Origin: Halomicronema hongdechloris C2206
Lineage (GTDB): Bacteria; Cyanobacteriota; Cyanobacteriia; Phormidesmidales; Phormidesmidaceae
Length of the DNA: 32,000 nucleotides
Assembly: GCF_002075285.3 (NCBI RefSeq)
Contig: NZ_CP021983.2
Location: forward strand, 4,410,001-4,442,000
Reading direction: 5' to 3'
The notes under the pieces are model-generated. The model was not told the origin of the DNA. It made no database searches and saw only the letters and a list, made by a program, of their open reading frames with translations. A program made the translations under genes and the position numbers. Shown one piece after another: positions 1 to 32,000 of this stretch. Positions within the stretch are counted from its first letter, which is position 1; the number at the start of each line of letters is the position of its first letter.

Positions 1-1
1 C

Positions 2-283
2 CTAGGCGTCGGTAATGGAGACATGGACGTGCAGGCCAACAGAGGCCAGCAGTTGGATCAGCTGTTCCACACTGAAGCGGCTAATTTCACCATTCATCAG
101 GTTCTGGATGCGGGGCAAAGGTTGTTTCAACCGCATAGCCGCTTGCTCTGGGGTCCATCCCTGTTGTTGGATGTAGCGCTGTAGCCCTAGCATCAGGTCA
201 GTGCGAATTTGCAGACTGCGGGCCTCTGCGATCGCAAGTTCCGAAATTCCCTGCAGTGATTGCAGGTCTTGAACGGGTATCAT
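2..283 (-). CDS. XRE-family helix-turn-helix protein, antitoxin-like; no partner toxin visible in the window
   Basis: 93-aa ORF with ATG at 283 and TAG at 2-4. The C-terminal half (WTPEQAAMRLKQPLPRIQNLMNGEISRFSVEQLIQLL) reads as an XRE-type HTH of the small HigA/COG5606-like regulators. Confidence 0.7.
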   Translation of the reverse strand: MIPVQDLQSLQGISELAIAEARSLQIRTDLMLGLQRYIQQQGWTPEQAAMRLKQPLPRIQNLMNGEISRFSVEQLIQLLASVGLHVHVSITDA

Positions 284-381
284 AGCAAGTTCTGCCTGAG
301 CGGAATAAATGCAGCGAGTGCACCACCATCTTAGGGGATGTGATAACGTCGATAACCTGCTTCTGCATTTTCCTTAATACT

Positions 382-1311
382 ATGCTTGATAACTTTTCCC
401 TCATGATTCACGGGGGCGCTGGCGCCCTAGAGCACATCAAACGGGAAGGCAGTGAAACTGATTTTATTCATAGTATTCGCCGCATTTTAGAAGCGGGACG
501 CCAGATTTTGGCAGCAGAGGGAACCGCCTTGGATGCCGTAGAATACTGCGCCGCCGCCCTAGAAGATGATCCCCTCTACAACGCCGGGCATGGTTCGGTA
601 CTCAACGAGTATGGCGAAGTCGAAATGGACGCCGCTATTATGCACGGGCATGGCTTACAGGCAGGAGCAGTGGCCGGAGTCACCAACATCAAAAACCCCA
701 TTCGTCTGGCCCGGCAGGTGCTGGAGAAAAGCGAGCATGTGATGCTGGTGGGCAAAGGCGCCATGGAGTTTGCCAAGCTCTGGGGCATTCCCATGATGAC
801 CGATGACTACTTCGTCATCACTTCCCGCATTCAGCAATGGCGAGAGGCCCAAAAGGCCGGTGGCATGATGCTGGATCACGAAGATGCCGAACCCCAGCGT
901 AAATTCGGTACCATCGGCGCCGTCGCCTGGGACTGTCAGGGTCACCTGGCCGCCGCCACCTCCACTGGCGGCATCGTCAACAAGCGCTGGGGCCGCGTCG
1001 GCGACAGCCCCATCATTGGGGCCGGGGTATTCGCAGACAATACCACCTGCGCCGTATCAGCCACCGGCTATGGAGAACAGTTTCAGCGCACTGTGCTGAG
1101 CAAGATGATCTCCGACTTCATCTATTTCAAAGGCATGACCGCCCCAGAAGCCGCCGCTGCCGGGATTCAGTACCTAGTAGAGACGCTCAACGGCCTAGGG
1201 GGCGTCATCGTTATCGACCGCCAGGGACGCTGCGCTGCCGGTCATTCCACCTCCGGCATGATCTACGGCTATATCCAACAGGGCCGGGAAAGTATCTGCC
1301 GATTGTCATGA
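382..1311 (+). CDS. iaaA: isoaspartyl peptidase / plant-type L-asparaginase (Ntn hydrolase)
   Basis: MIHGGAG N-terminus, NAGHGS, the autoprocessing/nucleophile motif GTIGAVA, and GGIVNKRWGRVGDSPIIGAG. The track ORF opens at a GTG (340), so the ATG at 382 (MLDNFSLMIHGG) is the more likely start. Confidence 0.9.
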   Translation: MLDNFSLMIHGGAGALEHIKREGSETDFIHSIRRILEAGRQILAAEGTALDAVEYCAAALEDDPLYNAGHGSVLNEYGEVEMDAAIMHGHGLQAGAVAGVTNIKNPIRLARQVLEKSEHVMLVGKGAMEFAKLWGIPMMTDDYFVITSRIQQWREAQKAGGMMLDHEDAEPQRKFGTIGAVAWDCQGHLAAATSTGGIVNKRWGRVGDSPIIGAGVFADNTTCAVSATGYGEQFQRTVLSKMISDFIYFKGMTAPEAAAAGIQYLVETLNGLGGVIVIDRQGRCAAGHSTSGMIYGYIQQGRESICRLS

Positions 1312-1338
1312 ACGCCCCTGGGCTACCTAACCGATGAC

Positions 1339-1358
1339 AGCCGCTACAGGAAGCGGCT
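1339..1358. terminator. 7-bp stem hairpin (AGCCGCT-ACAGGA-AGCGGCT) 28 nt after the iaaA stop
   Basis: Perfect inverted repeat read directly from the sequence. There is no U-tract, so it is a weak intrinsic-terminator candidate. Confidence 0.3.
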
Positions 1359-1479
1359 AGCCATGTTCATCATGTCGCCCATATTCACATCACTATCGCC
1401 ATCGGCATCCAAAAAGGCATTGAGAACAGGGTTATCCCCTTGATTCCCCTGGAACGAATCGCACACGTTGCCTATCACC

Positions 1480-1550
1480 CGCCGCAGATAACCTCGAATA
1501 CCCAACCGTCACCTTTTAATGGTCGGATGCATGGGTGTTGTTATACGGCG
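1480..1550 (-). other. attC-like imperfect hairpin no. 1 (recombination-site candidate)
   Basis: The arms CGCCGCAGATAACC...ACCCAACCG (left) and GTCGGATGCATGGGTGTTGTTATACGGCG (right) pair with bulges. It lies 4 nt 3' of the YgiT-type gene stop and shares its right-arm sequence with the sites at 3917-3945 and 6320-6347. Confidence 0.35.
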
Positions 1551-1554
1551 TTGG

Positions 1555-1797
1555 CTATGCTGATTCTAGATGAGTAACCGGAATTTGTTCGGTTCTCTCA
1601 GGAGCTTTCGCTCCAGTTGCAACTGCATGAACTGCATGAAGAATATTGGCTGAGTAGTACCGATTGCCACAAGTATCACAAACACCGATCGTTACATCTT
1701 CGAGGATGACAAATCCATCTCTATGTTTGAATGCCTCACGTTTGACAGTTCGGGGTTGAACAGTTCCTTCGCAATACTCACATTTGTATCCGTACAT
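1555..1797 (-). CDS. YgiT-type zinc-finger protein (MqsA-like antitoxin N-domain)
   Basis: 80 aa beginning MYGYKCEYCEG. Two CxxC pairs (CEYC ... CDTC) have the spacing typical of YgiT zinc fingers. It starts 3 nt after the upstream DUF4258 gene. Confidence 0.8.
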   Translation of the reverse strand: MYGYKCEYCEGTVQPRTVKREAFKHRDGFVILEDVTIGVCDTCGNRYYSANILHAVHAVATGAKAPERTEQIPVTHLESA

Positions 1798-1800
1798 ACG

Positions 1801-2040
1801 TTAGCCCTCAAGTTCAGTGACTTCATAAACCGTGATGATTAAATAGCGTCCGGTACTAGCGAAACGTCCAACCATGCCAACAGGTGTTCGTTGATCTAGC
1901 GCATTTCCCACTACTACATATTTTGTGCCTCTGGGGTCATCCTTTTCAACCTGGATAACTCGACCGTTCAAAACGGCCTCTTCCACATCTAAAATAGTCA
2001 GCATATCCTCAGCCATCTCTTCCATTGCGTGGGCTGACAC
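1801..2040 (-). CDS. DUF4258-type toxin, partner of the YgiT antitoxin; the 5' end abuts a MITE
   Basis: SAHAMEEMAEDML..VEEAVLNG..I...DDPRG resembles the DUF4258 'HA...M..R.I' N-terminus, but only about 2 residues precede it. The only start in the track is a GTG at 2040 that overlaps the MITE end, with internal ATGs at 2025 and 2016. Confidence 0.7.
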   Translation of the reverse strand: MSAHAMEEMAEDMLTILDVEEAVLNGRVIQVEKDDPRGTKYVVVGNALDQRTPVGMVGRFASTGRYLIITVYEVTELEG

Positions 2041-2159
2041 TCATTGACTGACAAAACCGGCTAGAACCCAGACTATCCAAAGGGTCAGGGAACCTGCCCC
2101 CTACAGCATCCGAAATCTGGTAAGGGCGCGGTTTCCGCGCCCAATGCAGAATCTTTTGT
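2040..2159. mobile_element. MITE copy 1, right terminal inverted repeat truncated
   Basis: About 120 bp, nearly identical (2 substitutions seen) to 27219-27340. It carries the left TIR TTGACTGACAAAA and the internal hairpin GGGCGCGG-TTT-CCGCGCCC. The right end stops at CTTTTGT without CAGTCAA. Confidence 0.7.
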
Positions 2160-2407
2160 TCCTCAAGAACGGCTCGAAGATCATCTATTTCCTTCACAGA
2201 ACGAGCTGCCAGGCAATCGAGTATCCACTTTTGTTGCGCCTGAACGTATCCCCATATAAAAGTCAGAATGATAGTCAAAACAATAAGAGCTCCGATCACA
2301 GGCAGGTTTGGTGTAGTCTTTTAGTATAATACTCCAACAACAGCCATAATTACAGATTCAAAAACAAGGAAGAAGTTTAGACGCTCATTGAAATAGTGTT
2401 CTCATGC

Positions 2408-3693
2408 GGGGACCTCGATTAATCAGTTTTCTTTAGCTAATGGCGTCTCATTTGAGACCGTCAAGGTGACTCAAAGAGAGTCCGAGACATTCCACCGAAA
2501 AAAGCTTCCCATTTTGACAAAAAAATAGGGTTGGAAGACCACGTTTAAGTCGATTTCCCGGCTTTAGGTCCGATTATCTTGCCAGTTCAGCCGATGCAGC
2601 ACGTTGGGTTTCGAGACACACAAACCGCTTCAGGTTATACACCAGATTTTTCAGACCTAGCTGGGTCTGGGCACGGGCTAACCCGATGCTGCGCACCACC
2701 TTGCCACCCATGCTGGTGACGACATCTCCGAAGATGTGCTCCACTCTGGCACGGGTTTTGGAGCGCTCTCGATTCGCGGTTTTCTGGGCCTCGCTTAAGG
2801 GGCGATTGCGATAGGCCCGTTCATTTATATGCGGCTCAAACCCTATCAATTTCAGCACCTCGACAATCAGCACGGAGAGATACGCACTATCGGCCCAAAG
2901 TCCATCGCCGCTATTATCCGCATCGAGCAACTCGCCCAAGACCTGCGAGTCATGGACCGACGCATCGGTGACGCTGTAACGGCGAATGAGCTTAAAGCCG
3001 GCATCACTATTGATGTGGTTTTTGTAGCCGTAGTGGGACGTTCCATTTTTCTTCGTCCATCGGGCGTCAACATCTTTTTGCGCGAGCTGATGAGGGGTCT
3101 CTTGCCACTCAACGGGAACCTCACCCTGCTTGAGGGTTTGGTTCTCCTCACGGGTGTTGCGTTGTTTGGGAACTGGAATCAAGGTCGCATCCACAATTTG
3201 CCCATCCTTGGCGGCATAGCCTGCCCCTTGCAGATAGGCTCCAAACTGCTCGAACAACGCCTCCACCAAGCCGTGCTGCTGCAACTGTTCTCGGAAGAGC
3301 CACACCGTCGTTGCATCCGGGACTCTATCCTCAAGCCCCAAACCGAGAAATTGCATGAAGGACAGTCGGTCGTTGACCTGATATTCCAGTTCGTCATCGC
3401 TGATGTTGTATAGCTTTTGCAGCACCAGCATCTTGAAGAGTAACAGGACATCGGTGGGGTTACGACCGGCCTGGCTTTTGCGCGGTTTCTCTCGAATCTG
3501 CATCAGAATCGGACGAAAGGTCTCCCACGGCACCAGTTGATTCAACCGATTCAGTACCGCCTTCTTTTGCTCCAGTTTTTGCTGGCGCTCTTCGATATCC
3601 CAGAATCCCTGCTGTCCCATGGCCTGCGTGCTTCAACAAAACCGACCTTATGATCTCATACTGAGATCGCTCTGGCTATTTTTCGAGGTGCCC
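2408..3693 (-). mobile_element. IS5-family insertion sequence, apparently intact
   Basis: Imperfect terminal inverted repeats GGGGACCTCGATTAATCAG (2408-2426) and the reverse complement of 3675-3693, GGGCACCTCGAAAAATAGC. A 4-bp direct repeat ATGC flanks it at 2404-2407 and 3694-3697. It contains a single transposase ORF. Confidence 0.85.
2574..3620 (-). CDS. IS5-family DDE transposase
   Basis: 348 aa. The N-terminal DUF772-like segment is LLFKMLVLQKLYNISDDELEYQVNDRLSFMQFLGL. The DDE region is IVDATLI ... WADSAY ... RARVEHIFG. Confidence 0.92.
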   Translation of the reverse strand: MGQQGFWDIEERQQKLEQKKAVLNRLNQLVPWETFRPILMQIREKPRKSQAGRNPTDVLLLFKMLVLQKLYNISDDELEYQVNDRLSFMQFLGLGLEDRVPDATTVWLFREQLQQHGLVEALFEQFGAYLQGAGYAAKDGQIVDATLIPVPKQRNTREENQTLKQGEVPVEWQETPHQLAQKDVDARWTKKNGTSHYGYKNHINSDAGFKLIRRYSVTDASVHDSQVLGELLDADNSGDGLWADSAYLSVLIVEVLKLIGFEPHINERAYRNRPLSEAQKTANRERSKTRARVEHIFGDVVTSMGGKVVRSIGLARAQTQLGLKNLVYNLKRFVCLETQRAASAELAR

Positions 3694-3853
3694 ATGCAAA
3701 ATATGCTCAAGCAAGCTGTAGGACTGCTTATTATTATGTTCATCAGACATTACCAATAACCTCAAGACACTATATCAATAGTAACTTCAAAAGATTTTAA
3801 CCCCTTATCACTAAAAAATAATCTTCAAGCACTGCCTTACCGATAAGTGGAGT

Positions 3854-3945
3854 CGTATAACGTTCCGGTTGAGCGGCTACCGATAGCATATGCCATAATA
3901 CCGACCAACTTTGTTAGTCCGCTCCAATCGGGTTGTTATGCGGCG
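3854..3945 (-). other. attC-like imperfect hairpin no. 2
   Basis: Left arm CGTATAACGTTCCGGTTGAGCGG and right arm GTCCGCTCCAATCGGGTTGTTATGCGGCG, with ATAAC/GTTAT and GAGCGG/CCGCTC pairing and bulges between. It lies 24 nt 3' of the PIN gene stop. Confidence 0.35.
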
Positions 3946-3969
3946 CTTTTTCAAGCATTGAGTTGCTTA

Positions 3970-4383
3970 TCACTGAACTTGAATGACATCAAAAGTCCCC
4001 TGATTTTCAATGCGATAGAACAGGAAATCTGAATCGAGTGTGAGAATTCGCCGGAAATTCGTCCTCTCAGCTACCAGCACCAATGACGCATCAGCCAAGT
4101 CCATTGGTCGATCTTGATACTGCTCCATCAGCTCTAATAAACGGGAGTAGTATTGCTCTTGAATTTCGTAAATCACCAAAAGCTTATCTAAGAGCAGTTG
4201 CCCTAGCTGTTTTTGCATCGTCCACCCGCCTCGATGAAGAGCTAAATACATAGCTTCTGTGAAACAAGACCAAGTTGTGAGAAGAGGTGAAGCAATCCGC
4301 CTTACAGCATTTCGGTAAGCTGAGTGTTTTGGCTGAGTGCGATCAACTAAACAAAGCAAAACTCCTGCATCACAAAGAATCAC
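3970..4383 (-). CDS. PIN-domain toxin (VapC-like)
   Basis: 137 aa with the acidic quartet in PIN order: ILCDAG, FTEAMY, LADASLV, TLDSDF. The GTG start overlaps the upstream stop (GTGA). Confidence 0.85.
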   Translation of the reverse strand: MILCDAGVLLCLVDRTQPKHSAYRNAVRRIASPLLTTWSCFTEAMYLALHRGGWTMQKQLGQLLLDKLLVIYEIQEQYYSRLLELMEQYQDRPMDLADASLVLVAERTNFRRILTLDSDFLFYRIENQGTFDVIQVQ

Positions 4384-4640
4384 AATTCTAGACCCTGCTG
4401 CCGATATTTGGATACCAGATGTTGTTGATAGTCGCTAACTGAGTCGGTTGACGTGACTTCTAGATGATCAACAGACTCGAACCACCTTGTCCACGCTTGA
4501 GCCAACTCATCTTTACGATCATCAGTGATAGTGCTATGCCGACGCCGATACATCAAAAAATCTATAAAATCATTGACTTGTTGAAGAAGCGAATCAGGTA
4601 GTTGCTGCAATTTAGCAATAGCAGTTTCACGAATCGTCAT
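4380..4640 (-). CDS. VapB-like antitoxin (DUF2281-type)
   Basis: MTIRETAIAKLQQLPDSLLQQVNDFIDFLMYR matches the '..LP...L.EV.DFI.FL' signature. The ATG at 4640 overlaps the CHAT-TPR stop (ATGA). The track ORF begins further upstream at 4658. Confidence 0.65.
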   Translation of the reverse strand: MTIRETAIAKLQQLPDSLLQQVNDFIDFLMYRRRHSTITDDRKDELAQAWTRWFESVDHLEVTSTDSVSDYQQHLVSKYRQQGLEL

Positions 4641-6142
4641 GAGAGTAACCACCTCCAAAATCCTTTACGGTCTTCTTCAATCTGTCTTTCAATTTGTTTT
4701 ACTTTCTCAAGGGCACTACAGTAACTTTCAATATCTTTCTTCCGTTTGTACAAAGATGCAGCCTCTTGATAGTCTGCAATAGCGCTCTGCCTATTCTGGT
4801 TTTCATTCAGAAAATAGTTCTTCGTCATTCCTCGAATTTCATAGGCAAAGGCAAAGCTAGGCTTGAGACAAATAACCTCAGTAAAATCTGCTATCGCACC
4901 TTGAAAATCCTGTACTTGAAACTTTGCTATTCCACGCGCCAAATGAGCCTTTGTACAGGCCGGTTGAAGACGAATAGCCTCATCAAGATCTTCGATAGCA
5001 CTCTGATGATCTTCTAATCTATCTTTAGTTCTTCCACGATCACAGAAATTACAAGAATAATCTGGTCGAAGACGAATCGCTTCATTGAAATCTTCGATAG
5101 CTTCTTGGTATTTCCTTAAATGATGCTTTACTTTTCCACGGCAGTTGTAAGCGTGGAAGTTATTTGGTTGAAGATGAATTGCTTCACTGAAATCTAGAAT
5201 CGCGCCTCGAAAATCTCGGCAATCTTTCAATTGATCTCTTGCCTTTCCTCGATCTATGTAGAGGTCTGGATTATTTGGTTGAAAACTAATAGCTGTTGTA
5301 TAGTCACCAATCGCGCCCTCGTAATCCTCCAACCGACTTTTTGCCAATCCACAAGCTCTGTAGGCTTTGGCATAATCTGGCTGGAGACAAATAGCTTCTT
5401 GAAAATCTATAATCGCCCCCTGATAATTGCCTGCCTTGTATTTCTCTTTTCCCCGTTCAAAAAAGTCTTCCGCAGTCAATGATTCTGTAGTTTTGGGAAG
5501 TTCCTCAGCAGCTTGCTTAAAAGGGAAAGTTCTCAAATCGAGATTTTGATTCTCTACATCTTCATGCCCAATTTTTTTTGCGAAAAGGACTGGAGTTAAG
5601 TGTTCTGGAATGCCCTCTAGCTGAATCGCATTACAACCCAGTTCATAGGCAAATTCAACTGATTCTCCAGCTCCTAATGCAGTGTAGAAACCGACAGAAA
5701 ATTCAATTGCTGCACGATCACCAATTGCCTGATTCATCCCAATCACGTAATCAATGTGTTGTGCGATCGCCTCAGCTTGAAACTCTGAGTAGCAGGCATT
5801 CAGAACAACGCACTCTACATGATTAGAAAAAAGTTTGAATAAGTTAGCTAACGCATCTGAGCCAATCAGCTTAAGATTTCCTGCCACATCCTCAAAAGCC
5901 AAACCATCTTTCCCTGAACCATGACCTGTGAAATGAACGACCTGTGGCTTAAAGTCCAGCATCGCTTGTTGAATATCTCTTGTACGAGTGGCTCCAGTCG
6001 AGTTAATCGGTACTTTGCCATATCCAGCTAGACGGAGACGCTCCTTAATTTCTCTCTCTTCTTCTTGCAGACGCAAGCTTCCTGTTCCCTTGGGGTTCGC
6101 AGCCAGCAGTAAGATCGATTTTGAGACGACGCCGTCATTCAT
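4637..6142 (-). CDS. CHAT (caspase-like) protease domain fused to about 7 TPR repeats
   Basis: 501 aa. The N-terminal ~190 aa carry a His/Cys dyad context, VVHFTGHGS and VECVVLNACYS, followed by YVIGM..IGD..AIEFSVGFY. The C-terminal part has repeated ..AI.DF.EAI.L.P.. TPR units. Confidence 0.85.
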   Translation of the reverse strand: MNDGVVSKSILLLAANPKGTGSLRLQEEEREIKERLRLAGYGKVPINSTGATRTRDIQQAMLDFKPQVVHFTGHGSGKDGLAFEDVAGNLKLIGSDALANLFKLFSNHVECVVLNACYSEFQAEAIAQHIDYVIGMNQAIGDRAAIEFSVGFYTALGAGESVEFAYELGCNAIQLEGIPEHLTPVLFAKKIGHEDVENQNLDLRTFPFKQAAEELPKTTESLTAEDFFERGKEKYKAGNYQGAIIDFQEAICLQPDYAKAYRACGLAKSRLEDYEGAIGDYTTAISFQPNNPDLYIDRGKARDQLKDCRDFRGAILDFSEAIHLQPNNFHAYNCRGKVKHHLRKYQEAIEDFNEAIRLRPDYSCNFCDRGRTKDRLEDHQSAIEDLDEAIRLQPACTKAHLARGIAKFQVQDFQGAIADFTEVICLKPSFAFAYEIRGMTKNYFLNENQNRQSAIADYQEAASLYKRKKDIESYCSALEKVKQIERQIEEDRKGFWRWLLS

Positions 6143-6257
6143 GAGAGTTTGGCAGGGCAGAGGGCGAATTGACTCTACTCAATTGTATGCCAGACGGAGG
6201 AATTATCCTTTGGCACCGTGAGAACATTGAAACAGCATCCCCACAGGTAGCCTCGAG

Positions 6258-6347
6258 CCGCATAACGGCTGAGTTCAGCGGCGGTAGAAACATTGAAACG
6301 AAGCAAAAGTTGCCAGTCTGTCCGATGCACGCAAGGGTTAGCTGGCG
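6258..6347 (-). other. attC-like imperfect hairpin no. 3 (weakest of the three)
   Basis: Left arm CCGCATAACGGCTGAGTTCAGCGG and right arm GTCCGATGCACGCAAGGGTTAGCTGGCG. It lies 51 nt 3' of the globin-fragment stop. Pairing is poorer, and the loop carries one copy of the 11-bp direct repeat AACATTGAAAC (6223-6233 and 6289-6299). Confidence 0.25.
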
Positions 6348-6398
6348 ATCATTGAAGCAATGGAAGTGATCGAGTAAGAAAATGTTGAGCTTCCTCTG

Positions 6399-6737
6399 TC
6401 AACCCAATCTACAAGATTGGCGATTGTACTCAATCTCTACCCCCATTTGTTGTGCTCGCTTCACATGGGCAGGAATCATGACTGAACAGATTAGTGACCA
6501 AAGCTCAACCCATGCTGCTTTAGTATCATCATTAAACCGATCCCCTAGCATTCTTTCAAAAGTTGTAACAATAGCTAGCCCCACTGGACTATAGTGCTTA
6601 GCCTTTGTTTGATACTGAACATGACGCTCTGCTAAATCCTGTAAAATTGGGATGAGTTCTGGATCGATTTCTAGACGTTCTTCTCCCAGCATCTCATCGA
6701 ATGTGCCTGGTAATAAGCTTAAAGCAGCATCAACCAT
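6399..6737 (-). pseudogene. 5'-truncated globin-domain gene (E-H helices only)
   Basis: MVDAALSLL..(F-helix) ILQDLAERHVQY .. KHYSPVGLAIVTTFERMLGDRF..AAWVELWSLICSVMI aligns by eye with the C-terminal two thirds of bacterial globins. The roughly 50 N-terminal residues (A-C helices) are absent. The ORF upstream of 6737 is non-globin read-through. Confidence 0.6.
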
Positions 6738-7086
6738 TTGTGTTTCCCTCCTGGAAGCGGTCAGTGGATCCACGCTCTCAGGTGGTAGGGCGTCATCATG
6801 TCTATGAGCAATCGGTGCAGCGGGCCGTGAAGCAGGCGATTCAACCAGCTGGTATTGCTAAGCATGGTGGGTGCCACACGTTTCGTCATAGTTTTGCCAC
6901 CCACCTGCTGGAAGATGGTTACGATATTCGCACCGTGCAGGAGCTGCTGGGGCATAAAGATGTGAAAACCACCATGATTTATACCAAAGGCATTTCAGAG
7001 CACGAGACAACATTGTCAGGTCTGAAATGCCTTCGAATGGGCTGAATCGGGGTGGGCAAGGCGTGCGGAGTCCGCTAGATAGCTAA
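6737..7086 (+). pseudogene. intI: integron-type tyrosine recombinase (IntI) remnant: 5'-truncated, with a frame break near the catalytic Tyr
   Basis: [74 protein letters not shown]. After a 56-bp hairpin-containing insertion the reading continues in another frame as [14 protein letters not shown]-stop (7042-7086). The DPRS..V.RHH segment is the IntI-specific insertion absent from XerC/D. Confidence 0.78.
6989..7031. repeat. perfect 11-bp-stem hairpin inside the intI remnant
   Basis: GGCATTTCAGA (6989-6999) and TCTGAAATGCC (7021-7031) are separated by a 21-nt loop. The hairpin sits exactly where the HV codons of MIYTHVLNRGG are expected. Confidence 0.6.
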
Positions 7087-7289
7087 CTCCCTATTCAGCA
7101 ACTACTAGTGCAAAGGCATGGCGGGACAAAAGTCTACCGTACGTTCCAAGGCATCACTATCCAGCATAATTTTCATGAGATGGTTGCTGTGCGATCGCAC
7201 AAAAAGACGCAAAGATCACGACCTTACTGATCGCCTGAGAAGTGCGGTTGGCCAAGGGCTTGGGAATTCTCGGTCCCTGGCATGGGAAA

Positions 7290-7691
7290 TCACAAAGAGC
7301 AGTCACGTACCATCACCCGATTAATGCCCCAGAGTTGCCACAGACCGAATATTAGGACGACGGCCCCAACGGCAACAATCGTCAGTCGGCCAGAGCCAGA
7401 TAACACCTCTGAGAAACCAGCAACTCCGACGATTGTCCCGATGACCCATACGAAATCGGCAATGCTGGCGTAGAGCGCTCGCCAAGTCACTAGGTTGGGA
7501 CGAGTTGCTTGGTGAATCAGATCCGCAGCAAATACCACTAGACCCAGACCGACGATCTGGAGCGCCAAGGGAATTTGGATGCCTAGCAGATGGCCGACCC
7601 AAACTGGCGCCGCTATCATCACCCCGGCACAACTCAAAGAAAAGATCGCATTTGAAAGCAGCGCCGTGCGCAGTGGACGTGTATTGCTCAT
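7290..7691 (-). CDS. small integral membrane protein (about 4 TM helices), function unknown
   Basis: The ATG at 7691 is preceded by AGGAGG. Four hydrophobic helices are visible in the translation (MSNTRPLRTALLSNAIFSLSCAGVMIAAPVW...). It is divergent from the MarR gene. Confidence 0.7.
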   Translation of the reverse strand: MSNTRPLRTALLSNAIFSLSCAGVMIAAPVWVGHLLGIQIPLALQIVGLGLVVFAADLIHQATRPNLVTWRALYASIADFVWVIGTIVGVAGFSEVLSGSGRLTIVAVGAVVLIFGLWQLWGINRVMVRDCSL

Positions 7692-7782
7692 GACAACCTC
7701 CTGGCTGGAATGGTGTTTCAGACGCGAGGACAACGCGACATGCATGTAAACTTAGTAGACATAGTAAGCACAGAAAACGCCT

Positions 7783-8250
7783 ATGTCAACATGGTTTACA
7801 CAGCGTGGTATCCCCATGGCCGATAGCCAGTCTCTCAGGTTGGTATTCTGCACGGCGGGAGTGCATGACCACATCACCGAGTACGTTGCTAAACGCCTGC
7901 AGCAGGAAGGGTATGATGCCATCTCTCCTTCCATGCTGAATTTTCTGGGCACTTTGGACTGCGGTGTGAACTATGGCTCAGAAATTGCTCGCAGGCTCAA
8001 CGTTTCCAGGCAAATGGTGGCTAAAACGGTCAAAGAACTCTGCCGGGTTGGCTATTTAGAGCAGGTTCAGGCTAAGGGTAAACAGAAACAGATCGTGTTC
8101 ACGGCGTCAGGAGAAGCCCTGATGTCTAGGGTCAGACATTTGCTGGTTCAGTTAGACGAGGTTCTCTGCAAAAGGTTGGGAGAGGCCACCTTAAATGAGA
8201 CGCTCTCTACCCTCGAGGCCATCCAAGCATTGTTGAGCCCGGAGCTCTGA
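7783..8250 (+). CDS. MarR-family transcriptional regulator
   Basis: The winged-HTH core is GSEIARRLNVSRQMVAKTVKELCRVGYLEQV..KGKQKQIVFTASGEAL. There is an alternative in-frame ATG at 7816. Confidence 0.85.
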   Translation: MSTWFTQRGIPMADSQSLRLVFCTAGVHDHITEYVAKRLQQEGYDAISPSMLNFLGTLDCGVNYGSEIARRLNVSRQMVAKTVKELCRVGYLEQVQAKGKQKQIVFTASGEALMSRVRHLLVQLDEVLCKRLGEATLNETLSTLEAIQALLSPEL

Positions 8251-8392
8251 GAGCTAATTTGCAAAGGAAAGTTGCAGGCGCGGGCTTTCAAGGCTGCTAG
8301 CGACTTGCAGGTGTGTTCGCTATGTTTCTACAAGCCCTGTTCTGAGGACTGTGTAGGCGGTTTGCAAATCACCTTTAACCCTAATGCGCCAG

Positions 8393-8902
8393 TTAACTCG
8401 GTTTGATTACGAGCGAGAGGGTAAACAGGATTGCAGCCCCCAGGGCGGCGACGGTACGGATGTGGTTCCAAAGGGTCCAATTAGTCAGGTATCTGGCCCA
8501 GAGGGTTGCTCCTGCCGCGCTGTCGGGAGCGACCACAGCCAGCGCATCGTTCAGGGGAATGTTACCGGCAATCGTCACACCGATAGTGCCGATCAGGTAC
8601 AGTAAACCGCCAGCCAGCCAATACAGTGAGTCGGAGGTTCCCCACTGGTTCACGGCAACGATCGCCAGCCCCAAGCTCACCAGCCCCGGTCCAAAGAAGG
8701 CGGTCATAAACCAGGGGTTAATCACGGTGATGTTGATGGACTGCATGGTGGCAATGCCCTGCGAGGGTGGCTGCTGGGCCAGAGCCTGCATCACAAACGT
8801 GGAAAAGGCGAAGAAAATACCGGCGGTGAGGGCACTTGCGATCGCAGCAAACAGCACCGCCGGCAAGCGCCAGTTTTCGATGATGATCATTGGATCCTCC
8901 AA
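8393..8902 (-). CDS. DUF1772 (anthrone-oxygenase-like) membrane protein
   Basis: 169 aa with 4 TM helices and the motifs FAFSTFVM.AL and NIPLNDAL..V typical of DUF1772. Confidence 0.78.
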   Translation of the reverse strand: MEDPMIIIENWRLPAVLFAAIASALTAGIFFAFSTFVMQALAQQPPSQGIATMQSINITVINPWFMTAFFGPGLVSLGLAIVAVNQWGTSDSLYWLAGGLLYLIGTIGVTIAGNIPLNDALAVVAPDSAAGATLWARYLTNWTLWNHIRTVAALGAAILFTLSLVIKPS

Positions 8903-9033
8903 AAGGATATGGGGGTTGGTAATCAGTCATGGCATCAGGGTCGGGCAAGGCAGCCAGAGCGCGTACGGATTCCCCGGCTGCCGCCAATAGGGAAGGCTGG
9001 CGTCATCGATGAGGGAGCGATGTCCGTCTTGGG

Positions 9034-9663
9034 TCAATACGACAGACTGGCCGCCTGATGGAGATACGCCTCGCTCCCCAACTGCTGCAAGATAAAGTCC
9101 GCCACATCGGCCCGTGAAATTTTGAGCTGCGAACTCTTGTCCGTACCAGGAAAGCCGTGGCGATACTGCCCGGTGCGGGGTCCCGCCACAAATGCCCCCG
9201 GACGCACAATCGTCCAGTCCAAATGACTGTTTTGTACGGTCTGTTCTTGGCGCTCATGATCGGCAAACACGTTTCGCAAAATCAGGCCAAACATGACGGT
9301 CTTCCAGTAAACGTTGAGGCTGCCCCAGCTTTCCCCTGCCCCTAGGGTGGTTTGGCAAATGAACCGGCGAATGCCGGATTGCTCCATGGCCTGAACGATG
9401 TGTCGGGTGCCTTGCGATCGCACCGTGCCCGTGAGCTTCTGCCCCGACCCGAGGATACAGATCACCGCATCCTGCCCCTGGACCGCCTGTTGCACCGTCG
9501 GCAGATCCATCACATCGCCCTGAAATACCGCGAGGTTGGGATGCTGCACCGCGAGCTTATCAGGGGTGCGGGCAAACGCGGTGACCCTATGGCCCTGTGC
9601 CAAGGCCTGGTCCACCAGCTGCCGACCCACCCCGCCCGTGGCGCCAAAAATTAGTAGTTTCAT
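9034..9663 (-). CDS. NAD(P)H-binding oxidoreductase (atypical SDR, flavin-reductase/BVR-B-like)
   Basis: MKLLIFGATGGVGRQLVDQAL Rossmann start with ATG at 9663. The track ORF extends 10 codons further upstream. Confidence 0.88.
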   Translation of the reverse strand: MKLLIFGATGGVGRQLVDQALAQGHRVTAFARTPDKLAVQHPNLAVFQGDVMDLPTVQQAVQGQDAVICILGSGQKLTGTVRSQGTRHIVQAMEQSGIRRFICQTTLGAGESWGSLNVYWKTVMFGLILRNVFADHERQEQTVQNSHLDWTIVRPGAFVAGPRTGQYRHGFPGTDKSSQLKISRADVADFILQQLGSEAYLHQAASLSY

Positions 9664-9827
9664 CAGGGTTACTCCCGAAGAGGACATCTCCAACTTACGG
9701 AGATGGCCCCGGCGCAGCTATCTGTTTTTTGCGTTTCTGGCACAATCTTGCCAGCTGTTTGGTGTGGCCTCGAACCGGCCCCCTGAAAACTTTCGCCTAT
9801 GATGAGAAGGCAGCTTGGGTTCGCGCC

Positions 9828-10703
9828 ATGCCACAGCCTGCTACACCAATAGTTGCCGCCAATGACGCCCTCTCCCTGGTTCCCGAGCCGCAAAGCCAGG
9901 GAAACATTGTCGTCGAACGGTTTCAGAATTCACCCGGAGAGGGGAACTGCCATTTTGAGGCGGAACATACGCTGTTTATGTTCCTGGCCCCGCGCCCGAT
10001 TCACTATCTGCAACGCCAGGACGGCAAGACTCACACCGGATTGTATCGCCAGGGAGACGTCAGTCTGGCCCCCGCGGATACGCCGTTTTTTGCCCGCTGG
10101 GATGGCGAGGAACAGATCGTGCGGATTCGACTTGCAAAGGGGTTTGTGCAACGGGTGGCGGCTGAAACCCTGGAACACGATGGGGACCGCCTGACGCTGC
10201 AGCCGGAATTTCAGAGTCGCAATGCCCAATTGGAGGCCATCGCGACTCTACTTTTGGCCGAAACGCACCCAACCCCGTCCAGCAGTGCCCTGTATCTGGA
10301 CTCCCTAGCCCATGTCTTGGCGGTGAATCTGCTCCGGCACCACGCCACCACGCATCCCCAGGTGCCTAGGTATGAAGGCGGTTTGTTGCCCCGCCAACTC
10401 AACCCTGTGTTGGACTACATCGACACCTATTTGCATGACGACATCAAACTGGTGGACCTGGCTCAGTTGCTCAACATGAGTCCCTTTCATTTCAGTCGTC
10501 TCTTCAAGCAATCGACTGGCCTCTCACCCCACCAATACCTGATTCAACAGCGGGTAGAGCGGGCAAAGTGGTTGTTGAAGCACAGCGATCGGCCCATTAT
10601 AGATATCGCTTTGGCGTGCGGCTTCAATAGCCACAGTCATCTCAGCAAGCAGTTTCGTCAGCTGACAGGTATGACACCAAAAGTGTATAGGGTAGGGTGT
10701 TAG
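9828..10703 (+). CDS. AraC-family transcriptional regulator
   Basis: C-terminal double HTH: LVDLAQLLNMSPFHFSRLFKQSTGLSPHQYLIQQRVERAKWLL...IALACGFNSHSHLSKQFRQLTGMTPKVYR. The ATG at 9828 avoids overlap with the divergent gene. The track start at 9597 lies inside that gene. Confidence 0.9.
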   Translation: MPQPATPIVAANDALSLVPEPQSQGNIVVERFQNSPGEGNCHFEAEHTLFMFLAPRPIHYLQRQDGKTHTGLYRQGDVSLAPADTPFFARWDGEEQIVRIRLAKGFVQRVAAETLEHDGDRLTLQPEFQSRNAQLEAIATLLLAETHPTPSSSALYLDSLAHVLAVNLLRHHATTHPQVPRYEGGLLPRQLNPVLDYIDTYLHDDIKLVDLAQLLNMSPFHFSRLFKQSTGLSPHQYLIQQRVERAKWLLKHSDRPIIDIALACGFNSHSHLSKQFRQLTGMTPKVYRVGC

Positions 10704-10730
10704 AACTGGTTGAGGAATGTGTTCAATCTT

Positions 10731-10943
10731 CTAACTAGCGGTCGCAAAAGCTTGCTGAACACTTTCAGGCACTTCAATCTCTGCAAAGTAGTTAGCAGGG
10801 TATAGATAATCTTCACCAGACTCATCAATAATCCGTAGCATTTGGCACTGGCTAGCCTGCTCATCTTCTAGCACTTGATAGAGTTTTCGGATTTCTAGAG
10901 AAGCAGGATAGGCTTGGTTATTAATGCAGACGACAAATTTCAT
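10731..10943 (-). CDS. conserved hypothetical small protein (second gene of a low-GC pair)
   Basis: MKFVVCINNQAYPASLEIRKLYQVLEDEQA...IDESGEDYLYPANYF. The ATG at 10943 is 4 nt after the upstream stop. I recognise no catalytic motif. Confidence 0.5.
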   Translation of the reverse strand: MKFVVCINNQAYPASLEIRKLYQVLEDEQASQCQMLRIIDESGEDYLYPANYFAEIEVPESVQQAFATAS

Positions 10944-10947
10944 AGGG

Positions 10948-11181
10948 TTACTCCAGAAAACGTTTGATTTTGAACTCTTTTTTGCCAATATTGTGGGCTT
11001 CGTACCAGTGCAGCTCTGCTCGACAAATGGAGCCATCGTCAAGACTGATAGTGGCAATGCCCTTCAATTTTCGCCAGCGTCCTGTTCCATAGGCTTTGCG
11101 AAGCCGTTCGACTTCACGAATAGAATTGCCAACGGCGATAACTTCAATGTCGGTAATCTCTCCTAGAGTTTCAAAGTTCAA
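10948..11181 (-). CDS. hypothetical small protein (first gene of the pair); only a TTG start is available
   Basis: 77 aa ending AELHWYEAHNIGKKEFKIKRFLE. The frame is open from 11202 but has no ATG or GTG before the TTG at 11181, so it could be a 5'-truncated fragment. Confidence 0.45.
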   Translation of the reverse strand: MNFETLGEITDIEVIAVGNSIREVERLRKAYGTGRWRKLKGIATISLDDGSICRAELHWYEAHNIGKKEFKIKRFLE

Positions 11182-11279
11182 TTTAGCGTTATCCCCAAAG
11201 CGTCAGGGTAGATTAATGGAGTCTAGTCACTTCCTTTCGTAAATTATGCTTAAGGCCATCGGCAATTGAGTTAAGCAAG

Positions 11280-12062
11280 TCAGTCAGGGGCGCTGGCCGT
11301 GCTGGTGTACAGTGCGATCGCAAGGGTCTGTCCCAAGCGCTGGTGCTGTTCTGCCGACAGATGAATGCCATCCCAGCCGGCGGTGACACCAATGATCTCA
11401 GTCGCATCCAAAAACGGGACTGCAGCGGCCTCAGCCACTGCCGCATAGGCCGCTGCAAATCCCTGGGAGGTTCTCTCAGCGTCGCTAAACGCCGCGGCCA
11501 TCTCAGGATGAGGCATGTTCCCGATGCGAGGGGGAGCCACGATCAGTACCCGTGGGGCGTCGTAGGTGTTGGCAACGCTGCCGCCAGAGTCGTGCACGAT
11601 GTCGATCAGGGGTGCGATCGCAGCCGCGGCTTCCGTCGCCGTGCGATGAAACGGCGCCCTCAGGTCATTGGTGCCCAGCATAATCACCACCCAATCCAGC
11701 GGTGCATGGGCTGCCAGCAGGCCGGGCAGGGTGCGAGCGCCATTGAAGCCGCCACCGGCCACCAGGTCGATGGCCTCGGGGAAATCCAGGTTAGTGGTGC
11801 GGTTGTTGAGCCCGTTCTCGATAATGTCGAATTCAGGGCCGAGCTCGCGTTGCATCACCCCTGGAAACCGCTGTTCGCTCAGAAAGCGAGTGGTGGGAAA
11901 TCCAGATTCGGTGGGCACCCAGCCCCAGGTATTGGAGTCGCCATACACCAGGACTCTCACTGGAGTGTCAGGGGAGTCTGAGTGAACGGATCGAGTGGTT
12001 AATGTCAACGTTGTTACGGTCGCGATCAGCAGAGCGATCGCCCGTTTGAGGGGGCTGGTCAT
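11280..12062 (-). CDS. secreted SGNH/GDSL-family hydrolase (esterase/lipase)
   Basis: Signal-peptide-like N-terminus, block I VLVYGDSNTWGW, block III GTND, and a C-terminal DGIHLS (the DxxH catalytic pair). Confidence 0.88.
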   Translation of the reverse strand: MTSPLKRAIALLIATVTTLTLTTRSVHSDSPDTPVRVLVYGDSNTWGWVPTESGFPTTRFLSEQRFPGVMQRELGPEFDIIENGLNNRTTNLDFPEAIDLVAGGGFNGARTLPGLLAAHAPLDWVVIMLGTNDLRAPFHRTATEAAAAIAPLIDIVHDSGGSVANTYDAPRVLIVAPPRIGNMPHPEMAAAFSDAERTSQGFAAAYAAVAEAAAVPFLDATEIIGVTAGWDGIHLSAEQHQRLGQTLAIALYTSTASAPD

Positions 12063-12165
12063 GGTTTAACCTCTTGAATATGTGCTCTGGTGTAGCCTCT
12101 GAGCGGTTATTTTTGTAAGCAGTAGAAGGGCTGTGTGATTGCACTTTCTACCTGCTGGAGAGCTT

Positions 12166-12630
12166 TCAGTTACTGGAATGGGGTGAAACGTCGACTATGG
12201 GATTGCGTTGATTGCCGCGGAAAATAGCGATGCGTTCCTGGTCGGCACTGGTGTAGTCCGGGTCAACGTAGATAAACACGCGCCGAATGAGGTCGCCTCG
12301 AAACTCGAAAACGTTGCAGAAACGCCCCTCCGAGATCAGGCCATCGGGCCAGCGTACGTCATTTCGGGTAACTCCACGTTCGGTACCTTCCACCACAACG
12401 GAGTCGCCCGCAACGATGTAGTTGAAGTTCTCAATGTCGTGCTCAAGTCGCTCCAGATGGCGACCCATAATCTCCGAAAACTGGATCATGTCGGCTTTGC
12501 CGTAGCCGAAGCCAAATTTGGGAAAGAACATCTGAACGTCTTCAGTGAACAGATCGAAGACGGTGGCGTCTTTGGCATCAATTTTTCTGAAATAAGCTTC
12601 GACAATCCTGATTCGTTCTTTCGGATTCAT
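12166..12630 (-). CDS. NTF2-like / SnoaL-family protein
   Basis: 154 aa. IVEAYFRKIDAKD...LFTEDV...VAGDSVVVEGTERG...FEFRGDLIRRVFIYVD is the cone-fold pattern of SnoaL-like proteins. Confidence 0.78.
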   Translation of the reverse strand: MNPKERIRIVEAYFRKIDAKDATVFDLFTEDVQMFFPKFGFGYGKADMIQFSEIMGRHLERLEHDIENFNYIVAGDSVVVEGTERGVTRNDVRWPDGLISEGRFCNVFEFRGDLIRRVFIYVDPDYTSADQERIAIFRGNQRNPIVDVSPHSSN

Positions 12631-12749
12631 GTCAGTATTTGTTCAACCTCTTCTAGGCTTGACAAAGTGAAAATGGTCTATAAGATGTGTGATTTTATCA
12701 TCAAAAACTCGCTTTCCAGAAGCATTAAAAATTTGAATCTCTGGATTGT

Positions 12750-13283
12750 TTAGAAATGAATTTCCTGTGCATTATTTTCACTCTCGCCAATGGCCTTTGC
12801 CACCGCAAAGCCATCTTCAAAGATTCTGTAACGGGTTATTAAGCTACCTTGCACGGAAAACTCGAATGCGAATTCACTTTTAATTATCTTGCCTGTGCTT
12901 TTTACCAGTGTTTCTAGTGCGCCTAGTGCGATCCCTTGATGGCCTTCGACGACAATCGAGCGAATGTCGAACTTAATCGGTTCAGTGTATGAACGCAGCT
13001 CTTGAATAAAATCTACAACGCCACTACGTCCATGTCTGCGACCAATCCACGGGACAATGTCAACAGCACCAGGGATATAAAAGTCGACATCCTCGCTGAA
13101 TAAAGATGCAATCAATTCTGGCTCCGCATCTGCATAAACCATCTTGAAATATTGGCTCACTACACTTCGAGTCATTGTCTGTTGCACCGTTGCATTCTTC
13201 AGTAATTCATTTCGAGACGTTGGAGCATTGCCTAACTCAGTTGAGAACGTGTCCGAAAGTCTTTGGTTCTTGAAAAATTCCAC
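12750..13283 (-). CDS. NTF2-like / SnoaL-family protein in a low-GC segment; start uncertain
   Basis: VVSQYFKMVYADAEPELIASLFSEDVDFYIPG...VVEGHQGIALG...FEFSVQGSLITRYRIFED. The track start is a GTG at 13283, with an internal ATG at 13175. Confidence 0.65.
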   Translation of the reverse strand: MEFFKNQRLSDTFSTELGNAPTSRNELLKNATVQQTMTRSVVSQYFKMVYADAEPELIASLFSEDVDFYIPGAVDIVPWIGRRHGRSGVVDFIQELRSYTEPIKFDIRSIVVEGHQGIALGALETLVKSTGKIIKSEFAFEFSVQGSLITRYRIFEDGFAVAKAIGESENNAQEIHF

Positions 13284-13335
13284 CTCAGGGCTCCTCTTGA
13301 TTTTGGAATTGACATGTATAGCAATCCCAGTTGAT

Positions 13336-13872
13336 TTATGAACAAGGTGAATATTCTTCTATTTTAGAAAAATCGAACTTTTGATGATCTATAAAGAACT
13401 CAAACAGATACTTTACAGCGGGGAAAGAACGACACAACCTCCAAAATCTTCTCAATGAATTTTTGGCTTGTAACCAAACATCTTCCACTGGATTTTGTTC
13501 TGGTGAATTGGGTGCAAATAGAATACATTTGAATTGCCATTCTGTCTCTTCCTTCCCATGATTGACTGTAGCTAAAAAATCTTTGATCTCTTGTGACTTA
13601 TGATAACTAGCGCCATCCCAAATTAATGCGATTTGCTTCCCAGGATTTTGTTCCTGCAAGTACTTCATAAAAGCAACTGTATTCTCTCCATTCCCTTTCT
13701 CGTAAGGATGCAAAATAAATTCTTTTGTTTGATAGTTTAATGCGCCATAATATGTTTGCCTGATTCTCTCGTTTGTAATAGGGATTTCGATTCGCATATC
13801 TGTCTTGCCCCAGACATATCCACAAACATCACCCCAAAGGAGATGACACTCATCCAAAAAAAGTACAATCAA
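13336..13872 (-). CDS. IS630 transposase, DDE catalytic part (orfB frame)
   Basis: LFLDECHLLWGD ... LIWDGASYHKS ... FAPNSPEQNPVEDVW is the DDE (D,D,35E-type) signature. The frame stays open upstream as far as the A9 run at 13909-13917. Confidence 0.88.
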   Translation of the reverse strand: MIVLFLDECHLLWGDVCGYVWGKTDMRIEIPITNERIRQTYYGALNYQTKEFILHPYEKGNGENTVAFMKYLQEQNPGKQIALIWDGASYHKSQEIKDFLATVNHGKEETEWQFKCILFAPNSPEQNPVEDVWLQAKNSLRRFWRLCRSFPAVKYLFEFFIDHQKFDFSKIEEYSPCS

Positions 13873-14453
13873 TTCCCCAGACTCAATTTTGAACTGGTTT
13901 TGACGGATAAATCCTTGGATTTCTTCTCTTTTTTTTTGACTAGAGCTGGATCAGATTTCGGGTTGGTTTTTTGAGATTTCTTCCAACTAATACCTGCTTC
14001 CGAAAAAAGTGTATAGTAGCTTTGCTTAGACTTGTAAATCACATCATAATGTTCATCTAAATATGAAACTAATTCATCAAAGTTCCAGTAGTTTCTGGTT
14101 CTCAGCCACGAGATAATTTCTGTACGATCATCTGGGGTTAGGTAACTTTTTGATCCTTGGTAGCCGAGTTTAATACCTTCAATGCCTTGTGCTTCGAATC
14201 TGTTCTTCCAATATGTAATAAAAGACTTGTTTATTCCCAGAAATTTGGTAATCTTAAAATATGGCTCACCCTCCAATGCCATTTTTACAGCCAATGCTCG
14301 CTTAAGCTCTCTTGAATCAGGATTACTACTTATAAAGTCTGATAGAATAGCACGATTATCTACTTTTTGTTGGTGTTCTAATTGAAAACTATTCATGAGT
14401 ACAACTGTATTGACAGCTTGATGATATTTATATACTACCCATTCTAAACTCAT
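13869..14453 (-). CDS. IS630 transposase, N-terminal HTH part (orfA frame)
   Basis: Paired HTH / winged-helix-like segments (ALAVKMALEGEPYFKITKFLGINKSFITYWKNRFEAQGIEGI). It ends KKKEKKSK... and then stops 40 nt after the A9 run. Confidence 0.85.
   Translation of the reverse strand: MSLEWVVYKYHQAVNTVVLMNSFQLEHQQKVDNRAILSDFISSNPDSRELKRALAVKMALEGEPYFKITKFLGINKSFITYWKNRFEAQGIEGIKLGYQGSKSYLTPDDRTEIISWLRTRNYWNFDELVSYLDEHYDVIYKSKQSYYTLFSEAGISWKKSQKTNPKSDPALVKKKEKKSKDLSVKTSSKLSLGN
13909..13917 (-). promoter_or_regulatory. A9 slippery run: candidate -1 frameshift or transcriptional slippage site joining orfA to orfB
   Basis: On the minus strand, GTC AAA AAA AAA GAG. Shifting -1 gives KKREEIQGFIRQNQFKIESGELIVLFLDECH, which reads straight into the DDE domain. 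Confidence 0.55.
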
Positions 14454-14462
14454 TTAGGGTTG

Positions 14463-15326
14463 CTATATCAGTGATGGCATCAAATTCAGGGCAGCATCCG
14501 GATGCAAGGGTTGGCTCATCAAAATTGAAAGGCTAATAGTAGCGATCAGGAGAACAGCCACTCTTTGAATGAGGGCATCGGCACCCAAGACCAGTCGCAG
14601 CGGTGGATCGGGGTGATCGACTACTTGCATCATGGCAGCGGCAGCCTTTTGAGGATCGCCCGGTTGCTGACCATGCATCTGACGTAGCCAGTGCATCATC
14701 TGACCGCTGGTTTCGGCATAATCCTGGATTGTCTGTGCCGGCGAGCGGAGTACGCCATTGAAGGCCGTGCGGAACGCGCCGGGCTCGACAATCGTGACGC
14801 GAATGCCCAGCGGGGCAACTTCCTGGGCCAACGCTTCTGACCATCCCTCCAGGGCAAATTTTGACGCACCGTAAATGCCGGCACCAGGAAAGCCCACAAA
14901 GCCGCCACTAGAGGAGATATTTAGAATGTGACCGGAGCGCTGGCGACGCAGATGGGGCAGCAGGGCACACGTCACCTCCAACGCCCCATAGACGTTCGTT
15001 TCAAATTGTTGTCTGACAGCTGGAGCGGTCACTTCCTCCACCGCTCCGAACACACCGTATCCAGCATTGTTCACCAGCACGTCGACGTGGCCAAAGGCTT
15101 GCAGAGCGTGCATGACAGCCGTCTGTATGGCAAAGGGTTGGGTGACATCCAGGGGCAGCGCCAGGAGGCGATCGCCATACTGCTGCACTAAATCGGTCAG
15201 ACGTTCCGGCTTACGGGCGGTAGCAACAACGCTGTCGCCAAGTTCCAGTACTGTTTCGGTTAGCGCGCGGCCCAACCCTCTGGAACTGCCGGTGATGAAC
15301 CAAATTCTTGGTTGTTGTGTAGTCAT
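14463..15326 (-). CDS. classical short-chain dehydrogenase/reductase (SDR)
   Basis: WFITGSSRGLG (TGxxxGxG), NNAG, and YGASKFALE (YxxxK). The ATG at 15326 is preceded by GGAGAT. The stop TAG (14463-14465) lies in the last 3 nt of the IS630 terminus. Confidence 0.88.
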   Translation of the reverse strand: MTTQQPRIWFITGSSRGLGRALTETVLELGDSVVATARKPERLTDLVQQYGDRLLALPLDVTQPFAIQTAVMHALQAFGHVDVLVNNAGYGVFGAVEEVTAPAVRQQFETNVYGALEVTCALLPHLRRQRSGHILNISSSGGFVGFPGAGIYGASKFALEGWSEALAQEVAPLGIRVTIVEPGAFRTAFNGVLRSPAQTIQDYAETSGQMMHWLRQMHGQQPGDPQKAAAAMMQVVDHPDPPLRLVLGADALIQRVAVLLIATISLSILMSQPLHPDAALNLMPSLI

Positions 15327-15353
15327 GAGATATCTCCAAAGTTGAGATCGCAC

Positions 15354-16409
15354 CTACGGCAAAACCCGCTGTTCTTTCAGGCGATCAAGGGCTTTTAGAA
15401 GCGTCAAGCGGGCATCGGCGGTTTCGGTAAAGCCAAACCGGCGAATCTTGTTGACATCGGAAATAATGTCGGTCTCGGTGTTGAAGAGCATGTCGCCGAA
15501 GGCCCAACCCACCAGCTTGTCCAGATTGGGCTCCACCAGGCCGTGGCGTTCCGCCAGCCGTCGCCAGACCTCCCCCTTATCGGCCATGTGCTCGGTGAGT
15601 TTCAGGGGAATCGGCGGCGCCATGTCGAGTCCCAAATACTCGGCCACGTCTGGCCACAGGCGCTGCCAGCGAAACACGTCGCCGTTGGTGACATTGAAGG
15701 CTTCACCGCCTGCTGCTGGAGTGGTGGCGGCCCAGAGGCTGGCCCGTCCCAGCAGGTCGGCATCGGTGAACTGCATCAGCACCTGGTACGCCGCATTCGT
15801 CCCGGGGTAGCGCAAGGGAATGCCCAATTCCCGCGACAGCTCGGCGAATACGCCGATAGTCAGCGCAATGTGCATGGGATTGCCGTAGCCATTGCCATCG
15901 ACCACCAGATCAGGTCGCAACACGACGTAGTCCCAGTCAGCGTGGGGAGCGCGTTCAGTCAGGATCGCTGCCTGGGCCTGATAGAGATTGGGCGGCATAT
16001 GGCTGGCGTCGTCTTCTCGGGCCGGCGTCGGTACCACGGCCCCCGGCAGATGGATGCCGTAGATCTTGAAGCCCTGGTAGATGACTACTCGTTCAAGCGG
16101 AGCACTGGCTTTTTCCAGGGCATCCAGCAGGGTCGCCAGCATCTGGGCGTTTTGCTGGGCCTCCAGACTCAAGTTGGGGTGCGGGGCCAGGGCGGCGTAG
16201 AACAGATGGGTGGTGTGGGCGGCTTGCTGGGCGATCGCATCCACCGTGGCGGTGCGATCGCACAAATCGACCGATACCGTCTCCATCCCGTGAATGGGAC
16301 GCCGGGCCAGCCCCTGGACCGGAATGTCGCGTTCCCTGAGGGTGCGAGCGGTGCCGCGCCCGATGATGCCGCTGGCCCCGGCAATCAGGGCTTGCATAGA
16401 GGTCGTCAT
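15354..16409 (-). CDS. extended/atypical SDR-family NAD(P)-dependent oxidoreductase (~350 aa, resembles the progesterone-5-beta-reductase-like group)
   Basis: ALIAGASGIIGRG Rossmann start with ATG at 16409. Its length and lack of a classical YxxxK context suggest an extended SDR. The subgroup assignment is from memory only. Confidence 0.75.
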   Translation of the reverse strand: MTTSMQALIAGASGIIGRGTARTLRERDIPVQGLARRPIHGMETVSVDLCDRTATVDAIAQQAAHTTHLFYAALAPHPNLSLEAQQNAQMLATLLDALEKASAPLERVVIYQGFKIYGIHLPGAVVPTPAREDDASHMPPNLYQAQAAILTERAPHADWDYVVLRPDLVVDGNGYGNPMHIALTIGVFAELSRELGIPLRYPGTNAAYQVLMQFTDADLLGRASLWAATTPAAGGEAFNVTNGDVFRWQRLWPDVAEYLGLDMAPPIPLKLTEHMADKGEVWRRLAERHGLVEPNLDKLVGWAFGDMLFNTETDIISDVNKIRRFGFTETADARLTLLKALDRLKEQRVLP

Positions 16410-16413
16410 GGTT

Positions 16414-17430
16414 CTAAATCTCAATCACAACTTTGCCGAAATGGTGGCCGGATTCCAGGTAACGAAAGGCCTCCGGCGTGGCCTCCAGGGGAAAGGTTTT
16501 GTCCATCACCGGGTGAATCTGGTTAGCAGCCATGGCCCTGAGCATGTCGGCAAAATCCTGGCGACTGCCCACACTAAGGCCGTGTAGTTTGGCTCGTTTC
16601 AGGTTGAGGCTGACCAAGTCCAGGGAACTGTGTTGTCCCTCCAGAAAGCCGACCACGGAAATGTGGCCATCCAGCCGCAAGGCGTCCAGACTCCGGTTGA
16701 GGTTTTGCCCGCCGACGGTTTCGACGACCAAATCCACGCCTGCGCCCGTTGTCGCCGCCAGCACCTCACCCACCCAGTCAGGAGTTTGGCGATAGTTGAT
16801 GCCATGGTCGGCCCCCAGGGCCGCCGCCTTCGCCAGTTTGTGGTCGCTGCTAGAGGTGATGATTACCCGCAGCCCAGCGGCTTTGGCAAATTGCAAGGCA
16901 AAAATGGACACCCCACCAGTGCCGTGCAACAGCACCGTGTCACCGGGTTTGGCCTGGCCATAGGCGAGGGCATTCCAGGCGGTGAGGGCGGCGATGGGCA
17001 GGGTTGCGGCTTCCGCCGCACTCAGAAAGGTAGGCCGTTTGATCAGTTCATGGGCGCGAAAGGATTTGTATTCCGCCAGTTGCCCCGGCCGCCTGCCCAT
17101 GCCGGGACGAGTCGTCATCTGGGAATTGGCAGGCGTGTAGCGCCCATCGATCCAGTCGGGAATATAGGTGGTGACGACGCGATCGCCCGGCTGAAACTCC
17201 GTCACCTGACTGCCCACGGCCTCCACCACACCGGCCCCATCGGACACCGGCATCACAGGAAACGAGAGGTCGGGATTGAGGTCGCCCTTAATCAGCAGCA
17301 GGTCGACATAATTGAGGGCAGCCGCCTGCAGTTTGACGAGGATTTCATCGGGACCAAAATCTGGTAAATCAGTGGCGATAAGCCGTAGATGGTCACTGCC
17401 GAATGCGTCCGTTAAGGCAATAGATTTCAT
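16414..17430 (-). CDS. MDR-superfamily NADPH:quinone oxidoreductase / zinc-type alcohol dehydrogenase-like protein
   Basis: 338 aa with VKLQAAALNYVDLL, PGDRV, TVLLHGTGGVSIFALQFAK (GxGxxG-like) and a C-terminal FGKVVIE. Confidence 0.9.
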   Translation of the reverse strand: MKSIALTDAFGSDHLRLIATDLPDFGPDEILVKLQAAALNYVDLLLIKGDLNPDLSFPVMPVSDGAGVVEAVGSQVTEFQPGDRVVTTYIPDWIDGRYTPANSQMTTRPGMGRRPGQLAEYKSFRAHELIKRPTFLSAAEAATLPIAALTAWNALAYGQAKPGDTVLLHGTGGVSIFALQFAKAAGLRVIITSSSDHKLAKAAALGADHGINYRQTPDWVGEVLAATTGAGVDLVVETVGGQNLNRSLDALRLDGHISVVGFLEGQHSSLDLVSLNLKRAKLHGLSVGSRQDFADMLRAMAANQIHPVMDKTFPLEATPEAFRYLESGHHFGKVVIEI

Positions 17431-17465
17431 GGAAATATCCTCATTTAACGGCTAGAGGACGGATG

Positions 17466-17774
17466 TTATCGGTAATGGCGTTCCTCCAACCAGATCCGCA
17501 CCTCATTCTCAGCGCGAAAAGTATGGTGACTGCGGTGGTAGGGGTCATACACCCGATAGTAGAAATCACCCTGGCGATCTTGCTGCTTGGAAATGACCGG
17601 CTCCTTCGACAGCCTGAAGCCTCTGGCAACCGCTTCTCCAAGGCGAGCCAAGTGGATTTTTAATCCAAGAAGGACTGCCTTACGCCCCAAGAACTGACCC
17701 TCTACAGACTGACTAGAAGCGGAGACTTTCTGGTCCAAATAGGCACAACAATGACTCTGTCCCATCGCAGACAT
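17466..17774 (-). CDS. hypothetical small protein; the C-terminal ~40 aa resemble a short cyanobacterial conserved motif
   Basis: GDFYYRVYDPYHRSHHTFRAENEVRIWLEERH resembles the 'W.VYDP.TG....F.SE.EVR.WLEQR' small proteins I recall from cyanobacteria. The N-terminal part and the start are uncertain. Confidence 0.4.
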   Translation of the reverse strand: MSAMGQSHCCAYLDQKVSASSQSVEGQFLGRKAVLLGLKIHLARLGEAVARGFRLSKEPVISKQQDRQGDFYYRVYDPYHRSHHTFRAENEVRIWLEERHYR

Positions 17775-17961
17775 CCTCCGAGAGAAAAGACTTTTTTGTC
17801 CTCAGTTGACATTGCTATCCTGACGCAGAATCTTCGACCATAACAGAGGCAATTATGCTAAATTAACACCGTATCAGTTTGAGATTTTGAAACTGTTATG
17901 GTCAAAAAAGGCTGCGATTGGATCGCTGCTTAACCACTGTCGACTCTGGAGTGCTGAACTG

Positions 17962-19416
17962 ATGCGACTGTCTCCCCTGGAGCCGAGCCAGGATAAAGTG
18001 CTTTATCAGCAAGTTGCTGATCGCCTGCAGGAACAAATTGCCAACGGCACCCTGAAGCCGGGCGATCGCCTGCCGTCCATCCGCAAGCTTAAACAGCAGC
18101 TGTCGGTGAGCTTTTCCACGGTGACGGAAGCCTACCGCCTGCTAGAAGATCGGGGGCTAATTTCCGCTCGGCCCCAGTCGGGCTATTATGTCAAACTAAC
18201 CGCCCTGCAACAGCACTTAGAGCCTTCCCTCACCGAACCCTATGCGCGGGTTTGCGAAATCAAAACGTCTCTGACCTTCAAGCTCTTTAGCAACCTTCTG
18301 GAACCGGATGTGATTCAACTGGGCGCGGCGACCCCCTCCCCAGAGCATCTTCCCGTAGCGCCGCTCAATCGGTTGATGGCCAAGGTCATGCGTGAGCATC
18401 CTGAAGCTCATACCTACAACGTCCCTGCCGGGTGCGAGAGGCTGCGGACGGAAGTGTCGAAGCGCATGTTGGATGCGGGCTGCTCGATTCATCCCGACCA
18501 CCTTTTAATTACCAATGGAGCCCACGAAGCGATTTATCTCTCACTCCAGGCAGTGACTACCCCCGGGGACACCATAGCGATCGCATCTCCCACCTACTTT
18601 GCTCTCCTGGAAACGCTAAAGGCTCTGAACCTGAAGGTGTGCGCCCTGCCGACCCATCCCCGCCAAGGCATCAGCCTGTCTCATCTGGAAGCAGCGTTAG
18701 CATCTGGCAACGTCCAAGCCTGTTTGCTGGTCTCAAACTTCAGCCATCCCCTGGGCACCTGCATGGAAGATGACACCAAGAAACAACTGGTGGAGCTGAT
18801 GACTCGCTACCAGGTGCCTCTGATCGAAGACGATGTCTATGGCGAGCTATATTTCGAGGGCACGCGGCCCAAAGCCATTAAAGCCTTCGACACGGACAAC
18901 CGGGTGATCTACTGCTCTTCGGTCAGCAAGACCCTATCCCCGGGACTGCGCCTGGGCTGGTGCTCCGGTGGGTGCTATCACCTGAAAGTGGTGTACCGCA
19001 AATCGGTGATGAATCGGATGAGTGCGATCGCACCTCAACTAGCCGTCACCGCCTTCCTGGCTAACGGCGGCTACGACCGGCACCTGCGGCACCTGCGTCG
19101 CACCTATCAGACCCAAATGCACCGCATGTTGCAGGCCATCTGCGATTACTTTCCGGCGGAAACCTGCGTCACCCATCCCCACGGCGGCCACGTCCTCTGG
19201 CTGGAGATGCCAGAGGGCTTCGACGCCATCCAGCTCTACGACGATGCCCTACAACGGGGCATCAGCATCGCCCCCGGTCCCATCTTTTCCGCCTCGGGAG
19301 AGTGCTACCGCAGTTGCTTCGCCCTCAACACCGCCCTCCCCTGGTCCGACCGGATTGAGCAGGCCATGCAGACCCTGGGCCACCTGGCCAAGAAGCAGAT
19401 GGCGGTTAATTTCTGA
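17962..19416 (+). CDS. MocR/PdxR-type regulator (GntR winged-HTH fused to a fold-type-I aminotransferase-like domain)
   Basis: LYQQVADRLQEQIANGTLKPGDRLPSIRKLKQQLSVSFSTVTEAYRLLEDRGLISARPQSGYYV is followed by ~380 aa of an aminotransferase-like domain (SSVSKTLSPGLRLGW carries the PLP lysine context). The start is the ATG at 17962. Confidence 0.9.
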   Translation: MRLSPLEPSQDKVLYQQVADRLQEQIANGTLKPGDRLPSIRKLKQQLSVSFSTVTEAYRLLEDRGLISARPQSGYYVKLTALQQHLEPSLTEPYARVCEIKTSLTFKLFSNLLEPDVIQLGAATPSPEHLPVAPLNRLMAKVMREHPEAHTYNVPAGCERLRTEVSKRMLDAGCSIHPDHLLITNGAHEAIYLSLQAVTTPGDTIAIASPTYFALLETLKALNLKVCALPTHPRQGISLSHLEAALASGNVQACLLVSNFSHPLGTCMEDDTKKQLVELMTRYQVPLIEDDVYGELYFEGTRPKAIKAFDTDNRVIYCSSVSKTLSPGLRLGWCSGGCYHLKVVYRKSVMNRMSAIAPQLAVTAFLANGGYDRHLRHLRRTYQTQMHRMLQAICDYFPAETCVTHPHGGHVLWLEMPEGFDAIQLYDDALQRGISIAPGPIFSASGECYRSCFALNTALPWSDRIEQAMQTLGHLAKKQMAVNF

Positions 19417-19520
19417 GAGGGCTACGGGGCAACACCCACAATATGATTTAAACCCGAGGTTGTCGAGGCAGAGCCTGGGTAGCCGTAGCGACAGGCAAAG
19501 CGGCAAGCCCTGGGATAGGT

Positions 19521-19615
19521 GAACCACTAGGGGTGTCTAGTATGGTGGGCTTGGCGTTGAAACCTCGTTACAGGTGGCTAGGCATTGAACCACTAAGGGG
19601 TGTCTAGTATGGTGG
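19521..19615. repeat. 28/29-bp direct repeat duplicating the 3' end of the HEPN gene
   Basis: GAACCACTAGGGGTGTCTAGTATGGTGG (19521-19548) and GAACCACTAAGGGGTGTCTAGTATGGTGG (19587-19615). The second copy contains the HEPN stop codon. Confidence 0.7.
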
Positions 19616-19963
19616 AAATGCTTGGGTTTGGGCGACTAAGGCTTGGGCATCTTGTAATGATAGATCGGGTTGAAGATCGTAGTCGGCACGGGTGCGCAGG
19701 CGTTGGGCATCGATGAGGTGGCGATGAAATTCGACCGGCACTTTACCAGGACGGGCCAACGATCGCCCAAAGGCGCTAATCACAGCTGCATGGCTGGAAA
19801 AGGATAATCCTTCTTTATCGAGTAGGGCTTCGGCAATATAGAAGCTCATGCTGTAATAGGCACGAGAGACGGCAATGTCATAAAACCCCTGTTGGATGAG
19901 GTGGTTGGCTGCGTCTAAGCTATTTTGAGCTTTGGCCACTAAAAATTTTTGCTCTGGCGTCAT
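19604..19963 (-). CDS. HEPN-domain protein (toxin of a HEPN/MNT pair)
   Basis: 119 aa, all-helical, with the ..SRAYYSM..AEALL.. and RTRADYD motifs. Its start overlaps the MNT stop by 4 nt. Confidence 0.82.
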   Translation of the reverse strand: MTPEQKFLVAKAQNSLDAANHLIQQGFYDIAVSRAYYSMSFYIAEALLDKEGLSFSSHAAVISAFGRSLARPGKVPVEFHRHLIDAQRLRTRADYDLQPDLSLQDAQALVAQTQAFPPY

Positions 19964-20292
19964 AGAACGATGCCCTCTTGGCGAATGTTGCGCAGCAGGG
20001 GCGAGTTTTCAGTTTGATAGCGCGATGTCGGTAGAAATAAGCAGGAGATTAGCAGGTCATGCTCTAAACACAGTTGAGCGATGAACTCACTGGTGCGCCG
20101 ACCTTCAGCGCTGGCGTCTACCGGATCATCGAGGACGACAAGAATATCGATATCAGAGTTTTCTGTGGCTTGCTGGCGAGCATGGGAACCAAAGAGAACA
20201 ACCTGATTGAGCCGATCTTGATAGTGCTCTTGCAGGTATTGCTTGAGGGGTTTGAGTACCGGGCTAAGGGCGTTAGGAAGGACTGGTTTCAT
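19960..20292 (-). CDS. minimal nucleotidyltransferase (MNT) antitoxin
   Basis: VVLFGSHARQQATENSDIDILVVLDD is the GS-x10-DxD polymerase-beta-type NTase motif. The start is the ATG at 20292. Confidence 0.88.
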   Translation of the reverse strand: MKPVLPNALSPVLKPLKQYLQEHYQDRLNQVVLFGSHARQQATENSDIDILVVLDDPVDASAEGRRTSEFIAQLCLEHDLLISCLFLPTSRYQTENSPLLRNIRQEGIVL

Positions 20293-20492
20293 AGCGCTAT
20301 CCCTCACTCAATGGGCCAGGATGGGTGTCGAGCACAATCATTACAATATCCTAGTCTTGTGGGGCGACAGGCTCGGTGGGGTCGATGTACTGGATGGGCA
20401 AGACAAGCTCCCGGATGAGTTCTCTTTGTCCTCTCTTGATATTAAATCCGCTGAGATGACCAACATTATGATGAGTGACAACACCTGCGATG

Positions 20493-20716
20493 CGTCATTC
20501 CGGGCAAGCGCAGCGCGAGACCCGGAATCCAGGTCGAGCGCTCTGAGCCCAAGAGAATGTTTGAATCCGTAGGCCTATACCCCTATTTTGAGGTTGAAAT
20601 CTCGGATTTTGGTGGTCCAGAGCCTTTATCAGGTACTTTTGAGACTCCGATCAGACATTTCAAACATCCTCTAGCCGAGATTGACTCCCTGGATTCCCGC
20701 CGCCGCGGGAATGACG
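20493..20716. mobile_element. MITE-like palindromic element with hairpin termini
   Basis: The left end is CGTCATTCCGGG-N16-CCCGGAATCCAGG (20493-20533). The right end is CCTGGATTCCCGC-CGCC-GCGGGAATGACG (20688-20716), which is the same unit inverted. Internal arms are also inverted (GAATGTTTGAA / TTTCAAACAT). Confidence 0.5.
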
Positions 20717-21030
20717 GATACGAGGTTTTCTGAGACCGATTAGCCGGATTTCATATGACTCCCCAAAAAAATCGAGAGGTGCAGATCGGTCAAAACCTAT
20801 GCTGTGTAAGCTTTACACTCTCTAGCCGAAAGCCATCTCCCTGAAACACCTATTGAGCCATTTTTCTTTGGGATCAGCAACTCCGGCCCGGTTTAGAGAG
20901 GCTGACTGGCTCCGCCACCGCGCCAAATGTGGCAGTGGCTATACACGGACCTTGAAGCGGCTCCTTATCGGCAGTGAACATTGATACCCTATAGGGATAT
21001 TGAGGTCAGTCGAATTGCCCTGAGAATTCT

Positions 21031-21963
21031 ATGCATATTCATGCCCTTGACCAGTGGCAGCATTCCCATGACTTTGCCGATGATCGGAGTCATGCCGAGA
21101 AAAATACCAAACTCGTGATGCTGCTGACAGCAGTCACGATGGTTGCGGAGATTGTCGCCGGCACATTCTTCGGTTCGATGGCTCTGCTGGCTGACGGTTG
21201 GCACATGGCCACCCATGTTGCAGCATTTGGAATTACGATCTTTGCCTATCACTATGCCCGCCGCCATGCCGCCGACCCTCAGTACACCTTTGGCACAGGC
21301 AAGGTCAGTGTTCTGGGCGGCTTTGCCAGCGCCGTTGCCCTTGCCGTCATTGCGTTTCTGATGGCCTTTGAATCGGTTGAACGGCTTTTTCAACCTCAAA
21401 TGATTCAGTTCAATGAGGCCATCGGTGTTGCCATCCTGGGCTTAGTCGTCAATTTAGTCAGTGCTTGGTTGTTGCAAGCGCAGCCTGATCATGGGCACCA
21501 TCATCATCACCATCATGACCAGAACCTTCGCGCCGCTTATTTTCACGTTTTAGCAGATGCGCTGACGTCTATTTTTGCCATTGTTGCCTTGCTGGCTGGG
21601 CAATTTTTAGGGTGGGTCTGGATGGATGCGTTAATGGGTTTGGTGGGGGCCGGGGTGATTACGAAATGGGCGTATGGTCTAGTCAGAGATACGAGTTCGG
21701 TCCTGCTGGACGGCGCTGTTGACCGGAAAATCAAGTTGGATATCGTGACCACCATCGAAGAGGATGCGGATAATCGCGTCACCGATTTACACGTCTGGTA
21801 TCTCAATCAGGATCACTTAGCTGCCACCATCTCACTGGTCACCCATTATCCCCAGGCACCCGAGCATTATAAGCAACTACTCAGCCGTCTTCCATCTCTT
21901 TCCCATGTACTGGTTGAAGTGAACCAGTGTCACGGCGAACCTTGTCTGGCGGTACGGCCGTGA
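21031..21963 (+). CDS. cation diffusion facilitator (CDF) divalent-metal efflux transporter, CzcD/ZitB-like
   Basis: Six TM helices, HxxxD-type metal sites (LLADGWHMATH; YFHVLADALTS), a His-rich cytoplasmic loop PDHGHHHHHHHDQN, and a C-terminal ferredoxin-like domain. Confidence 0.92.
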   Translation: MHIHALDQWQHSHDFADDRSHAEKNTKLVMLLTAVTMVAEIVAGTFFGSMALLADGWHMATHVAAFGITIFAYHYARRHAADPQYTFGTGKVSVLGGFASAVALAVIAFLMAFESVERLFQPQMIQFNEAIGVAILGLVVNLVSAWLLQAQPDHGHHHHHHHDQNLRAAYFHVLADALTSIFAIVALLAGQFLGWVWMDALMGLVGAGVITKWAYGLVRDTSSVLLDGAVDRKIKLDIVTTIEEDADNRVTDLHVWYLNQDHLAATISLVTHYPQAPEHYKQLLSRLPSLSHVLVEVNQCHGEPCLAVRP

Positions 21964-22337
21964 TGGCAGTAACTATTAGGGCGGTTGATGAGGCATGAGC
22001 TTAGAGTTGAGCCCTGACACGGCGGGCAATTCCGCCACCTCACTCACTGAGGCAACGCCCCATATCGATGCCATCAATGGATAGGATGCACCCCATCGTT
22101 GGTTGCCGGCAGATGCGATCGCTAGGGTGAAGGCATATCAACCATTCACGTCAGAGCCATGGCATCAACCTCTAGAGGCTGGCAATGGATGCGGCCTTGG
22201 ATGCTGCAGCTAAGCCGCGCTAGTGACAAGCAGCGGCTGCAGGTTCAGGTGGCATCTCAGCAAGGGGCTGTAGACTTCTGTCGCGGGCCAAGACTCGTGT
22301 TAAACGTGGTCGACCCCGAGCCTCAGCCAGATCAAAA

Positions 22338-22976
22338 ATGACACCCCCCTTAACCATGACCGGCCGTCATATTGCCACCCTGTTTGGCACCATGCTGGTG
22401 CTGGCGGTGGTTCCAGGTCCTAGTGATGTAGCCGTGGTAGCCAGGTCTCTGATCTCTGGATTCACTCAGGGGCTGATCATGGTGGTCGGCATCGTCATGG
22501 CCGATCTGCTGTTTATTGTGTTAGCCGTCTTTAGCTTGGCAGAAGTAGCTGACTCCTTGGGAGCGCTATTTGTAATCGTCAACTATGGCTGCGGGCTATA
22601 CCTGATCGGGTTAGGCATACATGCCTTACGCTCTCGGCCTCACAGTATCGAGGTATCTGATGTCAGACAATACCCCGGATATTCCAGCTTCTTGGTGGGG
22701 TTGCTGATCACCTTGGCCGACCCCAAGGCGATTTTATTTTATATGGGATTACTACCGGCCTTCGTCGAGTTATCGACGATCACTGTCCTAGATATCCTGG
22801 TGATTATGCTGATTGCAACGACGGTGGTCGGCGGCGTCAAGGGCACCTATGCCTGCTTGGCTAACCAGGCAAAAGGAGTCTTCAAAAACAGCAGGCTTCG
22901 TCAACGCCTGGAGAGTATAGCTGGCTGTGTCTTGCTAGGCATCGGGCTGTTTATTGTGCTGCAGCCCCATGTCTAA
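22338..22976 (+). CDS. LysE/RhtB-family amino-acid exporter
   Basis: 212 aa with about 6 TM helices, the N-terminal signature VPGPS..AVVARS and a mid-protein L.DPKAILFY motif. Confidence 0.85.
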   Translation: MTPPLTMTGRHIATLFGTMLVLAVVPGPSDVAVVARSLISGFTQGLIMVVGIVMADLLFIVLAVFSLAEVADSLGALFVIVNYGCGLYLIGLGIHALRSRPHSIEVSDVRQYPGYSSFLVGLLITLADPKAILFYMGLLPAFVELSTITVLDILVIMLIATTVVGGVKGTYACLANQAKGVFKNSRLRQRLESIAGCVLLGIGLFIVLQPHV

Positions 22977-22997
22977 GTGACTAACTCTTGCCACGGG

Positions 22998-24230
22998 TCA
23001 TGCAGAGCCAGCCGTTTTTATCGCTCCTACCAACTGGTCGATTTCCGCCTCGGTGGTGAAGTAGTGTACACAGGCCCGCACGCAGTGGGGGAATAGCAGA
23101 GTGCGCAGCATAAATCCTTGGCTCTCCAGGGTTTGCACTAGACTGACATGTTGGGAGGGAGCGGGCTGACCAGCCGCTAGGATCTGAAAGGATACCAGGC
23201 CCGATTCGGGGGGCACCTGCCGCAGGCAGCGAATCTGAGGTAAGGTCTGCAGCTGCTGCCAGAGGTAATGGCTGAGTTGGCAGATGCGCTGGTAGCGCTG
23301 GTCAGCGCTGCCCCACTGTTGATGCAGACTCAGGGCGGCCTGGAGCCCGGCCTGGAGAGCATAGTCGGAGGTGGCGACTTCGTAGCGCTGGCCATTGGGT
23401 TTCCAGCCGGTAGGCTGGCCCTGGTCGTCGGTGGTAATGCCCCGCCAGCCGATGAAGGTAGGATGGATGCGATCGCACAGGGCCGGTCGCACATAGAGCC
23501 CGCCCAAACCCGCCGGACCGCACCACCACTTATGGCCGGTGAAGGCGTAAAAATCCACCTCTGATGCCGTCAGATTCAGGGGCAACGAGCCCACCGACTG
23601 GGCCGCATCCACCAGCACCCAGACCGGTTGGGGCCGATCATGGCAATACCGCACCATGTCTGCCAGGGGCAACACCTGGCCCGTATTCCAGGTGAGGTGG
23701 CTAATCACCAGCAGCCGCGTCCGGGGTCGCAACCGGGCCGCCATGGCTTCCACTGGTGAGCGCTGATCCAGGCCATCTAGTAGAGAGAACTGGCTCGTCT
23801 CCACCCCAAAGCGACGGCAGATTTCTTGTACCGCTGCAATGACGCCGGGATGTTCACAGTCCGACAGCAGAATATGATCCCCCGCCTGCCACTCCAAGCC
23901 CCAGAGGGGAATGTTGCAACCCACGGTGACATCTTCGGTCAGGGTGATGGCAGTGGCGGGGCAGCCCAATTCCGTCGCCATCAGCTGCCGGGTCGCCTCA
24001 GCCTGCTGCTGTAACCAACGATTTATCTGGCCACAGAAAGGGCCTTCTTGTTGAATCTTCCAGTGGGCCCGTTGGATGGCCTCCAGGGCGGCTTGGGGCA
24101 TGGGCCCCTGGCCACCATAGTTGAAATAGGCTTTATTCGTCAGGGCTGGGAATTGCTGACGCAGGGAATCGAGGGCGGCAGGATCGGCGGAAACTAAAGA
24201 CACAGACTCATAGACATAGACCACTAACAC
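22998..24230 (-). CDS. aminotransferase class V-fold PLP enzyme (cysteine-desulfurase / epimerase-like)
   Basis: YFNYGGQGPMP, VLVDAAQSVG, and FYAFTGHKWWCGPAGLGGLYV (the PLP-binding HK). The start is a GTG at 24230. Confidence 0.86.
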   Translation of the reverse strand: MLVVYVYESVSLVSADPAALDSLRQQFPALTNKAYFNYGGQGPMPQAALEAIQRAHWKIQQEGPFCGQINRWLQQQAEATRQLMATELGCPATAITLTEDVTVGCNIPLWGLEWQAGDHILLSDCEHPGVIAAVQEICRRFGVETSQFSLLDGLDQRSPVEAMAARLRPRTRLLVISHLTWNTGQVLPLADMVRYCHDRPQPVWVLVDAAQSVGSLPLNLTASEVDFYAFTGHKWWCGPAGLGGLYVRPALCDRIHPTFIGWRGITTDDQGQPTGWKPNGQRYEVATSDYALQAGLQAALSLHQQWGSADQRYQRICQLSHYLWQQLQTLPQIRCLRQVPPESGLVSFQILAAGQPAPSQHVSLVQTLESQGFMLRTLLFPHCVRACVHYFTTEAEIDQLVGAIKTAGSA

Positions 24231-24475
24231 TCTATCAAGCTCGATTGCGGCAGACGCTACCCCGTTTCGTGCGGTATAACAGACAATAGGTTCGAGAGCC
24301 GCATTTTAAGGATTTCCCTTGGTACTGACTGTGCACTGGATCGTTCCCCCTCGATGGCCTCAGACGGCGTTGTCTTGGCAATGCCGGTGGTTAATAGCTC
24401 TCCATCTACTCCCGATATCCTGGGTGAACGGGCCAGTGACGATAATGCCTATCCACTGTCTACCCCAACGCAGTT

Positions 24476-26053
24476 TTGTCTGCTAGCTACCCCCTACCGC
24501 GACGAGTCAATTCAGGGGGTAGCCAACTGACTCCCCTCAGGGTTCCGCCTGAGCGTCAGGGCTTCATCAAACATCCCACTGCCCGCTGGCTTACTCATGA
24601 TCTGCTGTTTCACTATCAGCGCTGTAGCCGCCGGGCGTTTTTAGATCTCTATGGCACCTCGACCCAGCCAGATCCGCCCAGCGATTACCTGGAGAAGCTG
24701 AAGCAGGATAGCACCCACCATCGCCAAGGGATGTTGCAGCGCTATCAGCCTCGCCACCGCCCCCTCTATCCAGCCCGGGACTGGCAGGCAGGCAGGCAAG
24801 CTACCCAGGCGTTGATGGCCCAGGGAGTCGACCACATCACCCAGGGAGTGCTGACAGCACCGGCGACCGCCGGCATTGCCTTGGTTAGCCGTCCAGATCT
24901 ACTGATCAAGCAGCCGGGCAAGTCCTTCTGGGGCGACTGGTACTACGTGCCCATGGATATCAAGTTGGGTAAGAAGCCCAAGCTTGACTATCAGGTGGTG
25001 GCGGCGTTTCATGCCTATCTGCTGTCCCATACCCAGGGGATGTGGCCGGAGGAGAGTTGGTTGGCGCTGCGGGAAGGCCGCCTCTATTCAGTGGACTTAG
25101 TGCGGCAAATTCCCAAAATGCAGGAGGTGCTGGCCGATTGTCTGCAAGATCTGCAAGCAGAGACGGCACCGTCGGTATTTATTTCCCATAGTCGCTGTGA
25201 CCTGTGCCATTGGTTTAGCCACTGCTACGACCAGGCCAAGACCACCCAGCACCTGTCCCTGCTGCCGGGGGTAACGCCGGCCCGCTACAGCCAGTTGCAG
25301 GGATTGCAGTTGACCACGGTAGAGGCCCTGGCCCAGGCCAACCCTAGGCGGTTGGCTCCCTTACCGGGGTTTGGGGAAACGGTGGCCGAGAAGCTGATCC
25401 ATCAAGCCCAGGCTATCCTGCATAATCGCGCCATTGCCCGCACGGATGAGGATAACCGCTTTCCCCTGGTCCCAGGGCAGTTGCCCTCGGCCGCCGTAGA
25501 ACTCTATTTCGACATCGAGGCGGCTCCTGATCAGGATCTGATCTACCTGCATGGGGTGCTGGTGGTCAATCATGAAGCCGGCAGCGAGGAGTTCCATGCG
25601 TTGCTGGCGGAGACCCCGGAAGAGGAATACGAGGCTTGGCAAGGGTTTCTGGCTCTGGTGCAGCGATATCCTGAAGCACCCATCTATCATTTCTGTCCCT
25701 ATGAGGCCCAGACCGCCCGTAAGTTGGCCCGTCTCTATGGCACAGCGGATGCCGTCGTTGAGCCCTTGCTAGCACGCTTCGTGGATATGCACTGGTGCAT
25801 CACGGAATCGGTAACCTTGCCGATTGAGAGCTATGCCCTGAAGCACATTGCCCGCTGGATTGGCTTCGACTGGCGCGATAGCGGCGCCAATGGGGCCCAG
25901 TCCATCTGCTGGTATAACGATTGGCTGACCACGTGCGATCGCACCTATCTAGAGGCCATCCTGCGCTACAACGAGGACGACTGCCGCGCCACCTACTGGA
26001 TCAAACGCTGGTTAGTGGAATTTGCCCAGCCCTTTTGGGCACCAAAGCCATAG
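24476..26053 (+). CDS. TM0106-family RecB-like nuclease fused to an RNase-H-like exonuclease domain
   Basis: YQRCSRRAFLD N-terminus, PD-(D/E)xK-like DIKLGKK, Cys cluster HSRCDLCHWFSHC, a helix-hairpin-helix (LPGVTPARYSQLQGLQLTTVEALA), then ELYFDIEA...YHFCPYE...YNEDDC. The start is uncertain, since the track uses a TTG. Confidence 0.78.
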   Translation: MSASYPLPRRVNSGGSQLTPLRVPPERQGFIKHPTARWLTHDLLFHYQRCSRRAFLDLYGTSTQPDPPSDYLEKLKQDSTHHRQGMLQRYQPRHRPLYPARDWQAGRQATQALMAQGVDHITQGVLTAPATAGIALVSRPDLLIKQPGKSFWGDWYYVPMDIKLGKKPKLDYQVVAAFHAYLLSHTQGMWPEESWLALREGRLYSVDLVRQIPKMQEVLADCLQDLQAETAPSVFISHSRCDLCHWFSHCYDQAKTTQHLSLLPGVTPARYSQLQGLQLTTVEALAQANPRRLAPLPGFGETVAEKLIHQAQAILHNRAIARTDEDNRFPLVPGQLPSAAVELYFDIEAAPDQDLIYLHGVLVVNHEAGSEEFHALLAETPEEEYEAWQGFLALVQRYPEAPIYHFCPYEAQTARKLARLYGTADAVVEPLLARFVDMHWCITESVTLPIESYALKHIARWIGFDWRDSGANGAQSICWYNDWLTTCDRTYLEAILRYNEDDCRATYWIKRWLVEFAQPFWAPKP

Positions 26054-26165
26054 CGCCCAGCGCGAGAGCGTAGTACCGTACTGATACCATGTCCAGCTGT
26101 TGTCTCGATAGCAATCATCTAGGGGTTGCTGAGGCAAGGTTTACCACTGGCAATCGGGAGTGAAC

Positions 26166-26981
26166 ATGACCATCCATCCAACCGCTGTGATTGAAGCGGG
26201 CGCGGTGCTGGGCCAGGGAGTGGTCGTAGGCCCCTTCAGCTACGTGGCCCACGATACCTATGTGGGCGATGGCTGTCACCTAGGACCTCACGTAACGCTT
26301 TTACCCTACACGACTCTGGGGGCTGGATCCCGAGTCCATGCTGGAGCCGTTCTCGGAGATATTCCTCAGGATTTGTCTTTCAACGATGCTGTCAGCCATG
26401 TTCGCGTTGGTCAGCAATGTGTACTGCGAGAGGGGGTGACCATTCATCGAGGCACCCAGCCAGACTCGGTCACAGTGGTCGGAGACGGCTACCTACTGAT
26501 GGCCAATAGCCATGTCGGCCACAACGCTCGCTTAGGCAAACGGGTAATCATGGCCAACGGTGCCCTGGTGGGGGGCTACGCCGAGGTAGGCGATCGGGCT
26601 TTTATCAGTGGCAACTGCTTGATCCATCAGTTCACCCGGGTGGGGCGTCTGGTGATGATGTCAGGGGGTTCCGCCGCCCAGAAAGATGTCCCCCCCTTCT
26701 GCATGACCCGTAGCTCCACCACCAATATCATCATGGGGCTGAATGTGGTGGGCCTGCGCCGGGCAGCCTTTAGCGCCCCGGAACGACAAACCCTGCAACG
26801 GGCCCTGCGGGTGCTCTATCGCTCTGGTCTAAACATTCAAACAGCCACTGCCAAGCTGGAGCAAGAATTCGACTCGCCCCTGGTAACCGAAATCTGCCAA
26901 TTCGTCCGAGGCTCGAAGCGGGGTATCTGCAAGTTTGTGAAACCAGCAGCCAAGGCCAGCGGCGACGAAGCAGGATGGTGA
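26166..26981 (+). CDS. lpxA: acyl-ACP:UDP-N-acetylglucosamine O-acyltransferase
   Basis: IHPTAVIEAGAVLGQGVVVGPFSYV hexapeptide left-handed beta-helix repeats, HV(G)HN, and a C-terminal helical domain (GLNVVGLRR.GFS...). No fabZ or lpxB is adjacent. Confidence 0.82.
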   Translation: MTIHPTAVIEAGAVLGQGVVVGPFSYVAHDTYVGDGCHLGPHVTLLPYTTLGAGSRVHAGAVLGDIPQDLSFNDAVSHVRVGQQCVLREGVTIHRGTQPDSVTVVGDGYLLMANSHVGHNARLGKRVIMANGALVGGYAEVGDRAFISGNCLIHQFTRVGRLVMMSGGSAAQKDVPPFCMTRSSTTNIIMGLNVVGLRRAAFSAPERQTLQRALRVLYRSGLNIQTATAKLEQEFDSPLVTEICQFVRGSKRGICKFVKPAAKASGDEAGW

Positions 26982-27103
26982 TGGCGAGAACGGAGGGAGG
27001 GTAGGCGAGTGGGTGGGTGGATGAGGAATAGGGTGATGGGGAGTAGCGTGGGTCTTGTCGCTGAAACAGGGAAAGCAATGTGTAGCCAGGGAAGGACGCG
27101 GGT

Positions 27104-27138
27104 TTTGAATTTTGAATTTTGAACTTTGAACTTTGAAT
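27104..27138. repeat. heptanucleotide tandem repeat (TTTGAAY) x5
   Basis: TTTGAAT TTTGAAT TTTGAAC TTTGAAC TTTGAAT, read directly from the sequence. Confidence 0.95.
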
Positions 27139-27218
27139 TTTTAGGGTTTGAGTGAGGGCATGCCAGGCTCTTACTCTCATCATGGGTTGAGCAAAAGGGA
27201 AACAAGCCCCTCACTTCC

Positions 27219-27349
27219 CTCATTGACTGACAAAACTTGCTAGAACCCAGACTATCCAAAGGGTCAGGGAACCTGCCCCCTACAGCATCCGAAATCTGGT
27301 AAGGGCGCGGTTTCCGCGCCCAATGCAGAATCTTTTGTCAGTCAACCAG
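27219..27349. mobile_element. MITE copy 2 (complete), same family as 2040-2159
   Basis: 131 bp. The 17-bp imperfect TIRs are CTCATTGACTGACAAAA and the reverse complement CTGGTTGACTGACAAAA, with a perfect 13-bp core at 27223-27235 / 27333-27345. It is flanked by the 9-bp direct repeat CTCACTTCC (27210-27218 and 27350-27358). Confidence 0.78.
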
Positions 27350-27564
27350 CTCACTTCCTTGCCGATGCAACGCGATCCATCACTACTCACCGATATGCCC
27401 TTCCGCAGGTCCAGGGCAGTAGTTCGGCAAGCTCACCACAAGCGGTTTGCCCTGGTCGTAGGGGTCCGGGGGAAGCAAAACTGGAACAATCTGTTTGACA
27501 AAAGGAACATTCCGTTAGCAAAATAGAGATCGCCTTAAAGGAGTGTCGCTTCGACCTCACGCGA

Positions 27565-27638
27565 GGGACTGTAGTTCAACCGGTTAGAGCACCGCCCTGT
27601 CACGGCGGAAGTTGCGGGTTCGAATCCCGTCAGTCCCG
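27565..27638 (+). tRNA. tRNA-Asp (anticodon GTC)
   Basis: A 74-nt cloverleaf folded by hand: acceptor GGGACTG/CAGTCCC, D stem GTTC/GAGC, anticodon stem CCGCC/GGCGG with loop CTGTCAC, and T arm GCGGG-TTCGAAT-CCCGT. The discriminator is G, and no CCA is encoded. Confidence 0.93.
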
Positions 27639-27920
27639 TCTTCCTATGCACAGACCCCAACTTCCGCCTTAGCGGCGACCGTTGCGGGTAAGCCTGCGGC
27701 TGGCTACGCCTACGAATCCCGTCAGTCCCGTCTTCCTATGCACAGACCCCAACTTCCGCCTTAGCGGCGACCGTTGCGGGTAAGCCTGCGGCTGGCTACG
27801 CCTACGAATCCCGTCAGTCCCGTCTTCCTATGCACAGACCCCAACTTCCGCCTTAGCGGCGACCGTTGCGGGTAAGCCTGCGGCTGGCTACGCCTACGAA
27901 TCCCGTCAGTCCCGTCTTCC
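27621..27920 (+). repeat. perfect tandem array, 92-bp unit x3 plus a 24-bp partial, beginning inside the tRNA-Asp T-loop
   Basis: Units start at 27621, 27713 and 27805, with a partial at 27897. All three read identically by eye. Each unit ends with the tRNA 3' segment CGAATCCCGTCAGTCCCG. Confidence 0.95.
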
Positions 27921-27989
27921 CCTGATTGCCACCTGCGATCGCATCGCATCGCCGATCAAATATCCTTCGGCGTCTCCTGACTCGCTAGG

Positions 27990-28469
27990 ATGACAGAGTA
28001 TGGTGACATCAAGACGATAGCAGCAGCGATGGCAGACATAGTGTCCCTGGAATTTTGGGTCTGGTTAGTCGTTATTGGGGGAACATTGGCCGTGGGGATG
28101 ATATCCATGAGTCGGGCCTATTTGCGGCCTCCGAGCAAGACCTTACTGTTTCCCCGGCCCCAACCGCAATCGTCGCTACCCCTCAGCCAGGCAGCCCGCC
28201 TCTCTTTTGAGCAGGGGTGTGAGGCCTTCAAGCAGCAGCAATTCCGTCGGACCATCGATCGCTTCGCCCAGGTAATCGCAGCTGAGCCCAACTGTGCCGA
28301 AGCCTTTCATAATCGGGGCTTGATGCAGGCTAACCTGGGCAATGATAACTATGCCATCGCCGATCTGCTGCAAGCCAGCGACCTGTACGATCGCCAGGGC
28401 ACGAAAGCTGGGCTAGAGCAGGTGAAAGCCCAGCTGCAGCAAATGGCCACCCGCTCTCAGGACAAGTAA
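27990..28469 (+). CDS. membrane-anchored TPR-repeat protein
   Basis: N-terminal TM helix (FWVWLVVIGGTLAVGMISM) followed by TPR units (..AIDRFAQVIAAEPNCAEAFHNRGLMQANLGNDNYAIADLLQASDLY). Confidence 0.72.
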   Translation: MTEYGDIKTIAAAMADIVSLEFWVWLVVIGGTLAVGMISMSRAYLRPPSKTLLFPRPQPQSSLPLSQAARLSFEQGCEAFKQQQFRRTIDRFAQVIAAEPNCAEAFHNRGLMQANLGNDNYAIADLLQASDLYDRQGTKAGLEQVKAQLQQMATRSQDK

Positions 28470-28474
28470 GGGCC

Positions 28475-29299
28475 ATGGCTAAGCAGCGCCTGGATGCCCT
28501 GTTGGTGGAACGGGGGCTATGTGACTCGCGGCAGATGGCCCAGCGGTTGATTCGGGCTGGAGCGGTGAGGGTCAACCAGCAGCTGGTGGATAAACCCGGC
28601 CATGCGATCGCAGCCAATGCAGATATCCAGGTGAAGCGCCGAGCACCCTATGTGTCTCGTGGCGGCGAAAAACTCGCCAAAGCCCTGGCCGACTTCGAGA
28701 TTTCCGTTTGCGATCGCATCTGCCTAGACGGCGGCATTTCCACCGGCGGCTTCAGCGATTGTCTACTGCAGGCAGGCGCCCGCTTGGTCTATGGCATCGA
28801 CGTCGGCTATGGCCAGGTAGCCTGGAAGCTACGGCAAGACCCGCGCCTGGTGCTGCGGGAGCGCACCAATCTGCGCCATCTCACCCCCGAGACCCTCTAT
28901 GGGCCAGACCGCTCTTGGCCCGATCTAGGCGTCATGGATGTCTCCTTTATCTCCCTAACCAAGGTGCTGCCCGCCTTCTGGCGATTGCTGCAGCCACCTA
29001 GAGAAGTGGTGCTACTGGTGAAACCCCAGTTTGAAGTGGGCCGGGAACAGGTGGGGAAAAAGGGCGTGGTTCGCGATGCCAAGGTCCAGGCCCAGGCCAT
29101 CTGGACCGTGTGGCAAACGGCCCAAGCGTTGGGCTGGCACTATCGCGGCCTCACCTGGTCGGCCATGGTGGGACCGGCCGGAAATATCGAGTATTTGCTA
29201 TGGCTGTCGGCAGATCCTGGCGTATCCCTGGAAGGGCCAGAGTTAGCGATGATCCAAGATCGCACCCAAACCGCTCAGACGACTCTATTGAAGTCGTAG
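28475..29299 (+). CDS. tlyA: TlyA-family rRNA 2'-O-methyltransferase (S4 domain plus FtsJ-like domain)
   Basis: RLDALLVERGL..SR..A..LI.AG.V.VN (S4 domain), YVSRGG.KL..AL..F, and the SAM motif CLD.G.STGGF.DCLLQ.GA..VYG.DVGYGQ. Confidence 0.9.
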   Translation: MAKQRLDALLVERGLCDSRQMAQRLIRAGAVRVNQQLVDKPGHAIAANADIQVKRRAPYVSRGGEKLAKALADFEISVCDRICLDGGISTGGFSDCLLQAGARLVYGIDVGYGQVAWKLRQDPRLVLRERTNLRHLTPETLYGPDRSWPDLGVMDVSFISLTKVLPAFWRLLQPPREVVLLVKPQFEVGREQVGKKGVVRDAKVQAQAIWTVWQTAQALGWHYRGLTWSAMVGPAGNIEYLLWLSADPGVSLEGPELAMIQDRTQTAQTTLLKS

Positions 29300-29388
29300 G
29301 GACGGAGCAGATTCATAGTGAGAAGAGAGGACTGGAGTCAAGGCATTAAATGCCCTGCCTTACTGGCGATGAAGATTTACTGAAGGTC

Positions 29389-29633
29389 TCTGCATAATCC
29401 CCCACAGCAGACCTATTATACAGAGGAAGATCCGGCTAATCACCCTATTTGGGAGTGTTATCAAGGCATTGATGGGCATAACATCCCGATTTGGCGATAT
29501 AGCCCGAACAAGATCTGCATAACACCCTATTTTGGGTGTTTATGCCGAAAATTTTCAGCCTAACTACTTTTAGCAGAGATGATATTCGACTTTAAGCCTG
29601 CCTAGTCACCTCGACTGGGGGTGTTATGCAGAA
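29389..29633. repeat. cluster of palindromic repeats with core CTGCATAACACCC / GGGTGTTATGCAG
   Basis: Copies are TCTGCATAATCCCCC (29389-), TCACCCTATTTGGGAGTGTTAT (~29441-), GCATAACATCCC (~29476-), the near-complete hairpin CTGCATAACACCC-TATTTT-GGGTGTTTATGCC (29514-29545) and GGGGGTGTTATGCAGA (29618-29633). The outermost copies are inverted relative to each other. Confidence 0.6.
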
Positions 29634-29896
29634 TAGAGGAGAGCAAAGCAGGCTAAACAATAGTTAGCTTCCAAGAGATCAGATCCCCTCTTTAAAATCC
29701 TTGATTAAAACATGCTCAATTAGTACAGTTGCATTTTACTTGAAGCAAAGATATAGAAGGTAGACAGTCGTTAGTATTTGGGTAGCAGTGTGCAGCAGCT
29801 ACAGACTCACAGCAGTATAATGTACTATTCACATGCTCAATGTCAGGCTGTTTAATTCTAGAGTCGCTTAGTTAAGACCGAAATGGAGTACTTTAG

Positions 29897-31207
29897 GTGC
29901 TTACTCAAATCGAATTAAAAAATTTCAAGAGCTACAGATCAGGCACTTTGCAACTTGGACGGTTGACCGTACTCATCGGGGCTAATGCTTCTGGAAAGAG
30001 CAACGTAATTGAAGCGCTACGCTTGCTAGCAAGAATTGCTGAGGGAGAACGACTTAGCCTTTTGGGTGGGCCTTATAAGCAAGACGAAACAATTTTTAGG
30101 GGAGGAGTAGAGAATCTTGGCTATCGGGGTTCAAAATCTTTCGGGCTTTCTTGTGTAACAACAGAGCCAGAGTGGAAAGATCTCTCAATCGATTTAAGTC
30201 TTGGAGGAGATGGAGATCTTCATGTTACCAAGGAAAAAATTACAAGTCATACTTCAACAGTTCCTTTGTATGAAATTACAAGCGCACCTCAAGGGGCTGG
30301 AAGTGACGTATTTGTTACTTATAACAATTTTGCCAGAGGTGGGAAAAAACCTAGCATAGTATGCAGCAGTCATATGGCAATTTTTACACAACTTTTGAGT
30401 GATATCCGCTTCCGTCCAGAGAACACTAAAAGTCGAAAAATAATTCCTAAGGTTGCTGAACGATATGTTCAATGGTTAAGTAGCATCGTATTTCTTGAGC
30501 CTGAGCCAAGCTCAATGCGCTCTTATGGTCATAAAGTTGATAAGGTACTCAAAGAGCATGGTGAAAACCTTTCAGGGGTAATCTATAACTTATGTCTTAA
30601 CCCAAATGTCAAAAGTTCGGTTCTGGATTTCGTTCAAAGTTTGCCTGAACAGGATATTGAAAATATCGATTTCATAGAAACACCTCGTGATGAGGTTATG
30701 CTACAGCTAACTGAAACCTTTGGCGGTGCATCGACTACCTATGATGCTTCCATACTTTCAGATGGAACTTTACGCGTGCTCTCTATTGCTGCAGCAATGC
30801 TTTCTGCACCTGAGCAAAGTTTAGTTGTTATTGAAGAAATCGATAACGGCGTACATCCTAGCAGAGCAGCAGATTTGTTAGAGCGGATTTCTAGTATTGC
30901 AAAGAACCGTGATTTACGGGTTCTAATTAGCAGCCATAATCCCGCACTTCTTGATGCCCTGCCTGATGAAGCCATTCCTGAAACTGTATTTTGCTATCGA
31001 AGTCCTCAAGATGGATCAAGTCAGTTAGTTAGATTGCAGGACATTCCCGACTATCCCGAACTCATTGCTCAGGGGTCTGTTGGGCACCTCATGACTCGCG
31101 GACTATTAGAACGGTTTGTTAAGCAACATCCCGGAACAGAGCAGAAAAAGAAGAAAGCAATGGAGTGGCTAGCTTCTCTCGCTGTGGTAGGGGAACCGAG
31201 AGAATGA
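29897..31207 (+). CDS. ABC/SMC-like AAA ATPase (AAA_15/21-type, as in PARIS AriA / Septu PtuA-class proteins)
   Basis: 436 aa with GTG start and GGAG 8 nt upstream. IELKNFKSY..., Walker A GANASGKSN, signature-like LSDGTLRVL, Walker B LVVIEEIDNGVHP and H-loop LISSHNP. Confidence 0.85.
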   Translation: MLTQIELKNFKSYRSGTLQLGRLTVLIGANASGKSNVIEALRLLARIAEGERLSLLGGPYKQDETIFRGGVENLGYRGSKSFGLSCVTTEPEWKDLSIDLSLGGDGDLHVTKEKITSHTSTVPLYEITSAPQGAGSDVFVTYNNFARGGKKPSIVCSSHMAIFTQLLSDIRFRPENTKSRKIIPKVAERYVQWLSSIVFLEPEPSSMRSYGHKVDKVLKEHGENLSGVIYNLCLNPNVKSSVLDFVQSLPEQDIENIDFIETPRDEVMLQLTETFGGASTTYDASILSDGTLRVLSIAAAMLSAPEQSLVVIEEIDNGVHPSRAADLLERISSIAKNRDLRVLISSHNPALLDALPDEAIPETVFCYRSPQDGSSQLVRLQDIPDYPELIAQGSVGHLMTRGLLERFVKQHPGTEQKKKKAMEWLASLAVVGEPRE

Positions 31208-31659
31208 AAGCAGTTGCAATTGTTGATACATCTATATTCTGCAATGTTCTCGATATTCCTCATATGAATAGTGAACGGACTCAGGTAATGCAAAAGTTGA
31301 AAGATTTACTTGAGGAAAGTACTAATCTTCTTCTACCTATGGCTGCCGTCTATGAAACAGGGAATCATATTGCTCAACTCAGTGATGGTGGAAACCGGCG
31401 TCAATTTGCTGAAGTTTTCATTGAGCAAGTCAAGAAAGCGATAAAAGGGGAAGCACCTTGGCAAGTTATGCAGCTGCCAGATATGGAGGAGGTTGGAGAA
31501 TGGCTAAGTAACTTTCCTGATTCAGCAATGCGTGGCGCAGGTATGGGAGACTTATCAATAATCAAAGAGTGGGAGAAGACGATTAGGATAACGCCCAATC
31601 ACCGTATTTTTATATGGTCTTTAGATGGCGATCTTCAGGGATATGATCATATTCCTTGA
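31204..31659 (+). CDS. PIN-like putative nuclease, translationally coupled to the ATPase
   Basis: The ATG at 31204 overlaps the ATPase TGA (ATGA). Acidic residues fall in PIN order: VAIVDTSIF, AAVYETGNH, GMGDLSII, IWSLDGDL. The fold assignment is an inference from motif order only. Confidence 0.55.
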   Translation: MKAVAIVDTSIFCNVLDIPHMNSERTQVMQKLKDLLEESTNLLLPMAAVYETGNHIAQLSDGGNRRQFAEVFIEQVKKAIKGEAPWQVMQLPDMEEVGEWLSNFPDSAMRGAGMGDLSIIKEWEKTIRITPNHRIFIWSLDGDLQGYDHIP

Positions 31660-31905
31660 TCCTAATAATTAAGCTTTAGCTAGCAGTGTTGACTTTTATG
31701 CAAAAATCTGTTCCCTTTCGAGAAAATCTTATTGATTCTAGGCTTTCGCAAAAAGCTGACAATTCAAATGCAGCGGACAGTTTTGAGCCGTTGCTGCTGA
31801 GTTTAAGGTTGTCTGCTGCCGATGATTTGAGCCGTTCCCTCTCCAGGCAAGCCTTTGACTTGAGAAAGTCGCATCAATGCGTCGCAACCTCCTCGGAACC
31901 TAACG

Positions 31906-32000
31906 CTATGATTTGCTGCCGTAGTAGAAGGCGATTTCTCTGTCTTTGAGGGGCGCAAAGCCAGCTTCCTGCAGCATGTGCTCCAGATCAGCCAGGGAAA
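31906..32000 (-). CDS. 3' end of a gene running off the window (possibly a SAM-dependent methyltransferase C-terminus)
   Basis: The minus-strand frame reads SLADLEHMLQEAGFAPLKDREIAFYYGSKS-stop (TAG at 31906-31908). The 'L..ML.EAGF' tail is common in class-I methyltransferases. The fragment is too short to be sure. Confidence 0.35.
   Translation of the reverse strand, partial: SLADLEHMLQEAGFAPLKDREIAFYYGSKS

Follow-up and report, generated by a model that had tools for sequence, protein, structure and literature searches.

Positions 1458-7086 of the window, by which we mean the whole 32,000-nucleotide stretch of Halomicronema hongdechloris C2206 DNA analysed here, are with a probability of about 90% the remnant of a chromosomal integron, and the array appears to be inert. 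An integron integrase recombines the folded bottom strand of a cassette attC site with attI, capturing circular cassettes that line up as a head-to-tail array, opposite in strand to intI. Such capture at attI by a former integron integrase would have built the present array. Three of its units survive: one is half a globin gene, another is a CHAT-TPR/VapBC operon, and the third is a DUF4258/YgiT toxin-antitoxin pair; an attC of the cyanobacterial family closes every one of them. A single junction at about 6737 fuses intI codon 228 directly to the middle of the globin cassette; intI has consequently lost its first two thirds and the globin cassette its 5' part, and attI and the cassette promoter are gone as well. 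An IS5 element and a 121-bp MITE later entered the distal cassette, and a palindromic segment the intI stump; the array would now be a fixed low-GC gene island. An earlier note on this DNA had proposed an integron relic, and that reading is supported: checks of the attC model, of integrase identity and of synteny, carried out in surrogate form, refuted nothing. The array consists of the following parts.

1458-1549, minus strand: attC1, the distal array end (model R1 36.0 bits, E 1e-6; model R2 23.6 bits, E 7e-4)
1462-3860, minus strand: cassette B, about 990 bp without its two insertions (boundaries from attC2 and attC1)
1797-1555, minus strand: YgiT/MqsA-type zinc-finger antitoxin gene of cassette B
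2040-1801, minus strand: DUF4258 toxin gene of cassette B
2038-2158, minus strand: MITE-like repeat, about 121 bp, between the small ORF and the DUF4258 gene (pairwise alignment)
2299-2009, minus strand: short degenerate membrane-protein ORF of cassette B
2408-3693, minus strand: IS5-family insertion sequence, 1286 bp, within cassette B (NF033581, 296 bits)
3852-3944, minus strand: attC2, the best-preserved site (R1 56.8 bits, E 2e-11; R2 48.8 bits)
3861-6265, minus strand: cassette A, 2405 bp, ending in attC2 (Pfam, NCBIfam, PADLOC)
4383-3970, minus strand: VapC/PIN gene of cassette A
4640-4380, minus strand: VapB/DUF2281 gene of cassette A
6142-4637, minus strand: CHAT-TPR gene of cassette A
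6257-6346, minus strand: attC3 (R1 39.3 bits, E 2e-7; R2 37.5 bits)
6399-6737, minus strand: 5'-truncated globin gene, remnant of the cassette ending in attC3 (Pfam Globin)
6737-7086, plus strand: intI remnant, codons for IntI residues 228-326 (TIGR02249; tblastn with the L010 IntI; palindrome arms)

The coding parts of the intI remnant (6737-6985 and 7042-7086, plus strand, stop codon 7084-7086) specify the last 99 residues of an integron integrase. They match positions 216-314 of the 315-position profile NCBIfam TIGR02249 at 158.9 bits (E 1.9e-46), against about 80 bits each for the XerC, XerD and XerA profiles, whose alignments start only at residue 20; the first 20 residues match integron-integrase models only. 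Profile scores put the fragment with IntI rather than XerC/D, which upholds its earlier identification as the C-terminal third of IntI. When an intact 326-aa cyanobacterial IntI (L010) served as the tblastn query, its residues 228-310 matched the fragment at 75% identity, and residues 1-227 found no match anywhere in the 32 kb. The reported frame break is real, a His-Val codon pair being replaced by 56 nt (6986-7041) that hold a perfect 13-nt inverted repeat (6987-6999 and 7021-7033). An annotated 93-aa 'Integrase/recombinase' of H. hongdechloris C2206 is identical to the fragment, aberrant tail included. Closest to the fragment are the IntI proteins of L001 and L002 (87-90% identity, vs 75% for L010), and its nearest relatives adjoin attC arrays.

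Likeness of the hairpins to the cyanobacterial attC family was judged by a covariance model rebuilt from 13 attC sites that all lie outside the window, in other cyanobacterial integrons (R1), and then by a broader one built from 58 sites of several phyla (R2). Both are surrogates distinct from the IntegronFinder model, and their E-values are rough; the 13 R1 seeds were hand-chosen from arrays adjoining intI, a circularity that is reduced, not removed, by R2 and by where the matches fall. The detector is specific: when 1.02 Mb surrounding 83 intI genes were scanned, 54 of the 58 matches lay on the cassette strand upstream of intI. Both models match all three hairpin elements that the earlier note had described as related, R2 recovering the same sites as R1, and by homology their scores are far beyond chance: the best unrelated match of R1, run as a full model on both strands of the 32 kb, reached 11.7 bits. 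The sites lie 8, 28 and 55 nt past stop codons, with neighbours 2.3 kb apart and 390 bp between attC3 and the intI fragment, and every called gene from 1555 to 6773 is on the minus strand, in agreement with the array orientation claimed earlier.

Individual boxes can be placed in each site. In attC3, R'' is AGCTAAC (6337-6343) and R' GTTATGC (6260-6266), with the crossover at G6266|T6265; in attC2 they are GCATAAC (3935-3941) and GTTATAC (3855-3861), with the crossover at G3861|T3860. The distal attC1 has R'' GTATAAC (1540-1546), L'' TGCATCCGACC and L' GGCGGGTGA (1475-1483), and a degenerate R' (CGTGTGC, about 1461-1467) without the GTT/AAC core; its true 3' arm lies at 1458-1485. Aligned with the consensus of the family, the ATAAC arm (1481-1493) that the earlier note had paired with 1522-1550 is not an R' box: it is the conserved loop motif of the family (GAGGTTATCTGC-CGCCGCTGA). 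Junctions between cassettes point the same way as the models. The R'' box of attC2 is complementary to the first bases of its own cassette at 7/7 outer bases, vs 5/7 for its own R', and that of attC1 at 6/7, vs 3/7; the same shift from R'' to cassette start was found in 24 of 33 adjacent site pairs of relatives' arrays, and such complementarity is a signature specific to integrase-made cassettes.

Hairpin stability alone was not above chance for the attC sites of the window when compared with shuffled sequence: DNA folding gave -7.9 to -12.2 kcal/mol (z +0.8 to -0.9) for these sites. In relatives the energies of attC sites ranged from -16.5 to -20.6 kcal/mol, z lying between -3 and -5 in four of five controls and at -1.4 in the fifth (L001). 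On the folded bottom strand, where the earlier note had advised looking for extrahelical bases, attC2 forms a canonical bulged hairpin whose R''-L'' arm carries two such bases with a 6-bp stem between them, the required spacing (PMC5027507); in attC3 the stem has two mismatches and the canonical fold is not the minimum-energy one. Since only attC2, the middle site, still folds as an attC, the sites are eroded, and they would have drifted once an integrase was lacking.

The cassettes have a foreign composition, with 40-46% GC overall (40-45% in cassette A) vs 52-60% in the flanks, and at 2.2-2.4 kb with two or three genes they exceed the typical cassette size. Stop and start codons overlap (ATGA) in cassette A, so its genes form one operon, and L092 carries CHAT-TPR, VapB and VapC in the same order at 58, 60 and 79% identity. 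In cassette B, the toxin and antitoxin genes are matched by Pfam DUF4258 (50.2 bits) and TIGR03831 (35.1 bits). Both insertions named in the earlier note were recovered: the IS5 element has 16-nt terminal inverted repeats (2408-2423 and 3678-3693) and a 4-bp duplication, ATGC, at 2404-2407 and 3694-3697, and the MITE has a near-identical second copy at about 27197-27316 (two differing bases in about 121 columns). At about 6737 the globin gene runs straight into the intI fragment; the Pfam match of the globin gene covers profile positions 59-117 of 117 only, and its residues 27-91 align with 70-134 of a 139-aa globin, so that about 43 N-terminal residues are absent exactly at the junction. Expression of the toxin-antitoxin modules is probably driven by promoters of their own, and the modules may anchor the island; promoter scans gave no more sites than shuffled sequence, and no promoter was identified.

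A second remnant, which the earlier note had missed, lies 22 kb from the left array in the opposite orientation and probably stems from a second integron.

29369-29665, plus strand: orphan attI region, an intI-attI intergenic region without intI (similarity to the L010 intI upstream region)
29664-31834, plus strand: cassette at attI, 2171 bp, with the PDC-M07 pair (PADLOC, Pfam)
29897-31207, plus strand: PDC-M07A, an AAA_21/AAA_15 ATPase gene (PADLOC 644 bits; Pfam AAA_21, AAA_15)
31204-31659, plus strand: PDC-M07B (PADLOC 203 bits)
31754-31840, plus strand: attC4 (R1 45.6 bits, E 7e-9; R2 29.6 bits, E 3e-5)

The attI region, which contains repeated GGGTGTTAT / ATAACACCC motifs and a putative crossover at G29663|T29664, shares 67% identity across 299 nt (E 2e-17) with the 297 bp directly upstream of the intact 326-aa L010 intI, on a contig that ends ...AGTAGTT; intI-upstream regions of five other cyanobacteria (L018, L016, L024, L022 and L015) resemble it more weakly. 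Its cassette (41-45% GC) encodes a candidate anti-phage pair and ends in attC4, whose R'' is mutated to AGCTGAC (31754-31760) without the GTT/AAC core, whose R' is GTTCCCT (31834-31840), and whose stem has one mismatch.

It is possible, though we give it the smaller share of belief, that chromosomal rearrangements split a single integron into these two remnants. They are complementary, the left one having the intI 3' end and distal cassettes without attI and the right one attI and a first cassette without intI; R1 and R2 assign the four attC sites to a single family, and the spacing and opposite orientation are as an inversion would leave them. However, the present junctions are not reproduced by any single inversion or deletion, so that at least two rearrangements are needed, as well as separate losses of the 5' parts of intI and globin, neither of which is in the window. 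The orphan attI, moreover, resembles the L010 upstream region (z about 50-60) but not those of L001 and L002 (z 2-3), which have the IntI closest to the fragment and match each other upstream (z 22-24), and the attC4 R' does not match GTTAGCT, the start predicted by the globin cassette's own attC.

We consider it unlikely that the array is alive, with an intact IntI elsewhere in the 5.6-Mb genome or on a mobile element excising and reshuffling cassettes in trans and the orphan attI as a landing pad. Excision of any cassette requires two working attC sites, and the canonical fold or the core triplet is lost in three of the four; further, though weak, evidence against activity is that the fragment itself is the sole H. 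hongdechloris protein among the best 120 of its 7995 relatives. The canonical structure kept in attC2, the preservation of the attI region across the 297 nt that lead to the crossover and the proposed trans-mobilisation of CALIN cassettes (PMC4889954) count for such activity. An accidental pairing of a Xer-type or phage integrase remnant with hairpins of ordinary kinds (intergenic repeats, terminators or MITEs) is highly improbable. MITEs and IS elements do abound in the genome, and the folds are no more stable than those of shuffled sequence, but this reading is contradicted by attC-model matches of 36-57 bits at only four places in 32 kb, each past a gene end, by the lack of a T-run in any of the sites, which the terminator scan passes over, by an integron-integrase score twice that of any Xer model, and by the shift-by-one complementarity.

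The reading as a remnant integron also agrees with comparison of the locus among relatives. In relatives whose iaaA has 84-90% identity, the sequence beyond its stop codon on the right is different throughout and holds no attC site; gene order around the array is not fixed, in contrast to the fixed, hairpin-free order that the earlier note had named as counter-evidence.

Decaying chromosomal integrons with inactivated intI are known, for example in Xanthomonas, and the sedentary chromosomal integrons of Vibrio are rich in toxin-antitoxin genes. The present array is likewise chromosomal, with an inactivated intI and type II toxin-antitoxin pairs in two of its three surviving units; it differs in having only three attC sites and in its absence from the same position in the nearest available relatives, so that the label 'sedentary' used earlier, which is defined by a species-wide array, is not borne out. 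A SALIN, in the terms of IntegronFinder 2, is a single attC site without an integrase. The right remnant resembles one in having one attC, one cassette and no intI, but a recognisable attI region leads into the cassette and stops at the expected G|TT crossover, which makes the remnant an integron platform minus intI and not a cassette at a random GTT. All four sites share a consensus, xCTAAC-AAxTCAxxT[G]CAGCGG[A]C ... GGTTATCTxCCGCCGCTGA ... CCGTTAGxC, that is seen beside intI in Microcystis, Nodosilinea, Leptolyngbyaceae and other cyanobacteria, and a taxon-specific covariance model for cyanobacterial attC exists (Ghaly et al. 2021, PMC8352920), so that cyanobacterial integrons are less unstudied than had been implied. 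Integrons, that attC model and CALINs beside intI pseudogenes are all already published, and relics of this kind are well documented. IntegronFinder defines a CALIN as a cluster of attC sites lacking an integron integrase; intI pseudogenes were found near 15 of 279 CALINs, and IS elements inside a quarter of the integrons surveyed (Cury et al. 2016, PMC4889954). The left array is like a CALIN in that two or more attC sites share a strand at spacings below 4 kb and no functional intI is present, and like those with a pseudogene in having an IntI C-terminal pseudogene within 10 kb; as in a quarter of the surveyed integrons, an IS lies inside the element. By contrast, its attC sites are measurably eroded relative to those of relatives, and its deletion end-points can be read to the base, with intI codon 228 fused into the middle of a cassette gene.

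A search of the whole window, both strands, with covariance models of attC sites located four such sites, three of them in an eroded array on the left and one on the right, some 22 kb away. In LEGE 07170, the closest isolate relative, typical attC sites lie in an array on the minus strand, upstream of intI, and the arrays adjoining intI in Microcystis, Nodosilinea, the filamentous cyanobacterium CCP2 and several other cyanobacterial genomes and MAGs have a common consensus that resembles the hairpins of the window. The seeds of our first model (R1) were 13 aligned attC sites from such arrays, none from the window; pattern and duplex scans for AAC...GTT hairpins, far too unspecific alone, were used just for picking candidate seeds. 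A structure drawn by hand on the 13-site alignment has 75.6% of cells paired and 15 pairs changed on both sides, which none of 500 shuffles equalled. When run on 1.02 Mb around 83 intI genes of many phyla, R1 gave 58 hits at E <= 1e-3, 54 of which were upstream of intI and on the strand of the cassettes, among them regular arrays of sites in Pseudoxanthomonas and Blastocatellia, and the model behaves as an attC detector. A second model (R2), built on those 58 sites, again hit the four sites of the window and no others; the best unrelated matches reached 11.7 bits (R1) and 9.7 bits (R2).

attC sites and cassettes in the window. R1 and R2 are surrogates for the IntegronFinder model, and E-values are rough.
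1458-1549, minus strand: attC1; R1 36.0 bits, E 1e-6; R2 24 bits
3852-3944, minus strand: attC2; R1 56.8 bits, E 2e-11; R2 49 bits
6257-6346, minus strand: attC3; R1 39.3 bits, E 2e-7; R2 38 bits
31754-31840 (R1 match 31759-31835), plus strand: attC4; R1 45.6 bits, E 7e-9
~1462-3860, minus strand: cassette B; DUF4258 toxin, YgiT/MqsA-type zinc-finger antitoxin, degenerate small membrane-protein frame
3861-6265, minus strand: cassette A; one operon of CHAT-TPR, VapB (DUF2281) with ATGA stop-start overlap, and VapC (PIN)
from the inferred crossover between G29663 and T29664 to attC4, plus strand: PDC-M07 cassette; 2171 bp, low GC

All three hairpins of the left array that an earlier note on this DNA, made by eye, had proposed as attC-like were matched by these surrogate models (57/49, 39/38 and 36/24 bits with R1/R2). 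Neither model gave anything above 12 bits for extra sites within the long cassettes, near 2400 or near 29.5 kb, and Rfam at gathering thresholds returned a single tRNA in the window and no family at the four attC sites.

The integrase gene beside the left array survives as a stump. Joining 6737-6985 to 7042-7086 yields 97 residues (99 with the displaced His-Val codons restored), which score 158.9 bits (E 1.9e-46) against TIGR02249, the NCBIfam integron-integrase model, over profile positions 216-314 of 315; the score falls short of the full-length cut-off (265 bits) only because 99 of ~320 residues survive. With the XerC, XerD and XerA models the score is ~80 bits and the alignment starts no earlier than residue 20, so that the first 20 residues are specific to integron integrases, and the recombinase is of the integron type, not XerC/D, as the same note had proposed. 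With the intact 326-residue IntI of a Leptolyngbyaceae genome (L010) as tblastn query, residues 228-310 were matched at 75% identity, followed by the last 25 residues, and residues 1-227 left no trace anywhere in the 32-kb window. The frame break noticed earlier corresponds to a 56-nt segment (6986-7041) that stands in place of the two codons His-Val, between ...MIYT and LNRGG..., and shifts the frame ahead of the last 14 codons; it contains a perfect 13-nt inverted repeat (AAGGCATTTCAGA), and neither repeat nor segment has a second copy within the window. The 93-aa 'Integrase/recombinase' annotated in H. hongdechloris C2206 is this same broken reading frame, aberrant tail included. Judged by its reading frame, neither complete nor uninterrupted, the gene is unlikely to encode an active enzyme. 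Its nearest relatives (87-91% identity, among the best 120 of 7995 relatives) are themselves split in two reading frames, in LEGE 07170 (L001, 9410-10378) and in the metagenome contigs L002 (9631-10456) and L003 (1-994), and decay seems to be under way in several genomes of this integrase clade.

The end-points of the deletion can be read to the base, intI codon 228 being fused to the middle of a cassette. The frame before attC3 holds only the second half of a globin fold (residues 27-91 align to 70-134 of a 139-residue globin) and ends exactly where the intI fragment starts, in a direct junction at ~6737. From this junction, therefore, attI and any promoter are missing, along with the 5'-proximal two thirds of intI and the 5' part of the globin cassette; there is no attI-like sequence between attC3 and the intI fragment. 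The left remnant is consequently not a complete integron, with intI, attI and a cassette promoter beside the array: the one attI-like region of the window lies at 29369-29665, where intI is absent. It is a CALIN, defined as two or more attC sites no further than 4 kb apart without a functional intI nearby, as its three attC sites are 2.3 kb apart on one strand and of intI just a 30% fragment is left.

The array has a GC content of 40-46%, against 52-60% around it. The CHAT-TPR protein of cassette A (XM38_041860), like the iaaA product, is 100% identical to an H. hongdechloris C2206 protein. The metagenome contig L092 carries the same trio at 5001-7122, CHAT-TPR, DUF2281-VapB and PIN-VapC in the same order with overlapping genes, between core genes and at 58, 60 and 79% identity, and therefore CHAT-TPR/VapB/VapC is a conserved module, not a local accident; no attC site follows the CHAT-TPR homologues of L092 or of a second contig, L091. 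More than 100 cyanobacterial proteins (P0259-P0360) share the CHAT module itself (~190 N-terminal residues of 4637-6142, minus strand) at 75-89% identity and have unrelated C-terminal parts (TPR, kinase, Shedu SduA/DUF4263, NB-ARC, TIR, GUN4, caspase), which would be the pattern of a shuffled conflict-system module. Cassette B was hit, as had been suspected, by an IS5-family element (1286 bp, 16-nt terminal repeats, ATGC duplication) and by a MITE-like repeat of ~121 nt (2038-2158) with a second copy at 27197-27316; the two copies differ at 2 positions and have the ends ACAAAAG...GTTTTGT, and the array copy encodes ~45 C-terminal codons of a spurious 96-aa ORF at 2009-2299. Both insertions can be dated to after the assembly of the array. 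Promoter and terminator scans gave no more sites than shuffles and are silent on cassette expression or a cassette promoter.

The first bases of a cassette (TTRRRY...) complement the R'' box of its own attC because the cassette was once circular, and in an integrated array the bases past the G/TT crossover belong to the next cassette, complementing that cassette's own R''. This signature of gene-cassette circularity is present in the window. The R'' of attC2 (GCCGCATAAC) complements the R' of attC3 (GTTATGCGGC) perfectly, at 7/7 outer bases, against 5/7 for its own R'; the R'' of attC1 is complementary to its own cassette start at 6/7 and to its own R' at 3/7; and for attC4 the values are 5/7 against the attI junction and 3/7 for its own R'. 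The arrays of relatives show the same shift in 24 of 33 adjacent site pairs (means 5.15 vs 3.70).

Both the AAC and GTT cores are present in attC2 (R'' GCATAAC, R' GTTATAC) and attC3 (R'' AGCTAAC, R' GTTATGC); attC1 has R'' GTATAAC and a degenerate R', GTGTGCG (CGTGTGC where the family has CGTTAGxC), and the R'' of attC4, AGCTGAC, ends in TGAC. Aligned to the family consensus, GAGGTTATCTGCGGCGGGTGA (minus strand, ~1475-1495) is the conserved loop-plus-L' segment of cyanobacterial attC sites, and therefore the ATAAC arm at 1481-1493, which had been taken for the partner arm of the first site, is not an R' box; attC1 reaches 1458. In other attC sites, extrahelical bases lie on the R''-L'' arm, the first and the last spaced by a required 6-bp stem (PMC5027507). 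In attC2 the top strand pairs as TT[G]GAGCGG[A]C against GCCGCTCAA, so that on the bottom strand T and C are extrahelical and separated by 6 bp of stem, an arrangement also found in sites of four relatives (L018, L038, L024 and L048). The expectation of such extrahelical bases was thus borne out at attC2 (3852-3944), and at attC1 and attC3 the stem is mismatched; attC1, attC3 and attC4 have one or two mismatches each (attC3 two, attC4 one).

Folding of the bottom strands divides the sites in the same way, as attC2 alone takes the canonical hairpin as its minimum-energy DNA fold (-12.2 kcal/mol, z -0.9), and attC1 and attC3, whose bottom strands the earlier note had also proposed to fold, do not, their energies lying at shuffle level (attC1, attC3 and attC4: -7.9 to -12.0 kcal/mol, z -0.1 to +0.8). 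Five control attC sites of relatives fold at -16.5 to -20.6 kcal/mol, four of them with z of -3 to -5 and the canonical bulged hairpin, and the fifth (L001) with z -1.4. By single-sequence folding the four sites of the window cannot be separated from shuffled sequence, and the energies are informative only against the sites of relatives; set against those that still have an integrase, they make structural erosion of attC measurable. The weak folds and lost boxes would reflect drift following the loss of the integrase.

On the right, 29369-29665 shares 67% identity over 299 nt (E 2e-17) with the 297 bp that immediately precede the intact L010 intI (the contig ends ...AGTAGTT and the window alignment ...AATAGTT), and a weaker but consistent similarity with intI-upstream regions of five other cyanobacteria, which points to an attI region without intI. 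To its left, a core methyltransferase-like gene ends at 29299; the 2171-bp cassette to its right encodes a candidate defence pair (PADLOC: PDC-M07A 644 bits, PDC-M07B 203 bits), and a higher-GC gene on the other strand follows attC4. LEGE 07170 has, between intI and its first cassette (L001 9288-9359), an almost perfect palindrome of 72 nt with AGATAACACCC ends, and similar motifs, ATAACACCC / GGGTGTTAT, occur in the attI region of the window (29450-29630) and upstream of intI in another relative, L008.

We regard the left and right remnants as two separate integrons, with a probability of roughly 0.6. That they are halves of one split integron, as their complementary content would allow, is less probable though a live alternative: no single inversion or deletion yields the present junctions, and the orphan attI region is unlike the intI-upstream regions of L001 and L002, which resemble each other and belong to the integrases nearest to the fragment (among the best 120 of 7995 relatives). 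The junctions and this mismatch therefore favour two integrons. A single-inversion model joining the remnants, worked by hand, was rejected, as no one event reproduces both junctions.

A sedentary chromosomal integron occupies the same locus throughout a species or genus and usually has many homogeneous attC sites. Contigs of relatives with an iaaA of 84-90% identity are collinear with the window over iaaA and the HTH gene upstream of it, and past the iaaA stop codon each contig differs (zinc transporter, reverse-transcriptase gene or ISAzo13 transposase), with no attC sites in any of them. Gene content beside iaaA is thus variable in the comparison that the earlier note had suggested, and the array is not an old fixture of the locus across the group; with the array absent from these contigs and three attC sites only, its term 'sedentary' is at most tentative. 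Just after iaaA, the contigs L087-L090 present a variable spot, with a zinc-uptake operon, a reverse-transcriptase and HTH pair, and an ISAzo13 transposase, one each. Comparison with 86 integron loci gave no flanking synteny. Elsewhere in the window, 3.3 copies of a perfect 92-bp tandem repeat (27621-27920) come after a tRNA-Asp (27565-27638); the repeat unit starts inside the tRNA 3' end, as if an integration target had been duplicated several times. A further low-GC island (12500-14500, 35-41% GC) has no attC site; it contains two NTF2/SnoaL-like genes and, at 13336-14453, a transposase split in two overlapping frames.

A wider reading joins three parts and, taken jointly, is tentative and rather unlikely. 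The integron platform would have been dismantled in stages, leaving an integrase stump with its eroding array and, 22 kb off, an orphan attI whose promoter region may still drive the candidate anti-phage cassette, PDC-M07; the closest integrase clade would be undergoing decay in a number of genomes in parallel, three of which have an intI split into two ORFs; and the cyanobacterial attC family would have C as its first extrahelical base, not the usual G (PMC5027507). If true, the last part would amount to a clade-specific recognition rule for the integrase.

The locus offers a well-resolved example of integron death, in a chlorophyll-f cyanobacterium whose cassettes for toxin-antitoxin and defence-type genes, the CHAT-TPR/VapBC operon and PDC-M07, are in line with the present picture of integrons as reservoirs of defence genes. 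Integrons occur in cyanobacteria, and we found no paper linking H. hongdechloris with them. CALINs are common, and an intI pseudogene could be recognised within 10 kb of 15 out of 279 (PMC4889954); there is also a published attC model specific to cyanobacteria (PMC8352920). As integrons of cyanobacteria, the attC family they carry and CALINs accompanied by intI pseudogenes are all described already, the understanding of integrons is unchanged, and the left remnant, correctly identified, is therefore a new member of a kind already known.

Follow-up and report, generated by a model that had tools for sequence, protein, structure and literature searches.

Introduction

SAVED-CHAT proteins are accessories of type III CRISPR systems, and the TPR-CHAT protease Csx29 (Craspase) belongs to type III-E. 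A framework for conflict proteins that combine a constant caspase module with a variable C-terminus has been published (PMC7159879, PMC8195603), and for the EACC1/EACC2-caspase systems release by autoproteolysis is the proposed model. In Microcystis aeruginosa, a ParE/ParD-like toxin-antitoxin (TA) pair lies behind the gene of the orthocaspase MaOC1, a protease that cleaves the antitoxin (PMC7935541). Integrons have been described in Cyanobacteria, and chromosomal integrons can carry TA cassettes (PMC4889954).

Here, a locus of the cyanobacterium Halomicronema hongdechloris C2206 is compared with these systems. The sequence analysed is a 32-kb stretch of contig NZ_CP021983.2 (hereafter, the window), and positions are those of the window. 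A preliminary description had read the locus as a tripartite operon, in which a CHAT-TPR protease is coupled to a VapB-like antitoxin and a PIN toxin, and had named no characterised example of the architecture. The MaOC1 protease gene and its ParE/ParD-like pair are a published precedent (PMC7935541).

Results

The block consists of three minus-strand genes: a CHAT-TPR gene (6142..4637; 501 aa), a vapB-like antitoxin gene (4640..4380; 86 aa counted from the ATG), and a vapC PIN-domain toxin gene (4383..3970; 137 aa, GTG start). Direct re-reading of the sequence returned the same three ORFs and the same overlaps as the preliminary description: the CHAT-TPR stop and the vapB start share an ATGA (4640-4637), and the vapB stop and the vapC start share a GTGA (4383-4380). 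The low G+C content reported for the block was likewise reproduced, at 40-45% versus 52-60% in the nearby backbone. The block had no plasmid counterpart in a megablast search, and the 501-aa CHAT-TPR product was absent from the sequence collection in an exact look-up. As judged by sequence comparison, CHAT-TPR, vapB, and vapC are a genuine co-inherited unit.

The constant CHAT module spans residues 1-190 of the first product (nt 6142..5573, minus strand), with a Pfam CHAT match at residues 12-161 (E 4e-9) and a match to the PADLOC 'chat' profile (E 9e-19). The catalytic codons are those of H74 (5923-5921), in the motif HFTGHG, and C117 (5794-5792), in the motif VVLNAC. Each residue is at least 90% conserved among 16 homologues, and the two motifs align with HFIGHG and VVLNAC of the SAVED-CHAT structure 8TL0 in a profile match (E 1e-15). 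An AF2 model of the protein is of moderate confidence (pLDDT 70.5); in Foldseek, it matches the CHAT domain of 8TL0 (TM 0.69, E 2e-9), with separase and caspase-4 as weaker matches. The His/Cys dyad recognised at the outset is thus supported in both sequence and model, and the predicted caspase-hemoglobinase fold with its His-Gly...Ala-Cys dyad suggests a clan CD cysteine protease. About seven TPRs follow at residues ~215-470, as had been proposed; several TPR families match residues 231 to 470, with 6-7 repeats of 102 nt. The TPR repeats of the gene are shuffled. They are followed by a conserved tail (...KGFWRWLLS), and a conserved C-terminal helix lies behind the TPRs in every TPR-type protein.

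The structure 8TL0 is the best structural as well as the best sequence match, and CHAT-TPR shares with SAVED-CHAT and Csx29 the CHAT fold, the His/Cys motifs, and the logic of coupling CHAT to a sensor domain. In contrast, CHAT-TPR has no SAVED domain, its domain order is the reverse of the TPR-CHAT order of Csx29, and no cas or gRAMP-sized gene is present in the 32-kb window, where the longest ORF is 525 aa. Membership of the type III-E Craspase or SAVED-CHAT systems was ruled out by the CHAT-to-TPR order and by the absence of a SAVED match beyond the CHAT part and, for Craspase, also by the absence of any window ORF longer than 525 aa.

The VapB product matches Pfam DUF2281 at 28.2 bits (E 3e-6), which is above the cut-off of 26.5 and agrees with the assignment made earlier, and matches NCBIfam TA_VapB at 32 bits (E 1e-7), which is under the cut-off of 60 for that model. 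In an alignment of 32 homologues, it has an N-terminal DUF2281 part, a hypervariable linker (residues 31-50), and a conserved C-terminal half. VapC matches the Pfam PIN domain (E 1e-9), and its acidic Asp/Glu residues align with those of M. tuberculosis VapC26 (PDB 5x3t; E 3e-6), in keeping with the proposed PIN toxin. It is strongly conserved, with invariant PIN acidic positions (n=32 homologues). The PIN acidic site, together with the small overlapping antitoxin gene directly upstream, is what would be expected of a type II VapBC pair.

Relatives of this pair were also found without the protease gene. Among close VapC relatives with adequate upstream sequence, at least 20 (71-82% identity) have no CHAT, and stand-alone cassettes hold VapBC only (loci L102, L103, and L143). 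The VapB linker is just as variable in the CHAT-unlinked pairs, and no VapB motif specific to the CHAT-linked clade, including a cleavage motif, was found in the 32-homologue alignment. VapBC remains complete at loci whose CHAT gene is broken or missing (L002, L085, L088, L107, and L142), and no locus with CHAT kept and VapBC decayed was found among those compared. At L142, the place of CHAT is taken by a 348-aa ORF, which direct comparison distinguished from the IS5 transposase of the window.

The block had been described as lying between two attC-like hairpins, and comparative evidence sustains this on both sides. The cassette's own attC (3849..3946, minus strand) scored 77.7 bits and an upstream attC-like site (6254..6348, minus strand) scored 23.1 bits (E 5e-4, filters off) with covariance model R1, which is specific to this attC family, itself defined from relatives of the window locus. 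The upstream site is degenerate and part of the preceding cassette. Its R' box, GTTATGC (6266..6260, minus strand), places the recombination point between G6266 and T6265. In the attC after vapC, R'' is GCCGCATAAC (3944..3935, minus strand), L'' is CCGATTGGAGCGG with one extrahelical G, L' is CCGCTCAACCGG, and R' is GTTATAC (3861..3855, minus strand), with the cassette ending at G3861. A cassette of 2,405 bp (6265..3861) thereby holds all three minus-strand genes, and a covariance-model scan found no attC between the two flanking sites.

The first bases of this cassette, G|TTATGCGGC, complement R'' of the attC after vapC at 10/10 positions. In related arrays, the 5' end of a cassette is complementary to its own R'' at 9-10/10 positions, with compensatory changes (L009 and L022), and the pairing of cassette ends has a p of about 0.0006 when partners are permuted. 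Homology among CHAT cassettes starts exactly at G|TTATGCGG in 12 loci; in L002/L005, DNA homology extends to window positions 6297/6266. The attC after vapC recurs in 11 loci, where 79.8% of cells are paired versus 27-42% in slid registers, and covariation in the alignment is 0.165 versus at most 0.059 in controls (0/500 shuffles reached the observed score). Column 28 of the alignment is unpaired throughout, and TAAC and GTTA are conserved. These features, a 3' attC hairpin with an extrahelical base and a G|TT boundary whose 5' end pairs with R'', are those by which an integron cassette is recognised in sequence. When the two hairpin regions were folded as single DNA sequences, z was -0.6 to -1.2, which is not significant; to dismiss the attC sites on this ground would have been wrong. 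An RNAalifold consensus fold recovered the L''/L' stem alone, and an Rfam scan at the gathering threshold returned tRNA only, Rfam having no attC model.

Minus-strand attC matches beginning at 6254, 3849, and 1455 adjoin a divergent integrase gene. This is an intI C-terminal fragment (6701..7045, plus strand; NCBIfam TIGR02249 integrase_gron, E 8e-43, model positions 215-307 of 315), which is divergent from the cassettes and lacks the N-terminal two thirds. No further intI pieces were found in other frames near 6701..7045, attI is absent, and when the window fragment was used to look for an intact IntI in the fetched loci, it matched just weak generic tyrosine recombinases. The next cassette of the array (1455..3860, minus strand) has its own attC (1455-1551), its ends complement at 9/10 positions, and it carries a TA-like pair, consisting of a DUF4258 gene (1801-2040) and a Zn-ribbon gene (1555-1797). 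An IS5-type transposase gene (2574-3620) is inserted in this cassette; a quick scan for IS5 inverted repeats found none. The region as a whole is a mosaic, with an IS5 element, a globin fragment, and the intI fragment. Arrays of attC sites in the same orientation were also present in relatives (four sites in L022, four in L103, and three in L002).

In several respects, the locus resembles the TA cassettes of sedentary chromosomal integrons, such as Vibrio super-integrons (PMC4889954): the TA pair lies directly upstream of an attC in the orientation of the array, intI is divergent, and more than one TA-like cassette is present. The IS element and the decayed integrase are also reminiscent of CALIN and intI-pseudogene remnants (PMC4889954). 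However, the TA pair of the window shares its cassette with a 501-aa protease gene to which it is probably coupled in translation, and is not a separate cassette under a promoter of its own, as far as sequence suggests; the locus is cyanobacterial, and the attC family is defined from relatives of the locus only. With a weak upstream attC (23 bits) and only a fragment of intI, current mobility of the cassette is unproven.

A leader of ~110-120 nt precedes the CHAT-TPR gene (6143..6265, minus strand) and is conserved in a leader alignment. It contains a conserved TACAAT (6187..6182, minus strand), 40 nt before the CHAT ATG, which is a candidate -10 box and, by sequence, a candidate cassette-borne promoter. 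A strict sigma-70 scan found no site in the leader (6143..6265), and a simple promoter and terminator scan upstream of CHAT and vapB gave nothing informative.

Throughout cyanobacteria, a ~190-aa CHAT module with the His/Cys dyad is highly conserved. Its C-terminal partners include TPR, multi-TM, AAA_35, Shedu nuclease, TRADD-N, and GUN4, as well as a TIR-like domain, FGE-sulfatase, and others. Several such CHAT-X cassettes have no TA pair (L007, L008, L009, L011, L022, and L024), and the DUF2281/PIN pair is absent from ~76/80 genomic CHAT-module loci (~95% of the sample). In the clade linked to VapBC, the middle sensor segment either is hypervariable or has been exchanged (TPR to multi-TM); identity in the TPR segment is 32-61%, compared with 77-95% in its flanks. 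Given this divergence of the TPR segment, and with Shedu SduA nuclease, TRADD-like N, and AAA_35 among the partners, the sequences suggest that the CHAT-X family is of conflict type.

Similarities to the EACC1/EACC2-caspase systems (PMC7159879, PMC8195603) include a constant N-terminal caspase-like module, C-terminal domains (TPR, TM, nuclease, TIR-like, TRADD-N, GUN4, and FGE-sulfatase) that differ between close relatives, and enrichment of the family in multicellular bacteria. In contrast to those systems, CHAT-TPR has no 5' EACC1/EACC2 membrane gene, an attC lying ~110 nt upstream instead; its family uses a minimal ~190-aa CHAT domain; and the CHAT-fusion family is cassette-borne, one clade having an attached TA pair. 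Assignment to the two-gene EACC-caspase system was rejected, there being no gene between the attC and the CHAT start in the window, L095, L002, L007, or L009.

Neighbourhoods of about ±5 kb around 160 loci were covered for the linkage of the two families. Eight distinct loci, drawn from several genera and from metagenomes, have the order CHAT-X, DUF2281, PIN, namely the window, Phormidesmis priestleyi L006, L002, L003/L004, L090, L091, L093/L094, and L095, so that the adjacency is conserved elsewhere and not a chance arrangement of the window. Relative to the window, these loci have 60-66% identity in VapB and 79-86% in VapC; most retain the 4-nt overlaps, and the TA pair follows in 6/6 CHAT-TPR fusions seen. 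Co-occurrence of CHAT with DUF2281/PIN, proposed earlier as a check, is therefore recurrent, but it is absent from ~76/80 CHAT loci and restricted to a single clade. Similarly, the tripartite operon stands as a genuine linkage, found in 8 loci with its overlaps mostly kept, but not as a general feature of either gene family.

In the VapBC tree, the CHAT-linked pairs of the 8 distinct loci group with their decayed derivatives in one clade, an indication that the CHAT-VapBC linkage originated once. A trace of the fusion is also visible. Every TPR-type ORF ends in GFW(R/E)xL(F/L)S*, read through a conserved vapB leader in which unlinked pairs have TGA where linked pairs have TGG, and multi-TM variants retain a non-coding remnant of the TPR-type tail.

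Discussion

On balance, the block is probably one composite cassette of a decayed chromosomal integron, in which an autonomous, addictive TA pair is co-expressed with a CHAT gene. The linkage may reflect the fusion of a TA pair onto a defence-type cassette, as opposed to a proven protease-triggered toxin. On the minus strand, the cassette extends from T6265 to G3861, between two attC sites on the same strand and beside a divergent, truncated intI, and its 5' end complements R'' of the attC after vapC, as in cassettes made by an integrase. It unites parts that are each also found as separate cassettes: the CHAT leader and module with a variable C-terminus (here ~7 TPRs), and the DUF2281/PIN pair. 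The union of CHAT-TPR and VapBC was apparently a single event, and the two have since been inherited and moved together. Fusion presumably deleted the attC and the TA leader that had separated two neighbouring cassettes, the TPR frame running on via the former vapB ribosome-binding region to the ATGA.

Since the attC and the TA leader would have been lost in this way, VapBC probably has no promoter of its own; it is probably transcribed from the cassette leader promoter, with its translation coupled to that of CHAT-TPR. The TA pair would act as an autonomous addiction module that makes the cassette hard to lose, as do TA cassettes in sedentary chromosomal integrons. Its autonomy is suggested because VapBC is intact where CHAT has been lost, never the reverse, and because no VapB motif marks the linked clade. 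CHAT-TPR would be the sensor-protease of a conflict or defence system, perhaps operating by autoproteolysis, and this reading would need no dedicated step from protease to antitoxin. Promoter assignment, loss of the TA promoter, and the addiction role are what we infer, and the 4-nt coupling and co-transcription also fit a functional operon.

An alternative is the tripartite module of the preliminary description, in which the TPR or multi-TM part would sense a trigger, CHAT would cleave VapB (probably in linker 31-50), and the freed VapC RNase would halt growth, resulting in cassette-borne abortive infection or regulated dormancy. This is a possible, if unlikely, account. It is consistent with a gene order that is kept, and a coupling that is mostly kept, in 8 distinct loci at 61-77% VapB identity, with the TA pair standing behind all six CHAT-TPR fusions seen, and with survival of the pair when the C-terminus was swapped from TPR to multi-TM. 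Both the CHAT dyad and the PIN catalytic residues are intact, and the TPRs are of sensor type with no effector of their own, while other family members carry a Shedu nuclease or TIR-like effector in cis. MaOC1 is a precedent, since it cuts the antitoxin of the neighbouring ParE/ParD-like pair (PMC7935541). In both cases a clan-CD caspase-like protease gene of a cyanobacterium directly precedes a type II TA pair at a locus bounded by repeats, and experiments on MaOC1 establish in principle that a protease of this kind can cleave an antitoxin and unleash a toxin (PMC7935541). However, MaOC1 is a Peptidase_C14 orthocaspase with a ParE/ParD-like pair, as opposed to a CHAT protein with DUF2281/PIN, and its repeats flank the TA pair only, whereas the attC sites of the window flank all three genes. 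Cleavage was demonstrated for MaOC1; for the window system, the gene adjacency is conserved in one clade. The single evolutionary origin of the association also weighs against a tripartite module, as do the abundance of the same TA family without CHAT (stand-alone cassettes included), the ~95% of sampled CHAT-module loci without the pair, a VapB linker that is equally variable in unlinked pairs and bears no linked-clade signature, and repeated CHAT loss with persistence of VapBC. A more specific form of this account, a self-contained and integrase-mobilisable immune cassette in which a constant, minimal CHAT protease, gated by an exchangeable and fast-evolving TPR or multi-TM sensor, cleaves the co-translated VapB and frees VapC, is doubtful. 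If true, it would be a portable sensor-protease-TA abortive-infection module shuffled by integrons among cyanobacteria.

Toxin-antitoxin-chaperone (TAC) systems offer a logic analogous to another model, in which the TPRs would bind VapB or VapBC as an adaptor or chaperone without proteolysis of VapB, the targets of CHAT being CHAT itself or other proteins. In favour of it, TPRs serve as scaffolds for protein binding, the close coupling hints at production of the components in stoichiometric amounts, and the conserved C-terminal helix behind the TPRs occurs in all TPR-type proteins. Yet multi-TM variants hold VapBC without any TPR, VapB has no extension relative to its unlinked homologues, and a SecB-like chaperone is absent, which leaves a purely speculative model with a very low probability. 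Still more improbable is a chance juxtaposition of unrelated genes or cassettes that share no unit. The mosaic character of the region (IS5, globin fragment, and intI fragment) and the promiscuous insertion of TA pairs would be compatible with it, but the genes overlap with no attC between them, the matching cassette ends enclose all three, and 8 distinct loci of diverse genera and metagenomes have the arrangement. Chance juxtaposition was rejected on these grounds.

The composite-cassette reading recasts a supposed new tripartite system as a composite integron cassette, and the conserved linkage is therefore explained without an assumed biochemical link. The locus also provides a compact natural unit of protease and TA genes, the second such case after MaOC1 and one from other protease and TA families. 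An attC family of filamentous cyanobacteria carries a modular CHAT-fusion set with at least one known defence effector, the Shedu nuclease, among its partners; CHAT-fusion cassettes thus add to recent evidence for the stockpiling of defence genes by integrons (bioRxiv 10.1101/2024.07.02.601719). If the TA pair is only an addiction module, the locus would illustrate the stabilisation of a cargo cassette through fusion.

Organization of the three-gene block

The block consists of three minus-strand genes: a CHAT-TPR protease gene (6142..4637; 501 aa), a vapB-like antitoxin gene (4640..4380; 86 aa counted from the ATG), and a vapC toxin gene (4383..3970; 137 aa, GTG start). The preliminary description had proposed that these ORFs are joined by ATGA and GTGA overlaps, and the ORFs are exact and both overlaps were read in the sequence, at 4640-4637 and 4383-4380, respectively. 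Its assignment of a CHAT His/Cys dyad followed by TPRs was likewise borne out. Residues 12-161 match Pfam CHAT (E 4e-9), the PADLOC 'chat' model matches the protein (E 9e-19), and Pfam TPR families lie in a row across residues 231-470, as six to seven copies with a 102-nt period. The catalytic residues H74 (codon 5923-5921) and C117 (codon 5794-5792) are each at least 90% conserved among 16 homologues, and alignment to the solved SAVED-CHAT protease 8TL0 pairs their motifs with its HFIGHG and VVLNAC. Residues 1-210 were modelled with AF2 (pLDDT 70.5, pTM 0.70), and Foldseek matched the model to the 8TL0 CHAT domain (TM 0.69, E 2e-9), with separase, C11 proteases, and caspase-4 as weaker matches. 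The antitoxin and toxin families named earlier were both matched in Pfam: the vapB product to DUF2281 (28.2 bits, cut-off 26.5) and the vapC product to PIN (E 1e-9). VapC can also be aligned to M. tuberculosis VapC26, with the acidic residues kept. The lower G+C content reported for the block was confirmed as well (40–45% vs 52–60% nearby).

attC sites and cassette boundaries

Among loci in which a VapBC pair is linked to a CHAT module with any C-terminal domain (CHAT-X), DNA homology forms two blocks, one covering the leader and CHAT module, and the other covering vapBC and 40–110 nt past the stop. The element trailing vapC is conserved also in loci without CHAT and is built like an integron attC site, with R'' (..TAAC), L'', L', and R' (GTTA..), and with one base of L'' always unpaired. 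In an alignment of 11 such sequences, 79.8% of cells are paired, vs 27–42% when the partner is slid, and the covariation score is 0.165, vs at most 0.059 in slid registers; none of 500 shuffles reached the observed values. A covariance model built from this alignment was run on the window. It placed sites on either side of the block, as the hairpins first described would predict: 3849-3946 (-) after vapC, a copy used in training, and 6254-6348 (-) about 110 nt before the CHAT start codon (23.1 bits, E 5e-4). No attC was found between CHAT and vapC by this model.

Homology among twelve CHAT cassettes starts exactly at the recombination point, G|TTATGCGG, and a cassette opens with bases complementary to R'' of the attC that closes it. 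This complementarity is 10/10 in the window cassette (GTTATGCGGC against GCCGCATAAC) and in L095, a metagenomic locus; 10/10 with compensatory changes in L009 and in cassette 1 of L022 (GTTATGCTGC / GCAGCATAAC); and 9/10 in cassette 3 of L022 (GTTAGGCTGC / ACAGCCTAAC). Permutation of the 5'-end and R'' partners gave p ~0.0006. Both boundary properties, the homology start and the match of the 5' end to its own R'', are specific to cassettes made by an integrase. Since the attC sites, the homology start, and the end complementarity agree, CHAT-TPR, vapB, and vapC constitute one 2,405-bp cassette (6265..3861, -). The leader following G|TT is conserved among CHAT cassettes and includes ...ATACAAT (6187-6182), a candidate -10 box.

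Related loci carry attC arrays (four sites in L022, four in L103, three in L002), CHAT-X cassettes without a toxin-antitoxin (TA) pair (L007, L008, L009, L011, and L024), and VapBC-only cassettes (L102, L103, and L143). An integron integrase (intI) fragment lies at 6701-7045 (+), pointing away from the cassettes as in the canonical integron layout. It covers the C-terminal third (model positions 215-307 of 315 in TIGR02249, E 8e-43) and lacks the N-terminal two thirds; other reading frames contain no further intI piece. After IYT it departs from the normal ...IYTHVL end, and a perfect 13-nt inverted repeat follows (6987-6999 / 7021-7033). Integrons are known in Cyanobacteria, and chromosomal integrons are known to feature TA cassettes, CALINs, and intI pseudogenes (PMC4889954).

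Other features of the window

The next cassette (3860..~1461, -; ends 9/10 complementary) has its attC at 1455-1551 (-; 30 bits). An IS5-type DDE transposase, with a cluster mate named IS5Y InsH of H. hongdechloris, is inserted in it at 2574-3620. At its end, a DUF4258 gene (1801-2040) and a gene for an 80-aa CxxC...CxxC zinc-ribbon protein (1555-1797) form a TA-like pair. Between the intI fragment, whose start it overlaps, and the first attC is a 124-aa ORF (6399-6773, -). It matches a globin or flavohaemoprotein globin domain (Pfam Globin E 1.5e-7) over the C-terminal half alone and is probably a gene remnant. Far from the array, a low-G+C island at 29897-31842 (+) encodes a PADLOC candidate defence pair, PDC-M07A (436 aa, E 3e-194) and PDC-M07B (164 aa, E 7e-61), followed by a degenerate attC-like element (31753-31842, +; 37.5 bits) with GAC/GTT instead of AAC/GTT; this island may be a further defence locus of cassette origin. 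A second low-G+C island (12500-14500; 35–41%) holds a SnoaL-like protein (12750-13283) and a DDE_3 transposase fragment (13336-13872). A tRNA gene is at 27565-27638 (+).

Conservation and origin of the linkage

The N-terminal ~190 aa had 2,727 matches, the best 120 of which are 58–92% identical; by sequence, this is a very conserved cyanobacterial module, found alone or joined to many different C-terminal domains. In the CHAT-side survey, the window VapB and VapC were compared by tblastn with 80 loci from a genome scan (L005-L084) and with metagenomic contigs obtained via close homologues. A VapBC pair was directly downstream of CHAT in only four fetched loci: Phormidesmis priestleyi ULC007 (L006) and three of these contigs (L002, L003, and L004). 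A metagenome scan from the VapC side returned 80 loci (VapC 44–88% identical), with CHAT upstream in L090, L091, L093/L094, and L095, TPR remnants in L085, L088, L104, and L107, and no CHAT in at least 20 loci with VapC 71–82% identical and sufficient upstream sequence. In a neighbour-joining tree of VapB and VapC, every linked pair falls in one clade, to which L107 is sister and within which L142 (no CHAT) is nested. Therefore, the arrangement is a single co-inherited invention. The adjacency is conserved across several loci, but in one clade only; most CHAT and many VapC loci are unlinked, and in these comparisons the adjacency does not characterise either family in general.

The closest relative of the window CHAT module, in an Elainellaceae MAG (L005; 92% aa, 90.7% DNA over window 6266-5537), stops at 209 aa, 100 nt short of the contig end, where a following TPR or TA part would be out of view. 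The related metagenomes Ga0224722 and Ga0224723 contain at least four different CHAT-X/VapBC cassettes (L091, L093/L094, L095, L090, and L104), with VapC 95–98% identical, VapB only 74–77%, and middle segments unrelated (TPR vs TM). This suggests paralogues with flanks kept alike by gene conversion and fast-evolving antitoxin linkers.

Across linked cassettes, identity is 86–95% for the CHAT module, 77–98% for VapC, 61–77% for VapB, and 32–61% for the TPR segment. In L006 and L093/L094, an unrelated multi-TM domain (58% identical between them) replaces the TPR segment. All TPR-type ORFs overlap vapB at ATGA and terminate in ...KGFW(R/E)xL(F/L)S*; the conserved leader of vapB, with its ribosome-binding region, codes for this tail. 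Homologous leaders of unlinked VapBC pairs have TGA where linked leaders have TGG, and TM-type loci retain a non-coding trace of this tail within the 34–43 nt before vapB. Thus, the TPR frame appears to read into a former TA leader, and the TM type to derive from the TPR type. In the simplest history, a CHAT-TPR cassette and a VapBC cassette would have been joined, the attC and TA leader between them would have been lost, and from then on the unit would have moved as a whole.

The CHAT family resembles the conflict proteins of Kaur et al., in which a constant caspase is joined to a variable C-terminal domain and for which autoproteolytic release was proposed (PMC7159879, PMC8195603). CHAT fusion partners include AAA_35, TRADD-like N, Shedu SduA nuclease, GUN4, pterin dehydratase, ACP, FGE-sulfatase, and TIR-like sequences. 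Nostoc sp. T09 (L012 3686-4903) encodes a CHAT-Shedu fusion, with the same CHAT module (80% identical) joined to an SduA C-terminal nuclease domain (Pfam SduA_C E 5e-14; PADLOC SduA E 5e-20). L061 and L062 are CHAT-FGE-sulfatase fusions. Several CHAT-X genes (L001/L005, L014, L015, L017, L023, and L061) are followed by bAvd/RT-sized ORFs of ~115–120 and 320–350 aa, and L001 has a bAvd and reverse transcriptase pair upstream, with a C14-FGE-sulfatase target. Together with the CHAT-FGE-sulfatase fusions, this suggests that some CHAT-X members are targets of diversity-generating retroelements.

Relationship between the protease and the TA pair

The preliminary description proposed that the CHAT-TPR protease activates the PIN toxin through the antitoxin. 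This has a published precedent in Microcystis, where the caspase homologue MaOC1 is followed by a ParE/ParD-like pair and cleaves free antitoxin, rendering the pair toxic (PMC7935541). The tight coupling of the three genes, the intact catalytic sites, the presence of VapBC in 6/6 CHAT-TPR fusions, and its retention through the TPR to multi-TM swap are consistent with such gating. However, the association has a single origin, CHAT-X and VapBC are both common independently, and the VapB linker (residues 31-50) is equally variable in unlinked pairs, which is neutral if not contrary. Decay is also one-sided, with CHAT-X broken or missing in L002, L085, L088, L107, and L142 and VapBC intact in every one, which is how an autonomous addiction module would behave. 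On this evidence, we lean towards a composite cassette whose TA pair is autonomous and co-expressed and regard protease gating as rather unlikely, leaving a small share of probability to other regulatory links between CHAT-TPR and VapBC, or to chance.

The architecture had been thought uncharacterised, which stands in part. Integron cassettes, integron TA cassettes, constant-caspase/variable-domain proteins, and caspase-like proteases beside TA pairs, as with MaOC1 (PMC7935541), are already known, but this specific combination appears new: a three-gene cassette that joins a TA pair to a CHAT-sensor gene and couples their translation, and a cyanobacterial attC family bearing a modular CHAT-fusion repertoire. 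Should the protease gate the toxin, which we consider doubtful, the cassette would amount to an immune module of sensor, protease, and TA pair that is both compact and mobile.

Follow-up and report, generated by a model that had tools for sequence, protein, structure and literature searches.

The two genes carried by an AT-rich insert in the 32,000-nt stretch of Halomicronema hongdechloris C2206 DNA analysed here (the window) are, by their profile matches, a member of PDC-M07, a catalogued phage-defence candidate. We consider it probable, taking the parts of the reading together, that they form a translationally coupled operon for abortive infection by an ATPase-controlled PIN protein, which arrived as an integron-type cassette, with tlyA on one side and a convergently oriented host gene on the other. 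The earlier note had presented the pair as undescribed and plausibly a new variant of the ATPase–nuclease theme, a claim that has to be withdrawn because both proteins match the PDC-M07A and PDC-M07B models of PADLOC-DB v2 end to end. PDC-M07 corresponds to CAS_00050, a cassette that occurs 406 times in RefSeq v209, and is one of 145 candidates without experimental test; it was defined by guilt-by-embedding, from cassettes within BREX, DISARM and type I restriction-modification (R-M) systems (Payne et al. 2024, bioRxiv 10.1101/2024.01.29.577857). PDC systems are described as unvalidated in a later paper, and a literature search on ‘PDC-M07’ retrieved no paper and thus neither a test of the family nor an account of its folds. 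The same preprint reports HEC-03, an ABC ATPase with a VapC-like PIN protein that protects Escherichia coli, requires both genes and is toxic when induced (bioRxiv 10.1101/2024.01.29.577857); with HEC-03 validated, the combination of an ATPase and a PIN protein is already a described theme.

ORF A (29897–31207, forward strand, GTG start, preceded by a Shine-Dalgarno GGAG at 29885–29888) encodes PDC-M07A, an ABC-type (AAA_21/AAA_15) ATPase of 436 aa. Residues 1–429 align to positions 1–428 of the 432 in the PADLOC model PDLC04392 (PDC-M07A; E 2.6e-194, 644 bits), and the protein also scores above the Pfam gathering thresholds for AAA_21 (104.7 bits, threshold 27) and AAA_15 (68 bits, threshold 32.1). 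Its N-terminus reads MLTQIELKNFKSY, and Walker A, ABC signature, Walker B, D-loop and H-loop were all found, including each of the four motifs claimed before from the letters alone (GANASGKSN, LSDGTLRVL, VVIEEIDNGVHP and SSHNP). Across 46 orthologues K34, LSDGT, E313/E314, D316, H320 and H347 are 96–100% conserved. An AlphaFold2 (AF2) model (pLDDT 88.5) has PtuA of Septu and retron I-A as its nearest solved folds, followed by SMC and Rad50 heads, and the nearest PADLOC relatives outside PDC-M07 are HEC-01A (a Toprim-partnered ATPase), PDC-M25A, AriA, AbiLi, NsnB and MAD3. The stop codon of ORF A (TGA, 31205–31207) overlaps the ATG of ORF B (31204–31206) in a 4-nt ATGA at 31204–31207, exactly as previously described.

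ORF B (31204–31659, forward strand, 151 aa) encodes PDC-M07B, a stand-alone PIN-domain (VapC-like) predicted nuclease. Alignment of homologues favours a start at MKAVAIVDTS over an upstream GTG at 31165, and residues 1–149 align to positions 1–157 of the 161 in PDLC04395 (PDC-M07B; E 5.1e-61). No Pfam, NCBIfam or PHROG match, and hence none to any curated PIN model, was obtained for ORF B; sequence and profile searches of the PDB retrieved no PIN protein, and the exact protein sequence is not on record. The PIN-like fold that had been proposed for the small protein emerges at the level of predicted structure: the AF2 model (pLDDT 94.7, pTM 0.88) is a three-layer alpha/beta/alpha PIN fold, and all 50 of the 50 best Foldseek matches in the PDB are PIN/VapC structures, with probabilities of about 1.0 for the best of them (for example 2fe1, E 9e-4; 5x3t, TM 0.65/0.71; and 5wzf). 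The acidic residues that suggested this fold were likewise confirmed, D8, E51, D116 and D141 (in VDTS, YETGNH, GDLSII and SLDGDL, respectively) being invariant across 41 close homologues and conserved at 98, 96, 91 and 91%, in that order, among 128 representatives of 30–52% identity. In the model the quartet residues are found where strands beta1, beta2 and beta4 end, or just past that point, and where helix 114–129 begins. On its modelled fold and motif, ORF B is thus a PIN-fold protein with an intact D-E-D-D quartet. A local likeness of residues 10–45 to the staphylococcal protein A B-domain (phmmer E 1e-10, against multi-domain constructs) disappeared with a family profile (E 0.8), lies below the Pfam threshold and was set aside as a helix-motif coincidence.

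Whether such a protein would be the executioner can be weighed against its fold and partner. The PIN protein could instead serve as an adaptor or nucleic-acid-binding module, or as a DNA-directed FEN-like nuclease that attacks foreign DNA together with an SMC-like ATPase. In Menshen, the ABC ATPase NsnB is partnered by proteins whose PIN-like domains are inactive (e.g. the N-domain of NsnC); ORF A matches NsnB models (E 5e-25) and has a fold like the heads of SMC and Rad50, which handle DNA, and T5 flap endonuclease is among the weak fold matches of ORF B, at rank 42. However, the quartet that NsnC lacks is 91–98% conserved in the relatives of ORF B, no second effector domain or gene was found, and the best fold matches of ORF B are the RNA-cleaving VapC and FitB proteins rather than FEN enzymes, so that we regard a non-executioner role as improbable.

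By analogy with related systems, the most likely mode of action is abortive infection through a PIN RNase under the control of the ATPase. An ATPase oligomer would hold or gate the PIN nuclease, as in Septu/retron PtuAB, PARIS AriAB and HEC-03, until a phage-derived cue set the nuclease off. VapC enzymes cut tRNA or rRNA, and the PIN nuclease may similarly cut an essential RNA of either kind, upon which translation would halt and the infection would abort. We infer the nature of the nuclease substrate (RNA or DNA), of the trigger and of the role of ATP.

The two genes were found together far beyond the window. Wherever the upstream DNA of a related locus extends far enough, the ATPase gene in essentially all cases lies directly upstream of gene B, in at least five phyla: loci span Cyanobacteria, Gammaproteobacteria, Gemmatimonadota, Chloroflexota and Entotheonella and, within Bacteroidota broadly defined, the groups of Salinibacter/Salinivenus and of Hymenobacter. 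The A-to-B order, adjacent and on the same strand, is kept in about 50 loci, and 29 of 49 junctions overlap by 4 nt (ATGA) or 1 nt. The pairing that the earlier note had asked of homologous neighbourhoods is therefore obligate, and usually accompanied by translational coupling. No third gene is conserved among 145 flanking ORFs, of which only a few match defence models, so that enrichment in defence islands is unsupported by this sample. Associations of a defence type do stand: the pair is found as hsdM-hsdS-[A-B]-hsdR on two Vibrionaceae plasmids (pIFL1_3 and pAQU1) and as PglW-[A-B]-PglX within a BREX operon in a metagenome-assembled genome, and other copies have toxin–antitoxin (TA) neighbours. 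Phage-borne copies were absent from 50,697 phage records.

These distributions also bear on the prosaic possibility that the pair performs housekeeping RNA processing or repair and lies in AT-rich DNA by chance. Ordinary metabolic genes do flank it in the window and at several other loci, as this would predict, but its phyletic distribution is patchy, with ATPases 87% identical across phyla (Ca. Electrothrix), near-identical DNA recurs in unrelated contexts, copies are carried on plasmids and inside R-M and BREX operons, and decaying copies are frequent. A housekeeping role is accordingly very hard to credit, and the comparison of loci supports horizontal acquisition of a pair with defence-type genomic associations.

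The immediate setting of the pair is largely as first described. Upstream lies the gene of an S4+FtsJ methyltransferase of TlyA type (28475–29299, forward strand). The downstream neighbour, which the earlier note took as methyltransferase-like, is a minus-strand ORF that ends at 31906–31908, so that the flanking gene ends are convergent; only 30 aa of it lie within the window. From about 29300 onwards the GC content falls from about 0.56–0.62 to 0.39–0.47. The segment does contain no HIP1 sites, as had been stated, with 21 in the 29.3 kb outside it; as a sign of foreign origin this is statistically weak, about 1.9 sites being expected in 2.7 kb (P(0) ~0.14). Rfam searches over 29250–32000 gave no family at gathering score, and a sub-threshold HTH-XRE match on the opposite strand inside gene B (25 bits against 49.8) was treated as chance.

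What had not been recognised before is that the AT-rich insert is most likely an integron-type gene cassette, a reading drawn from comparison of related DNA. It comprises 2,171 bp (29664–31834, forward strand) with a GC content of 0.418, compared with 0.533 elsewhere in the window, and is bounded by G|TT crossover points, AATAG|TTAGCTT on the left and GAGCCG|TTCCCTC on the right. The cassette is 93% identical in nucleotide sequence to locus L004 and 88.6% to locus L001 (from about 29753 onward), the flanking genes being unrelated, and the same 2.1–2.2 kb, 89–93% identical, is found in four unrelated contexts. The copies in the window, L004, L007, L063 and L001 part sharply just after ...CCGTT and just before GTTAGCTT. 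The G|TT boundaries and the variety of contexts that mark an integron cassette are thus both observed, and the pair appears to be moving between cyanobacteria on a small element of this type. A TATAAT box (29816–29821, forward strand), which precedes the start codon of the ATPase gene by about 75 nt, is conserved in the alignment of the window with L004, L001, L009 and L014; a simple promoter scan made no call there, and this −10-like box may act as a promoter. The operon would then have reached the genome as a cassette with its own promoter, beside an attI-like array.

Sites of attC form, R'' (RYYYAAC) ... R' (GTTRRRY) in an imperfect, bulged bottom-strand hairpin, were sought at the right border and judged by form and against shuffled sequences. 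Orthologous copies carry R'' AGCTAAC and R' GTTAGCT, GTTAGAC or GTTAGGC. On the bottom strand, L004 forms an R-stem, a bulged L-stem and a terminal loop (−23.8 kcal/mol, z −2.67), as does L007 (z −2.34), and L063 has the same stem arrangement with folding no better than shuffled (z −0.17). In the window the attC-like site (31754–31840, forward strand) is degenerate, with R'' AGCTGAC (31754–31760) and R' GTTCCCT (31834–31840), and folds no better than its shuffles (z +0.45). Given this decay, the copy in the window is probably fixed in place.

The repeat cluster that had been noticed upstream of the pair is real and, in a reading likewise absent from the earlier note, most likely represents an attI-like palindrome array. 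It consists of four to five partly degenerate palindromic units of about 35–41 nt each, from 29388 to about 29663–29668 on the forward strand, the last half-unit being GCAGGCTAAACAATAG. The same array type is present at 12 other loci as a constant three-unit element of 153–156 nt. This element is directional and runs from a TTATACTGAAA leader through units of about 41 nt, whose cores are GCCTAAT...ATTAGGC, to a junction CTCTAATAAYGA|GTTA. On several contigs the array adjoins divergent integron-integrase genes: in L063 an N-terminal IntI fragment is encoded on the divergent strand at a distance of 384 nt, and in L111 and L083 full IntI genes that pass TIGR02249 (489.8 and 414 bits, respectively) adjoin an array of this type. 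No integrase gene lies beside the array in the window, where the only trace of intI is a C-terminal remnant at 6701–7045, 22.7 kb away. On other contigs the array precedes different cargo, including a KAP NTPase, a NACHT-like protein, a type IIG R-M system and DUF433-PIN.

Other identities for the repeats were considered. An antitoxin RNA array of the type III TA kind is contradicted by the unrelated cargo, the adjoining integrase genes and the absence of covariation. The palindromy of the units is in register, and RNAalifold on the whole 210-nt element returned repeat-to-repeat pairings only, without covariation. A genome-wide REP or MITE is not supported: with the repeat core and a unit profile, the remaining ~29 kb of the window yielded no further copy that convinced, and the unit HMM had no match in 60-odd other PDC-M07 loci. 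A CRISPR-like array is excluded by units that are contiguous, without spacers, in L004 and L063. A more ambitious extension of the attI-like reading, which we put forward tentatively and judge somewhat doubtful, is that the array is the docking site of an undescribed class of cyanobacterial integron platform, in which cassettes are swapped in trans, spreading PDC-M07 as a bona fide abortive-infection system. Arrays under this extension would be scattered over many sites in the chromosome, in most cases with no integrase next to them, and would have single low-GC defence or TA cassettes as cargo.

The mobile setting also invites the view that the module is primarily one of addiction, in which the PIN protein would be the toxin and the ATPase its regulator or an antitoxin of non-canonical type, the role of the module being to stabilise the carrier element and not to stop phages. 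The carriers concerned would be integron cassette arrays, plasmids and R-M operons. PIN/VapC proteins are classic TA toxins, VapC toxins are the top fold matches of ORF B, and Pfam labels AAA_21 ‘putative AbiEii toxin, Type IV TA system’. Copies on small mobilizable plasmids lie beside TA genes, including RelE/ParE and TumE toxins, and TA pairs such as DUF433+DUF5615 are among the other cargo at the palindrome platforms, in line with the well-known capacity of TA cassettes to stabilise chromosomal integrons; induction of HEC-03 is, moreover, toxic. Against this, neither the order of the genes nor an ATPase of 436 aa whose catalytic motifs are fully conserved is typical of antitoxins, and phage protection by HEC-03 required both genes. 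Decayed loci have lost either A and B together or A with B retained (L019, L050), a pattern that would be surprising if A encoded an essential antidote. We consider a primarily addictive role unlikely, if less so than the adaptor and FEN-like alternatives, and continue to favour abortive infection. The two roles, TA and abortive infection, can coexist.

An unnamed defence system built from an ATPase and a PIN protein is not in itself new, since PADLOC flags the family and an analogous system has been validated. What is added for PDC-M07 is a confidently predicted PIN fold, a conserved quartet, strict linkage of A and B across phyla and clear mutational targets. This makes the family well worth validating experimentally, also in cyanobacteria, a group in which few defence systems have been put to the test. 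What appears to be new here is the vehicle, an integron-type cassette at a distinctive three-palindrome array that elsewhere precedes other defence or TA cargo. If confirmed, this vehicle would provide a handle for mining cyanobacterial defence cassettes, and it points to an attI-like site of an unusual kind, which may function with no integrase close by.

In comparison with known systems, the pair agrees with PDC-M07 in full-length matches to both HMMs and in gene order and strand, and embedded copies of the kind used to define the family were recovered independently here; at family level it is identical, and this copy differs in being solo rather than embedded and in lying on an integron-type cassette. 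HEC-03 has the same arrangement of an ABC ATPase followed by a small PIN protein, and presumably the same logic, but belongs to a different sequence family: at E<=1 ORF B matched PDC-M07B models and one spurious PtuB only, with no match to HEC-03B, and HEC-03A is absent from the best 25 of the 131 PADLOC families that match ORF A. Septu and retron type I-A PtuAB provide the closest solved structures, the PtuA chains, and PtuA likewise scaffolds and regulates a small nuclease. That effector is the HNH nuclease PtuB, whereas the partner here is a PIN protein; ORF A reaches 32 bits against the cut-off of 500 for PtuA (NCBIfam NF041760) and so fails the equivalog criterion, and neither the reverse transcriptase nor the msDNA of retron I-A is present at this locus. 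In PARIS the AriA ATPase sequesters a nuclease that, once released, cleaves tRNA. ORF A shares with it an AAA_21/AAA_15 ATPase and partial AriA HMM matches (best E 2e-28), but these models span only residues 268–353 and 1–46, and the PARIS partner is a Toprim/DUF4435 protein (AriB) instead of a PIN protein. VapC/FitB toxins resemble ORF B in PIN fold and D-E-D-D site, but Pfam PIN models fail to recognise ORF B, and VapBC has a small DNA-binding VapB antitoxin where a 436-aa ABC ATPase is the upstream partner here. Integrons are known in Cyanobacteria, and PDC-M07 was not mentioned in the integron literature examined for this comparison. Relative to typical integron cassettes, the present one is larger (2.2 kb) and carries two genes and its own putative promoter, and relative to the integron defence cassettes termed BRiCs (bioRxiv 10.1101/2024.07.02.601719) it has an unusual neighbour, a three-palindrome array that often has no integrase close to it. 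With BRiCs it shares a compact defence/TA unit, G|TT bounds and occurrence in varied arrays, and its orthologous copies have a 3' palindrome of attC-like form, degenerate in the window.

Re-reading of the window bore out the earlier note's description of an overlapping gene pair in an AT-rich segment. A, an ABC-type ATPase, is a 436-aa ORF with a GTG start and the ABC-ATPase motifs named there (29897–31207, plus strand), preceded by a conserved TATAAT and a GGAG, and B is a 151-aa ORF (31204–31659) whose ATG overlaps the TGA of A (ATGA at 31204–31207). GC content falls from ~0.6 to ~0.41 from 29300 onward, directly after the end of a TlyA-type S4+FtsJ gene at 29299, and the segment is bounded on the right by the end of a minus-strand ORF at 31906–31908. 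As claimed, the segment contains no HIP1 sites, with only ~1.9 expected (P ~0.14 for zero). Upstream of A–B, the 15.4–29.3 kb stretch carries housekeeping genes (LpxA, aminotransferases, LysE, CDF and others). It also includes a tRNA-Asp(GTC) gene (27565–27638), 1.7 kb before the insert; this gene does not adjoin the border of the cassette, and nothing marks it as the site of cassette integration.

A search of PADLOC-DB v2 identified the family as PDC-M07, a catalogued phage-defence candidate, with A matching PDC-M07A (E 2.6e-194) and B matching PDC-M07B (E 5.1e-61), both over their full length. Matches of this kind are what the earlier note had itself named as counting against novelty, and its suggestion of an undescribed system therefore fails, while its reading of the architecture and likely role stands. 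PDC-M07 was defined (Payne et al. 2024, bioRxiv 10.1101/2024.01.29.577857) as cassette CAS_00050 (FAM_00005>>FAM_01367), with 406 occurrences in RefSeq v209. It belongs to a set of 145 defence candidates recognised by their position within operons of BREX, DISARM or type I R-M systems. PDCs were still termed unvalidated in a later paper, and the name 'PDC-M07' is absent from the literature searched. Embedding in defence operons was independently reproduced here: two plasmids, V. campbellii pIFL1_3 (where AbiEii lies alongside) and P. damselae pAQU1, carry hsdM-hsdS-[A-B]-hsdR, and a gammaproteobacterial MAG carries PglW-[A-B]-PglX.

A scored above the Pfam AAA_21 cut-off (104.7 bits, GA 27) and also passed AAA_15, and residues K34, LSDGT, E313/E314, D316, H320 and H347 were 96–100% conserved among 46 orthologues. 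The nearest folds to its AlphaFold2 model (pLDDT 88.5, 46-sequence alignment) were PtuA chains of Septu and retron I-A complexes, followed by SMC/Rad50 heads (E ~1e-12 to 1e-14). Each of its closest structural and profile relatives (PtuA, AriA, HEC-01A, AbiLi, NsnB and MAD3) is the ATPase of a defence system and controls a nuclease encoded as its partner. B had no match in Pfam, NCBIfam or PHROG. Its model, from a 41-sequence alignment (pLDDT 94.7, pTM 0.88), shows beta-alpha-alpha repeats, and all of its best 50 PDB matches were PIN domains (TM up to 0.65/0.71), including PAE0151, FitB, several M. tuberculosis VapCs, SMG6 and HARP; the PIN-like fold proposed earlier is thus right at the level of fold and motif. 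The B family is large, with 1001 clusters (50% identity) at E≤1e-3, and almost all are stand-alone proteins of ~150 aa. The acidic residues D8, E51, D116 and D141 are invariant among close homologues and were retained in 98%, 96%, 91% and 91%, respectively, of 128 cluster representatives (30–52% identity). Model and alignment together point to a complete VapC-type active site, and B is presumably a nuclease. A non-catalytic or DNA-directed PIN protein would be an alternative, but conservation of the quartet speaks against an inactive adaptor. The motif F-C-N-V-L-D-I-P-H-M-N-S-E-R...L-K-D-L in B locally resembles helices 1–2 of the staphylococcal protein A B-domain (phmmer E 1e-10 against tandem constructs). 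A relationship of residues 10–45 (31204–31340) to that domain was rejected, as the resemblance disappears with a family profile; it is probably coincidental.

The most economical model appears to be an ATPase-controlled PIN RNase, in which an oligomer of A would restrain or license B, a phage cue would free or activate it, and B would cut tRNA or rRNA, leading to translation arrest. Among 59 genome loci retrieved with the B alignment, in which A was sought by tblastn, an A homologue lay directly upstream of B wherever upstream DNA was available, save at contig edges and in decaying copies. At 49 A–B junctions there were 17 ATGA overlaps and 12 1-nt overlaps, the remainder being mostly ≤15 nt apart, and no conserved third gene was found among 145 flanking ORFs. 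The pair could alternatively be read as a toxin–antitoxin or addiction module; however, some decaying copies lose A and keep B, which counts against A as an indispensable antidote. In L050 (L numbers denote loci compared with the window) A has an internal deletion and B is intact; in L019 A is interrupted by a ~1.3-kb insertion, and in L058–L061 B is truncated or just short remnants of both genes persist. Hosts of these loci are Cyanobacteria, Gammaproteobacteria (Thiosymbion), Salinibacter/Salinivenus, Hymenobacter, Longimicrobium, Caldilineaceae and Entotheonella. Wide horizontal spread is shown by an ATPase of Ca. Electrothrix at 87% identity, together with copies on plasmids of Vibrio, Photobacterium, Acinetobacter, Lactococcus and Nostocales; none of the phage records searched carried A–B.

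The vehicle of A–B is probably an integron-type cassette, with G/TT borders (slash, border) at 29664–31834 on the plus strand. The window is 93% identical at the nucleotide level to L004 (Filamentous cyanobacterium CCP5) across 29662–31836 and 88.6% identical to L001 (Spirulina major) across 29753–31800, and the genes around cassette copies have no relation to one another: they are GT8-like, LarE-like and, with L063 as a fourth context, PstS. On the left the copies begin ...A G/TTAGCTT; on the right five copies align to ...GAGCCG/TT and diverge immediately beyond, continuing as TTAGCT, TTAGAC, TTAGGC or TTCCCT. The last 87 nt open with AGCTAAC, which reads AGCTGAC in the window, and close in GTTAGCT-type cores, the RYYYAAC...GTTRRRY layout of attC, which makes the 3' end attC-like. 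The bottom strands of the L004 and L007 3' ends form an R-stem, a bulged L-stem and a loop (z −2.7 and −2.3); these stems recur in L063, whose fold is no better than that of shuffled sequence (z −0.17), and in the window R pairing is lost (z +0.45). This tail holds two exact copies of TTTGAGCCGTT, separated by 44 nt (31782–31792 and 31826–31836), of which the second ends at the cassette border; the repeat may represent the L'/R' region or stem from an earlier duplication. Cyanobacteria are known to have integrons, attC clusters without an integrase are common, and phage-defence genes on integron cassettes are documented.

The repeat cluster reported before A–B is present, as an array of ~35–41-nt palindromic units. 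Similar arrays lie upstream of the cassette in L004 and L063, with none in L001, and a metagenome scan for the unit–unit junction and a unit HMM yielded ~35 more, none near PDC-M07. Twelve loci share a directional element of constant length (153–156 nt; TTATACTGAAA, three units, CTCTAATAAYGA/GTTA), among them L004:4438-4592, L063:6307-6461, L076:6800-6954, L102:354-508, L123:2336-2491, L149:1212-1365 and L151:4191-4345. The complement of its leader is TTTCAGTATAATC, a perfect −10 box directed away from the cargo, and the cargo on the GTTA side is low in GC. By profile, this cargo comprises DUF433+DUF5615/PIN_10 (L076), a KAP NTPase (PDC-S49; L151), an NNH3/NACHT-like protein (L123), a type IIG R-M (L102) and an ATPase pair (L149), with an IS110-like transposase in L084 recognised by eye, from the N-terminal motif alone. 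The three-palindrome element marks the edge of variable low-GC defence/TA cargo. In L123 and L149 different cargo follows one and the same combination of a 153-aa upstream gene and the array. The array is therefore a fixture of the locus and the exchange concerns the cargo, suggesting that cassettes are swapped at a docking site without an integrase. The units are palindromic in register (74.7% paired versus 34–54% when slid), with no covariation beyond shuffles (118/500), and fit a hairpin or a protein-binding site alike.

In L063, L096, L111, L083 and L089 the array is immediately preceded, on the opposite strand, by a gene for a tyrosine recombinase. The L111 and L083 proteins exceed the NCBIfam integron-integrase cut-off of 265 (489.8 and 414 bits), and the L063 fragment matches the N-terminus of that model. 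This divergent integrase, array and cargo reproduce the intI–attI–cassette layout of an integron. The array beside the intact integron integrase gene of L111 (L111:13380-13560) has canonical GTTAGAC and GTTAGGC cores with a period of ~41–42 nt; most integrase-less arrays have an ATTAGGC core, with A in place of G at the crossover position. Elsewhere in the window, a C-terminal integron-integrase remnant (6701–7045, plus strand) is 64% identical to residues 225–307 of the TIGR02249-positive L111 IntI (Pfam Phage_integrase E 2.9e-20). It adjoins a low-GC block (0.40–0.45; 3500–6150) with a CHAT+TPR protein (4637–6142, minus strand) and a DUF2281 + PIN VapBC-like pair (3970–4658, minus strand), after which come an attC-like palindrome (GCATAAC...GTTATAC, ~3857–3941) and a DDE_Tnp_1 IS transposase (2574–3620). 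Together these features resemble a decayed integron, 22.7 kb away from the PDC-M07 cassette. On the JGI contig of L063, whose B is 98% identical, a Lon_C-domain protein of >760 aa and a 486-aa partner (L063:1-3443) lie ~3 kb upstream of the cassette and could be another defence-type pair.

Among known systems, HEC-03 is an ABC ATPase and VapC-like PIN pair that was validated, needs both genes and is toxic on induction (Payne et al. 2024). It resembles A–B in architecture but is a separate family, HEC-03B giving no match to B even at E≤1 in PADLOC-DB v2. The inPIN of Menshen is an inactive adaptor, from which B differs by its conserved quartet. Relative to PDC-M07 as catalogued, our analysis adds a confident PIN assignment, strict A–B linkage and the context of an integron-type cassette and platform, the platform being of somewhat greater interest than the pair as first framed.
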